From: a virus
Taxonomy: Duplodnaviria; Heunggongvirae; Uroviricota; Caudoviricetes
Reading direction: 5' to 3' (one strand)
Virus record (IMG/VR): IMGVR_UViG_2778261231_000002
Span: 1-45,127 of that record
DNA length: 45,127 bases
Part shown: positions 1 through 45,127 of the stretch, piece by piece
Numbering within the stretch: the first letter of the stretch is position 1
How the letters are laid out: each line of letters opens with the position of its first letter
Position numbers and translations under genes: made by a program
The notes under the pieces: generated by a model
Seen by the model: the letters and a program-made list of their open reading frames with translations, nothing else
What the model was told of the DNA's origin: nothing
Database searches by the model: none

Positions 1-285
1 ATGACGAAATGCGCTATCTTGCAATTTATCTGCGCTATCGAGCTTCGCTTCCAGTTCAGCGATTCGCTTCTCTGCGGCTTCCAGCGATGCCAGCAGCGCC
101 AGCACGGTGGCGGGGTTTGCTGCGGAGTTCAGCGCGTTCAAGGCAGTGATATCTGCATCAAGCTGAGTTCCTTCTGCCAGTGAGATATCGAAAATGTCAT
201 CAGGCGGCATAACACTAAGGCGCTCATGTGCGCCAACTGCTGCCGCTGCGATTTCACGCAGCGCCTGTTTGTCGATGTTGCTCAT
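1..285 (-). CDS. Ea22-like early protein, 3' end cut by window edge (N-terminus [16 protein letters not shown])
   Basis: Hand translation of minus strand from ATG at 285 gives 95 codons with no stop; AGGAGG 9 nt upstream; N-terminus parallels the next gene. Confidence 0.5.
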   Translation of the reverse strand, partial: MSNIDKQALREIAAAAVGAHERLSVMPPDDIFDISLAEGTQLDADITALNALNSAANPATVLALLASLEAAEKRIAELEAKLDSADKLQDSAFRH

Positions 286-875
286 TGGACTGCCTCCTGG
301 CGAAGTTTCTGCGCTAAATCGTCAAGCATGTTTGCGTAATTAAACTGGTTTACGTCATCAAGAGCGCAAGCCGCCATCTCCACGCCACGCGCCCGTACTT
401 CAGCCAGAAAAGCATCGGTGGCTGGGGTTTTGTTATCTGACTCCAGCCACTGGTTGTAGTAATAATCGAACATGCCAGTAGGATAACCACATCCGCTGTG
501 CACGTGGTCTTTCATAGCAGAACCACACATGCAGTAGTCATTGTCAGTATTACTAATGATGTCGATAAGTTGCTGTGTCCGTTGCTTCAACATCGCATTC
601 TCCGCCGCCAGCGCCGAAAACTTCTCGTGTGCCAACTTAACAGCTGCATCAGCCTGCTTAATTGACTCAGTCGCTTTCTGGTGGTCTTCGGCCAGCCCTG
701 CTAAATCAGCCTCCAGTTCGGCTAGGCGTTCATTTAATGCATCTCGTTCATCCAGTAGAGCCAGCACAACCTGAGGTGTGACTTTCATACGAAATGCCAG
801 CAATTTTTGAGGCGTTGCTACTGTTTCAATTGCTACTGCTGCCTCACGCAGTACCTGATAGTCAATCTTGCTCAC
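282..875 (-). CDS. Ea22-like early protein paralog (probable GTG start at 875; track ORF extends to 896)
   Basis: ORF 282..896; AAGGAGG 7 nt upstream of in-frame GTG; N-terminus [13 protein letters not shown] resembles neighbour; coiled-coil middle. Confidence 0.5.
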
Positions 876-1072
876 TGGTTGCCTCCTTTGCGCCACATAG
901 CATTCAGATATTTGTTTTGATTCACTGATGGAAAAGAATTTCTCTTAAGCAATTCCTCTCTCGATGGCATTGGCTTTACGCGTTGGCGAATAATCATTTC
1001 TGCCGGAAGAATGCCGGGATTGTATGCAAGTCCTCTCATGGTAAATTCCTCAGTCATTACTGATAGCGCCAT
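872..1072 (-). CDS. hypothetical small early protein
   Basis: 66-aa ORF in operon orientation, stop overlaps downstream start (GTGA). Confidence 0.35.
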
Positions 1073-1346
1073 AGCGTGAGCGGTAATTACGCAGGCGCGG
1101 GTCGATATATTCAGGGAAGTGGGTATATGTGGCTTTGCGTAATGGTCGGATTGATGTTTCGTTTATTCGGTCTTTTTCCTGTTTTTCTGCGAGTTGTATA
1201 TCGCGTCGGTACTTCCGTTCTGCTTTTGTTTCTGGTGGCAGAGCAAGAAACGCGCCGAGATTATTCTTGATACTTTCCAGCACCTCCGATACGGAATTGC
1301 CGGAACAGCGGCGCGGGTCATCCGCACCATACAGAGGCGCTGGCAT
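1050..1346 (-). CDS. hypothetical early protein
   Basis: 98-aa ORF co-oriented with early-left operon. Confidence 0.4.
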
Positions 1347-1359
1347 GATTTTCTCCTGA

Positions 1360-1839
1360 TTAAATTGCGTGAATAGCGTGACGAGGGAAGGGGAGAGTTA
1401 CTGGTTCCTCGTCTGGGTAGATAGGTTTGTTATGTTTGTGCCACTCGACATGACATGACTTGCAGAGCCACATCACATCGGTCGGTTTGCTGTAGTCGCA
1501 GTGGTGCGCCTGTGGTTTACATTCTGATCCGCAGCACTCACATTGTGGTGGTCGGATTAGCTTACCGTCGCGCAAAAAATTACCCACAATGATGTGGGCT
1601 TTTCTTTTCCATGGGTTGCTCTGAATGAACCGCTTTTTGGCTGCGTTACACCGTTCTCTTCCGCGTTCCGATGATTGATATTCTCTCCTTGCTGATACTC
1701 GATGTGGCAATCCAGCGCGTTCTTTGTCGTATTCAGCCAGGCAAGCCCGGCAAGCGGCAGTTAATCCATCTCTGGATGCTCTTCTGATTTGAAAGTCCCT
1801 TTCTTCCTTCTGTTGATGGCATCTTGAGCAGATTTTCAT
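1360..1839 (-). CDS. HNH endonuclease
   Basis: Cys pairs and CECCGSECKPQAHHCDY...CKSCHVEWH motif typical of HNH. Confidence 0.7.
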   Translation of the reverse strand: MKICSRCHQQKEERDFQIRRASRDGLTAACRACLAEYDKERAGLPHRVSARREYQSSERGRERCNAAKKRFIQSNPWKRKAHIIVGNFLRDGKLIRPPQCECCGSECKPQAHHCDYSKPTDVMWLCKSCHVEWHKHNKPIYPDEEPVTLPFPRHAIHAI

Positions 1840-1848
1840 ATTCAGCTC

Positions 1849-2331
1849 CTAGAACGGAATATCCGAATCGTCGAAGTTCATAGGTGTTTCGCTGTGATTT
1901 CCCTGCTGCTGAGGTTGCTGTCTTTGTTGCTGACCGTTATTTCGCTGAGGTGAAGACTGTTCATTGCCTCCTTGCTTGCCACCAAGCATTTGCATGGTTC
2001 CACCAACGCCCACGATAACTTCGGTAGTGAACCGATCCTTTCCGCTTTGATCCTGCCATTTTCTTGTCCGCAATTTTCCTTCAAGATAAACCTCAGAGCC
2101 TTTTCGCAGATATTCGCTGGCAATTTCTGCCAGTTTCCCGCTCATTACCACACGGTGCCACTCCGTCTGCTCCTTTTGCTCTCCAGTTTGCTTATCACGC
2201 CATTGTTCTGACGTAGCAACTGTAAGGTTTGCAAATGCCGTTCCTGATGGTGAGTATCGAACTTCCGGGTCTTGTCCTACCCGACCAAGGATAATCACCT
2301 TATTTATCCCGCGAGAACTCATTTGCTCCAC
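1849..2331 (-). CDS. ssb: single-stranded DNA-binding protein
   Basis: OB-fold N-terminus, Gly/Gln-rich linker, C-terminal DDSDIPF tail. Confidence 0.9.
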
Positions 2332-2786
2332 CTCTTGCCAGTTTTTATGTTGCTTATAATTGATTGAGATACACCCATGTCTTTTGCTATCTTGTACTGA
2401 CTCTCTTTTTCAGAGAGTCTTTTCCTAATTTCTATAACCTGCCACTCTGTTAATTTTGCACCATGATGAGCATGACCTTTCTTGGCTCCACGATGCCTTC
2501 CTTTTGCTATCTTGTCGTCCATGTTTTCTTGCGCGCTACCTAAAAAGAGATGTTCAGGATTAACGCAGCATGGGTTATCGCATTTGTGGCAAACCATCTT
2601 CCCAGATGGAATGGGGGAGTGATAAAGCTCAAAAGCAACCCGATGAGAAAGCATTGTTACGCCAAAGGCTACAAATTTTGTGTATCCTCCTTTGTTTTTT
2701 GAATAGGTAGACTCCCAGCAACCTGTTGTTTCATTAACTTTGTAGCTGGACTCGAATCTTTTAATAATTCCGTCCAAGTGAGACAT
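2319..2786 (-). CDS. HNH homing endonuclease with C-terminal HTH
   Basis: [15 protein letters not shown] motif; C-terminal DNA-binding helix region. Confidence 0.7.
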
Positions 2787-3494
2787 TTATGCCGCCTGTT
2801 TTAGTTCGTTAACTCTGATGTTCATTACCTGAACGCATTTAGCCTGCGCCTCCTCGTTGCCAGCCATTAATTGCCAGTCACGCTGATAACGCTCGATGAG
2901 TTTTTTCTTGTCAGTTTCTGTTGACGCATAATCGCTGAAGTCTTTCAGGATTTGTTCGCAGTCAACCGATGGAGATTTCTGGTTGGTATTTTCTGGTGAT
3001 GGTTTGTTATCTGATGCTGGGATTGCCCAGCCTGGCAGCGATGGAGGGAGCCAGTAAAATCCTGTTCCATCCTTGAGTTTTGCCCTGTGCCATCCCTGCT
3101 TTTTGTCGAGAGATGTTTGTGCGAAACCTTCCTCAAGGTTATACAGATACCGACCGATTCCCCACTGAACGGCAGCGCGCTTCATTGCACCTGAACGACC
3201 ACCTTTGACGGCTTCTACCTGCGTGTTTTCAGCAGCATCCCATTTGGTTACCCATTCGGAATCAATCTTTATTGATATGCCGCATTCAACGCCGCCGTTG
3301 TTGGGAATATCGCGGTATTCATTGCGCCATCCTGCTTTGCCACAAACATCGTCCAGGCGTTTCATGATTGCCCGGTTCGTGACATAAGCCAGCACCATAG
3401 CCCACACCTTGCCATCGCGTGTTTTACCGCTTTGCTGTATTCGCCATTCGATATCCTCAGGGCTGAATGGCTCATCGAATTTGTTCAAATCCAT
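2787..3494 (-). CDS. Rad52/Sak-like single-strand annealing protein
   Basis: N-terminal region resembles Rad52-family annealases; sits next to ssb in recombination module. Confidence 0.55.
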   Translation of the reverse strand: MDLNKFDEPFSPEDIEWRIQQSGKTRDGKVWAMVLAYVTNRAIMKRLDDVCGKAGWRNEYRDIPNNGGVECGISIKIDSEWVTKWDAAENTQVEAVKGGRSGAMKRAAVQWGIGRYLYNLEEGFAQTSLDKKQGWHRAKLKDGTGFYWLPPSLPGWAIPASDNKPSPENTNQKSPSVDCEQILKDFSDYASTETDKKKLIERYQRDWQLMAGNEEAQAKCVQVMNIRVNELKQAA

Positions 3495-3593
3495 AATTCA
3501 CCTCAGAATGGACACGGCCCAAGGAAATAACGCTGATTTAATACTTCGACTCGGGACAAATTAAGGCATACCCGCATTCCTTCGCGGTCACCA

Positions 3594-3782
3594 TTATGGC
3601 GATACCAGAGAGCTTTCTGCGTGTACATGCGTCTCTGTAACTTGCTCTCCTTCACTGTGGTTGCAAGTGACATGAATATCTCCTTCGTTACCGATTAATT
3701 CTTTCATCTGACGAATGAATTCTTCGTCTGACCAGTTATCTGTAAAACTCATGGACGGCCTTGTTGTTTCAAAATATCCCAA
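3594..3782 (-). CDS. hypothetical small protein
   Basis: ORF in operon orientation, TTG start in track. Confidence 0.3.
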   Translation of the reverse strand: MGYFETTRPSMSFTDNWSDEEFIRQMKELIGNEGDIHVTCNHSEGEQVTETHVHAESSLVSP

Positions 3783-3919
3783 AGCTTTTCGAGCAAACTT
3801 TTCATTCTTGGTTGTTTAAAGTCTGCTCCGGTTAAAATATTTTTTCGTGAATGCTGTACCGATAAAATCGGGTTGAAAGGGCGAACCGATGCCGCCCCTG
3901 CAATAGCGAACTGTTGCAT
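3749..3919 (-). CDS. hypothetical small protein (MQQFAIAG...)
   Basis: AAGGAG 6 nt upstream of ATG at 3919. Confidence 0.35.
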   Translation of the reverse strand: MQQFAIAGAASVRPFNPILSVQHSRKNILTGADFKQPRMKSLLEKLWDILKQQGRP

Positions 3920-4137
3920 AGGATGCTCCTTCTGTTTGATTGCATAACGAAAACGCCTCAAGTGAAGCGTTATTGGTATGCATATAAAAAAGCCCTCACA
4001 CTGGAGGGCAAAGAAGATTTCCAATAATCAGAACAAGTCGGCTCCTGTTTAGTTACGAGCGACATTGCTCCGTGTATTCACTCGTTGGAATGAATACACA
4101 GTGCAGTGTTTATTCTGTTGCTTATTCCAAAGCAAAT

Positions 4138-4380
4138 TTAACCATCAACAAACTCTTCTGGTAATTTATCAACCAGTTGATGACTTATTATCAGCCATTT
4201 GCCATCCTTCGTTTCGTATGCATATTTCTGGTCTTTTATCATCATGTGTTCGGCTACTGCCCTAACTGCCTGATCGGTGACATCTTCTCTCTTTCCTACC
4301 CACATTCCTTTTTCAGTGTTTAATGTTCCTTGAAAAATACGACCGCTTAATGGGCTTGCGCCCATAGTTTTTACTCTCAT
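4138..4380 (-). CDS. hypothetical early protein
   Basis: 80-aa ORF in pL operon. Confidence 0.4.
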   Translation of the reverse strand: MRVKTMGASPLSGRIFQGTLNTEKGMWVGKREDVTDQAVRAVAEHMMIKDQKYAYETKDGKWLIISHQLVDKLPEEFVDG

Positions 4381-4444
4381 GTATCAGCTCTCAAATAAGT
4401 GGTTTGCTGCCAAAACAATGAACCATCCGGAAATTCCAGATAGT

Positions 4445-4672
4445 TCATAATTCACTCTTCAATACTTCCAACTTACTAATCGCCGATAGATATCCGCGCT
4501 GATAGGGCATCATGATTCCTTCGAGCTTGCCACTTCTTAACTCCTCCCTGAGCAATTGTATTGCTTGATCAATAACCTCTTCCTTAGCGTCCTTTATGGC
4601 TTGCTTGCGGGGCTTTGCTTTCTGCTTTGGCAGATTTCTCAAGCATGATGGAATGTATGTCTGATTCATCAC
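4445..4672 (-). CDS. hypothetical early protein
   Basis: 75-aa ORF immediately downstream of N-like gene. Confidence 0.4.
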   Translation of the reverse strand: MMNQTYIPSCLRNLPKQKAKPRKQAIKDAKEEVIDQAIQLLREELRSGKLEGIMMPYQRGYLSAISKLEVLKSEL

Positions 4673-5056
4673 TTACCTCGCTGTCAGTTGTTTTGATTTC
4701 CGGTAGCCTGCCGCGTAAATGGCTACGTTTGGAAGACATACACCAGTTTCTGGTTGCTTATGTCCAAACTCATTCGCGTACACAATGGCCGCTCGCTCCA
4801 GATTGCGTCTGTATTCTTTCTGTTGCCAGATCACGTCCTGTGCCATGAACTTAATTGGCTTAGCGTCTTCTATGCGCTCAGGCGTTTCGTGAGTACCTTT
4901 AGCCTGAATCTGCGCTCTGCTTAGAGTAGGGCGGTGTAATACTTCTGAACTTATTGCTTCTTCGCGGGCCAGTACGCCGTTAGCTAATGCCTTTGCCTTT
5001 AAACGCTCACGACGACGAGAACGTGAATTGCCTTTGAACTGAGTTCTGCGTGTCAT
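4673..5056 (-). CDS. N: antitermination protein N-like (P22 gp24-like)
   Basis: Arg-rich N-terminus GNSRSRRRERLKAKA; C-terminus LPNVAIYAAGYRKSKQLTAR resembles P22 gp24; AGGAGG RBS; first gene leftward of OL. Confidence 0.6.
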   Translation of the reverse strand: MTRRTQFKGNSRSRRRERLKAKALANGVLAREEAISSEVLHRPTLSRAQIQAKGTHETPERIEDAKPIKFMAQDVIWQQKEYRRNLERAAIVYANEFGHKQPETGVCLPNVAIYAAGYRKSKQLTAR

Positions 5057-5317
5057 ATAGACCTCCTGATGAACTTTGGTGGTGTGGTGGCTGGTAGTCT
5101 AGCTCCAGCTTGTTGAGTCTCATTCGGAGGGGTATAACCGGCACCCCAGTGATTTTTCCATGCGACAACGTGCGCGTTATGGCGGCCTTATCGCCCGCGG
5201 CTCCCCATCTCGTCCACGCTATTGCTAGCGTTGGGAGCGCTTCACCGCTCAACAGTAGGTAAGCACTTGCCAGTGACTAGCTGGCTTCACCACACCCCAA
5301 AGTTCACTTTGGTTATT

Positions 5318-5332
5318 GCGCTTTGTCAGCGC
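5318..5332 (-). promoter_or_regulatory. nutL boxB hairpin (GCGCTGACAAAGCGC on minus strand)
   Basis: 15-mer matches recalled P22 boxB-left; lies in N leader between OL and N. Confidence 0.55.
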
Positions 5333-5404
5333 CGTAGATTCATATTCGAATCGTTGTATATTCACCGCCCTGGTGAGTAGTGCGTCCTGCTGATGGGCAA
5401 ACTT

Positions 5405-5460
5405 TATCGGAATGATAAATTAATGGCAATAGCAAAATGATAAATTCTTTTGATTTTCAA
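5405..5460. promoter_or_regulatory. OL operator/pL region with repeated ATGATAAAT motif
   Basis: Motif at 5412-5420 and 5437-5445 plus inverted half-site; same motif recurs at OR. Confidence 0.45.
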
Positions 5461-5622
5461 ATATCGTATTGATTCTTATGGTGTTTTATTTTGTTGTAGG
5501 AATTCGACAGGATAAATAAAGAGATTTGAGGGAGATCTGGATTGCGTGGTTTAGCAAGTTGTATCAATCAGTTTTTCAATAAATACAATGAGTTATGTTT
5601 TTTTAGGTGGGGGATCGAGAGG

Positions 5623-5651
5623 CAAAAAAAACCCGGCTCGGTGGCCGGGTT
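5623..5651 (-). terminator. rho-independent terminator after cargo gene
   Basis: 7-bp stem ACCCGGC/GCCGGGT, T-run on minus strand (A7 on plus). Confidence 0.6.
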
Positions 5652-5660
5652 TGGAGTGCA

Positions 5661-6707
5661 TCACTCTGGTTCGCTGGGGAATATATTTATCAATTGCCCT
5701 GTTGAAATGTGCCCATTTTCTACAACCTCTAGGTATGAAATTTCAACAGTTGATTCTTTGGCTACAGCATTCAAAAACTCAAGAAGCTCATCAGTAGATG
5801 TTATGTCGGCTGAGGTTTTTATGGTGAAAGATTCACCATTTGAAACCCTTATGACGTCAATATTTATGTCCTGATTTGTTTCTCCCGAGCGACGAACGCC
5901 CGTGACATAAAAGTTATCTCTTCTAGTTTCCTTTTTTCGATCAATTGATTGTCTTTGGTTTAAGGTATTCAACTGTTCTCTATTTACCACTCTCTGACCA
6001 ATTGTTACCCTCTCAACTGACGAGTCTTGAGCAAGCTTTTTAAGCAACTTGCTTTTACCATCCTCGCCGTGAGCCAGAACCTCTCTGCTAATGTTTGTTT
6101 GACCGCTAATCAACAACTTGAGCACATTGTCTTGTGCTTCGTTTACCGCTTTGGTGCTTTTTTCCACCAATTGCACCTGAGAATCTTGGTCATGTCGCTG
6201 TGTTTCGTAGTACTCACTGATCCACTTATAGCCTACCGTGCTGGCAGCTAAGACGATAGCGGCGACGGCGCATAGTGCTTGCCTTCCTGTCATTTTGCCT
6301 ATCGCTTGAGTAAACACTGTCACCACTCCGTTTACAATCGGATCTGAGTCACCATCCGCTTGGCTTGAGCCTTCGCTTATTCGGTAGACAATATCCAGCA
6401 AACCTTTCTCTGCATCTTTTAGCTTCTGCCGATTATGAGTGCTGTGACTGACTACCGTAAATGCTTTTTGTATTTCATGCGTAAGCTCTGCCATACCAAA
6501 AAGCATTGACGCAGTCAATGAAGAATTATATCTATTTGGATCGCCTTTTACATTAATATTGATCTTTGGCCATCCACTGAAAACTACGTTAGGGAATGTG
6601 AAGTCGCTTGAGTCGATATCCTTCCTTCCGAGCATTTCCGTTACAAAAGATACAAAGTCGTCTTCTGACTTGATAACATATTGCGCAGGTTGATCAATCG
6701 CTGACAT
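5661..6707 (-). CDS. uncharacterized membrane-anchored protein in rexAB-equivalent position
   Basis: 348-aa ORF 76 bp downstream of cI on same strand; hydrophobic segment LCAVAAIVLAASTVGY; AT-rich. Confidence 0.6.
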   Translation of the reverse strand: MSAIDQPAQYVIKSEDDFVSFVTEMLGRKDIDSSDFTFPNVVFSGWPKININVKGDPNRYNSSLTASMLFGMAELTHEIQKAFTVVSHSTHNRQKLKDAEKGLLDIVYRISEGSSQADGDSDPIVNGVVTVFTQAIGKMTGRQALCAVAAIVLAASTVGYKWISEYYETQRHDQDSQVQLVEKSTKAVNEAQDNVLKLLISGQTNISREVLAHGEDGKSKLLKKLAQDSSVERVTIGQRVVNREQLNTLNQRQSIDRKKETRRDNFYVTGVRRSGETNQDINIDVIRVSNGESFTIKTSADITSTDELLEFLNAVAKESTVEISYLEVVENGHISTGQLINIFPSEPE

Positions 6708-6783
6708 TCTTAATCCTTAACATCCATTCCTATCACCCAAACGTCTCTTCAGGCCACTGGCTATCAGCTATGTGACGATGAAG

Positions 6784-7488
6784 TCACGAACTTTTCAGCC
6801 ACTCCCTTGCCTCGATGTCATCCAGATGGCGAGATTGCTTCAGAATACCAGCCACATACTCCACCTTTGCTACTTGATGATAAGGCAACGTTATTGGCCT
6901 GTGGTCTTGGTTGATGCTTGTAAATTGGTATTCTCCATCTCTGTCATAGCCAAGAACCTTAATCATGTTGTGTCCTTCAACGGTTCTGACAAACACCTCA
7001 TCACCCGGGAATACTTTGGTGTTAGGCTCAATGAGTACATATTCTCCTGATTTTATTCTAGGCCACATGCTGTCTCCTTTCACACGAAGGCCAAAGGCAT
7101 CTGGATCATCGCTATAAATTTTGAGCCACCCATCGCGCTCTTCGGTCATCTCGATGGCACCATCAACACCAAGAATTGCCTCACCAACCACGCGCACTAA
7201 CCCTTTTCTTACCTGACCGACAAAAGTTAAAGAATCTGAGCATGATGCAATTGGTGTTACATCATGTACCAAATCAAGCCACCCATTAGGTAACCCAAGT
7301 GCGGCTTCAAATTTTCTTGCTAGTTTATCCCCTATGTTTCGAGTGCTTTTTTCACCGGAGACTTGCGTGAGTTGAGAAGGGCTAACCCCAAGCTTATCGG
7401 CAAAGCTTGCATTAGTGTTACCCGCGATTTTTTTATGCTCATCTAGCAAAAACGCCAGATTCGATTTGCGAATATCTTTGTTTTCCAT
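6784..7488 (-). CDS. cI: CI-type repressor (HTH plus S24 LexA-like peptidase)
   Basis: N-terminal HTH; C-terminal GDSMWP with downstream Lys, typical autocleavage domain. Confidence 0.85.
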   Translation of the reverse strand: MENKDIRKSNLAFLLDEHKKIAGNTNASFADKLGVSPSQLTQVSGEKSTRNIGDKLARKFEAALGLPNGWLDLVHDVTPIASCSDSLTFVGQVRKGLVRVVGEAILGVDGAIEMTEERDGWLKIYSDDPDAFGLRVKGDSMWPRIKSGEYVLIEPNTKVFPGDEVFVRTVEGHNMIKVLGYDRDGEYQFTSINQDHRPITLPYHQVAKVEYVAGILKQSRHLDDIEAREWLKSS

Positions 7489-7499
7489 CTCACAATTCT

Positions 7500-7600
7500 C
7501 CCTCTATTTAGCAAATGGATAAATACGCAATATGATAAATTTACATTGCGGTTGATTTATCAAAATGGTAAAGTTATTCTGTATGATAAACGGAGGCACT
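7500..7600. promoter_or_regulatory. OR operator region (pRM/pR) with ATGATAAAT-type sites
   Basis: Sites at 7516-7524, 7532-7540, 7583-7591 and inverted copy near 7553-7560, between divergent cI and cro. Confidence 0.5.
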
Positions 7601-7601
7601 A

Positions 7602-7835
7602 ATGAGTAATGAACTACTACGCTGGCGAAAAGAGGCTTCTAGTGAGGAATGGAAGCGACTCGCCGCATTAGCGAAAACTTCAGTTGGCTATCTTGACCAG
7701 ATTGCATATGGATTTCGAAGAGCTTCCCCTGATAAAGCGAATGCAATCGAAGAAGCTACTCGTAATTTCACGGCCTATAAACCCGTGAAAAAGGAAAACC
7801 TGGTGTTCGTATCGCGTAGAGCATCAGCAGCATAA
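7602..7835 (+). CDS. cro: Cro-like repressor
   Basis: 77-aa HTH protein divergent from cI; GGAGG RBS. Confidence 0.6.
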   Translation: MSNELLRWRKEASSEEWKRLAALAKTSVGYLDQIAYGFRRASPDKANAIEEATRNFTAYKPVKKENLVFVSRRASAA

Positions 7836-7842
7836 GTAACAC

Positions 7843-7888
7843 CGCTCTTTTCACAATGGACATTCGTCCTACGTCGCTGACAAAGCGA
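7843..7888 (+). promoter_or_regulatory. nutR (boxA CGCTCTTTT and boxB TCGCTGACAAAGCGA)
   Basis: boxA-like 9-mer then hairpin with same loop as nutL boxB, downstream of cro. Confidence 0.5.
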
Positions 7889-7973
7889 GCCCCAAGATAT
7901 CTGACCAACTAAGGTCATATGCGTTTCCACGCATACCTTTCAACTAACTATTCACTATTGGAAATATTAAGAA

Positions 7974-8270
7974 ATGACACAAGCAAGTTACAGCAAGCCA
8001 ACACAGCGAGAAATTGATCGCGCTGAAACTGATTTACTCATCAACCTGTCAACGCTTACCCAGCGCGGTTTGGCAAAGATGATTGGCTGTCATGAATCGA
8101 AGATAAGCAGAACGGACTGGAGGTTTATTGCTTCGGTCTTGTGTGCTTTCGGAATGGCATCAGACATCAGTCCGATTAGCAGGGCTTTTAAGTATGCATT
8201 GGATGGAATCACAAAGAAAAAATCCCCGGCTGCCACCGAGGATTCTGAGCAAATTGATATGCAATTCTGA
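7974..8270 (+). CDS. cII: transcriptional activator CII
   Basis: C-terminus KKKSPAATEDSEQIDMQF parallels lambda CII. Confidence 0.85.
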   Translation: MTQASYSKPTQREIDRAETDLLINLSTLTQRGLAKMIGCHESKISRTDWRFIASVLCAFGMASDISPISRAFKYALDGITKKKSPAATEDSEQIDMQF

Positions 8271-8302
8271 GGGAATTACTGGATCAATCCACAGGAGTAA
8301 TT

Positions 8303-8947
8303 ATGACATACGAAAATGACAAATTCCAGGTTCTGAAGAGCATGAAGGTGCCAGATGATTTTAAATCAAATGGCTTTGTTTATGTGCTTTCTAATGAGTG
8401 CATGCCAGGAATTTATAAGATTGGGATGACTAAGCATTCACCAGAAGTTAGGGCTAAAGAAATTTCAGCCTCTACTGGCGTTCCTAAGCCATTTAAGGTG
8501 ATAGCAGCCTTTCATTCAAATAATCCCGCATCAGATGAAAAACTCATTCATAAAGCCTTTGCAAAAGAGAGGCTTAGTGATAATCGAGAGTTTTTCAAGC
8601 TTGAAGATAATGAGCTTTCTGAATCTCTAAATGAAATAAGGGCGCTGGTTGGCCCTGAAAGAAATGGCGAGACGGCAGAATACGCAATTTACGACTCATT
8701 CATTTCTTTTCGCCATGAAAATGAGCTTGATCTTAATGAGGAGCTTATAGAGCAAGGTCTGGGTAGTGTAGTTGGTCATCTTCCTGCGGTGAAAAATTTC
8801 CTTATTCGCGCCGGAATTGATTACGCGAAGCAACTGATAAGCAAATATAACTCATCGATAGTTATTAATACAGATGGCAGTGTGGTGATGGTTAAGTCTC
8901 TTGAAGCCCAATGCTTTGATGCGGAGGTTGGAAATGAGCCTGGCTGA
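8303..8947 (+). CDS. T5orf172/GIY-YIG-like domain protein
   Basis: GFVYVLSNECMPGIYKIGMT...RAKEIS motif; AT-rich; inserted between cII and O. Confidence 0.55.
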   Translation: MTYENDKFQVLKSMKVPDDFKSNGFVYVLSNECMPGIYKIGMTKHSPEVRAKEISASTGVPKPFKVIAAFHSNNPASDEKLIHKAFAKERLSDNREFFKLEDNELSESLNEIRALVGPERNGETAEYAIYDSFISFRHENELDLNEELIEQGLGSVVGHLPAVKNFLIRAGIDYAKQLISKYNSSIVINTDGSVVMVKSLEAQCFDAEVGNEPG

Positions 8948-9776
8948 AGTATTTTACCTGTCGAAGAGTGAACCTGTTGAACAGGAGCGAAGAGTGGCTG
9001 ATATCGATGATGGTTACACCAGATTCGCTAACGAGCTGCTGGAAGCTATCGCAAGTGCTGATTTAACCGCTCGCCAGTTGAAAGTTATGCTGGCCTACGT
9101 CCGGAAAACATATGGATTCAATAAGAAAACAGATCGAATAGCCGATGAGCAAATTGCTCAGTTAACAGGACTGTCAAGGCAGAATGTTAACAAGGCTAAA
9201 AAAGAACTGATTTCAATGAATTGCCTGTTTATGGATGGAAATCAAATCGGTGTAAACAGTGAGGTATCTGCGTGGCAATTCAGCAAGTGTCTCCAAGTTA
9301 GCAACTTTGTCTCGAAGTTAGAGACAAAAAATGTCTCCAAATTAGAGACACTCAATGTCTCGAAGTTAGAGACACACAAAAGACATTCTTTAAAGACAAA
9401 AGAAAATATTAATAAACCCCCTATATCCCCCAAAAAAGTTTCTCAGAAGTTCGACCCGCTAGAAACAGAGTTGCCTGATTGGTTATCAGCAGAAACATGG
9501 TTGTCGTTGGTTACCTATCGCAAGGAGATAGGTAAGTCGATCAAGTCTAAGCAAAGTGTCACTCAGGCTATCAACGTTCTAAGCAGAAGTCTGGAGAAGG
9601 GATATACACCTGAAGAAATTATAAACCAGAGCATCGCCAGTGGTTGGCAGGGGATTTTTGAACCCAAGACTCCAAAGGGGAAATCTCAACCGAGGCCGCA
9701 GCAGCGAGCTATGCAGGAAAACTTTGCCGCCAAAGATTACGGGCAAACTGAAATGCCTTCATGGGCGCAGGAGTGA
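8934..9776 (+). CDS. O: replication initiation protein O-like
   Basis: GGAGG RBS before ATG 8934; iterons inside gene; precedes helicase loader. Confidence 0.75.
   Translation: MSLAEVFYLSKSEPVEQERRVADIDDGYTRFANELLEAIASADLTARQLKVMLAYVRKTYGFNKKTDRIADEQIAQLTGLSRQNVNKAKKELISMNCLFMDGNQIGVNSEVSAWQFSKCLQVSNFVSKLETKNVSKLETLNVSKLETHKRHSLKTKENINKPPISPKKVSQKFDPLETELPDWLSAETWLSLVTYRKEIGKSIKSKQSVTQAINVLSRSLEKGYTPEEIINQSIASGWQGIFEPKTPKGKSQPRPQQRAMQENFAAKDYGQTEMPSWAQE
9287..9420. repeat. origin of replication: four ~19-bp iterons plus AT-rich tract
   Basis: TGTCTCGAAGTTAGAGACA at 9308 and 9356, TGTCTCCAAATTAGAGACA at 9332, degenerate copy at 9287; AT-rich 9375-9420. Confidence 0.7.
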
Positions 9777-9778
9777 AT

Positions 9779-10672
9779 ATGAATACGACAAATGGTTACA
9801 ATCTGGCACTGCAAAGGCAACTTGTAGACTCAAAAATCAATGACATTTCTGATCTGAAACAGAAACTTGAGTTTAGCAAAATTGGATCAGCATCAGATGG
9901 AATGTCAGTTACCAGCACAGTGGAAGAGTGCGAGAAACACGGTAAATATACTTCCTATGAGAAATATATGACCATCTCAGGAAAAAGAATTACTTCAAGT
10001 AAATCTGAGTGCCCACAGTGCCTTGAGGAGAAAATTCGTAAGAAAGAGATTGAACGTGAGCAGGCAGAACAAAGAGCAAGACAATCAAAAATTGAATATT
10101 TGTTGAATTCTCTCAATATTCCAGAGAGGTTCAAAAATTGCACTCTTCAGAATTATGAGCCTGTTAACGATGATGCAAAGCGAGTTCTTAAGGTATGCCA
10201 GGCATATGCCAGTAAGTGGCCTGAACGCCTTCAGAAAGGTGGCGGACTGGTCATGTGTGGTAAGCCTGGAACTGGAAAGAACCACCTTGCACTGGCTATC
10301 GCTAGGCACGCCATTATCGAGCATCAAAGCTCTGTGATATTTACCACTGCGTTGAAAATTGCCAGAGAGTACAAATCAACATGGTCTAAGGCCGCAACCA
10401 GAACTGAAGAAGAAGTCATTAGGCAATTTACGCATCCTGACTTGTTAATAATCGATGAGGTTGGCGTGCAGTTCGGCAGTGATGCTGAAAAGCTAATCAT
10501 GTTCGAAATTATCAACACCAGATATGAATACATGAAGCCAACAATCCTGATTAGTAATCAGAGCAAAGATGAACTTTCGGCATTCATTGGTGAGCGTGTT
10601 ATTGACAGGATGAATGATGGCGGCGGATGCACCCTTGCGTTTACATGGGATAGTTACAGGAGCAGATCGTGA
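9779..10672 (+). CDS. DnaC-like helicase loader (IstB-type ATPase)
   Basis: Walker A GKPGTGKNHLA, Walker B LLIIDEVG; N-terminal Cys-x-x-Cys pair. Confidence 0.8.
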   Translation: MNTTNGYNLALQRQLVDSKINDISDLKQKLEFSKIGSASDGMSVTSTVEECEKHGKYTSYEKYMTISGKRITSSKSECPQCLEEKIRKKEIEREQAEQRARQSKIEYLLNSLNIPERFKNCTLQNYEPVNDDAKRVLKVCQAYASKWPERLQKGGGLVMCGKPGTGKNHLALAIARHAIIEHQSSVIFTTALKIAREYKSTWSKAATRTEEEVIRQFTHPDLLIIDEVGVQFGSDAEKLIMFEIINTRYEYMKPTILISNQSKDELSAFIGERVIDRMNDGGGCTLAFTWDSYRSRS

Positions 10673-10959
10673 CTGGAAAAGAAATCATCCTGGAATATCT
10701 GAAAACTCATGAACAATTCTCCCCACATGAATTAGCACTGATTACCGGAATACCAAATAACAGAATCGCTCAAGCAGCAAGGCATATGGTGAAACAAGGG
10801 CATTTGAGTGTTGTTGAGCGTAAGTGGAAGACGGTTATTTATGCAAAACGCAAAGTGAAGAAGGAGCCAATTAAAAGAAATCCAGATGGTACGGGGTGGG
10901 GATGTGCAAATCCAATGACGGCGTTTATTAATAGGGCGCTTATGGAGGTAAGGCAATGA
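10669..10959 (+). CDS. hypothetical protein
   Basis: 96-aa ORF, start overlaps upstream stop. Confidence 0.4.
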   Translation: MTGKEIILEYLKTHEQFSPHELALITGIPNNRIAQAARHMVKQGHLSVVERKWKTVIYAKRKVKKEPIKRNPDGTGWGCANPMTAFINRALMEVRQ

Positions 10960-11045
10960 CCATCTACATCACTGAGCTAATAACAGGCCTGCTGGTAATC
11001 GCAGGCCTTTTTATTTGGGGGAGAGGGAATTGGAGGCTTTAAGAA

Positions 11046-11261
11046 ATGAGTACGATAGCTGAGCTTGTCAGGGCTAATTTTCGTGAAGAGTTGGTGCGTT
11101 GGTATCGGTATCGTTCATCGTCCAGTTTGCCGATTGATGAGTTGTATGAGCATTCACCTGCTGCACGACGCTATCCGCGTGACCGCGTTCTTCGCCGGTT
11201 GGTTAAAATCTATACTGATTTTCATTGTGACAGAATTATCCGAATCCTGGATTTAAAGTGA
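11046..11261 (+). CDS. hypothetical protein
   Basis: 71-aa ORF in nin-region orientation. Confidence 0.35.
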   Translation: MSTIAELVRANFREELVRWYRYRSSSSLPIDELYEHSPAARRYPRDRVLRRLVKIYTDFHCDRIIRILDLK

Positions 11262-11265
11262 AGGA

Positions 11266-11478
11266 GTGAGCATGACAAATCAGGAGCAAATAGAGTTCAT
11301 CCTTGAGCAGATCCGAAAAATGCGAGAAAAGAACCAGCCAGACATGATGGAAATATGGAGACGCCAGCAGGAAGAATACCGCAAGCATATTTTTGGTGAG
11401 AGAAAACAGGATGACTGGAGCCTATATGGCTATGGCACCAGGACAAATAAAAACGGATATAGCCTTTACACATATTGA
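11266..11478 (+). CDS. hypothetical protein
   Basis: 70-aa ORF. Confidence 0.35.
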   Translation: MSMTNQEQIEFILEQIRKMREKNQPDMMEIWRRQQEEYRKHIFGERKQDDWSLYGYGTRTNKNGYSLYTY

Positions 11479-11486
11479 GGAATTCC

Positions 11487-11897
11487 ATGAAACAGACAAT
11501 TTTCCTCAGGAGTAAGCAACAACAGCAAGCCGCAATCACCGCCATCCTCGCAACACCACTCGATAAAGACAAGCCAGTTACCATCCGCATTACTGACTAC
11601 AAGCGCAACCTTGACCAGAACGCAAAATTTCACGCGATGCTGGCGGATATCGCAAGTCAGGTTCAATGGTGCGGCAAATGGTTAAAACCAGAACAATGGA
11701 AGGTTTTGTTGATAAGCGGTCATGCAGTGGCAACAAAGCAGGAAGCTGATGTTTTGCCCGGGCTTGAAGGCGAATACGTCAACATTCGCGAAAGTAGCGC
11801 GCAGATGAGCGTGAAGCGCATGGCAAGCCTGATTGAGTACACGACAGCATGGGCTATTGGTCAGGGTGTCAGATTTACCGACAGGAGGTACGAATGA
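11487..11897 (+). CDS. ninB: NinB (Orf recombination protein)
   Basis: Strong resemblance to lambda NinB; GAGGA RBS before ATG 11487. Confidence 0.8.
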
Positions 11898-12076
11898 GAC
11901 GACAGCGACGAAGCATCACCGACATAATCTGTGAAAACTGCAAATACCTTCCAACGAAGCGCTCCAGAAATAAACGCAAGCCAATCCCAAAAGAATCTGA
12001 CGTAAAAACCTTCAACTACACGGCTCACCTGTGGGATATCCGGTGGCTTAGAGAACGTGCGAGGAAAACAAGGTGA
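11894..12076 (+). CDS. ninE: NinE
   Basis: [29 protein letters not shown] matches lambda NinE; ATGA overlap with ninB. Confidence 0.75.
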
Positions 12077-12243
12077 TTGACCAAAATCGAAGTTACGAAC
12101 AAGAAAGCGTCGAGCGAGCTTTAACGTGCGCTAACTGCGGCCAGAAGCTGCATGTGCTGGAAGTTCACGTGTGCTCCGATTGCTGCGCAGAACTGATGAG
12201 CGATCCGAATAGCTCAATGTACGAGGAAGAAGACGATGAGTGA
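12073..12243 (+). CDS. ninF: NinF
   Basis: GTG-start [37 protein letters not shown], not in track; resembles lambda NinF. Confidence 0.6.
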
Positions 12244-12961
12244 GTTAATAAATGGCAACGCCATCAAAATGACAAGCATTGAAATCGCTGAGTTGGTAGA
12301 AAGCCGCCATAGCAATGTAAAAGTATCCATAGATAGATTGGTGAAACGTGGCGTTATCAAGCCTCCTGCATTGCAGCACACTAACATAATCAATGATTTA
12401 GGTGTTATTACCGGGAAGCGTTATTTCTACGTCTTCGAGGGCGAACAAGGAAAGCGAGACAGCATTATTGTCGTCGCCCAATTGTCGCCAGAGTTCACCG
12501 CTCGCCTTGTTGACCGCTGGAGAGAGCTTGAAGAAGCTGCGGTTAATATCCCCAAAACGCTACCGGAAGCGTTGCGCCTTGCTGCTGATCTTGCTGAGCA
12601 GAAAATGCAACTGGAAAACCAGCTCGCAATTGCCGCACCTAAAGTTGAGTTTGCCGATCGCGTTGGCGAGGCCAGCGGAATTTTGATTGGAAACTTTGCA
12701 AAGGTTGTCGGTATTGGTCCAAACAAACTGTTTGCGTGGATGCGCGATCACAAAATCCTTATTGCTTCAGGTTCCCGGCGCAATGTGCCAATGCAGGAAT
12801 ATATGGATCGCGGCTATTTCACAGTGAAAGAAACAGCGGTCAACACAAATCACGGAATACAGATATCGTTCACCACAAAAATCACCGGGCGTGGCCAACA
12901 GTGGCTGACCAGAAAGCTGCTCGATAACGGAATGCTGAAAGTAACAGGGGAGGCTGCTTAA
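12236..12961 (+). CDS. antirepressor-like protein (Rha-type N-terminus, KilAC-type C-terminus)
   Basis: 241-aa ORF with regulatory-protein-like domains. Confidence 0.55.
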   Translation: MSELINGNAIKMTSIEIAELVESRHSNVKVSIDRLVKRGVIKPPALQHTNIINDLGVITGKRYFYVFEGEQGKRDSIIVVAQLSPEFTARLVDRWRELEEAAVNIPKTLPEALRLAADLAEQKMQLENQLAIAAPKVEFADRVGEASGILIGNFAKVVGIGPNKLFAWMRDHKILIASGSRRNVPMQEYMDRGYFTVKETAVNTNHGIQISFTTKITGRGQQWLTRKLLDNGMLKVTGEAA

Positions 12962-13251
12962 TGGCTAACCTACGCAAAGAAGCGCGCAACAGAGAATGCC
13001 AGGTACGTATTTACGGTGTATGCAATGGTAATCCTGAAACTACAGTTCTGGCACATTACCGGATGGCTGGAATTTGCGGAACGGGAATGAAGCCTGACGA
13101 CCTGATCGGCGCATGGGCTTGTAGTGACTGCCACGCGGAGATCGACCGACGCACAATGATTCTCGACAACAAAGACGCCAGACTTTACCACCTCGAAGGC
13201 GTGATCAGAACGCAGGCGATACTGCTGAGGGAGGGGAAGATTAAGTCATGA
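12961..13251 (+). CDS. nin-region Cys-rich protein
   Basis: CxxC...CSDCH pattern; position between antirepressor and rusA. Confidence 0.45.
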   Translation: MANLRKEARNRECQVRIYGVCNGNPETTVLAHYRMAGICGTGMKPDDLIGAWACSDCHAEIDRRTMILDNKDARLYHLEGVIRTQAILLREGKIKS

Positions 13252-13610
13252 ACGAATATCAGTTTGTGCTTCCATACCCGCCGTCGGTGAATACCTACTG
13301 GCGAAGACGGGGAAGCCAATACTACATCAGCGATAAAGGCCAGAAATACCGAAAAGACGTTCAGCAAATCATCCGCCAACTTAAGTTAGACATTTTCACC
13401 AAATCACGACTCCGCATCAAAGTCATCGCAGACGTTCCAGACTCCCGCCGCCGCGACCTCGATAACATCCTGAAAGGTTTACTCGATTCCCTTATCCACG
13501 CCGGATTTGCGGAAGACGACGAGCAATTCGATGACATTCGCGTAATTCGTGGTGTGAAAGTACCAGGCGGACGGCTTGGAATAAAAATCACCGAACTGGA
13601 GAACGCATGA
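13248..13610 (+). CDS. rusA: Holliday junction resolvase RusA
   Basis: YPPSVNTYW and acidic catalytic residues typical of RusA. Confidence 0.85.
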   Translation: MNEYQFVLPYPPSVNTYWRRRGSQYYISDKGQKYRKDVQQIIRQLKLDIFTKSRLRIKVIADVPDSRRRDLDNILKGLLDSLIHAGFAEDDEQFDDIRVIRGVKVPGGRLGIKITELENA

Positions 13611-13795
13611 ACGCCACAATTCAAACGATACCAGAGCTTCTTATCCAGACACGAGGCAATCAGACCGAAGTGGCGAGGATGCTTTCCTGCGCAAGAGGAA
13701 CAGTGCTCAAGTACAACCGAGACAGCAAAGGCGAGCGTCACGTAATAGTTAACGGCGTCCTGATGGTCAAACAAGGCAAGAGGGGAAGACGATGA
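13607..13795 (+). CDS. ninH: NinH
   Basis: GNQTEVARML.C.RGTV.KY matches lambda NinH. Confidence 0.7.
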   Translation: MNATIQTIPELLIQTRGNQTEVARMLSCARGTVLKYNRDSKGERHVIVNGVLMVKQGKRGRR

Positions 13796-14280
13796 GCATA
13801 AGAGAACTAAACCTCACCAAAGAGCAGCACGAGTGGCTGAATGGCTGGCTTGAACTGTGGGGCGCATGGGTTTATTCAGGTCGTCTGGAAAAGCGCATGA
13901 GCAGCGTAATAGCGAAGTTCATGGAGAGCGTAGAGCCGGGAAGAATTATGACAAGGCCAATGTGTAATGATGATGATGGAATGTTGATTTCTCAGGTCGT
14001 CGATTCCGTCATGTGCATTGACAAGAAAGCCTTTGGCATCCTCCTCAGCTACTACGCTCATGGATCTTCCAAGCATGCCATTGCATCTTACTATCATCGT
14101 GTCGCAAGACCTCGCAAGATGTTATGCCGGGGCGGCGGGCGTATTCAAAAACCATCGCTCGCAACCTGTCGCCGGGAAGTTGACGAAATCCTCAATGCTT
14201 CGTTGTTTATGATTTACCCAGTTCTGGATAGTGCGTTTAAAAACCGGAAACGTGTAGAGAAAATTAAACATGTAGCATAG
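13792..14280 (+). CDS. Q: late antiterminator Q-like
   Basis: Position after ninH and before tRNAs/lysis; size 162 aa. Confidence 0.55.
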   Translation: MSIRELNLTKEQHEWLNGWLELWGAWVYSGRLEKRMSSVIAKFMESVEPGRIMTRPMCNDDDGMLISQVVDSVMCIDKKAFGILLSYYAHGSSKHAIASYYHRVARPRKMLCRGGGRIQKPSLATCRREVDEILNASLFMIYPVLDSAFKNRKRVEKIKHVA

Positions 14281-14371
14281 AACGTGTTGACATCATTGAG
14301 CAAATGAGCAACACTATTCGCATAAGCTGCCGTTAGTGACTCTTAAGTTGCAACGGTGGATTTTTTTATTT

Positions 14372-14446
14372 GGGTCAGTCGTATAAAGGTCATTACGGAA
14401 GGCTGTTAACCTTCTTATCGTGGTTCGAGTCCACGCTGTCCCGCCA
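14372..14446 (+). tRNA. tRNA-Asn (anticodon GTT), one acceptor mismatch
   Basis: Hand-folded cloverleaf: loop CTGTTAA, T-loop GGTTCGAGTCC, CCA end. Confidence 0.5.
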
Positions 14447-14451
14447 AACAT

Positions 14452-14527
14452 GCTGGTTTAGCTCCAATGGTAGAGCGGTCGCCTTGTAAGCGAATGGGTA
14501 GCGGTTCAAGTCCGTTAACCAGCACCA
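14452..14527 (+). tRNA. tRNA-Thr (anticodon TGT)
   Basis: 76-nt cloverleaf folded by hand: acceptor GCTGGTT/AACCAGC, D-stem GCTC/GAGC, loop CTTGTAA, CCA. Confidence 0.6.
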
Positions 14528-14769
14528 TAACTGAGCCGTAGCCACTGGCTATCCTGAATTCATCAGTGATAGTTACGCTGCGGCCTTCTACACATGATCT
14601 TCGTGAAAGCGGGCGGCATGAGGTTGCGCTAACAACCTCCTGCCGTTTTGCCCGTGCATATCGGTCACGAGCAAATCTGATTACTAAACACAGTAGCCTG
14701 GATTTGTTCTATCAGTAATCGACCTTATTCCTAATTAAATAGAGCAAATCCCCTTATTGGGGGTAAGAC

Positions 14770-15093
14770 ATGAAGATGCCAGAAAAACATGACCTGTTAG
14801 CCGCCATTCTCGCGGCAAAGGAACAAGGCATCGGGGCAATCCTTGCGTTTGCAATGGCGTACCTTCGCGGCAGATATAATGGCGGTGCGTTTACAAAAAC
14901 AGTAATCGACGCAACGATGTGCGCCATTATCGCCTGGTTCATTCGTGACCTTCTCGACTTCGCCGGACTAAGTAGCAATCTCGCTTATATAACGAGCGTG
15001 TTCATCGGCTACATCGGTACTGACTCGATTGGTTCGCTTATCAAACGCTTCGCTGCTAAAAAAGCCGGAGTAGAAGATGGTGGAAATCAATAA
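14770..15093 (+). CDS. S: holin S (dual start Met1/Met3)
   Basis: Near-identical to lambda S holin by recall ([20 protein letters not shown]...). Confidence 0.95.
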
Positions 15094-15553
15094 TCAACGT
15101 AAGGCGTTCCTCGATATGCTGGCGTGGTCAGAGGGGACTGATAACGGACGTCAGAAAACCAGAAATCATGGTTATGACGTCATTGTAGGCGGAGAGCTAT
15201 TCACTGATTACTCAGATCACCCTCGCAAACTTGTCACGCTAAACCCCAAACTCAAATCAACAGCTGCAGGCCGTTACCAGCTTCTTTCCCGTTGGTGGGA
15301 TGCCTATCGTAAGCAGCTTGGCCTGAAAGATTTCTCTCCCAAAAGCCAGGACGCTGTGGCATTGCAGCAGATTAAAGAGCGTGGCGCTTTACCGATGATT
15401 GATCGCGGTGATATCCGTCAGGCAATCGACCGTTGCAGCAATATCTGGGCTTCGTTGCCCGGGGCTGGTTATGGCCAGTTCGAGCATAAGGCTGACAGCC
15501 TGATTGCAAAATTCAAAGAGGCTGGCGGAACGGTCAGAGAGATTGAGGTATGA
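15077..15553 (+). CDS. R: endolysin R (lytic transglycosylase)
   Basis: Near-identical to lambda R by recall. Confidence 0.95.
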
Positions 15554-15987
15554 GCAGAGTAACCGCGATTATCTCCGCTCTGGTTATCTGCATCATCGTC
15601 TGCCTGTCATGGGCTGTTAATCATTACCGTGATAACGCCATTACCTACAAAGAGCAGCGCAATAAAGCCACATCCATCATCGCTGATATGCAGAAGCGTC
15701 AACGTGATGTAGCAGAACTCGACGCCAGATACACAAAGGAGCTTGCTGATGCTAACGCGACTATCGAAAGCCTCCGTGCTGATGTTTCTGCTGGGCGTAA
15801 GCGCCTGCAAGTCGCCGCCACCTGTGCAAAGTCAACGACCGGAGCCAGCAGCATGGGCGATGGAGAAAGCCCAAGACTTACAGCAGATGCTGAACTCAAT
15901 TATTACCGTCTCCGAAGTGGAATCGACAAGATAACCGCGCAGGTTAACTACCTGCAGGAATACATCAGGACGCAATGCCTGAAATAA
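15550..15987 (+). CDS. Rz: i-spanin Rz
   Basis: N-terminal [36 protein letters not shown] as lambda Rz. Confidence 0.9.
15749..15934 (+). CDS. Rz1: o-spanin Rz1 (lipoprotein embedded in Rz, +1 frame)
   Basis: Lipobox LLGVSAC and Pro-rich segment. Confidence 0.8.
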
Positions 15988-16008
15988 TTTTTTTGCAAAT
16001 CACAAAGT

Positions 16009-16030
16009 CAATTTAATGAGCCTCGCGATG
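16009..16030 (+). terminator. rho-independent terminator after lysis cassette
   Basis: Stem GCCTCGC/GCGGGGC then TTTTT. Confidence 0.55.
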
Positions 16031-16037
16031 CGGGGCT

Positions 16038-16062
16038 TTTTGCAATAAATGCGTACCGCAAC
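16038..16062 (+). terminator. second tandem terminator
   Basis: Stem ATGCGT/ACGCAT then GTTTTTT. Confidence 0.55.
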
Positions 16063-16188
16063 GCATGTTTTTTACACCGAACCTGCCCCTTTGGAATGGG
16101 CCTTTGAGGATACCAGTTAGTGCTGGCGAGCCTCGGTGGGCTGGTTTCCTGTGCGGCAAAGGTTCATTTCAAAGAGTAGGTACACGCT

Positions 16189-16686
16189 ATGAAATCATTA
16201 ACCCTCTTCAATCAACCAATTCGTATCGGTGAAGATGGCATGATCTGCCTCACTGATATGTGGAAAGCCAGTGGTAAAAGTGAATCTGAATCGCCTTACC
16301 ACTACCTGCGAAACAAGCAGACCAAAGAGTTCTTAGCCGAGCTGGAGAAAAACCACGAATCTGTGGTTTTTACTGAGCGCGGTGTACACGGTGGAACATA
16401 TGGCGGGAAGTTTGTTGCTTACGATTATGCGGCTTGGTTAAACCCCGGGTTCAAGTACGCGGCCTATAAAGTCCTCGATGACTACTTCACCGGAGAACTT
16501 CAGCATCGCAACAGCTTAAGTGCGCAGCTCAACATGAAATGTCATGAGTTTGACCAGAAGAAAGACATGGCGAGTTTCTGCGGACAAGGGCTGGCGGCAT
16601 GGCGCTATACGAAGCCAGTGTTGGTCGCTGAGATTAACTCCCTGGCTAACCAGCTGCAGATTACGATCCCCGGGCTTCCGGGATGA
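16189..16686 (+). CDS. KilA-N domain protein
   Basis: N-terminal pattern resembles KilA-N DNA-binding domain. Confidence 0.5.
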   Translation: MKSLTLFNQPIRIGEDGMICLTDMWKASGKSESESPYHYLRNKQTKEFLAELEKNHESVVFTERGVHGGTYGGKFVAYDYAAWLNPGFKYAAYKVLDDYFTGELQHRNSLSAQLNMKCHEFDQKKDMASFCGQGLAAWRYTKPVLVAEINSLANQLQITIPGLPG

Positions 16687-16946
16687 GTGATCGTGTCATT
16701 GAATGCGCCTCCAGAGCGGGGCGCGACTTCTCAGAGTTCATGAAAGGCGAGAAGGGCATGATGGAAGCATTGGCCTCGGTGGATGAGTTTGGCGAGCAGC
16801 TGCGCCTCAACGGCTGTGTCAATCATCACTTTGTTAGCTACATGATGCGGAACTCGATCATGCAGGCATTCATGGACATGGCAAAAGCCGAGAGGAAAGA
16901 AGAGCGCCGACGTCAGCGAGCGGAAGCAAAAGCAAAAGCGAAGTAG
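16683..16946 (+). CDS. hypothetical protein
   Basis: 87-aa ORF, Lys/Arg/Glu-rich C-terminus. Confidence 0.4.
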   Translation: MSDRVIECASRAGRDFSEFMKGEKGMMEALASVDEFGEQLRLNGCVNHHFVSYMMRNSIMQAFMDMAKAERKEERRRQRAEAKAKAK

Positions 16947-17004
16947 CCATCACAAAAGCCATTCCTTACTGAGTGGCTTCGATAATGGAGCACTGGGATT
17001 ATTC

Positions 17005-17625
17005 ATGAACAGACCACACCCACCAGCGCATTTTACGATGCCACCTGACCCGAAGCCTTACATCAGCATAATGCCCGCTAATGACGTTGGCGAGTGGCTG
17101 AATCAGCACATCCTGAGCGATGAGGGTGACCTCTACAACCATGACCACCAGCATTTGCTTGAAGCGGATCTGTGCTTTCTCTGGGCATCGAACGCTTTCG
17201 AGAAGAAAGGGCGTTCCGTGCTGGGGCAGGCGGAAGAAGTGGCAATGCGGGCCGGAGGCTGGCAGAAAGCGCGGATGGAGCAGCAGATGTATGAATGGTT
17301 CGGCAGGGTGCCGCAGTTCATCATCACGCTGGCCGCCGATTACTGCTCGCAATGTTCCGATCTGGAATTCTGCGCGCTGATAGAGCACGAGCTTTATCAC
17401 ATCTGCCAAGCGACAGATGAATTTGGTGCGCCGAAGTTCACGCAGGAAGGGCAGCCAAAGCTGAAGCTGCGCGGCCATGACGTGGAAGAGTTTGTGGGCG
17501 TGGTTCGCCGTTACGGTGCGAGCCGGGACGTGCAGGAAATGATTGATGCGGCGAATCAGCCAGCGGAGGTTGCTCATCTCGATATTGCCAGAGCGTGCGG
17601 GACGTGCATGCTGCGACTGGCTTAA
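17005..17625 (+). CDS. putative phage metallopeptidase (HExxH)
   Basis: IEHELYHI motif; upstream of terminase. Confidence 0.5.
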   Translation: MNRPHPPAHFTMPPDPKPYISIMPANDVGEWLNQHILSDEGDLYNHDHQHLLEADLCFLWASNAFEKKGRSVLGQAEEVAMRAGGWQKARMEQQMYEWFGRVPQFIITLAADYCSQCSDLEFCALIEHELYHICQATDEFGAPKFTQEGQPKLKLRGHDVEEFVGVVRRYGASRDVQEMIDAANQPAEVAHLDIARACGTCMLRLA

Positions 17626-17656
17626 ATACTGGACTGTATAAGACGAATGGTGATTT

Positions 17657-18130
17657 ATGGCTGCATTAAAACCTGATGTGAAAGCCTTCATCATTCAGTC
17701 GCTTGCGTGCTATGACACGCCATCGCAGGTGGTCGAGGCTGTCCAAAAAGAATTCGGGATCAAGATCACCCGCCAGCAGGCTGAATCTCACGACCCCACG
17801 AAGGCCAGCGGTAAGACGCTCGCCAAAAAGTGGATCGAGATGTTCCACGCGACGCGCGAACGGTTCCTGACCGAAACCAGCGACATTCCGATAGCGAACA
17901 AATCCTATCGCCTCCGCGTGCTTGACCGCATGGCAACCAAAACCGAGGGGATGAAAAACTTCTCCCTGACGGCGCAGCTTATCGAACAGGCCGCGAAAGA
18001 GGTTGGCGACGCTTACACCAATAAGCTGAAGGTTGAGAGCACTGGCAAGGATGGCGGCCCGATCAAGACCGAGACGACCAACCTCACCGCAGATCAGGCC
18101 GCAGAGATTTACCGCAAGATGATGGGGTGA
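17657..18130 (+). CDS. putative terminase small subunit
   Basis: 157-aa ORF immediately upstream of and overlapping terL start. Confidence 0.5.
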
Positions 18131-18132
18131 TC

Positions 18133-19755
18133 ATGCCTCTCCCGTTTGAATTCGATTTCAGAAACCCTGATTACCAGATGGTTTTTGAATGGCGGATGGA
18201 GCGCTTACAGCGCATTCGCCAGAACCCTGAAATGCTGCCAGCGCTAAAGCAGTTTTATCGCACCAACCCGGCACAGTTCATCATCGACTGGGGTATGACT
18301 ACTGACCCGCGTAACATCGATTATGGCCTGCCGGTCACCATCCCTTTTCTGCTGTTCCCGAAACAGGAAGAGTGGATTCACTGGATCATGGAGCGGCGCG
18401 AACGACTGGAGAACGGCATCACCGAAAAGAGCCGCGAAATGGGGCTCAGTTGGACCGCGATCGGGCTGGCCTGCTCGCTTTGTCTCTTCAACAAAGAAAT
18501 GGTTATCGGTTTCGGCTCCCGTAAAGAGGAATACGTCGACAGCACCGGTGACCCGAAGGCGCTGTTCTGGAAGGCGCGAAAGTTCGTGGAAACACTGCCC
18601 ATCGAGTTTCGTGGTTCGTGGGACGAGAAGAAGCATGCGCCGTATATGCGCGTTGAGTTTCCCGATACTGGCGCGGTCATCAAAGGCGAGGCTGGCGACA
18701 ATATCGGTCGTGGTGACCGTACCACGCTCTACCTGGTGGATGAAGCTGCATTCCTCCAGCGTCCTCTGTTGATTGATGCGGCGCTGTCGCAAACCACCCG
18801 TTGCCGTATTGACCTGAGCTCGGTTAATGGCATGGCGAACCCGTTCGCGCAGAAGCGTCACGGCGGGAAGATACCGGTATTCACATTCCACTGGCGGGAT
18901 GATCCTCGCAAGGATGAAGAGTGGTATCGCAGGGAGTGCGAGAAAATCGACAATCCGGTGGTGGTGGCGCAGGAACTTGACCTGAACTACAGCGCATCTG
19001 CGGAAGGCGTCCTGATCCCGTCCGACTGGGTACAGGCCGCCGTCGACGCGCATATCAAGCTGGGCATCCAGCCAACAGGCAAGCGACTGGGCGCGATGGA
19101 CGTCGCCGACGAAGGCCGGGACAAAAACGCCTTTTCGACCCGTCACGGTTTCCTCCTGGAGAACGTGCGGGAATGGTCCGGCGTGGGCAGCGACATTTAC
19201 CAGTCCGTTGAGAAGGTCTTCGGCTTTTGCGAACAGGACAACCTCGAAGAGTTTCGCTTCGACGAGGACGGCCTGGGTGCTGGCGTTCGCGGCGATGCGC
19301 GCGCCATCAACGAACTGCGTTACGCAGCGCGCCGACCGTCAATACTCGCCACACCGTTTCGTGGTAGCGGCGCGGTATTTGATCCGGACGATGAAGCGGT
19401 GCGCGGGGACAACGGACAGGCCGCACGCCTGAACAAGGACTTCTTCGCCAACGCCAAGGCCCAGAGCTGGTGGTGGCTACGCAAGCTTTTCCAGAACACC
19501 TATCGCGCCGTGGTTGAGGGAATGGCCTACAACCCGGACGAAATTATCTCAATCAGCAGCGCCATGGCGAGCAAAGACAAACTCATCATCGAGCTGTCGC
19601 AACCGACCTATTCCATTAACGGTGTGGGGAAAATCGTTGTTGATAAACAGCCTGACGGCACCAAGTCGCCGAACCTCGCCGACTCGGTGATGATCAGCTA
19701 CGCGCCAATGAATTCAGCCCTGAACATCTGGGAGCTGCTAGGGAGACAGGCCTGA
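18133..19755 (+). CDS. terminase large subunit
   Basis: ATPase N-terminus, VDEAAF Walker B-like, nuclease C-terminus; ATG 18133 (track starts at GTG 18127). Confidence 0.85.
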
Positions 19756-21224
19756 TGGCACGAAACAAGCAAGCCTCTCAGCGAACGGCGCAGGCCACCG
19801 CTGATGGCTATGAAAACTTTGTCGCCCGCGTGGGGATGCAGACGCCTAACCAGCATTCAGCATCGACCTACCGGGCGAACTTCACCAGCCGCAACCGCAT
19901 GCTGGTGGAATGGTCATATCGCGGATCGTGGGTTATCGGCGAAGCGGTCGACGCTATCCCGGATGATATGACCCGCAAAGGCATTCGCATCACTTCGGAA
20001 ATTGATGCAAAAGATCGCGGCATTCTCGAATCACAACTTGATGAGTTGCAGATCTGGGATGCGCTGAACGACGTGCTGAAATGGTCTCGCCTCTACGGCG
20101 GCGCGGTCGGCTTCATCATGATCGAGGGGCAGGCACCAATGACCCCGCTGCGGCTCGAAACCATTGGAGAAGGCAAGTTTAAGGGCATTCTCCCGCTCGA
20201 CCGCTGGATGATTAACCCGGTGCTGACACGCCGCATTAAAGAGATGGGGCCGGACCTCGGCAAGCCTGAGTTTTACGACGTGGTGACCACCGCAACGGGC
20301 ATTCCGGCCTGGCGCATCCATCACAGCCGCCTGATCCGCTTTGATGGCGTCACGCTGCCATTCCAGCAGAAGATGACCGAAAACGAATGGGGAATGTCGG
20401 TTGTAGAGCGTATCTGGGATCGGCTTACTGCGTTCGATAGCGCTACTGTCGGCGCGGCGCAGCTGGTCTATAAAGCGCATCTGCGTACCTATAGCGTGGA
20501 GAAGTTGCGCGAGCTTATCGCGCTTGGAGGCCCGGCGTTCGAAGCGTTGCTGAAGAACATCGACCTGATCCGCCAGTTCCAGAGCAATGAAGGTATGACG
20601 CTCATGGACTCGCGGGATAAGTTCGAAACCCACCAGTACAGCTTTAGTGGTCTGGATGACATTCTTTCGCAGTTTGCTGAGCAGATCAGCGGTGCCGTTG
20701 GTATCCCGCTGGTACGCCTGTTCGGTCAATCCCCGAAAGGCTTCTCTACTGGTGATGCAGACCTCGCCAACTATTACGACCGGGTGAGCTCATTGCAGGA
20801 GCGCCGCTTACGGCTGCCGATGCGCCGGATACTGGACATTATGCACCGCTCGGAACTCGGAAAGCCGCTGCCGGACGATTTCACGTTTGAGTTTAACCCG
20901 CTATGGCAAATGTCAGACGTTGACCGATCAACGGTGGCCGTAAACACCACCAACGCGATCAGTACCGCGCTGGGCGACGGATTGATGACGCGTAAGGCGG
21001 CGATGACCGACCTGCGCGAAAACTCTGACGTCACCGGCATCGGGGCATCCATTACCGACGAGGATATCGAGAATGCCGAAGACGAAGCGCCGCCAGGCAT
21101 CGGCGAACTTGGCGACAAACCGCCAGAGTCGCCAGGCGGAGATCCGATATCGAACGAGCCTACGGCAGATAGCGCGGGCGGTCGGGGATATCGTAAATGG
21201 GCGCTACGATGGTTCAAACGATAG
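19755..21224 (+). CDS. portal protein
   Basis: 489 aa after terL, acidic C-terminus. Confidence 0.7.
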   Translation: MARNKQASQRTAQATADGYENFVARVGMQTPNQHSASTYRANFTSRNRMLVEWSYRGSWVIGEAVDAIPDDMTRKGIRITSEIDAKDRGILESQLDELQIWDALNDVLKWSRLYGGAVGFIMIEGQAPMTPLRLETIGEGKFKGILPLDRWMINPVLTRRIKEMGPDLGKPEFYDVVTTATGIPAWRIHHSRLIRFDGVTLPFQQKMTENEWGMSVVERIWDRLTAFDSATVGAAQLVYKAHLRTYSVEKLRELIALGGPAFEALLKNIDLIRQFQSNEGMTLMDSRDKFETHQYSFSGLDDILSQFAEQISGAVGIPLVRLFGQSPKGFSTGDADLANYYDRVSSLQERRLRLPMRRILDIMHRSELGKPLPDDFTFEFNPLWQMSDVDRSTVAVNTTNAISTALGDGLMTRKAAMTDLRENSDVTGIGASITDEDIENAEDEAPPGIGELGDKPPESPGGDPISNEPTADSAGGRGYRKWALRWFKR

Positions 21225-21846
21225 CGTCACCGAAATAATGGATGCGCTGGAGCGCTACAGCGAAATCATCACCCCCTGGGCGACGAAGGTTGCTGAGAAC
21301 TTCACCGCAGACATAGCGCGCCAGAATGAAAAGCAGTGGCGTCAGCACAGCCGGAACATCAGCGCAGAGCTGCGCAACATGGTTGACCGCGCCCCGGTAG
21401 GCCAGGTGATGAAATCCATCATTGCCGAGCAAATTAAGTACATTAAATCGCTGCCTCTTGAGGCCGCCGATCGGGTGTATGACATTCAGAACAAAGCCAT
21501 CGAGGCTGTTGTGACTGGTGGCCGCGCTGAGCCATTCGCGAAAGAGATAGCTGCTTCCGGTGACGTGTCACGCTCACGAGCGAACCTTATCGCCCGGACT
21601 GAGCTTGGGCGCGCAACCGGTGCACTGGATCAGGCGCGTGCGCTGTCAATCGGCTCGAATGGTTATATCTGGCGTACAGCCGAAGATGGCGACGTCCGGC
21701 ATTCTCATCGAGAGATGGAAGGGAAGTTTGTCGAATGGGGCCGACCTCCAACGCTTGACGGCATGACCGGTCACGCCGGGGAGTTACCTAACTGCCGTTG
21801 CTACAAAGAAATCGTATTCCCGACACCTCATCCCTATCTCGCCTGA
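21073..21846 (+). CDS. minor head morphogenesis protein (Mu F-like)
   Basis: GAGGA RBS before ATG 21073; overlaps portal 3' end by 152 nt out of frame. Confidence 0.55.
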   Translation: MPKTKRRQASANLATNRQSRQAEIRYRTSLRQIARAVGDIVNGRYDGSNDSVTEIMDALERYSEIITPWATKVAENFTADIARQNEKQWRQHSRNISAELRNMVDRAPVGQVMKSIIAEQIKYIKSLPLEAADRVYDIQNKAIEAVVTGGRAEPFAKEIAASGDVSRSRANLIARTELGRATGALDQARALSIGSNGYIWRTAEDGDVRHSHREMEGKFVEWGRPPTLDGMTGHAGELPNCRCYKEIVFPTPHPYLA

Positions 21847-21860
21847 ATTGCAGGTAACCC

Positions 21861-22061
21861 ATGGAAAAAACAATCTATTTCCTGAAAGAACAGGCCAGCG
21901 AAGCTACGCGCATCACTGCTAAATACAATGGCGTAGAGGCTATTTATCAATCTGTTGGTGATAGAGCAAAGCGCTGCCAACTTATAGGTCGTGGTAATGC
22001 GCGTCAGATAAAGCATCTGCTGCGTGAGTTTATTAAATCCACTAAGGCGGCGGATGGATGA
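21861..22061 (+). CDS. hypothetical protein
   Basis: 66-aa ORF. Confidence 0.3.
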
Positions 22062-23278
22062 AATATTTCTTCTACACCCGGCTGGGGGAAACCCGCTATC
22101 AGCTGGCTGACGGCTCGCTGCTGTGCAAAGACGTGCCGATAGGTCGAACGGGTAAGCAGCTCTATGGTGCTGATGACCTGCCAAAACTGAAACCCGATAA
22201 GTTCGGTGAAATAGTCGTCACGCGTTCTCCTGAGCAGGTATTCCATCCGGCCACGCTCGCCTCATTCGAAGGGATGAGCATCACGATCCTGCATCCTGAA
22301 GATGAAAACGGGAATGTGCGGCTGGTCAACCCCGAGAACTGGAAAGAGCTTGCGGTCGGGCATCTTCAGAACGTTCGGCGCGGGACTGGTGATCAGTCTG
22401 ATTTGATGCTGGCTGACCTTATCGTCAAAGACGAAAACGCCATTCAGCTTATCGAAGATGGCCTGCGTGAAGTGTCGTGCGGCTATGACGCGGAGTACGA
22501 GCAGACCGAGCCAGGTAAAGCCGAGCAGGTCGATATTACCGGAAACCATGTGGCTCTTGTCCCCAAAGGCAGAGCCGGAAATCGTTGTGCAATTGGAGAC
22601 AGAGACACAATGGCAAATCAAAAGAAAAGCTGGTGGACCCGCATGCGCACGGCCATCAAAACGGGTGACGCTGACACCATGAACGAACTGCTGGACTCTG
22701 CGCCAGCGGCGGTAACGGGTGACGAAGGGGATCTGCCGAGCGGCGTTAACCTCAACATTAACCTTTCACCGCAGCAACCATTGCCGGACAAAAAGCCGGA
22801 AATGGGCGGAGAGCCAACCGGCGACGGCGAGGACGATATCAAAACCTTGCTCAAAGCCCTGCTGGCTAAGCTCGAAGGAACTGCGACGGGCGATAACGAC
22901 AATAAGCCTGACGATAATCCGACCGGTGACGGCGAGGACGATGAAGAAGAAACCACGATTACTGGTGACGCTGCTTATCGTGCCGAAGTTATCGTCCCGG
23001 GTATCGATCTGAGCCGTAAGGTGAAACCGACCGCGTTCAAACGTGATGTGCTGTCCGCCGCTGACAAAACACTGGTTCGCCAGGTTGTCGGTGATGCAGA
23101 TATCCGCAAATTGCCCAAGCAATCGGTCGATATGGCGTTTAACGCCGTGTCTGAGATTGCCAAAGGGCGAAACACCCGCAGCACCACGGGCGATGCACAA
23201 CGTCCAAATATGGGCATGACCAGCATCGCTTCCCTGAACAAACAAAACGCCGACTTCTGGTCTAACCGCAAAGGATAA
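22058..23278 (+). CDS. putative scaffolding/prohead protein
   Basis: 406 aa with acidic low-complexity middle, upstream of capsid genes. Confidence 0.45.
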
Positions 23279-23282
23279 TCCA

Positions 23283-23786
23283 ATGACTGCATATCTGTAC
23301 CGGATGCCTGTTGGCATTGCCGGGGCTATCTCTCGCCCGCAGGACTTAACCGTCGAACCGGTGATCCTTAAATCCGCTAACGCCTTCGCTGCCTATGGTC
23401 TGGCTGGCAAATATGACGCTGACGGCTTTTTCGTGCCGCTGGCGGACGGTGACACCGCCGACAAGGTGAAGGGGATCTACGTTCGTCCGTATCCAACCAC
23501 ATCGCAGCCAGACATGGTTCGCCAGGTAGGGACGGATAAGAACTTCCCGGGCGACGCCATGAAGCGTGGCTACATGACCGTTAACCTCGGATCTGGCTTC
23601 GATGCCAGCACCATCAAAAAAGGCGCGCCTGTCTACGTGGTCGTTTCGCTCGATTCAACCATTGACGTGCCGCTGGGCGGCTTCATGTCCACGTCCGTCA
23701 GTGGCAAAAACGTGGCGCTGACCAACGCCGAATTCACAGGGGCCGGTGACGCTAACGGCAATGCAGAAATCTCCTGGAAGATTTAA
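23283..23786 (+). CDS. putative head structural/decoration protein
   Basis: 167 aa between scaffold and major capsid genes. Confidence 0.4.
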   Translation: MTAYLYRMPVGIAGAISRPQDLTVEPVILKSANAFAAYGLAGKYDADGFFVPLADGDTADKVKGIYVRPYPTTSQPDMVRQVGTDKNFPGDAMKRGYMTVNLGSGFDASTIKKGAPVYVVVSLDSTIDVPLGGFMSTSVSGKNVALTNAEFTGAGDANGNAEISWKI

Positions 23787-23797
23787 GGAACAGACGA

Positions 23798-24739
23798 ATG
23801 ATTACTTTTGATCAGGCAACCGTTGATAGCTCTGGTGCCTTTCTTATCGGGGAGCTGGAGCGACTCGACCAGACGTTGAACCTGCCGCTGGTGGGTTATA
23901 CCTGGACCCGAGATATTCAGCTGCGTGAAGACGTTTCTATCGCAGATGACATTTCCAGCTGGACTAACACCAGCTTTGGCGCTGCGGGTACTGGCGCAAA
24001 TCCGAACGGTAAAAACTGGGTAGGTAAAGACTCCACTGCTATTGCTGGCGTGAACGTTGATATCGGCAAAGACGGCAATCCGCTGAACCTCTGGGGTATG
24101 GAACTGGGCTGGACCGTTGTAGAGCTGGCAGCAGCTCAGCAGGTAGGTCGCCCGATTGATACCCAGAAGTACGACGGGATGCAGCTCAAATGGCAGATGG
24201 ACAACGATGAGCAGGTTTACATCGGCGATGATGCGCTCGGCCTGAAAGGGCTGGCAAACCTTGTCGGTGTGACGCTGAACAACGCGCCGAAGACCTGGGC
24301 GAACTCCACTAACGACGAGATCCTCGATAGCGTGAACAGCATTCTGTCGAATGCATGGGCAGCATCCGGTTATTCCGTCGTGCCTTCTGATCTGCGCATT
24401 CCGCCAGAACAGTATTCACTGCTGGCGAGCCGTAAGGTTTCCGAAGCGGGTAACCAGTCGCTGCTGACCTATCTGGCCGTGAACACTATCGCTTTCCACC
24501 AGAACGGCGTTCCGCTGGAAATCAAAGCGGTCAAATGGCTGAAAGGGCGCGGGGTTGGCGGTAAAGACCGTATGGTCGCCTACACCAACGACAAAAAATA
24601 CGTGCGCTATCCGCTGGTGCCGTTGCAGAGCGTTCCTGTCCAGTATCGCGGTCTGTACCAGATTGCGACCTACTACGGCAAGCTCGGTGCGGTTGAGCCA
24701 GTGTACAAAGAAACCCTGTCCTACGTGGACGGTATCTGA
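23798..24739 (+). CDS. major capsid protein
   Basis: 313 aa, followed by strong GC hairpin. Confidence 0.7.
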   Translation: MITFDQATVDSSGAFLIGELERLDQTLNLPLVGYTWTRDIQLREDVSIADDISSWTNTSFGAAGTGANPNGKNWVGKDSTAIAGVNVDIGKDGNPLNLWGMELGWTVVELAAAQQVGRPIDTQKYDGMQLKWQMDNDEQVYIGDDALGLKGLANLVGVTLNNAPKTWANSTNDEILDSVNSILSNAWAASGYSVVPSDLRIPPEQYSLLASRKVSEAGNQSLLTYLAVNTIAFHQNGVPLEIKAVKWLKGRGVGGKDRMVAYTNDKKYVRYPLVPLQSVPVQYRGLYQIATYYGKLGAVEPVYKETLSYVDGI

Positions 24740-24749
24740 TAACCAGAAC

Positions 24750-24765
24750 GGCCCCGAAAGGGGCC
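24750..24765 (+). other. GC stem with GAAA tetraloop after major capsid gene
   Basis: GGCCCC-GAAA-GGGGCC, no T-run. Confidence 0.5.
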
Positions 24766-24780
24766 AGAAGGAAACTGAAA

Positions 24781-25170
24781 ATGGCTAAAGAAAAGCTGGT
24801 TACCATCCATGTTCACACCCCGTTTACGCTGACGCTCGGCGATCAGTCAAAACAGGAGTTTGGCCGGGGACGGCATAACGTGCCGGAAGAGGTCGCGTCG
24901 CACTGGTTCACCCAGGCGCACTCTGAGCTTTCCGAAAGCGTGATTAGCGACACCGATGATCTGCAACCCATTATCGACAGCCTGCAAGCGCAGATTGCCG
25001 ACAAAGATAAGCAGATTGTCGATAAAGATCAGCTGATTGCCGATCTGAAAGAAGCGCTGCTCAAGCTGCAAGAGCAGAACGACAGCCTGCAAGCGCAGAT
25101 TGCTGCCGCCCAGACTGGCGGTAATGGGGCGAAAGATGCCAAAGAATCAAAGCCTGCCAACAGTAAGTGA
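24781..25170 (+). CDS. hypothetical coiled-coil virion protein
   Basis: Repeated LQAQIA heptads. Confidence 0.4.
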
Positions 25171-25543
25171 TTTTCGGCGCGACTTTCCACAGTTTGCTGA
25201 CCCTGCCAAATATCCCGAAGCGCAAATCCAGTTTCGTCTGAATCTGGTCGATGTGCTGCTGAGCGAAAACGTCACCGGTAAAGAGTTGTTTCCGTACTTT
25301 GCCGAGTTGTTCGTGGCGCACTATATGACGCTCTGGGCGGCAGACATCCGGGCAATGCTGGTTGGTGGCCCGGGTGGTTCAACCAATGGTGTTCAGTCCT
25401 CCAAATCCGTCGACAAGGTAAGCGTCAGCTATGACACCAGCGCGACGCTAAACCCTGACGCAGGCTTCTGGAATAACACCCGATATGGCGCTGAATTTTA
25501 TCAGCTGATCACGATGTTCGGTGCGGGCGGTCGCCAGCTATGA
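25136..25543 (+). CDS. hypothetical virion protein
   Basis: ATG 25136 in frame with track ORF 25100..25543. Confidence 0.35.
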
Positions 25544-26127
25544 GTTTCAAAAGCGGTGTAACAACGAGGGTGGATAACGCTCAGGCCATTCTGGATGCGC
25601 TCAGGTCGCTAACCAAAAAGGATGTGCTGGTCGGCATCCCTTCGGAAGACAGCGAGCGTGAAGATGTTCCGTTTGGTAATGCGGGGATCGGCTACGTCAA
25701 TGAATACGGCTCACCGGCGCAAAATATCCCCCCACGCCCGCACCTGATCCCCGGCGTTAAATCGGTAGAGGAACAGACAGTGCCGCAGCTTAAAGCAGCG
25801 GCGCAGGCTGCGCTTGATGGTAATGCGGCGGGTGCAGAAAGAGCGCTCAACCGCGCTGGAACGCTGGCTGCTAATGGCGTCAGGCGTTACATGACTATTA
25901 CCGGCTTTACACCGCTTACTGATAGCACCGTTGAAGCCCGCGCGCGTCGAGGGCGTAAAGGGGCGAAAGCCGAGTTAGCACGCAGATCAGCAGATGGAAA
26001 GCTTAATGCTATCAACCCGGATTCTGGTCAATTGATAAGCAATGAGAATGTAAGGCCGTTGATTGATACCGGACAGTACCGCAGAGCCATTACCCACGTT
26101 GTGAGGGATAAAGATGCCGAATCTTGA
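25540..26127 (+). CDS. hypothetical virion protein
   Basis: 195-aa ORF, overlapping start. Confidence 0.35.
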
Positions 26128-26503
26128 TGTGACGGACGTACTTTTTGACCCCGATTTTTGCGACTTCAACCTGTGGGTAACGCGTCGCGTGCAAACGGTG
26201 GACGATGACGGGATCGGCAGCGACAGTGAAGTTAAAACGCAGTTTGCCGGAGACGTAACTGTTGATCGCTCTCTGGAAAACCGTCGTATGCAGGCCGGGC
26301 AGGTTATCAGCGGCGCGATTCTCATCGTGACAACTGAGCGGCTGACGCAGGGGCAGACTGGCCGTGATGCCGATATCGTGACGTATCAGAACCGTGATTA
26401 TCGCGTGACATTCGTCGACCCGTATACGGCTTACGGTGCTGGCTTCGTCCAGGCTCATTGTGAATTACTGCCGTTTGATGGGGGAACTCCCATTGAGCAA
26501 TAA
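26114..26503 (+). CDS. hypothetical virion protein
   Basis: 129-aa ORF. Confidence 0.35.
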   Translation: MPNLDVTDVLFDPDFCDFNLWVTRRVQTVDDDGIGSDSEVKTQFAGDVTVDRSLENRRMQAGQVISGAILIVTTERLTQGQTGRDADIVTYQNRDYRVTFVDPYTAYGAGFVQAHCELLPFDGGTPIEQ

Positions 26504-27041
26504 CACCAGCACAGAGCGCGGCTGGCTGACACCCACCAGCGGCGATCCGGCTTATGACGAAGCGCTCGACAGGCTGCTAAGCCAGTGGATGCGCAATGTT
26601 TCCGGCTTGCCGTCTGGAATGGTTCGTCCGCGCTGGCAGAAAAATCAGCCGCCACTGCCACCCGTTGAAACGAACTGGTGCGCGTTTGGCGTTACCGGGT
26701 TGCTCATTGATAACAACCCTGCATTCACCAATCAGACCGACGAGGGCGCTCAGCTCTGGCGGCATGAAACGTTCGAGTGCATGGCGTCGTTCTATGGCCC
26801 GGCTGGTATGTCTTATGCGTCCCGTTTTCGCGATGGCATATCTGTCCCGCAAAACAATGCTGAGCTGAACGCGCTTGGTTTGTCTCTGGGCGACTATACC
26901 GGTCTGACCCCTTTCCCCGAACTTATCAACCAGCAATGGGTTCGCCGCTACGACATGACGGTGCGCCTGCGCCGCAAAGTTATCCGCGAATACGGCATCA
27001 AATCGCTGGTGGAAGCGCCAGTCACCTTTTTTGGAGAATAA
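26478..27041 (+). CDS. hypothetical virion protein (start uncertain)
   Basis: ORF 26436..27041 with internal ATG at 26478. Confidence 0.3.
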   Translation: MGELPLSNNTSTERGWLTPTSGDPAYDEALDRLLSQWMRNVSGLPSGMVRPRWQKNQPPLPPVETNWCAFGVTGLLIDNNPAFTNQTDEGAQLWRHETFECMASFYGPAGMSYASRFRDGISVPQNNAELNALGLSLGDYTGLTPFPELINQQWVRRYDMTVRLRRKVIREYGIKSLVEAPVTFFGE

Positions 27042-27044
27042 ACT

Positions 27045-28535
27045 ATGCCTAACGGCTTATCTGTTCAGCGCGTCGTAAACGTGCAGGTCACGCTCGCCGT
27101 TCGCGCGGCGCTCGGGCGTAATTTTGGCGCGCTGCTGGTGCTTGGCACCTCAACCGTCATTACGGCACCAGAAGTCATGCGCCTTTATCAGGACATTGAA
27201 AGCGTCGCCACCGACTTTGGCACGAGTGCCGAAGAATACAAAGCAGCAAACCTGTATTTCCAGCAATCGCCGCAGCCGCGTGATCTGTATATCGGCAAAC
27301 TGGACCGCACCTCGACACCTGCCACCGCTGGCAAGCTTATCGGGGCAGTGCTTTCAAGTTCAGAGCAGACGCTGGCTAACTTTACCGCTGTGACAGCTGG
27401 CGCTCTGAAACTATCAATCAACGGCACTGTATCAACGATCACCGGTATTAACCTGTCTGCCGCTTCCAACCTGGCTGGCGTGGCAACTGCCATCACCGCC
27501 AAACTGACCGGCGCTACGGTCTCCTGGGTGCCTGGCTCCAGCCAGTTTGTCATTACGTCTGGTACGACCGGCGCAAAGTCAGCGATCGGTATTCCAACGG
27601 CGGCCGGAACGGGTACTGACCTGGCTCCACTACTGGGCATTGATTCAGCACACAACCCCACGGTGGTAAACGGCCAGGCGGCGTCCTCTTCAGTTCTCCC
27701 GTCGGTCACTACCGCCCTGAACTACTCCGCCGACTGGTATGGCCTGGTAATTGCCGACACGGCGATGACAGATCAGGACCATATCGATGTTTCCGCGCTG
27801 ATTGGCTCTGCAAGTGACTCCCGCGTGTATGGTGTAACCACTTCCGCATCGGCGGTTCTGGATGCAACCAGTACCACGGATATTGCCTACAAGCTGAAAG
27901 CGGCGGGTTACGGTCGTACATTCTGTCAGTACAGCAATGTTCCTTATGCAGCTGCTTCAGCGTTCGGACGTGCGTTCACCGTGAATTTCCTGGGGAATAA
28001 CACCACTATCACGCTGAAGTTTAAGCAGGAGCCGGGTATTACCGCCGAGACAATCACTGCGCAGCAGGCCAACACGCTGAAGGCCAAGAACTGTAACGTG
28101 TTTGTGCGCTACGCCAACGATACCGCCATCATTCAGGAAGGCGTGATGTCCAATGGCGACTTCTTCGACGAGCGCCATGGTCTCGACTGGTTGCAGAACT
28201 ACGTTCAGACCAACCTCTATAACCTGCTTTACACCAGCACCACCAAAATTCCGCAGACTGATGCCGGTGTGACCCGTCTGCTTTCCAACGTTGAACAGTC
28301 CATGGATCAGTCCGTCAAGAATGGTCTGGTAGCGGCTGGCGTGTGGAATGGTGGCCCTATCGGGCAACTGAATTCCGGCGATACGCTGACTAAAGGTTAT
28401 TACGTGTATGCGCAACCTCTGTCCGAACAGGCGCAGGCCGACCGAGAAGCTCGCAAAGCACCGTTAATCCAGGTGGCCTGTAAGCTGGCTGGCGCAGTTC
28501 ATTATGCCGATGTGCAGATCAACGTGGTTCGCTAA
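27045..28535 (+). CDS. contractile tail sheath protein
   Basis: 496 aa, Ala/Thr/Gly/Ser-rich, directly before tube gene. Confidence 0.65.
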
Positions 28536-28545
28536 GGAGCGATAA

Positions 28546-28986
28546 ATGGCAACTTATTCTTTTCTCGATGTAACCGCGTCGCTCACCGGGCCGACCGGCG
28601 TTATCGATCTTGGTCAGGGTTCTGCGAACTCTGAGGAAGGTATCACCCAGACCATGGGCGGCAACAAAAACACCATGACCATCGGTGCCGATGGCGAGGT
28701 GATGCACAGCCTGCACGCCGATAAGTCAGGCACCATTACGGTGACGCTACTCAAAACCTCCCCGGTGAATAAAAAGCTGTCTCTGGCGTATAACGCGCAA
28801 AGCCAGTCCTCTGCCACCTGGGGCAATAACGTGATCGTCATTCGCAACACGGCATCGGGTGATATTTCTACTGCGCGTTCGTGTGCATTCCAGAAACAGC
28901 CTGATTTCAATAACGCTAAAGAGGGCGGAACCGTCGCCTGGGTATTCGACTGCGGCAAGATTGACCAGCTTCTCGGGGAGTTTTAA
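28546..28986 (+). CDS. tail tube protein
   Basis: 146 aa after sheath. Confidence 0.6.
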   Translation: MATYSFLDVTASLTGPTGVIDLGQGSANSEEGITQTMGGNKNTMTIGADGEVMHSLHADKSGTITVTLLKTSPVNKKLSLAYNAQSQSSATWGNNVIVIRNTASGDISTARSCAFQKQPDFNNAKEGGTVAWVFDCGKIDQLLGEF

Positions 28987-28989
28987 CGC

Positions 28990-29415
28990 ATGGAATTCGA
29001 AATTAAAGGCGTGAAATATCGCACCGCAAAGCTCAGCGTTTTCGAACAGCTGAAGGTGTCCCGCAAGCTGTTGCCGGTTCTGGCCGGGATGGTTTCGGAC
29101 TTCCGGAGCGTTCAGGAGAAGATCAGCAGCAAAGACACCGAAGGCGCGATGGCTACCATCCTGCCAAAGATTGCCAATGCTGTGTCCGGTCTGAGTGATG
29201 GCGACGTGGACGCTATCCTGTTCCCCTGTCTTTCCGTTGTTTCACGCGAGCACATGAAAGGCTGGGTGCCGGTCTGCCAGCATGGCGAAATGGCGTTTGA
29301 CGATATCGACCTGCTTACCATGCTGCAACTGGTGGCGCGGGTGGTCGCCGACTCGCTGGGAAATTTTTTGCAAGGACTCCCTACCAGCGAGACGCCCACC
29401 CCGCCAGCGGAATAA
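28990..29415 (+). CDS. tail assembly chaperone
   Basis: Position between tube and tape measure; -1 frame stays open 29367-29603. Confidence 0.5.
   Translation: MEFEIKGVKYRTAKLSVFEQLKVSRKLLPVLAGMVSDFRSVQEKISSKDTEGAMATILPKIANAVSGLSDGDVDAILFPCLSVVSREHMKGWVPVCQHGEMAFDDIDLLTMLQLVARVVADSLGNFLQGLPTSETPTPPAE
29364..29370 (+). other. candidate -1 frameshift slippery run T TTT TTG
   Basis: In-frame heptamer near chaperone 3' end; -1 frame adds ~78 codons ending at 29601-29603. Confidence 0.4.
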
Positions 29416-29592
29416 CCTTCAACAGCCTGCCGGGCGGTGAAGATTTTATTCTTCGCCCGGCGCTTGCCTTCCATATTGACCAGAAAGACCTTAACAGCGG
29501 TGCGGTAGACCTTTGCCGCATCGCGCTTCTCAATGACTACCTCGACATGCGCGAGGATAACGACGCCCGGGTAGATAAATGGAGAGCGGCCA

Positions 29593-39474: not shown

Positions 39475-39520
39475 ATTCGTAATGCGAAGGTCGTAGGTTC
39501 GACTCCTATTATCGGCACCA
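39475..39520 (+). other. att core: 46-bp 3' end of tRNA-Thr (thrW-like), not a full tRNA
   Basis: Anticodon loop TTCGTAA onward, T-arm GGTTCGACTCC, acceptor TATCGGC+A+CCA; no matching 5' half upstream. Confidence 0.55.
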
Positions 39521-39534
39521 TTAAAATCAATAAG

Positions 39535-40698
39535 TTACACATCATTAGTACCTTCCTTATTTTTTGACTGGGACAAATTTGGGACCGATGGGTTCAGGAT
39601 CGAGTCTATTTGCCGTGCGTGTTCGGTAAGGTGATTAGGTGCAAGGTGAGCATATCGACGAACCATTTCGATAGACTCCCAGCCTCCCATTTCCTGTAAA
39701 ACTGACAACGGGACTCCGGCTTGAACCAGCCAACTTGCCCAGGTGTGTCTCAAGTCGTGAAATCTGAAATCATCAATACCAGCCCGTCTCAGCGCCGCTT
39801 TCCAGGCTGTGTTTGCGTCATACCGCATCTTCCTTACTGTTGGCGCTTTCGTTCCGTCTGGTTTGGTACAGCTTTCCTTGTACACAAATACCCAACGGTG
39901 ATGATTCCCGATTTGTTTTTTCAATACGCGACATGCAGTATCATTCAGCGCAACGCCAATTGCGCGGTTTGATTTACTCTCTTCCGGGTTTATCCATGCC
40001 ACCCGGCGCTGCATATCTATTTGTTGCCATTCAAGGTTGATGATGTTCGAGCGTCTTAAGCCTGTTGCCAGTGCAAATTCAACAACAGACTTTAATGGCT
40101 CCGGACATTCATCAATCAGCCTTTGTGCTTCATGGGGCTCCAGCCAGCGGATCCGTTTATTCTTTGGTTGAGGCACTTTAATAATTGGTGCCTTATCCAG
40201 CATTTTCCATTCACGCTCTGCGGCTCTTAGTAGGGCCTTTATAAATGAAAGATGCGTAGCCTTCGTTGCAACGGACGCTGGTTTTGGCGTGTATTCTGGA
40301 ACAGGTTTCCCTTTTTTTCTGCATGCTTCTGCCCTGAGTTTCCAGTTTTCCTCATGACGCCGGTTCGTCATTTTCTGCATTGCTGAATAAATTTTTGATT
40401 CAGTAATGTCTCTTAGTTGCATTCCTGCGAAATGTTGAAGCCAGAATCCGATCCGGCTTTTGTCATCGTCCAGTGATTTTTTATGTGCTTTCTCTTCAAG
40501 CCACCTGACACACGCTTCCTCGAACGTTATATCAGGTATTTCACCAAGTTTGCTGACCCGCCATGCTTCAGCCTTTAGCTTGTCATGGAGTTCTGTCGCC
40601 TGCCTTTTGTCCTTTGTTCCAAGAGACTGTTTAAATCTTTTACCGTTCGGCAATGTGAAACTGGCGTACCATATTTCACCTCTGCGGAAGAGTGACAT
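39535..40698 (-). CDS. int: tyrosine integrase (P22 Int-like)
   Basis: 387 aa; catalytic R...HDLRHTWAS...Y; convergent on tRNA fragment. Confidence 0.9.
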
Positions 40699-40925
40699 TT
40701 TCTTTCCTCTGTTATGCCATCACCCGCGCTCACCTGGACAGTATGCAGCGGAGACTGAAGAGCCGCAATGCAGGCTTGTCGTGTTGTGAGGTAAGGAGAT
40801 TTATTCTTAGTGGGATCTTTGCGTGTTGCCTGAAGACGCCCTGTGCGTATCCAGTTAATGGCAGTCGGTCTGGATATCTTGAGAAAATGACAGGCCTCAT
40901 CGAGTGTGAGGCTGTATGGCTCCAT
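40575..40925 (-). CDS. xis: excisionase (P22 Xis-like)
   Basis: [36 protein letters not shown]; overlaps int start. Confidence 0.7.
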
Positions 40926-41230
40926 TATTTCACCTCTTGCTGTGACATTGTTGAAAAATGGATACCAGCTCGTTGCTGCCAGACGATCCAACCGAGAGTC
41001 ATATCCCATGCCATGTATTCGTTATCGCCGTTTTTTGCTCTCCGACGATCTACTAAGTCACCGAAACGCTTTTCCATGAATAATTCATAAGCTTCGCGTT
41101 CATCTGGTTCTACTTCCAGAGATAGGAGTGCGATTTCATAAGCACGGCGCTCAATATCGTCTCGCACGTCAAGGCTGCTGATACGCTCTTTAATTTCTTT
41201 AATCAGTTCTTTGTCGGTAAAAGTGGTCAT
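40925..41230 (-). CDS. hypothetical early protein
   Basis: 101-aa acidic ORF. Confidence 0.4.
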   Translation of the reverse strand: MTTFTDKELIKEIKERISSLDVRDDIERRAYEIALLSLEVEPDEREAYELFMEKRFGDLVDRRRAKNGDNEYMAWDMTLGWIVWQQRAGIHFSTMSQQEVK

Positions 41231-41592
41231 TATGCTCCAGCCTCCGGTGCTTTTGGCATTACTGCCCAGTGAGTGATATTGACGTTTTCAAGGTCCCCGA
41301 CCTGAAATGTCCACTGCCATTCTCCGGTTTCTTTTTGTCCCCAGGTGTACCAGAGAGAACGCCAGCCAATTAGCCAGCCTTCTCCGTTAGCATCGAATAA
41401 CAAAACACTTTCATTTGCTGGTGGCAGTTCAGTTGACACTGGTATTACTTTGTTTTCCTGTGCTGCACATTTAGCTTCAAGCGCATCGAATTTACGCACC
41501 AGGTATTCAGCATCTGTTTCATTTACTTTCAGATCTCGCGGTACACATCTCCCACGAAGAAACCCTTCCATTTCGAAAACATTCATGCGCAT
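41230..41592 (-). CDS. hypothetical early protein
   Basis: 120-aa Trp-rich ORF. Confidence 0.4.
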   Translation of the reverse strand: MRMNVFEMEGFLRGRCVPRDLKVNETDAEYLVRKFDALEAKCAAQENKVIPVSTELPPANESVLLFDANGEGWLIGWRSLWYTWGQKETGEWQWTFQVGDLENVNITHWAVMPKAPEAGA

Positions 41593-42146
41593 TTGCGTAA
41601 CTCCGATAACTCGTTAAAGCGTTCCATAAACATCCCGTAGGCATGGCCCGGTGCCAGTGGAATCACGTTGAACATCTCTGTTGCCGGGATACCTTCCAGT
41701 ACAGGCCAGAAAGAGCCATCATCAAGCCCGAGATCGCGGCGTTCGGTTGCCAGCATGATGAGATCGGCATATTTCACGGGCGTACTCATAACTGGGGGTA
41801 ACCCGTATTTCTCACGGATTACGGCGTCTATTTTTTCTTCCATTTGTTTATAGTCAGGAAGAAGGCGTTTCAGTGGTGCGGGGATGTCCTGGCAATATGC
41901 TTCTGTTGCATCATGCATTAAAGCTTCAAAAGCAAATTCCTGCGGCACCAGCTGGCTGCAAAGCACCGCATGTTGGGCGACACTGTAGAAGTGTGAAAGA
42001 TGTCCTGCAAAGCGACAGATATTTGAAAGGGAAACCGCGATATCGTTAATAACGATGTCGTCTTTATTTATCCTGTCATAATAAAAATGCTTCCCGGAAA
42101 AAGTTTTAATAAATGACATTTTGTTCTCCACGTATATGCGCTGCAC
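41583..42146 (-). CDS. HD-domain phosphohydrolase (YfdR-like)
   Basis: H...HD motif (MHDATEAY). Confidence 0.5.
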   Translation of the reverse strand: MQRIYVENKMSFIKTFSGKHFYYDRINKDDIVINDIAVSLSNICRFAGHLSHFYSVAQHAVLCSQLVPQEFAFEALMHDATEAYCQDIPAPLKRLLPDYKQMEEKIDAVIREKYGLPPVMSTPVKYADLIMLATERRDLGLDDGSFWPVLEGIPATEMFNVIPLAPGHAYGMFMERFNELSELRKCA

Positions 42147-42216
42147 CGCGCTGAATTCCGGTAAAAGGAAGCCCTCACCGTCCGGCGATTATTGAGTCAA
42201 TTACATTTCCATAAAT

Positions 42217-42600
42217 GCCCCCGTAGGGGCGGTTAGTTTCTCCACAAAACAGAGAAGAACACCTGCGGTGGCAGCCGCCCGGATGGATTGGGTTATGAGC
42301 CCGTCGTCCGGTGATGCTCTTCTCTGTTTTGTAAAAAGAGCGGTACCAGCCGGAAGCAAGTGTACAAACTGGTACCGCGAGGACTACACACAGCATAAAG
42401 TTGTGGTGCCGGGTGCCTCCCGGTGCCTGGCGAAGGTTGCACACCAGGCGGGTGGGTATCCACAGAAGGTCGACTGTCAGCCTCAACCTTAACCCGCGTG
42501 CGCTGAGCCGCATTCACCACAACGCTAAGGATTCTCTCTGGTTGAAAATACTTAGCTGTTATGTGCCTGCTTTTAGCCACATCAGGCGAGGTGGACCTAG
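42217..42600. ncRNA. candidate structured non-coding region (strand and function unknown)
   Basis: GC-rich, no credible ORF; 15-bp perfect inverted repeat 42244-42258/42318-42332, 10-bp inverted repeat 42340-42349/42369-42378, hairpin 42217-42230. Confidence 0.25.
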
Positions 42601-42663
42601 TTATTCCCCAACAACAAGGATTCGGTTAATCTGGTTATCCCCAACAACGCAAAAGGAAAAGAA

Positions 42664-43098
42664 ATGTCCGGTAATATCTATACGCTGTACAAATCCCACT
42701 GTGAAAATGTTGGAAAGTATCGGGGCATTGAAATCAGTGGGGTAGTGTCATCAGTCGAAATAAGCAAAGTTGAATCAAGGGCAACATTACTTACTCTTTT
42801 GGACCTTGTCTTACATGAGCACCGGAAGAAATTCGGCACTCCCTATAATCAGTTGAATGGGAAAAAGGCTCTGGTTCACCTTATTCTGATGAAGCATCAC
42901 TGGATGCCAAAACAGATTAATGAGATGAAATTTGATGAACTTCTTCTTTCAATTCAGGATGAACTCACACTTGATAAAATAAGCGTAACCGCCCAGAAAT
43001 TTTTAGATTATCGAGACTGGAGATCACAAATTCATCATTTTGATGATTTTGACGAAAATGAATGGGATCCTAATTTGTCTGCACAATATCTAAAGTAA
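42664..43098 (+). CDS. hypothetical protein, AT-rich, opposite to element B early genes
   Basis: 144-aa ORF; direct repeats TCCCCAACAAC at 42605 and 42638 upstream. Confidence 0.45.
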   Translation: MSGNIYTLYKSHCENVGKYRGIEISGVVSSVEISKVESRATLLTLLDLVLHEHRKKFGTPYNQLNGKKALVHLILMKHHWMPKQINEMKFDELLLSIQDELTLDKISVTAQKFLDYRDWRSQIHHFDDFDENEWDPNLSAQYLK

Positions 43099-43291
43099 CA
43101 TCCTGTGATAAAACCGTGATTTCCTGATCCAGTTTTTTTAAGGAGTCTATTGTTTCCTGTCGATAAGACAGCACTTCACGAAGCTGGTTTATAGCTGCCA
43201 GCTTCTTTGTCATCCACTCATAAATTTCCTCATCTGTGTAGCCAGGCGCGACGATTTTGGGTTCTGTTTTGTGCATTTCACATCTCCTCAA
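43070..43291 (-). CDS. hypothetical small protein
   Basis: 73-aa ORF convergent with 42664..43098. Confidence 0.3.
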   Translation of the reverse strand: MRRCEMHKTEPKIVAPGYTDEEIYEWMTKKLAAINQLREVLSYRQETIDSLKKLDQEITVLSQDVTLDIVQTN

Positions 43292-43477
43292 GTTATCAGT
43301 TACTTGTTGATGGGGACCAGATTGTTAAAGAGCTAAGCGTCCTGTAGGGCGCTTTTTTGTTGCTAACGAATCATCCTGGACTTCATATGCCCCAGGCGGC
43401 TACTTCGTGGGCGTCCTGCCTGTTCGTTGTTTCGCTTGGGTACATTATGTATCTCAAAGGTACATTGTCAAGTATAA

Positions 43478-43500
43478 AAAAACCTGCCGAAGCAGGTTCA
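43478..43500 (-). terminator. rho-independent terminator after repressor B
   Basis: Minus-strand hairpin CCTGCTTCGGCAGG then T7. Confidence 0.55.
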
Positions 43501-43510
43501 TAAACATTGA

Positions 43511-44185
43511 TTAGGCTTTGATTTTGTATCTTCTTGGTTTTCCTGAGAAAATCACTGTACCAATTATAGAGCAATTACCGTTGATCTTAATGTAAGGCTC
43601 AGGCCAGTTTGGGTTTAACGCTTTGAGATAACGCTGTGTCCCATCTTCTATCAACCTTTTGAAGGTGGTTTCACCTGTATCGTGCATCAATGCAATAACG
43701 TCGTCACCGTGGCAGGCAGGTACTTCAGGATCGACAAAAATCATGTCTCCCGGGCGGTACTCATCAATCATTGAATCACCTATCACCCGCAAGATATAAG
43801 TCATTTCCCCACAGGGTACAGGGCAGGGATACGTTTCTGCTGTGCTCAAATCAACCTCAGAATATCCAACTTCTTTCCATGCTCCGGCCTGTACCCATGA
43901 TATGACAGGGACTAATGTGATTTGTTTATTAGTGATTGAAACATCAGGTTTTTTTGTGATGTTCGTTGTCTGGTGTTCTTGATCGAGCCATCCGACAGGC
44001 AGGTCGAAACATTTTTCGATGTGTCGTGCCATGCTGTCACCGATATTTTTAGTAGCACCATCTCCCATAAACCTGCTGGTCTGGGTTGGCTCGCGATCAA
44101 TCATAGTGGCAAAGGAAGAATTCCCGCCAACACCATCTCTCAGTTTTCTGGCGTTAGACCGCCGGATGTCATGGATTGTTTTCAT
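43511..44185 (-). CDS. second CI-type repressor (HTH plus S24 peptidase)
   Basis: GDSM active-site motif; N-terminal HTH. Confidence 0.8.
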   Translation of the reverse strand: MKTIHDIRRSNARKLRDGVGGNSSFATMIDREPTQTSRFMGDGATKNIGDSMARHIEKCFDLPVGWLDQEHQTTNITKKPDVSITNKQITLVPVISWVQAGAWKEVGYSEVDLSTAETYPCPVPCGEMTYILRVIGDSMIDEYRPGDMIFVDPEVPACHGDDVIALMHDTGETTFKRLIEDGTQRYLKALNPNWPEPYIKINGNCSIIGTVIFSGKPRRYKIKA

Positions 44186-44200
44186 AACGAAATTAAAACC

Positions 44201-44273
44201 CTTGTACCGTTAAGGTACAAGTATCTTGAAGGTTCATTTCAATCATGTAATATGTACACCGGAGGTACATATT
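44201..44273. promoter_or_regulatory. operator palindromes between repressor B and cro-like gene
   Basis: CTTGTACC-GTTAA-GGTACAAG at 44201-44221; AATATGTAC-ACCGGAG-GTACATATT at 44249-44273. Confidence 0.5.
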
Positions 44274-44275
44274 GT

Positions 44276-44476
44276 ATGAAAGCGTATTGGGACTCTTTAA
44301 CCAAAGAACAGCAGGGCGAGTTGGCCGGAAAAGTTGGCTCAACACCTGGCTACTTACGGCTGGTTTTCAATGGCTATAAAAAAGCCAGTTTTGTGCTGGC
44401 TAAAAAACTTGAGCAATGCACGTCAGGTGCAATTACGAAATCTGACTTAAGACCGGATATCTATCCGAAAGATTAG
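44276..44476 (+). CDS. Cro-like HTH protein
   Basis: 66 aa; GGAGG RBS; divergent from repressor B. Confidence 0.55.
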   Translation: MKAYWDSLTKEQQGELAGKVGSTPGYLRLVFNGYKKASFVLAKKLEQCTSGAITKSDLRPDIYPKD

Positions 44477-44507
44477 CAGAACACTTTCAATTTTTAACCA
44501 CAGAACG

Positions 44508-45071
44508 ATGAGGCTAATCGTGGGTAAGCATCACTGGAAAATAGAAAAACAGCCTGAGTGGTACGTGAAAGCTGTCAGAAAAACTATCGCGGCGTTGCCG
44601 GGTGGTTACGCTGAAGCGGCTGACTGGCTCGATGTAACAGAAAACGCTTTATTCAACCGCCTTCGTGCAGATGGCGATCAGATTTTCCCGCTGGGATGGG
44701 CAATGGTTTTACAGCGTGCTGGTGGCACTCACTTCATTGCTGATGCTGTGGCGCAGTCTGCAAATGGCGTCTTTGTGTCTCTTCCTGACGTCGAGGATGT
44801 GGACAACGCCGATATCAACCAACGCCTGCTGGAGGTCATTGAACAGATCGGCAGTTATTCAAAACAGATTCGTTCAGCAATTGAAGACGGTGTAGTGGAA
44901 CCGCATGAGAAGACAGCAATTAACGACGAGTTGTACCTCTCAATTTCGAAGCTGCAGGAGCATGCAGCACTGGTCTACAAAATTTTTTGCATTTCAGAAA
45001 GTAATGACGCCCGCGAGTGTGCAGCTCCGGGCGCCGTGGCGTGTCGTGACTGTGGAGAAACTAACGCATGA
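44508..45071 (+). CDS. putative early regulatory protein (YdaT/CII-like)
   Basis: 187-aa ORF directly after cro-like gene. Confidence 0.35.
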   Translation: MRLIVGKHHWKIEKQPEWYVKAVRKTIAALPGGYAEAADWLDVTENALFNRLRADGDQIFPLGWAMVLQRAGGTHFIADAVAQSANGVFVSLPDVEDVDNADINQRLLEVIEQIGSYSKQIRSAIEDGVVEPHEKTAINDELYLSISKLQEHAALVYKIFCISESNDARECAAPGAVACRDCGETNA

Positions 45072-45127
45072 ACAGTTTAACAACACACTACCGTCGCTCG
45101 CAACTGATTGCGCTTCCTGTACCGGGT

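Follow-up and report, generated by a model that had tools for sequence, protein, structure and literature searches.

A predicted membrane-anchored protein in the rexAB slot of a lambdoid repressor operon, a candidate for prophage-encoded exclusion

In phage lambda, the repressor gene cI is followed by rexA and rexB and then by OL and N. RexAB consists of a soluble sensor and a polytopic membrane protein, RexB, and depolarises the membrane to exclude phages that include T4 rII. HK97 gp15, T4 Imm, lactococcal Sie2009 and TP-J34 Ltp are inner-membrane superinfection-exclusion proteins, and the known membrane proteins of this type are mostly small and do not have a large conserved cytoplasmic domain. 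In Zorya (ZorAB) and Kiwa (KwaA), phage entry is sensed at the envelope and acted upon inside the cell. P22 SieA, as described in one report (PMC10461980), is a protein of the inner membrane and sufficient alone, and escape from it occurs via changed periplasmic/membrane ejection proteins.

The lambdoid repressor-operon slot, which has already yielded RexAB and HigBAC, holds another tenant in the phage DNA described here, a single gene encoding a 348-residue protein. In the literature on the carrier phages, the protein family and the slot, we found no study of this protein and no evidence of expression or protection. From its position and architecture, we propose, with a probability of roughly 40%, that it is an inner-membrane protein which is made in the lysogen and excludes incoming phages.

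The repressor operon and its control elements

The analysed DNA (hereafter the window) is 45,127 nucleotides long, and the elements of the immunity region that bear on the gene are as follows.

4673..5056, minus strand: antiterminator gene N (Pfam N_peptide, E 2.1e-15; phrog_271)
5318..5332, minus strand: boxB-like hairpin GCGCTGACAAAGCGC (nutL), unique in the window, with 0 expected by chance
5403..5476, no strand assigned: operators OL1-OL3 with a PL-like promoter, from exact matches to the GQ499358 annotation
5621..5656, minus strand: intrinsic terminator, also the left linker of the slot and equivalent to Timm, from a terminator scan and shared alignments
5661..6707, minus strand: ORF of 348 codons with an ATG start, a phrog_6191 member, from the ORF list
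6708..6783, minus strand: 76-bp spacer between cI and the gene, without a terminator- or promoter-like site
6714..6718, minus strand: Shine-Dalgarno sequence AAGGA, 6 nt ahead of the ATG, read directly from the sequence
6727..6762, minus strand: right linker of the slot, from blastn junctions
6784..7488, minus strand: cI repressor gene of the H-19B/Stx-phage immunity type, upstream in the operon (Peptidase_S24, phrog_4)
7507..7572, no strand assigned: operators OR3-OR1 and the PRM/PR region, from exact matches to OR1-3 annotated in GQ499358

The upstream gene was identified as a repressor by a Peptidase_S24 match (E 3.8e-16), together with a weak HTH_3 match under the Pfam cut-off and assignment to the PHROG entry 'transcriptional repressor', and its DNA is 97-99% identical to cI of H-19B, BP-4795 and mEp506. 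The left operators (OL1 5403-5419, OL2 5428-5444 and OL3 5460-5476) are exact copies of those of ST2-8624, which has H-19B immunity, with the promoter scan placing the PL-like promoter at 5429..5401, and we take the boxB-like hairpin to be identical to the boxB-left sequence of P22. The order in the window, namely cI, the 348-residue gene, terminator, OL1-3, boxB and N, thus follows that of lambda, and the size and strand of the ORF, its start exactly 76 bp after cI and its place between cI and the OL/nutL/N region, all given in the initial annotation, were borne out by the ORF list and the mapped elements. An Rfam search of positions 4000-9000 returned no RNA family.

The lysogenic transcript presumably originates at OR3-OR1/PRM. 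A scan of the spacer between cI and the gene revealed neither a terminator-like nor a promoter-like site, its folding z-score is not significant (-1.15), and no stem followed by a U-tract is present, which implies that the gene is co-transcribed with cI. Just past the stop codon, by contrast with the spacer, lies a strong terminator, a stem-loop (5652..5629) with a 9-bp GC-rich stem and a U8 tract that starts 9 nt downstream of the stop and has a folding z-score of -3.07. The same terminator occurs in mEp506, BP-4795 and AU5Stx1 (alignments reach 5650-5656) and in phi458-type phages (alignments from 5613-5624). Because sibling phages with other cargo share it, the terminator belongs to the slot and not to the gene, so that the gene does end in a terminator, as had been claimed, but not in one of its own. 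With no promoter-like site in the spacer and a shared terminator, the gene does not have the own promoter and own terminator of a moron.

The gene had also been described as AT-rich. Its GC content (42.2%) is indeed lower than that of the structural genes (~54%), but about equal to that of its neighbours (44.7% in cI and 45.9% in the early region), so it is not compositionally distinct locally. Pairwise dN/dS values, where dS is unsaturated, are ~0.05-0.09; the ORF is a real gene under purifying selection.

Interchangeable cargo of an unnamed protein family

Alignment junctions delimit the cargo. On the right, blastn alignments with siblings that have the same cI extend from 6727-6737 rightward, and those with phi458, L017 and L019 extend up to 6759-6762, leaving a short linker that is common to phages with the same cI and other cargo and to phages with another cI and the same gene. 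The boundaries that megablast gave for 18 E. coli genomes are consistent with these right-linker junctions. The variable stretch, 5657..6726, contains one ORF, and no partner or antitoxin gene is found in the cassette. Among phages with the same cI (97-99% identical), mEp506 has HicA/HicB/HicC in the slot, BP-4795 has HigB (HigB_toxin, E 4.5e-30), an HTH protein and a third gene, and in AU5Stx1 the slot is nearly empty, which sustains the earlier description of the site as a hotspot. A preprint names the locus the 'variable defence locus downstream of cI'. In this lambdoid prophage, the gene for the 348-residue protein is exchangeable cargo of the repressor operon, and the short conserved linkers on either side of it offer a concrete picture of how cassettes are swapped between phages of different immunity. 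HigBAC and HicABC share with it the identical slot, the same linkers and phages with the same cI; they differ in comprising three cytoplasmic proteins including a toxin, whereas the cassette in the window encodes one predicted membrane protein without a toxin signature.

The assignment to the rexAB slot is further strengthened by the wild phage mEp332, which has lambda immunity and in which a full-length family member lies exactly between cI and the annotated Timm, replacing rexAB; the mEp332 protein matches the family with an hhalign probability of 100% (E 1.7e-41). Like lambda RexAB, the gene lies downstream of cI on the same strand and ends ahead of OL/PL/N. The operon logic is the same, with a closing terminator of the Timm type, such as the annotation of mEp332 shows, and a membrane component belongs to RexAB and, by prediction, to the cassette. 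Unlike RexAB, the cassette consists of one gene instead of two and lacks a RexA-like DNA-binding partner, and its product has a single hydrophobic helix whereas RexB is polytopic. Homology to RexA and RexB was rejected (hhalign probabilities of 0.11% and 0.14%, respectively).

The initial annotation recognised no family for the protein, and Pfam and NCBIfam returned nothing significant for it and nothing above noise for 52 diverse relatives. The sole match came from the PHROG scan, which returned only PHROG 6191 ('unknown function'; E 7.6e-36, residues 7-342 of 348) and thus no annotated exclusion family. A search of PADLOC-DB v2 (5027 models) gave 0 matches at E <= 1 for the protein and scattered noise in the 52 members, and sequence and profile searches of the PDB gave only weak compositional matches, all to type II bitopic anchors (MotB, PBP5, PgdA and Tom20). 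None of the Pfam, NCBIfam, PADLOC and PDB sequence searches revealed homology to a known housekeeping or structural family, which had been named as an outcome that would count against the annotation. When diverse alignments were used for word-index searches by profile, hardly any named distant relatives were gained.

The family itself is large, with 944 clusters at 50% identity (E <= 1e-3), nearly all of 300-400 residues, and has no name, Pfam model, solved structure or PADLOC entry. Orf11 of phi458, deposited as a 'hypothetical protein', is 99.7% identical to the 348-residue protein, and a PhiR12_2 protein matches the family with an hhalign probability of 100%. Relatives hold three prophage cargo positions, namely behind repressors, beside int/xis and beside the genes for tail fibres. 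In 15 of 36 IMG/VR loci the gene directly follows a cI-type repressor, with at least 7 repressor types represented; 4 of the 36 are at the int/xis prophage edge and ~12 at the tail-fibre/DinI/invertase end. Additionally, a distant member occupies the repressor operon of a P2-like phage, and other members adjoin P2 gpD/gpU, lie 3 kb from AbiEi/AbiEii, or belong to a satellite-like element that has a capsid, a primase and a RES-Xre toxin-antitoxin pair. Members come from many hosts and many types of phage, and also from non-prophage islands.

This distribution bears on whether the protein might regulate the prophage's own cycle, that is, induction, the lysis-lysogeny switch or the timing of lysis. 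Its gene sits in the repressor operon, and roles of this kind have been reported for RexB and for RexA, which biases the phage toward the lytic state; PMC11077077 and PMC12315714 describe what RexA does apart from exclusion. Nevertheless, family members are found behind at least 7 unrelated repressor types, as well as at int and tail-fibre ends and in non-phage islands, and a gene that occurs behind many repressors or far from any cannot depend on one switch. The protein is also unrelated to RexA and RexB, has no DNA-binding signature, and its OB-fold domain (described below) is acidic. We consider such a regulatory role improbable.

Predicted architecture and topology of the protein

Across the family, the architecture consists of a conserved N-terminal domain, one hydrophobic helix at about residues 130-150 and a divergent C-terminal part. 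An AlphaFold model built with 52 diverse sequences reached a pLDDT of 84.5 and a pTM of 0.73, compared with a pLDDT of 61 in an earlier run with 23 close homologues. The segments of the protein are as follows.

6294..6707, minus strand: N-terminal domain, residues 1-138, the most conserved part, predicted to be cytoplasmic
6219..6281, minus strand: single hydrophobic helix, residues 143-163, QALCAVAAIVLAASTVGYKWI, a predicted transmembrane anchor by hydropathy
6021..6218, minus strand: helical linker, residues 164-229, the least conserved part, modelled by AlphaFold partly at low confidence
5679..5939, minus strand: C-terminal OB-fold domain, residues 257-343, predicted to be periplasmic

The helix QALCAVAAIVLAASTVGYKWI is the protein's only hydrophobic segment (Kyte-Doolittle 19-residue score of 1.72 at residues 145-163), and its position is kept across 199 relatives, every one of which has an uncharged run at this site (median 19, range 17-32 residues). 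Its mean Eisenberg hydrophobicity of 0.73 and moment of 0.11 are in the transmembrane range. Neither a second hydrophobic segment nor a signal peptide was detected in any of the 199 members. The weak PDB matches to anchors of bitopic proteins point the same way. The claim of a single hydrophobic helix is thus upheld, and by hydropathy we accept the description of the product as a putative membrane-anchored protein, with a predicted inner-membrane location.

A fold search, from which the AlphaFold database and BFVD were left out, gave no structural relative for the N-terminal domain of ~140 residues. A folded domain of this size without a signal peptide is expected to remain cytoplasmic during membrane insertion. 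Past the helix, cysteine is 2.8-fold depleted (0.17% versus 0.47%), as expected for periplasmic exposure, while an analysis of the flanking charges left the topology undecided. These features suggest that the N-terminal domain is cytoplasmic and the C-terminal part periplasmic.

The C-terminal region, which had been called a charged domain, carries a net charge of only -1 to -4 and is not notably charged; it is instead composed of a helical linker and an OB-fold. The modelled linker helices span residues 159-171, 178-201 and 205-226, with pLDDT values of 49-58 at residues 161-190, and the mean column identity of the linker is 0.25. For the OB-fold, the top structural matches to the AlphaFold model were SilF/CusF, YgiW and AB5 B subunits, with many further matches to SSB, PriB, RPA and RecO.

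The latter group of matches would suit an arrangement as a soluble or peripheral cytoplasmic defence protein, with the hydrophobic helix buried in the core or with the C-terminal part located in the cytoplasm, whose OB-fold binds phage nucleic acid or protein inside the cell. The pTM value, which suggests that the domains are placed with some mutual confidence, and the indecisive flank charges are also compatible with such an arrangement. The helix, though, is hydrophobic on all faces, as its low moment indicates, and the uncharged run is present in every member; the cysteine depletion past the helix fits periplasmic exposure; and the OB-fold domain, with a pI of 4.9 (family median 5.6), is acidic and in this differs from the OB-folds of ssDNA binders, which are basic with an aromatic face. 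Taken together, a cytoplasmic OB-fold appears very improbable.

The similarity to periplasmic and secreted OB-folds also raises the question of whether the protein is a lysogenic-conversion factor that acts on host envelope physiology rather than on phages, with possible roles in stress tolerance, periplasmic ligand or metal binding, interference with secretion or pili, or colonisation fitness. Prophage morons near int and tail fibres carry virulence and fitness genes, and the cargo slots that family members occupy next to int and tail fibres are of this type. CusF/SilF and the AB5 B subunits share the OB-fold with the protein at 13-15% sequence identity, but the OB-fold described here is predicted to be tethered to the membrane. 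The metal site of CusF/SilF is made up of Met, His and Trp; residues 257-343 include a single His but neither Met nor Trp, and the Met+His content in the family is 2.4%, so that a CusF-like metal site is absent.

A predicted bitopic layout similar to that of GspM, PilO and PilN, in which a cytoplasmic N-terminus is followed by one membrane helix, by helices in the periplasm and by a compact domain at the C-terminus, points in the same direction, as does the name 'T2SS GspM containing protein' that depositors gave to relatives. We rejected GspM identity: the Pfam T2SSM model (PF04612) scores 12.8 bits against a cut-off of 27.8 (E 0.14), neither the PhiR12_2 nor the mEp332 relative matches it, nor do the 52 members at E <= 0.01, and the C-terminal domain is modelled as an OB-fold, whereas the periplasmic domain of GspM has a ferredoxin-like fold. 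Also, unlike in GspM-type proteins, the N-terminal domain is large and conserved. The many hosts and phage types of the family further argue against a host-specific niche factor, and we regard a conversion role as distinctly doubtful.

The two sides of the membrane differ in how fast they evolve. The part after the helix diverges about twice as fast as the N-terminal domain, and its dN is 1.3-1.5 times higher in five mid-distance pairs and equal in other such pairs. Pairwise dN/dS, with dS saturated in some of the comparisons, indicates purifying and not positive selection, and the faster extracytoplasmic divergence can be mere relaxed constraint. The family alignment contains no invariant polar residue, and no enzyme or toxin signature was found in it.

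Proposed exclusion at the envelope and its alternatives

In the exclusion model that we favour, the gene would be transcribed from PRM in the lysogen and from PRE while lysogeny is being established, with the joint transcript of cI and the gene stopping at the Timm-like terminator. The product would be a single-pass inner-membrane protein, with its conserved 140-residue domain in the cytoplasm and ~185 residues, made up of the helical linker and the acidic OB-fold, in the periplasm, working at the envelope against superinfecting phages. The faster-evolving OB-fold may engage something that only an incoming phage brings, for instance its DNA conduit or the proteins of its tail tip or ejection machinery, and the genome would be kept from entering, which amounts to superinfection exclusion. 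The cytoplasmic domain, being conserved, may anchor or oligomerise the protein, or couple it to a host inner-membrane component. The lack of an enzyme or toxin signature and of an antitoxin in the cassette agrees with a protein whose constitutive production does no harm. As with the SieA-type exclusion proteins, the model needs only one membrane protein, expressed by the prophage and proposed to act when DNA enters. The 348-residue protein is much larger than they are, has a conserved 140-residue domain predicted to be cytoplasmic and an OB-fold, lies at another locus and showed no homology to them in the PHROG scan.

Several points count against the exclusion model. Members in non-prophage islands and satellites are more typical of general defence than of the exclusion of a phage's own relatives, and no PADLOC model matches, which leaves no link to a validated defence family. 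The high conservation of the cytoplasmic domain would suit a sensor-effector design, and hence abortive infection, at least as well. Here, a one-protein transmembrane system would sense envelope events of infection through the variable OB-fold, and the N-terminal domain and helix would cripple the cell, oligomerising or otherwise collapsing membrane integrity or another essential function, so that the infected cell dies or arrests without phage release, a RexAB-like outcome from unrelated parts. A conserved cytoplasmic domain paired with a variable extracytoplasmic one is the pattern of sensor-effector immune proteins, the slot is the same as that of the abortive systems RexAB and HigBAC/HicABC, members in satellite-like elements and near AbiE lie outside the usual exclusion contexts, and the ring-forming AB5 toxin B subunits, to which many of the OB-fold matches belong, are compatible with oligomers. 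Conversely, the protein has one hydrophobic helix only and no PADLOC match, shows no signature of a toxin, a nuclease, a pore former or another enzyme, and lacks invariant polar residues; furthermore, a constitutive lethal effector without a regulator in the cassette would require tight autoinhibition. We judge an abortive mechanism of this kind to be unlikely.

Somewhat less probable still is a broader reading of the same architecture, in which the protein is a single-chain outside-in immune receptor. Its fast-evolving OB-fold in the periplasm, perhaps arranged in a ring as AB5 toxin B subunits are, would recognise a phage's ejection apparatus or its DNA during passage through the periplasm and signal via the helix to the conserved cytoplasmic domain of novel fold, blocking or aborting infection. 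If this reading were true, the family would represent a widespread defence class not seen before, spanning lambdoid phages, P2-like phages and a satellite-like element.

Should the protein prove protective, as in the envelope-exclusion model, it would define a single-gene, membrane-anchored exclusion or defence family that is missed by current defence finders, help to account for the resistance that prophages confer on hosts such as E. coli, Salmonella, Enterobacter and Serratia, and provide a tractable model for the recognition of periplasmic events during DNA entry. If it is not protective, it would still be a very common membrane protein that is probably expressed in lysogens.

Zorya and Kiwa share a concept with the protein only under a sensor-effector reading; those systems are multi-gene and polytopic, and there is no homology between them and the family. 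Two of the 52 family members gave noise-level matches to ZorA (best E 0.0048), which probably arise because the membrane helix is similarly hydrophobic in composition.

The cargo slot of the repressor operon

The initial annotation had placed a 348-aa ORF 76 bp downstream of cI, on the same strand and ahead of the OL/nutL/N region, and both the ORF list and operator matches agree with this arrangement, which reads along the strand of the gene as follows:

6784..7488 (-), cI-like repressor of 234 aa (Peptidase_S24, E 3.8e-16; PHROG 4, 'transcriptional repressor'), its stop codon 76 bp from the start of the ORF
6 nt 5' of the ATG of the ORF (-), Shine-Dalgarno sequence AAGGA
5661..6707 (-), the 348-aa ORF, with an ATG start
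5652..5629 (-), terminator stem-loop with a 9-bp GC-rich stem and then eight U, 9 nt past the stop codon of the ORF
5403-5476, operators OL1-3, beyond the terminator in same-strand order, identical to those annotated in phage ST2-8624 (H-19B-type immunity)
beyond the terminator, with OL1-3 and boxB, PL-like promoter (a promoter-like site)
5318-5332, boxB-like hairpin, further along the same strand
4673..5056, antiterminator N (Pfam N_peptide), further along the same strand

Since the order in lambda is cI, rexA, rexB, OL, N, the earlier placement of the gene in the rexAB slot is correct. In scans, the 76-bp spacer was free of terminator-like and promoter-like sites and of significant structure, and the terminator had a z of -3.07 against shuffled sequence in a fold test. 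We infer that, in the lysogen, cI and the gene share a transcript. A separate promoter for the gene was not detectable; it rides in the repressor operon as a passenger and is not a moron in the classical sense.

Phages sharing this cI (mEp506, BP-4795 and AU5Stx1, 97–99% identical) align to the window on both sides of the slot, as far as 5650-5656 toward OL and again from 6727-6737 toward cI, with different cargo in between. For phi458 and two IMG/VR prophages, which pair the same gene with another cI, the alignment starts at 5613-5624 and runs up to 6759-6762, boundaries that recur in 18 complete E. coli genomes. The sibling-phage junctions therefore define the variable cargo as 5657..6726, comprising the ORF and its ribosome-binding site. 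Common to both sets of phages are the flanking stretches 5621-5656 and 6727-6762, which, from the alignments, look like recombination linkers allowing cassettes to be swapped within the repressor operon. The left of the two linkers is the operon terminator, so this terminator, shared by siblings with other cargo, belongs to the slot, like the annotated Timm of mEp332, and is not the gene's own, as had been proposed.

The slot is indeed a hotspot, as suggested at the outset: it holds HicA, HicB and HicC in mEp506, HigB (HigB_toxin, E 4.5e-30) with an HTH protein and a third gene in BP-4795, H-19B and many Stx phages, and almost nothing in AU5Stx1. The wild phage mEp332, whose record annotates lambda's own operators, PRM and Timm, has mEp33204 between cI and Timm; this gene encodes a full-length relative of the 348-aa protein (hhalign probability 100%, E 1.7e-41), and the PhiR12 phages show the same arrangement. 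The presence of a family member in the slot was already on record for mEp332, as a 'conserved hypothetical protein' (GenBank EF120456). Although the 348-aa gene occupies the place of RexAB, its protein has no homology to RexA or RexB, and there is a single gene whose product has one helix; it is not a member of that system.

A previously uncharacterised protein family

In agreement with the initial annotation, which recognised no family, the 348-aa protein has no significant match in Pfam, NCBIfam or PADLOC, matching none of the PADLOC models, and profile searches of PDB sequences gave no real match. Its sole family match is PHROG 6191 (function unknown; E 7.6e-36, full length). Searched exhaustively with a profile, 1.84 billion cluster representatives yielded 944 clusters at E <= 1e-3 and 593 at E <= 1e-10, nearly all of 300–400 aa. 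Pfam domains and consistent PADLOC matches are lacking in all of 52 diverse members, and all source names seen for relatives read 'hypothetical protein'. The phrog_6191 family is new only in that it had never been characterised.

The exact protein occurs on 50 public E. coli contigs, and a near-identical variant on at least 1000 contigs ('MULTISPECIES: hypothetical protein [Enterobacteriaceae]'); Orf11 of phage phi458 is 99.7% identical. Values of dN/dS were 0.05 for the N-terminal half (against a homologue with 86% protein identity) and 0.09 for the C-terminal half (66% identity), a clear signature of purifying selection. Many database entries (public proteins P0005, P0006, P0208, P0213-P0215 and P0218) begin at Met68, giving 281 aa. 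We consider the 348-aa start correct because residues 1-67 hold the best-conserved positions of the family (F43, W46, P47, G55); judged from the alignment, the Met68 start is a systematic mis-annotation.

Predicted fold, topology and conservation

An AlphaFold model built with 52 diverse sequences was confident (pLDDT 84.5, pTM 0.73) and predicts:

residues 1-138, alpha/beta domain (N-domain), most of it at pLDDT of about 86–92
residues 143-163, hydrophobic helix, the lone membrane-grade segment
residues 164-229, helices, confidence partly low
residues 230-256, beta-hairpin and short helix
residues 257-343, five-stranded barrel with a helix between strands 3 and 4, a classical OB-fold topology

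With a pI of 4.9 (family median 5.6), this OB-fold is acidic, and it contains no Met, no Trp and one His; it therefore has no CusF/SilF metal site and appears unlike a typical ssDNA binder. Two relatives, at 3983-5008 in PhiR12_2 (L002) and 3887-4924 in mEp332 (L003, PV340541), carry the depositor name 'T2SS GspM containing protein'. The 348-aa protein scores 12.8 bits against Pfam T2SSM, whose cut-off is 27.8, the labelled relatives have no T2SSM match at E <= 0.1, and the predicted fold is an OB-fold; the label is not supported and is likely to spread as a misannotation.

The single hydrophobic helix noted initially is the sole such segment across 199 family members, conserved in position and not in sequence, hydrophobic on every side (Eisenberg mean 0.73, moment 0.11) and set in an uncharged run of 17–32 residues. 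Weak PDB sequence matches all fall in the anchor segments of bitopic proteins with N-in/C-out topology (MotB, PBP5, peptidoglycan deacetylase, Tom20), which is compositional support, not homology. Charges flanking the helix do not decide topology. No N-terminal signal peptide was found in the 199 members, and a folded N-terminal domain of 140 aa would not be expected to cross the membrane when it lacks a signal sequence. Cysteine is 2.8-fold rarer past the helix than before it (0.17% vs 0.47%) and absent past it in 108 of 139 members, a scarcity that would be expected of a periplasmic domain. Because the folded N-domain lacks a signal sequence and cysteine is depleted past the helix, we favour an N-in/C-out topology, with the N-domain probably cytoplasmic and the OB-fold periplasmic. 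That the OB-fold is instead cytoplasmic, the helix being no membrane span, seems highly improbable.

Conservation is concentrated in the N-domain: among 139 representatives, 98% of pairs were BLAST-detectable through it vs 37% through the post-helix part (0.61 vs 0.32 bits per residue), and for the window protein the N-domain detects 128 partners, the C-part only 16. Because strong conservation falls on glycines, aromatics and hydrophobics and the family alignment holds no invariant acidic, basic or His residue, the N-domain resembles a module for structure or interaction more than an enzyme. Among polar residues only S114 (nt 6366-6368) is well conserved; it adjoins the invariant G113 and is Ser in 46/52 members (88%) and Cys in 6/52. 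Exchange between Ser and Cys can indicate a nucleophile; the family has no conserved His, Asp or Lys to pair with S114.

Genomic context and candidate function

Among 36 IMG/VR loci encoding a relative, the gene lies directly 3' of a same-strand cI-type repressor in 15 (at least seven repressor types), beside int/xis at the prophage edge in four, and at the opposite edge, beside tail-fibre, DinI or invertase genes, in about 12. Lelliottia and Serratia genomes show the order icd, gene, int, a Pantoea genome cI, gene, N, and Enterobacter and Xenorhabdus genomes have the gene at the tail-fibre end. Distant members (about 25% identity) occur within a P2-like phage's repressor operon, adjoining P2 gpD/gpU, alongside a satellite-like element that has capsid and primase genes plus a RES-Xre toxin-antitoxin pair, and, in Pseudoalteromonas, at 3 kb from AbiEi/AbiEii. 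Repressor-operon, int and tail-fibre positions are classic sites for lysogen-expressed accessory or defence genes of prophages and satellites. Regulation of the phage's own switch is improbable, as the gene is indifferent to repressor type and also found at locations without a repressor.

No conserved partner gene was found across these loci. In some lineages a small ORF (62, 114 or 194 aa) directly follows the family member (retrieved loci L058, 1781-2365; L059, 1483-2067; L023, 6217-6405; L024, 2415-2603; L036-L039, 2353-2697), its start overlapping the stop codon in the first four, which hints at lineage-specific partner genes; the window has none.

Our tentative reading, with a probability of about 0.4, is an envelope-level exclusion protein, in which the periplasmic, faster-evolving OB-fold would meet components of an entering phage and this contact would block genome entry at the envelope. 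We favour it because what varies is the part predicted to face a compartment in which only an entering phage exposes components, because neither a toxin or enzyme signature nor an antidote gene is present in the cassette, and because the product must be harmless under constitutive production. The main rival, an abortive sensor-effector, draws on the conserved part being the cytoplasmic domain and on the family's presence in satellites and non-phage islands, and we hold it to be unlikely; lysogenic conversion acting through the envelope and unrelated to phages is more doubtful still. Envelope exclusion would be alike in concept to P22 SieA, from which the protein differs in sequence, size and locus; as lysogen-expressed exclusion cargo of a repressor operon, the gene would be built from unrelated parts. 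It is a strong candidate for a new exclusion or defence gene and cheap to test, although candidates of this kind are not rare.

Elsewhere in the window, a 214-aa T5orf172/MUG113 (GIY-YIG-like) protein at 8303-8947 (+), between cII and the O-like replication gene, matches the PADLOC candidate model PDC-S57 (E 4.5e-29) and the C-terminal part of PD-Lambda-1, and may represent another accessory or defence gene within the early-right operon, or else an insertion there of homing-endonuclease-like type. The O-like replication protein (8901-9776, +) contains the peptide VSKLET three times (NFVSKLETKNVSKLETLNVSKLETH), probably reflecting ori iterons within the coding sequence, as in lambda O. GC content rises from about 42–50% in the early/regulatory half to about 55% in the structural half, jumping at about 16000-18000, where the best DNA matches switch from BASEL/mEp-type phages on the left to Citrobacter phage Omnitron and Salmonella phage SEN34 on the right; together these mark a mosaic joint.

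Follow-up and report, generated by a model that had tools for sequence, protein, structure and literature searches.

A folded composite non-coding RNA with an STnc100-type domain and an initiator-tRNA-like hairpin in the early-left region of a lambdoid prophage

RESULTS

The locus encodes a folded RNA on the minus strand

The window, which is the complete stretch of 45,127 nucleotides analyzed here (IMG/VR record IMGVR_UViG_2778261231_000002), represents an SfII/SfIV/SfV-like lambdoid prophage. The early-left (pL) operon of this prophage runs on the minus strand from cI/pL via several genes to the yfdR-like gene, xis, and int. The genes and sites surrounding the region of interest are the following:

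39535-40698, minus strand, int, in the left arm
41583-42119, minus strand, gene for a YfdR-like HD phosphatase (phrog_318)
42664-43098, plus strand, gene of unknown function (phrog_5286), bordering the gap opposite the HD gene
43322-43354, minus strand, hairpin and perfect rrn-type boxA (GCUCUUUAACAA), following the pL-like promoter at a distance of about 110 nt
43471-43444, minus strand, pL-like promoter, 11 of 12 consensus positions matched
43511-44185, minus strand, gene for a LexA-type cI, according to the SfIV annotation

A first-pass annotation had described a GC-rich, structured region of about 450 bp between the HD gene and the open reading frame starting at 42664. The gap does exist but it is longer, comprising positions 42120-42663 or about 544 bp, because the most likely start codon of the HD gene is the ATG at 42119 (ribosome-binding site GGAG). 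The GC content was 0.57 in 42300-42599, compared to 0.40-0.46 on either side. All the inverted repeats described were found again: a perfect 15-bp repeat (42244-42258 and 42318-42332, spacer 59 nt), a perfect 10-bp repeat (42340-42349 and 42369-42378, loop 19 nt), and a GCCCC/GGGGC hairpin at 42217-42231, with a perfect 9-bp pair (42400-42408 and 42515-42523) among the further stems. The annotation had indicated neither the strand, nor the presence of at least two separable RNA modules, nor the role of the 10-bp repeat as the putative terminator of the first of them.

Folding of 42150-42600 yielded a z score of -5.74 for the minus strand and of -3.16 for the plus strand, and none of 100 shuffled sequences was as stable on either strand. 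The 15-bp repeat is extended on the minus strand to 25 consecutive pairs by G-U pairs, which are A-C mismatches on the plus strand. Since these G-U pairs are valid only in a minus-strand transcript, an RNA is favored over a DNA site bound by a protein. The earlier suggestion of either a structured RNA or a protein-binding locus was accordingly narrowed to the RNA, which is also supported by an Rfam match and by covariation. The gap contains a folded composite non-coding RNA of about 380 bases on the minus strand and not a protein gene. In the 5' to 3' direction of this RNA, its parts are the following:

42565-42587, minus strand, hairpin H0 (GCCUG-loop-CAGGC) followed by ACAUAAC, the 5'-most block common to the relatives
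42524-42556, minus strand, short hairpin, an inverted repeat with 13-bp arms and a 7-nt loop, at the position of the M0 cassette of relatives
42400-42523, minus strand, STnc100-type domain of 124 nt with the closing helix P1 (GUUGUGGUG/CACCACAAC) around hairpins P2-P5
42484-42490 (AAGGUUG) with P4 loop 42433-42439 (CAACCUU), minus strand, pseudoknot, from complementarity across lineages
42409-42423, minus strand, hairpin P5, CCGGG-AGGCA-CCCGG, abutting the closing helix, invariant in 19 sequences
42379-42399, minus strand, linker CUUUAUGCUGUGUGUAGUCCUC between P1 and the 10-bp repeat
42331-42378, minus strand, terminator-type hairpin with a 10-bp GC-rich stem and a 19-nt loop, then UCUUUUUAC, at the 3' end of the RF02076 match
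42241-42335, minus strand, module B, an outer stem closing a three-way junction, from the RNAalifold consensus
42279-42311, minus strand, branch 1 of module B, from the RNAalifold consensus
42290-42302, minus strand, apical hairpin of branch 1, GGG-CUCAUAA-CCC, identical to the anticodon stem-loop of E. coli initiator tRNA-fMet
42265-42278, minus strand, branch 2 of module B, from the RNAalifold consensus
42217-42231, minus strand, small GC hairpin (GCCCC/GGGGC) after GGAGAAAC(U/C)AAC

Homology with phiES15, SfII, and the IMG/VR loci begins at H0, which has a conserved stem and a variable loop (AUGUGGCUAAAAG versus AAGUGGUGAAAAGA). The position of the small GC hairpin at the other end is likewise conserved across loci, with a changing stem (GCCCC/GGGGC, GACC/GGUC, GGCGG/CCGCC, or GCCC/GGGC). 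The BLAST comparison revealed a mosaic region with breaks at the borders of the modules.

Open reading frames in the gap

The absence of a credible reading frame, as noted earlier, could be upheld: the gap has four ORFs, which were compared with Pfam and PHROGs and gave no match to a Pfam family, and the two longest are broken by stop codons in divergent homologues. The 74-aa ORF on the plus strand matches phrog_3651 at 1e-49, and annotated "hypothetical proteins" overlap the region in the records of SfII, SfIV, and mEp460. A protein-coding gene was nevertheless rejected. In-frame stops interrupt both the 74-aa frame on the plus strand and the 112-aa frame on the minus strand in ST64B, in loci L158 and L054, and in other divergent loci; copies of module B differ in length by 1, 3, 4, or 8 nt; and PGAP labels the same DNA in E. 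coli ATCC 11775 as a "frameshifted" pseudo-CDS. These stops, length differences, and the PGAP label indicate that the match to phrog_3651 reflects a repeated mis-annotation of conserved RNA-coding DNA.

A divergent STnc100-type domain

The Rfam scan of the whole window reported two tRNAs (14372-14443 and 14452-14524) plus STnc100 (RF02076) on the minus strand of the gap, from 42553 to 42331. This match covered the full model (1-206) with 49.1 bits, above the gathering score of 47 (E = 1.1e-7). SfII and SfIV, with 95-98% identity, and the more distant ST64B and phiES15 reached 35.1-40.6 bits and were under the threshold of RF02076. With these relatives under the threshold and the window only 2 bits over it, the sequences constitute a subfamily at the edge of the RF02076 model.

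The consensus architecture of STnc100, a closing helix around several hairpins with an adjoining 3' hairpin CCGGG-AGGCA-CCCGG, was found in the domain. The closing helix P1 is the perfect 9-bp pair, and P4 hairpins fold in most lineages with differing stem sequences. By BLAST, positions 42382-42594 represent an STnc100-like core shared with SfII/SfIV/SfV (about 97% identity), ST64B (about 77%), and Cronobacter phiES15 (about 81%). When IMG/VR was scanned with a pattern that took the closing helix as its anchor, 120 stretches with 48 distinct cores of two types were obtained. Type 1 cores resemble that of the window and have the 3' end CACCGGGAGGCACCCGGCACCAC. Type 2 cores resemble that of mEp460, and the loops of their first and last hairpins (P2 and P5) are complementary (GCUGAU/AUCAGC), conserved and not covarying. 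A Type 2 copy expected in the leader of Stx2a_WGPS2 was not reported by an Rfam scan at E <= 0.01. A hammerhead-like CUGAUG...GAAA in the P2 hairpin of Type 2 was discarded, being unconserved and without a stem II.

BLAST detected the STnc100-like core in 1844 of the 5426 complete E. coli genomes. E. coli K-12 possesses neither this core nor module B, and the element is deleted in its prophage CPS-53; pawZ is an unrelated argW fragment.

The core is a divergent member of the known STnc100/PasD family of prophage sRNAs, and in this part the element is ordinary. It shares with STnc100 and with PasD1/PasD2 the closing helix UGGUG...CACCA, the 3' hairpin CACCGGGAGGCACCCGGCACCA, the terminator-type hairpin with U-tract, and the location in a prophage. 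A canonical STnc100 copy is located 75 nt after stx2B, scores 153.8 bits, and ends at its own terminator. The window copy differs from it by the score of 49 bits and by its position in the early-left operon instead of the late region downstream of stx/Q. It also has a different linker ("seed") and no adjacent promoter that could be found, and it is followed by module B, which is not the case for the canonical copy examined. RNA-seq reads were reported for all 11 STnc100 loci of EDL933, one of which was also detected by Northern blotting (PMC5331693). PasD depends on Hfq for its stability and has many RIL-seq partners (PMC8550237), and PasD and STnc100 were reported to be structurally related (bioRxiv 10.64898/2026.05.13.724894).

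A pseudoknot kept through changing sequences

The loop of P4 is complementary to a segment located, in Type 1, just after the 5' strand of P3. With P4 loops defined by hand, a perfect complement of 6-7 bp was found in seven of eight lineages and in five sequence versions. Out of 5000 double shuffles, 7-102 did as well as the respective complement. The pairs are the following:

Window and ST64B, AAGGUUG/CAACCUU
phiES15, AAGGCUG/CAGCCUU
L054, UGGUUAA/UUAACCA
L118, UGGUUAU/AUAACCA
L072, CAGUUA/UAACUG
L078, AGCUGGC/GCCAGCU

Inspection of the canonical 153.8-bit STnc100 by eye gave GGUGUC/GACACC at the same places. This pairing is absent from the structure line of RF02076 as printed by cmscan. Complementarity kept through five sequence versions supports the predicted pseudoknot, and compensatory changes also support the helices, so that the covariation analysis agrees with the fold.

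Linker and terminator-type hairpin

The linker has a core, GCUGUGUG(U/A)AGUC, which precedes the terminator with differing flanks in ST64B, phiES15, L016, L036, L066, and L091, while other lineages, for instance mEp460, carry a different linker. It is a candidate seed or Hfq-proximal region. A scan for targets within the window returned the antisense strand of the linker itself and one weak site at 2536-2595 (-23.4 kcal/mol).

The 10-bp stem and the following U5 align to the terminator of the STnc100 model. The stem covaries fully among lineages (GGCGGUACCAG, GUCGGCGUC, GGCGGUGG, GGCGCCG, and GCCCGC), always followed by the U-run. The loop is unusually long with 19 nt in the window and 40 nt in ST64B, and a simple terminator scan did not call the hairpin because the loop exceeded 8 nt. 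The motif CGCUCUUUUUACAA after the terminator was considered as a boxA inside the element; most relatives have CCGUCCUUUUUAC or CCGCCCUUUUUAC instead, so that it was treated as the U-tract. Linker, covarying hairpin, and U-run appear to form together the anatomy of a terminator-ended sRNA.

Module B is a second, separable RNA module

Module B is located directly after the U-tract of the terminator and before the ribosome-binding site of the next gene in the loci compared. Its outer stem, which includes the 15-bp repeat, has 19 pairs in the consensus and 25 in the window. In an alignment of 18 distinct copies, 97.0% of the cells of 33 pairs were paired, compared to 37-50% when the partners were slid by one to three columns. 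Six pairs had compensatory changes on both sides (24 cells), and 0 of 500 shuffles reached the observed values. G-U alternated with A-U and G-C across homologues in the column pairs 5/103, 8/100, 21/87, and 24/84. The compensatory changes lend support to the predicted fold of module B.

No Rfam family matched module B at E <= 0.1, and it was unannotated in the five E. coli records listed. Of 5426 complete E. coli genomes, 2776 contained it according to BLAST, at up to five places per genome. The block composed of terminator and module B (42227-42378) recurred with 98% identity in mEp460, 2H10, cdtI, and many Stx2c phages. The core joined to it there is of Type 2 and not that of the window. Module B thus occurs in phages apart from the window-type STnc100 core.

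The apical hairpin of module B resembles the anticodon arm of tRNA-fMet

The apical hairpin of module B, GGGCUCAUAACCC, agrees in 16 of 17 bases with the anticodon arm of tRNA-fMet: metZ reads CGTCGGGCTCATAACCC (= CGUCGGGCUCAUAACCC) and the window CGACGGGCTCATAACCC (= CGACGGGCUCAUAACCC), a score reached by 0 of 2000 shuffles. Bacterial initiator tRNA is characterized by a CAU anticodon loop that is closed by three consecutive G-C pairs.

Evaluation of the conservation of this hairpin needs to consider that the first collection of module B copies had been selected with the hairpin motif; a rescan used the pattern of the outer stem only. This motif-independent sample contained 55 distinct interiors, 30 of them with the exact hairpin. 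The remaining 25 kept GGG/CCC and mostly CUCAU, with CUCAUUA in six cases, CUCAUUC in another group, and CCCAUAA, CCCAUCA, or CUCCUAA in a few. Loop positions 37-38 read AA, UA, UC, or CA. The stem and CUCAU are therefore conserved and positions 37-38 are not. The mimicry of tRNA-fMet is striking in the window type and not absolute.

Similarity to metZ is limited to the 17 nt of the anticodon arm. Module B contains neither an acceptor arm nor a T arm, and the Rfam tRNA model did not match at the locus. A tRNA or a tRNA-like gene with a cloverleaf was rejected on these grounds; the only Rfam tRNA matches of the window were the two mentioned above. The likeness could be a relic of a tRNA gene. 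A literature search for an initiator-tRNA mimic in phages found no precedent.

Mimics of tRNA parts and stable RNAs in phage tRNA clusters occur elsewhere: the thrS operator mimics the anticodon arm of tRNA-Thr, and the "species 1/2" RNAs of T4 lie in a tRNA cluster. The tRNA-Lys of T5 is reported to neutralize PARIS (PMC11464382). The anticodon region of tRNA-fMet is cut by the enteric VapC of Shigella and Salmonella, and a role of phage tRNAs in countering such nucleases was proposed (PMC10264068). Module B resembles these cases because its hairpin is identical to a host anticodon arm and because the modules of relatives are co-located with tRNA genes on one strand. It differs by having no known partner and a loop that is not strictly conserved.

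Cassette arrays with tRNA genes

When the flanking sequences upstream in 62 distinct loci were compared, many relatives were seen to carry a stem-closed cassette, M0, before the STnc100-type domain, with the arrangement CAAC-A-GGUAAGAGCAUUG...cargo...CAGUGCUCUUUCC-GUUG. Module B is a cassette of this kind as well. In the window, M0 is reduced to the short hairpin at 42524-42556.

In other phages, the modules are part of arrays. One of them (locus L118) contains tRNA-Asn, tRNA-Tyr, tRNA-Thr, M0, a P1 domain, and tRNA-Ser on one strand; a second (locus L056) contains M0, M0, P1', M0, and P1, followed by four tRNAs, inserted between tail genes in the opposite orientation. A late-operon leader was dismissed as an explanation because this orientation inside a tail-gene cluster means that the modules are not tied to Q/pR'. 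Across 101 regions, 23 hairpins resembling a T arm were found in sense and none in antisense orientation, and several of them belong to loci without a tRNA according to ARAGORN. These observations hint at a putative family of stable-RNA cassettes, the cargo of which would be tRNA-like.

Transcription setting

No sigma-70-like site was found by a promoter scan beside the element, the nearest being the pL-like promoter about 850 nt upstream, and examination of the flanks by eye gave only weak -10-like hexamers, which were not common to the window, so that a promoter of its own was discarded. The motif GCUCUUUAACAA was the sole boxA match without a mismatch in the window, and the pL/boxA leader is the likely transcriptional entry to the element. 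The plus-strand gene 42664-43098 is located between pL and the element. In a lysogen, repression of pL is to be expected.

All annotated relatives have the element after cI, as seen in the pL direction, and before the early-left genes. ST64B contains no annotated CDS between cI and the element, and the stretch without a CDS comprises about 800 nt. A literature search for sRNA maps of ST64B returned nothing relevant. The distance from pL is 300-400 nt in ST64B and mEp460, shorter than that in the window.

Two known leaders may be compared. The element resembles the lambda nutL/N-leader with its RNase III hairpin in being located downstream of pL and before the first early-left genes, and in the window the same leader has a perfect rrn-type boxA and a long hairpin before the next gene; no N-like gene and no boxB are present beside the element. 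The put RNA of HK022 is a two-stem RNA of about 70 nt just after pL (PMC9378689). An antiterminator RNA of the put type was rejected since size, architecture, and distance from pL differ, and since put suppresses terminators whereas the element ends in a terminator-type hairpin. The put RNA shows no similarity to the element, and the phage records listed in the BLAST comparison did not include HK022.

DISCUSSION

The established non-coding status, strand, helices, pseudoknot, family match, modularity, and distribution of the element leave its function to be considered. On balance, it is probably a composite RNA transcribed on the minus strand from the pL direction, with a terminator-ended sRNA of the STnc100/PasD type as one part and module B as a processing or decoy element as the other. 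Transcription would proceed in the pL direction through two small hairpins, the pseudoknotted domain of 124 nt, a conserved single-stranded motif, and the terminator-type hairpin with its U-tract. Termination at 42331-42339 would generate an RNA of about 220-260 nt with the 3' hairpin and U tail that Hfq-bound sRNAs typically have. Like PasD and STnc100, this terminated RNA may act in trans by base pairing and may depend on Hfq. During lytic growth, read-through into module B is plausible in view of the perfect boxA in the pL leader. The long stem of module B could then serve as a processing or stabilizing signal of the RNase III-substrate type that sets the cargo apart from the downstream mRNA, and the cargo hairpin may bind a factor that recognizes the anticodon arm of tRNA-fMet. 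Weaknesses of this interpretation are the Rfam score, which is only 2 bits over the threshold, the failure to find an adjacent promoter, the distance to a pL that should be silent in a lysogen, with a plus-strand gene in between, the long loop of the terminator-type hairpin, and the scan of the window for linker targets, which gave no convincing site. Moreover, since the canonical STnc100 copies are located in the late region without module B, the sRNA analogy may not carry over.

Alternatively, the element may be a purely cis-acting leader of the early-left genes without a role in trans, an attenuator or insulator composed of a terminator with boxA/Nus-dependent read-through plus processing stems of the RNase III type that control the expression and stability of the downstream genes. 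This is rather unlikely, although several observations agree with it: the constant position between cI and the early-left genes in the pL direction, with the long stretch lacking an annotated CDS in ST64B, the perfect boxA downstream of pL, a scan that found no promoter of its own, and module B placed always between the U-tract and the next ribosome-binding site. The perfect stem of 25 bp is a plausible RNase III substrate, and the lambda N-leader and sib sites are RNase III sites. A cis-acting leader, however, does not explain why the same types of modules occur away from pL in tRNA islands inside tail-gene clusters, or why the canonical copy downstream of stx2B ends at its own terminator with no module B after it. 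The pseudoknotted domain exceeds what a terminator needs, and members of the family are abundant discrete RNAs (PMC5331693).

It is more doubtful that the modules are tRNA-derived stable-RNA cassettes, the cargo of which acts as a decoy or sponge for tRNA-recognizing proteins such as VapC, or as a binder of MetRS or the 30S P site. The hairpin has the same geometry as that of metZ and agrees with it in 16 of 17 bases including the three initiator-marking G-C pairs, its stem and CUCAU were kept in the motif-independent sample, tRNA genes of the same strand lie between the modules, and the T-arm-like hairpins elsewhere are exclusively in sense orientation, several without an ARAGORN tRNA. Cleavage of the tRNA-fMet anticodon region by enteric VapC, with phage tRNAs proposed as the counter (PMC10264068), agrees with such a decoy. 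Against this explanation, loop positions 37-38 vary and a few copies have CCU or CCCAU, so that strict mimicry is not maintained; only the anticodon arm within module B is tRNA-like; a tRNA gene could have left the likeness behind as a neutral relic; and the literature search found no precedent.

With a similarly low probability, STnc100 is itself one visible member of a larger, undescribed modular system of stable-RNA cassettes in enterobacterial temperate phages, the tRNA-fMet-arm cargo being a decoy or inhibitor of a host factor. Such a system would comprise cassettes of the M0/module B type, with a AAGAGCAU/AUGCUCUU stem and variable cargo, and pseudoknotted cassettes of the P1 type, joined via CAAC/GUUG junctions, strung together with tRNA genes, and carrying mimics of tRNA parts. 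The cargo in the window might act as a decoy for a factor recognizing tRNA-fMet, for example, a defensive anticodon nuclease of the VapC type, so that translation initiation would be protected during infection.

A decayed or real small protein gene, or a DNA-level element such as inverted repeats for protein binding or recombination or a MITE-like repeat, is highly improbable: the annotated "hypothetical proteins" of SfII, SfIV, and mEp460 and the PHROG match of the plus-strand ORF, which shows only repeated ORF calls on the same DNA, face the stops in both frames, 0 of 4 ORFs with a Pfam family, the frameshift call of PGAP, and the length differences of module B, while mosaic break-points coinciding with module borders and conserved arms around a variable cargo, similar to terminal inverted repeats, face strand-specific G-U pairs and a pseudoknot, which are features of RNA.

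Following the composite RNA as the preferred interpretation, the known family of prophage sRNAs is extended by a subfamily and by a sister type that were scored below the threshold or unreported by Rfam, and a pseudoknot is added to the STnc100 family model. As far as literature searches show, the composite architecture with its pseudoknot, the unannotated module B with the tRNA-like hairpin, and the link to tRNA arrays has not been described. With the core in about a third and module B in about half of the complete E. coli genomes searched by BLAST, the DNA concerned is widespread; where checked, it is unannotated or listed as a broken "hypothetical protein," and reading it as RNA removes spurious phage ORFs. 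If the tRNA-like hairpin and the cassette arrays are functional, they would represent an RNA-based contact of temperate phages with the host tRNA or translation initiation machinery or with a tRNA-targeting defense.

Candidate control regions of the window

The window carried the following features:

14280-14524, plus strand: late region, with, in 5'-to-3' order, a promoter-like TTGACA, a GC hairpin followed by a T-run (tR'-like), two tRNA genes and the holin gene
14372-14443 and 14452-14524, plus strand: the two tRNA genes
39496-39506, plus strand: T-arm-like GGTTCGACTCC, just beyond the integrase gene
42602-42649, plus strand: two direct copies of TTAT(T/C)CCCCAACAAC, spaced about 34 nt
43070-43291: first pL gene, 73 aa, phrog_1744
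43322-43354, minus strand: hairpin (AAGCGCCCUACAGGACGCUU) directly 5' of a perfect rrn-type boxA (GCUCUUUAACAA)
44292-44303, plus strand: boxA copy with two mismatches (ACTCTTTAACCA), on the pR side

The hairpin and boxA on the minus strand were located about 110 nt 3' of the pL-like promoter. With the hairpin placed ahead of boxA, the arrangement matches that in rRNA operons and differs from that in the lambda nut sites. An N-like gene was not evident. The TTAT(T/C)CCCCAACAAC repeats were positioned immediately 5' of the 144-aa gene (42664-43098, plus strand, phrog_5286) and were also present in related loci possessing a phrog_5286 gene; they resemble an operator.

Apart from self matches, the linker motif, the conserved single-stranded stretch between the P1 domain and the terminator-type hairpin, formed its best predicted duplex in the window with 2536-2595 (plus strand), at -23.4 kcal/mol, about 4 standard deviations below the mean. 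This predicted duplex may have arisen by chance.

The late region of Stx phages contains an STnc100-type module, whereas that of the window does not. Matches to IsrK and C4-antisense RNA adjoined antirepressor genes in related phages (locus L004, 21-97, minus strand; L194, 7895-8083, plus strand), and the Rfam scan gave no match to either RNA in the window.

T-arm-like hairpins and RNA cassettes of related phages

Hairpins resembling a tRNA T arm, such as GUCCG-UUCAAUU-CGGAC and GUGGG-UUCAACU-CCCAC, occurred within the cassettes, the stem-closed RNA modules, of L015 (about 7040-7160) and, near the P1 domain, of L022, L036 and L123; ARAGORN called no tRNA in these four loci. Across 101 regions, 23 were in sense and none in antisense orientation, with some of the 23 being parts of real tRNAs. 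The GGTTCGACTCC adjacent to the integrase gene would fit a prophage end within a tRNA gene, that is, an attachment site.

The sister domain and the arrays were found at these positions:

L003 (mEp460) 2350-2490; L194 (Stx2a_WGPS2) about 5350-5500, minus strand: Type 2 STnc100-like domain
L056 5830-4770, minus strand; L118 4809-4263, minus strand: single-strand array of stem-closed RNA cassettes alternating with tRNA genes

In Type 2, the closing helix was the same as in Type 1, but the interior was different and varied strongly from phage to phage. Its first and last hairpin loops were complementary (GCUGAU/AUCAGC), and in the Stx2a_WGPS2 leader Rfam did not match the domain at E<=0.01. The L056 island was inserted in opposite orientation, flanked by a tail terminator gene on one side and a tail gene with an Ig domain on the other. 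In both arrays the junction sequence was CAAC...GUUG, so that competition between adjacent helices for shared bases could arise.

Follow-up and report, generated by a model that had tools for sequence, protein, structure and literature searches.

The DNA analysed here (the window, 45,127 nucleotides in full) carries the immunity genes of one lambdoid element, element A, and its right end raises the question of whether another element, element B, has an immunity region of its own, as the first-pass annotation had proposed. Divergent cI and cro genes separated by a 90-bp spacer, a cII-like gene after cro, operators between cI and cro (OR), and another operator pair (OL) on a leftward promoter past the 3' end of cI were all found, which bears out a second and self-contained immunity region. 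Positions 43428-45071 are very probably the immunity region, or genetic switch, of a lambdoid prophage of the e14/SfV/SfIV type integrated at thrW. The switch is an ordinary, catalogued repressor/anti-repressor control region, and the earlier finding is correct, not new.

Genes of the element B immunity region

The presence of a CI-type repressor gene was confirmed by the sequence of its product. The cI gene (43511-44185, minus strand) encodes 224 amino acids that matched Pfam Peptidase_S24 (E=1.5e-26) and the PHROG family phrog_4, 'transcriptional repressor' (E=1.7e-49), and was 100% identical at the amino acid level to E. coli K-12 YmfK from e14 and to cI of the plaque-forming phage Ayreon. 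In an alignment to the lambda CI C-terminal domain, VQA100-G101AW, GDS138M, and FK176RL fell on the lambda A111-G112, S149, and K192 motifs, so that the Ala-Gly site and the Ser/Lys dyad of a self-cleaving S24 domain are both present. The repressor is full length and, judging from its identity to YmfK and Ayreon cI and from the aligned cleavage and catalytic residues, looks active. Its N-terminus gave no Pfam helix-turn-helix match at E<0.01; residues 1-76 matched the N-terminus of PDB 5d50 'Repressor' weakly (E=0.0018), and matches to the PHROG repressor N-terminal families phrog_12107 and phrog_5736 (E=1e-11 to 1e-13) point indirectly to a helix-turn-helix.

The cro-like gene was also where it had been described. 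It occupies 44276-44476 on the plus strand, and its 66-amino-acid product matched phrog_35 (E=3e-15) and, weakly, YdaS and HTH_3; the protein is identical to SfV Cro and differs by one residue from K-12 YmfT. The cII-like activator gene of the YmfL family (44508-45071, plus strand, 187 amino acids) matched Pfam Phage_CP76 (E=1.4e-13) and phrog_101, 'CII-like transcriptional activator' (E=2e-70). An intrinsic terminator of the cI transcript, with an 8-bp stem followed by a T-run, was detected by a terminator scan at 43480-43499 on the minus strand; its stem covaries among orthologues, and the records of SfV and Ayreon also annotate it as a terminator.

Of 5426 complete E. coli genomes, 1324 had the region at 95% identity or more, and its DNA was 98-99.5% identical to that of phages PhiR29, SfIV, and SfV. 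The repressor (100% amino acid identity) and the OR DNA (100% identity over the ymfK-ymfT spacer) place it in the e14/SfV immunity type, YmfK-YmfT. As here, e14 (ymfK/cohE, ymfT/croE, ymfL) has the OL/PL region, the terminator, and a leader RNA. However, e14 is defective and has another attachment site and another integrase (intE), whereas element B is a thrW prophage whose integrase is of the SfV/P22 type; SfV itself matches element B in the type of its integrase and thrW core. Over cI, cro, and the cII-like gene, DNA identity to SfV, SfIV, PhiR29, PhiR49, Ayreon, cdtI, 2H10, and Stx2c-converting phages ranged from 93 to 99.5%. These phages show small differences in operator spacer bases, and the flanking early-left genes differ through mosaicism.

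Operators and promoters

Two palindromes built on GTACA half-sites had been described. Both were located in the cI-cro spacer, palindrome 1 (CTTGTACC-GTTAA-GGTACAAG) at 44201-44221 and palindrome 2 (ATATGTAC-ACCGGAG-GTACATAT) at 44250-44272, and the description as two palindromes plus repeats is refined here to five sites. The operator unit is a 17-mer, TGTAYC-N5-GGTACA, with 6-bp half-sites and a 5-nt spacer, occurring three times at OR and twice at OL. The GGTACAT repeats reported past the 3' end of the repressor gene were located at 43439-43445 and 43459-43465, just beyond the cI terminator; they are part of OL and overlap a near-consensus PL.

At OR, the best site was OR-a (TGTACC-GTTAA-GGTACA, 44203-44219), which has no mismatch and lies over the spacer and -35 region of PRM; its half-sites were invariant among orthologues, in which 17 different spacers were seen. 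OR-b (AGTATC-TTGAA-GGTTCA, 44220-44236) is a weak member of the repeat family lying over the PR -35, and its center is at about -43 from the PRM start. OR-c (TGTACA-CCGGA-GGTACA, 44253-44269) has one mismatch, is conserved in orthologues, and covers the predicted start of PR (about 44258-44261) together with the Shine-Dalgarno sequence of cro. At OL, OL1 (TGTATC-TCAAA-GGTACA, 43448-43464), with one mismatch, fills the PL spacer, and in orthologues its half-sites were invariant and its spacer hypervariable. OL2 (TGTTTC-GCTTG-GGTACA, 43428-43444), with two mismatches, lies over the predicted PL start (about 43437), and its right half-site GGTACA alone is conserved in orthologues. OR-b is conserved as well, but this conservation is ambiguous because the site overlaps the PR -35. 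The case for OR-b, on the PR -35, and for the half-conserved OL2 as operators is weaker than for the other sites.

Allowing at most two mismatches, TGTACC-N5-GGTACA matched six times in the window against 0.8 expected, a count reached in 0 of 100 shuffles, and four of the six matches fell in the two control regions. A position weight matrix (PWM) built from the orthologous sites of other species alone ranked the five proposed sites 1 to 5 among 45,111 window positions (OR-a, OL1, OR-c, OL2, and OR-b, in that order). Across 20 orthologous loci from many Enterobacterales genera, the positions of the half-sites carried about 2 bits in the footprint, compared with 0.1-0.5 bits for the spacer; half-sites were invariant, G2 and C16 of the 17-mers among them, and the 5-nt spacers hypervariable. 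The GenBank record of SfV gives 26377-26445 as a 'putative operator region', which maps to 44202-44270 of the window, exactly from OR-a to OR-c.

These similar, partially symmetric sites overlap the predicted PR and PRM in one set and the predicted PL in the other. PL, on the minus strand, scored 11/12 in a promoter scan (-35 TTGACA at 43466-43471, 16-nt spacer, -10 CATAAT at 43444-43449); the -10 was invariant in the 20 orthologous loci, as was the -35 in orthologues, and the GenBank record of Ayreon has a promoter and a terminator annotated at the PL and cI-terminator positions. PR was missed by the scan (score 8/12, under threshold), and its putative plus-strand hexamers were read from the sequence: a -35 TTGAAG at 44226-44231, where CTTG is conserved in orthologues, and a -10 TAATAT at 44248-44253, where TAATAT or CATAAT is conserved. 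The minus-strand -10 of PRM (TTTAAT, 44192-44197) was placed on the assumption that the cI mRNA is leaderless and begins with the A of its ATG (44185). In orthologues, a consensus ATTA.A stands at a fixed distance from the ATG, with a conserved TnTAAT 6-7 nt upstream of it. Differential RNA-seq has shown that ymfK has a leaderless mRNA in K-12 (PMC4681348), and from the identity of the DNA to that of K-12 and the conserved TnTAAT, the cI mRNA would be leaderless here too.

Proposed mechanism and comparison with lambda

We infer the pairing of proteins with sites, the order in which the sites are filled, activation from OR-b, induction by the SOS response, and the immunity specificity toward element A. 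In the proposed switch, PRM would give rise to a leaderless mRNA for CI, whose dimers would bind the 17-bp operators through an N-terminal helix-turn-helix domain. CI at OR-c and OR-b would block PR, the presumed driver of cro, the cII-like gene, and the replication genes, and CI at OL1 and OL2 would block PL, the presumed driver of the early-left operon toward int. The position of OR-a on the PRM core promoter suggests that CI would repress its own gene and that Cro would turn cI off. DNA damage would lift repression by RecA-stimulated self-cleavage of CI at Ala100-Gly101, with Ser138/Lys176 as the dyad. A search of the accessible literature found no binding, footprinting, or immunity data for this repressor, and the papers in which ymfK is mentioned give no binding sites.

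This arrangement is like that of lambda in its divergent cI and cro genes, its 17-bp partially symmetric operators overlapping PR, PRM, and PL, its predicted leaderless cI message from PRM, and the S24 domain of CI with its Ala-Gly site and Ser/Lys dyad. However, the operator sequence differs, the best consensus site is on PRM and not on PR, and two OL sites are recognisable in comparison with OL1-3 of lambda. OL is about 750 bp from OR, and there is no N gene beside PL. OR-a and OR-b are directly adjacent, 17 bp from center to center, and the centers of OR-b and OR-c are 33 bp apart. Since the spacing in lambda is about 24 bp, lambda-style cooperativity between OR-a and OR-b is doubtful.

Leader RNA downstream of PL

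The PL transcript begins with a structured leader RNA of about 62 nt (43366-43427, minus strand), identified with a covariance model built in this work, which matched 43357-43434 with 96.5 bits. Helices P1 and P2 covaried over 47 distinct variants, in which 95.9% of cells were paired, compared with 76% after shuffling and 19-47% in slid controls. Folded as a single sequence, the PL leader did no better than shuffles (z=0.29), and the structure emerged from the comparative analysis alone. In the window, P1 begins about 10 nt past the predicted PL start, just downstream of the early promoter; the distance from the -10 hexamer to P1 had a mode of 13-16 nt, seen in 53 of 102 contexts. In IMG/VR contigs, the same RNA is found behind about 44 different types of promoter/operator, and it is present, unannotated, in K-12 e14. 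It lies outside immunity specificity and marks the left mosaic boundary of the immunity module. The covariance model found no second copy on the PR side, and the element A leader lacks this RNA, sharing only the short motif GCAGGACGC; in its place, the PL leader of element A has a P22-type boxB (GCGCTGACAAAGCGC).

Phages HK022 and HK639, like element B, have a structured RNA of about 60-70 nt, put, directly downstream of PL and no obvious N gene. HK022-type put RNA acts in cis to allow terminator read-through via the zinc-binding domain of the RNA polymerase beta-prime subunit. However, put consists of two tandem stem-loops, whereas the leader RNA here is a closed junction with an enclosing helix, P1. 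Identity with HK022/HK639 put was rejected: blastn-short found nothing, the covariance model had no match in the put regions, and short motifs alone were shared. A search of the region against Rfam gave no match at E<=1, which says little because Rfam has no put family. A tentative reading is that the RNA represents an undescribed class of cis-acting early leader, perhaps a put-like, protein-independent processive antiterminator of N-less phages of the SfV/e14 type, and/or a recombination joint for swaps of immunity modules.

Immunity specificity and completeness of element B

The operators of element B had been described as different from those of element A, and they are, with half-sites TGTAYC in B and TTTATC in A. 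Element A, of the mEp506, BP-4795, and Stx1a/Stx2a-phage type, has operators TTTATC-N5-GATAAA in the same 6-5-6 layout, with four of six half-site bases in common; its repressor and Cro are homologous to those of B (phrog_4, phrog_35), and the two repressors are 32% identical. On sequence grounds, A and B are likely to be hetero-immune; with operator families that are related and repressors that are homologous, this should be taken as a reasonable expectation and no more.

It is highly improbable that the palindromes, rather than being operators of this repressor, are chance inverted repeats, RNA hairpins or terminators, or host-factor sites. The terminator scan did flag the OR-a palindrome on the minus strand as resembling a hairpin plus T-run, but the arms were invariant and not covarying, the same half-site recurred at five places, all of them in the two promoter regions on either side of cI, and an RNA hairpin in the promoter of a leaderless gene would have no transcript to act on; a terminator at OR-a was rejected on the same evidence. 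Freely varying spacers are the signature of a dimeric DNA-binding protein, and no shuffle reached the motif count of the window. In another reading, A and B would not be fully hetero-immune, and one repressor would partly repress the other phage. Besides the homology of the repressors, which fall in the same PHROG families, and the common 17-bp layout, the B variant TGTATC is one base from TTTATC of A, OL1 has three mismatches to the A consensus, and the A site at 7556-7572 scored higher with the B matrix than any other non-B match except one inside cI. However, that best A site scored 7.3 against 10.2-25.4 for the B sites, half-site position 2 was an invariant G in B-type sites over 20 loci (2.0 bits) and a T in every A site, and the putative recognition segment is REPTQTSRF in B (invariant in most orthologues) and VSPSQLTQV in A. 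A-type sites were absent from the B control regions and B-type sites from the A control regions. A-type immunity was found in Stx1a and Stx2a phages and B-type immunity in Stx2c phages, and Stx1a/Stx2a and Stx2c phages coexist in O157 strains. Cross-repression is thus unlikely, and hetero-immunity is the preferred reading.

An intact immunity region could also belong to a defective remnant like e14, in which its role would be limited to silencing residual early genes (SOS-inducible division inhibitors like ymfM, for instance), with no viable phage under its control; this is possible but doubtful. The archetype with the identical repressor, K-12 e14, is cryptic, and its genes for replication and terminase have been fused or pseudogenised. 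The DUF2303 and YfdP genes that some relatives have are missing from the early-left arm of B, and the window ends at 45127, 56 bp past the cII-like gene, with no replication or late gene of B in it. However, all visible B genes are intact, including int (387 amino acids, full Phage_integrase domain), the early-left ORFs, cI, cro, and the cII-like gene, and the same module occurs at 98-99.5% identity in the plaque-forming phages PhiR29, SfIV, SfV, and Ayreon. Contigs that encode an identical cII-like protein run on into genes for replication, Q, lysis, terminase, portal, and head, as does E. coli GDSC2BY4G. The junction between A and B was found in no complete E. coli genome examined. Two IMG/VR contigs have the same tail-fibre/P-arm junction, with another integrase.

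Implications for the e14/SfV group

Two lambdoid prophages that differ in immunity type thus lie in tandem at thrW in the window, the second from the very common e14/SfV group, and with their closely related operators they offer a convenient natural pair for work on the divergence of repressor specificity. Element B is predicted to be homo-immune with e14, SfV, SfIV, and Stx2c phages. For YmfK, which is still listed in K-12 as a 'putative repressor', the analysis also supplies an explicit operator consensus and a promoter map, both backed by comparison among orthologues. The sole part of the region that could open a new question is the leader RNA downstream of PL.

Genes and operators of the element B immunity region

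Three genes were found within 43428-45071 of element B, the right-hand prophage of the tandem. The repressor gene cI (43511-44185, minus strand) encodes 224 aa with a C-terminal Peptidase_S24 match (E=1.5e-26) and a match to PHROG phrog_4, 'transcriptional repressor'. It is separated by 90 bp from cro (44276-44476, plus strand; 66 aa), which was assigned to phrog_35, also 'transcriptional repressor', with weak YdaS/HTH_3 matches. A cII-like ORF (44508-45071, plus strand; 187 aa) matched Pfam Phage_CP76 and phrog_101, 'CII-like transcriptional activator'. The CI-type repressor and cro-like gene that the first-pass annotation had ascribed to B were thus both present. In an alignment with solved lambda CI chains, VQA100-G101AW of the B repressor fell at the cleavage site, and GDS138M and FK176RL fell at the catalytic Ser and Lys; because these motifs align, there is no sign in the sequence of an inactive repressor, one of the two cases that the annotation had named against its own reading.

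The two palindromes reported in that annotation were both found in the cI-cro spacer, as CTTGTACC-GTTAA-GGTACAAG (44201-44221) and ATATGTAC-ACCGGAG-GTACATAT (44250-44272), and the GGTACAT repeats that it had placed beyond the repressor 3' end were located at 43439 and 43459, directly past the repressor terminator. A repeat finder independently grouped five 17-mers: OL2 (43428-43444) and OL1 (43448-43464) beyond cI, and OR-a (44203-44219), OR-b (44220-44236), and OR-c (44253-44269) in the spacer. TGTACC-N5-GGTACA with at most two mismatches had 6 matches in the window against 0.8 expected, a number reached in 0 of 100 shuffles. When an operator matrix was trained on OR-a and OL1 of other species only, the five sites took ranks 1-5 of 45,111 positions (scores 25.4, 22.8, 15.6, 12.7, and 10.2). 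The sixth-best match, TTTCCCCACAGGGTACA (score 9.2; 43804-43820, plus strand), lies within the cI coding sequence and is probably due to chance.

Conservation of the operators

The conservation of these sites was investigated in orthologous loci, using one genome per species. The same repressor was returned at 73-100% identity from many Enterobacterales genera, including Pseudocitrobacter, Klebsiella, Atlantibacter, Leclercia, Phytobacter, Enterobacter, Pantoea, Trabulsiella, Kluyvera, Limnobaculum, Rahnella, and Edwardsiella; with two more loci from phages yong2 (Hafnia) and EPP-1 (Edwardsiella), 20 loci were aligned. The data showed that the TGTACC and GGTACA half-sites were invariant at OR-a and OL1 across the 20 loci, while the central five bases took 17 different forms at each site, so that the information content was about 2 bits per half-site position against 0.1-0.5 bits in the spacer. 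OR-c, whose spacer holds the cro Shine-Dalgarno sequence, was kept in orthologues, as was OR-b (AGTAYC-TTGNN-GGTTCA), yet the latter overlaps the PR -35; of OL2, the right half alone was kept. Arms that stay constant around freely varying spacers, repeated at several sites linked to promoters, are characteristic of a dimeric DNA-binding protein and not of an RNA hairpin.

Promoters and the proposed switch

The predicted early-left promoter PL (minus strand; -35 TTGACA 43471-43466, 16-nt spacer, -10 CATAAT 43449-43444) agrees with the sigma-70 consensus in 11 of 12 positions, with both hexamers invariant in all orthologues. Because OL1 fills its spacer and OL2 covers its predicted start (about 43437), the GGTACAT repeats are read as OL on PL. 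The conserved -10 of the cI promoter PRM (TnTAAT, 44197-44192, minus strand) ends 6-7 nt ahead of the cI ATG. In E. coli K-12, differential RNA-seq showed that the mRNA of ymfK, the repressor gene of cryptic prophage e14, is leaderless (PMC4681348), and the DNA at B PRM is identical to its K-12 counterpart; with this start, OR-a therefore overlies the -35 and spacer of PRM, and OR-b is centred near -43. The cro-side promoter PR was inferred on the plus strand (-35 TTGAAG 44226-44231, -10 TAATAT 44248-44253); its position is conserved, but its 8/12 match is under the promoter-scan threshold.

The layout fits a lambda-type switch. The data show its genes, its sites, their conservation, and this one transcription start, from which we infer its order of occupancy, activation, induction, and immunity. 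CI at OR-c and OR-b would block PR, and CI at OL1 and OL2 would block PL; OR-a would serve autoregulation and also Cro-mediated shut-off of cI, and repression would be lifted by RecA-stimulated self-cleavage. The arrangement departs from that of lambda in that PRM carries the best operator, OR-a directly adjoins OR-b, OL has just two recognisable sites, and the OL-OR distance is about 750 bp.

Comparison with element A and with known phages

The repressor of element A, the other prophage (6784-7488, minus strand), was 32% identical to that of B, and the repressors and Cro proteins of the two elements fell in the same PHROG families. The A operators, TTTATC-N5-GATAAA, were found at 5403-5419, 5428-5444, 7507-7523, 7556-7572, and 7574-7590. 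The earlier claim that the two operator sets are distinct stood in that half-site position 2 is an invariant G in B-type sites and T in all A sites; however, the sets are not unrelated, sharing their layout and 4 of 6 half-site bases. The highest-scoring A site under the B matrix reached 7.3, and the putative recognition segments of the two repressors were unlike. Element A immunity was of the mEp506/BP-4795/Stx1a-Stx2a-phage type, and the elements are likely to be hetero-immune. Co-residence alone is no evidence of this, because the B-type region reaches three copies in some genomes. Overall, the first-pass observation on B was confirmed and its interpretation supported.

The A repressor has the GDSM serine motif and a linker without Ala-Gly; in its LexA-like segment, RVVGEA, Val-Gly replaces Ala-Gly, and its RecA-dependent inducibility may therefore differ. 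The leftward PL leader of A contains GCGCUGACAAAGCGC (about 5255-5270, minus strand), which we take to be identical to phage P22 nutL boxB; N-dependent antitermination in A would follow. Element B has no N-like first gene. Element A also has genes for tRNA-Asn(GTT) and tRNA-Thr(TGT) at 14372-14527 (plus strand), flanked by its Q-like region and its lysis genes.

B-region DNA shared 98-99.5% identity with phages PhiR29, PhiR49, SfIV, and SfV; for Ayreon, cdtI, 2H10, and a number of Stx2c-converting phages the figure was about 94-96%. YmfK of e14 and Ayreon cI were 100% identical to the B repressor, the ymfK-ymfT spacer was 100% identical to the cI-cro spacer, and Cro was identical in SfV and one residue off in e14 (YmfT). 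The 'putative operator region' of the SfV GenBank record (26377-26445) corresponds to 44202-44270, OR-a through OR-c, and the promoter and terminator annotated in Ayreon coincide with B PL and the cI terminator. Of 5426 complete E. coli genomes, 1324 carried the immunity-specific 1045 bp at an identity of at least 95%, in up to 3 copies each. Judged from these matches, the B immunity type is a common, catalogued one, already known and ordinary.

Junction and extent of element B

The joint between A and B (39250-39535) consists, in order, of a P arm, the thrW core (tRNA-Thr 3' 46 bp), and B int, and is attP-like. The 3' part of tRNA-Thr (thrW, adjoining proA) lies at 39476-39520. The B match in E. 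coli 210221272 begins within this tRNA; in the window, the P arm (about 39250-39473), also present in IMG/VR phages in which A-like early genes come next, replaces the tRNA 5' half after the tail-fibre assembly gene of A. The joint is a P-O-P' junction of tandem prophages. The exact A-B pairing was absent from the complete E. coli genomes in the collection; three genomes had this joint in a P22-like/B-like tandem. In E. coli GDSC2BY4G, a P22-like prophage is followed in tandem by the same int-to-immunity module, there as part of a complete B-like prophage. The window stops at 45127; in contigs encoding an identical cII-like protein, genes for replication, Q, lysis, and terminase follow.

The early-left arm of B also contains an Rfam STnc100 sRNA match (RF02076; 42331-42553, minus strand; 49.1 bits, gathering score 47), overlapped in related prophages by a RefSeq pseudogene, 'frameshifted hypothetical protein'; HK639 also has a copy.

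A structured leader RNA downstream of PL

The PL transcript opens with a conserved structured leader RNA of about 62 nt (43366-43427, minus strand; covariance-model match 43357-43434). Many hetero-immune phages, including SfII, ST64B, mEp237, ZF40, and YeP1-3, share the 50 bp to the left of OL2, and the RNA core was present in more than 120 IMG/VR contigs. Upstream of the core, most contigs had promoter-like -35/-10 elements (64 of 102 contexts scored at least 9/12) within about 44 different sequence types, with palindromic operators evident where inspected. Its two helices showed abundant compensatory changes among 47 distinct variants: 95.9% of cells were paired, whereas shuffles gave 76% and slid controls 19-47%. 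The covariance model found exactly one copy per SfV/e14-type locus, in K-12 e14 in unannotated DNA 5' of ymfJ, and no PR-side copy.

Directly after the leader RNA in the PL transcript is a hairpin (43335-43354) that pairs better, and is terminator-like, on the plus strand, followed by GCUCUUUAACAA (43333-43322, minus strand), presumably a match to rrn-type boxA; the hairpin-then-boxA order would match rrn leaders and be the reverse of that in lambda nut.

The promoter-proximal place of the leader RNA in phages with no obvious N gene suggests a role like that of put, the HK022/HK639 antiterminator RNA class, which is speculation. The leader RNA is not similar to put, its model matched neither the HK022 nor the HK639 put region, and Rfam has neither RNA. 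The leader RNA may also be a joint for the swapping of immunity modules.
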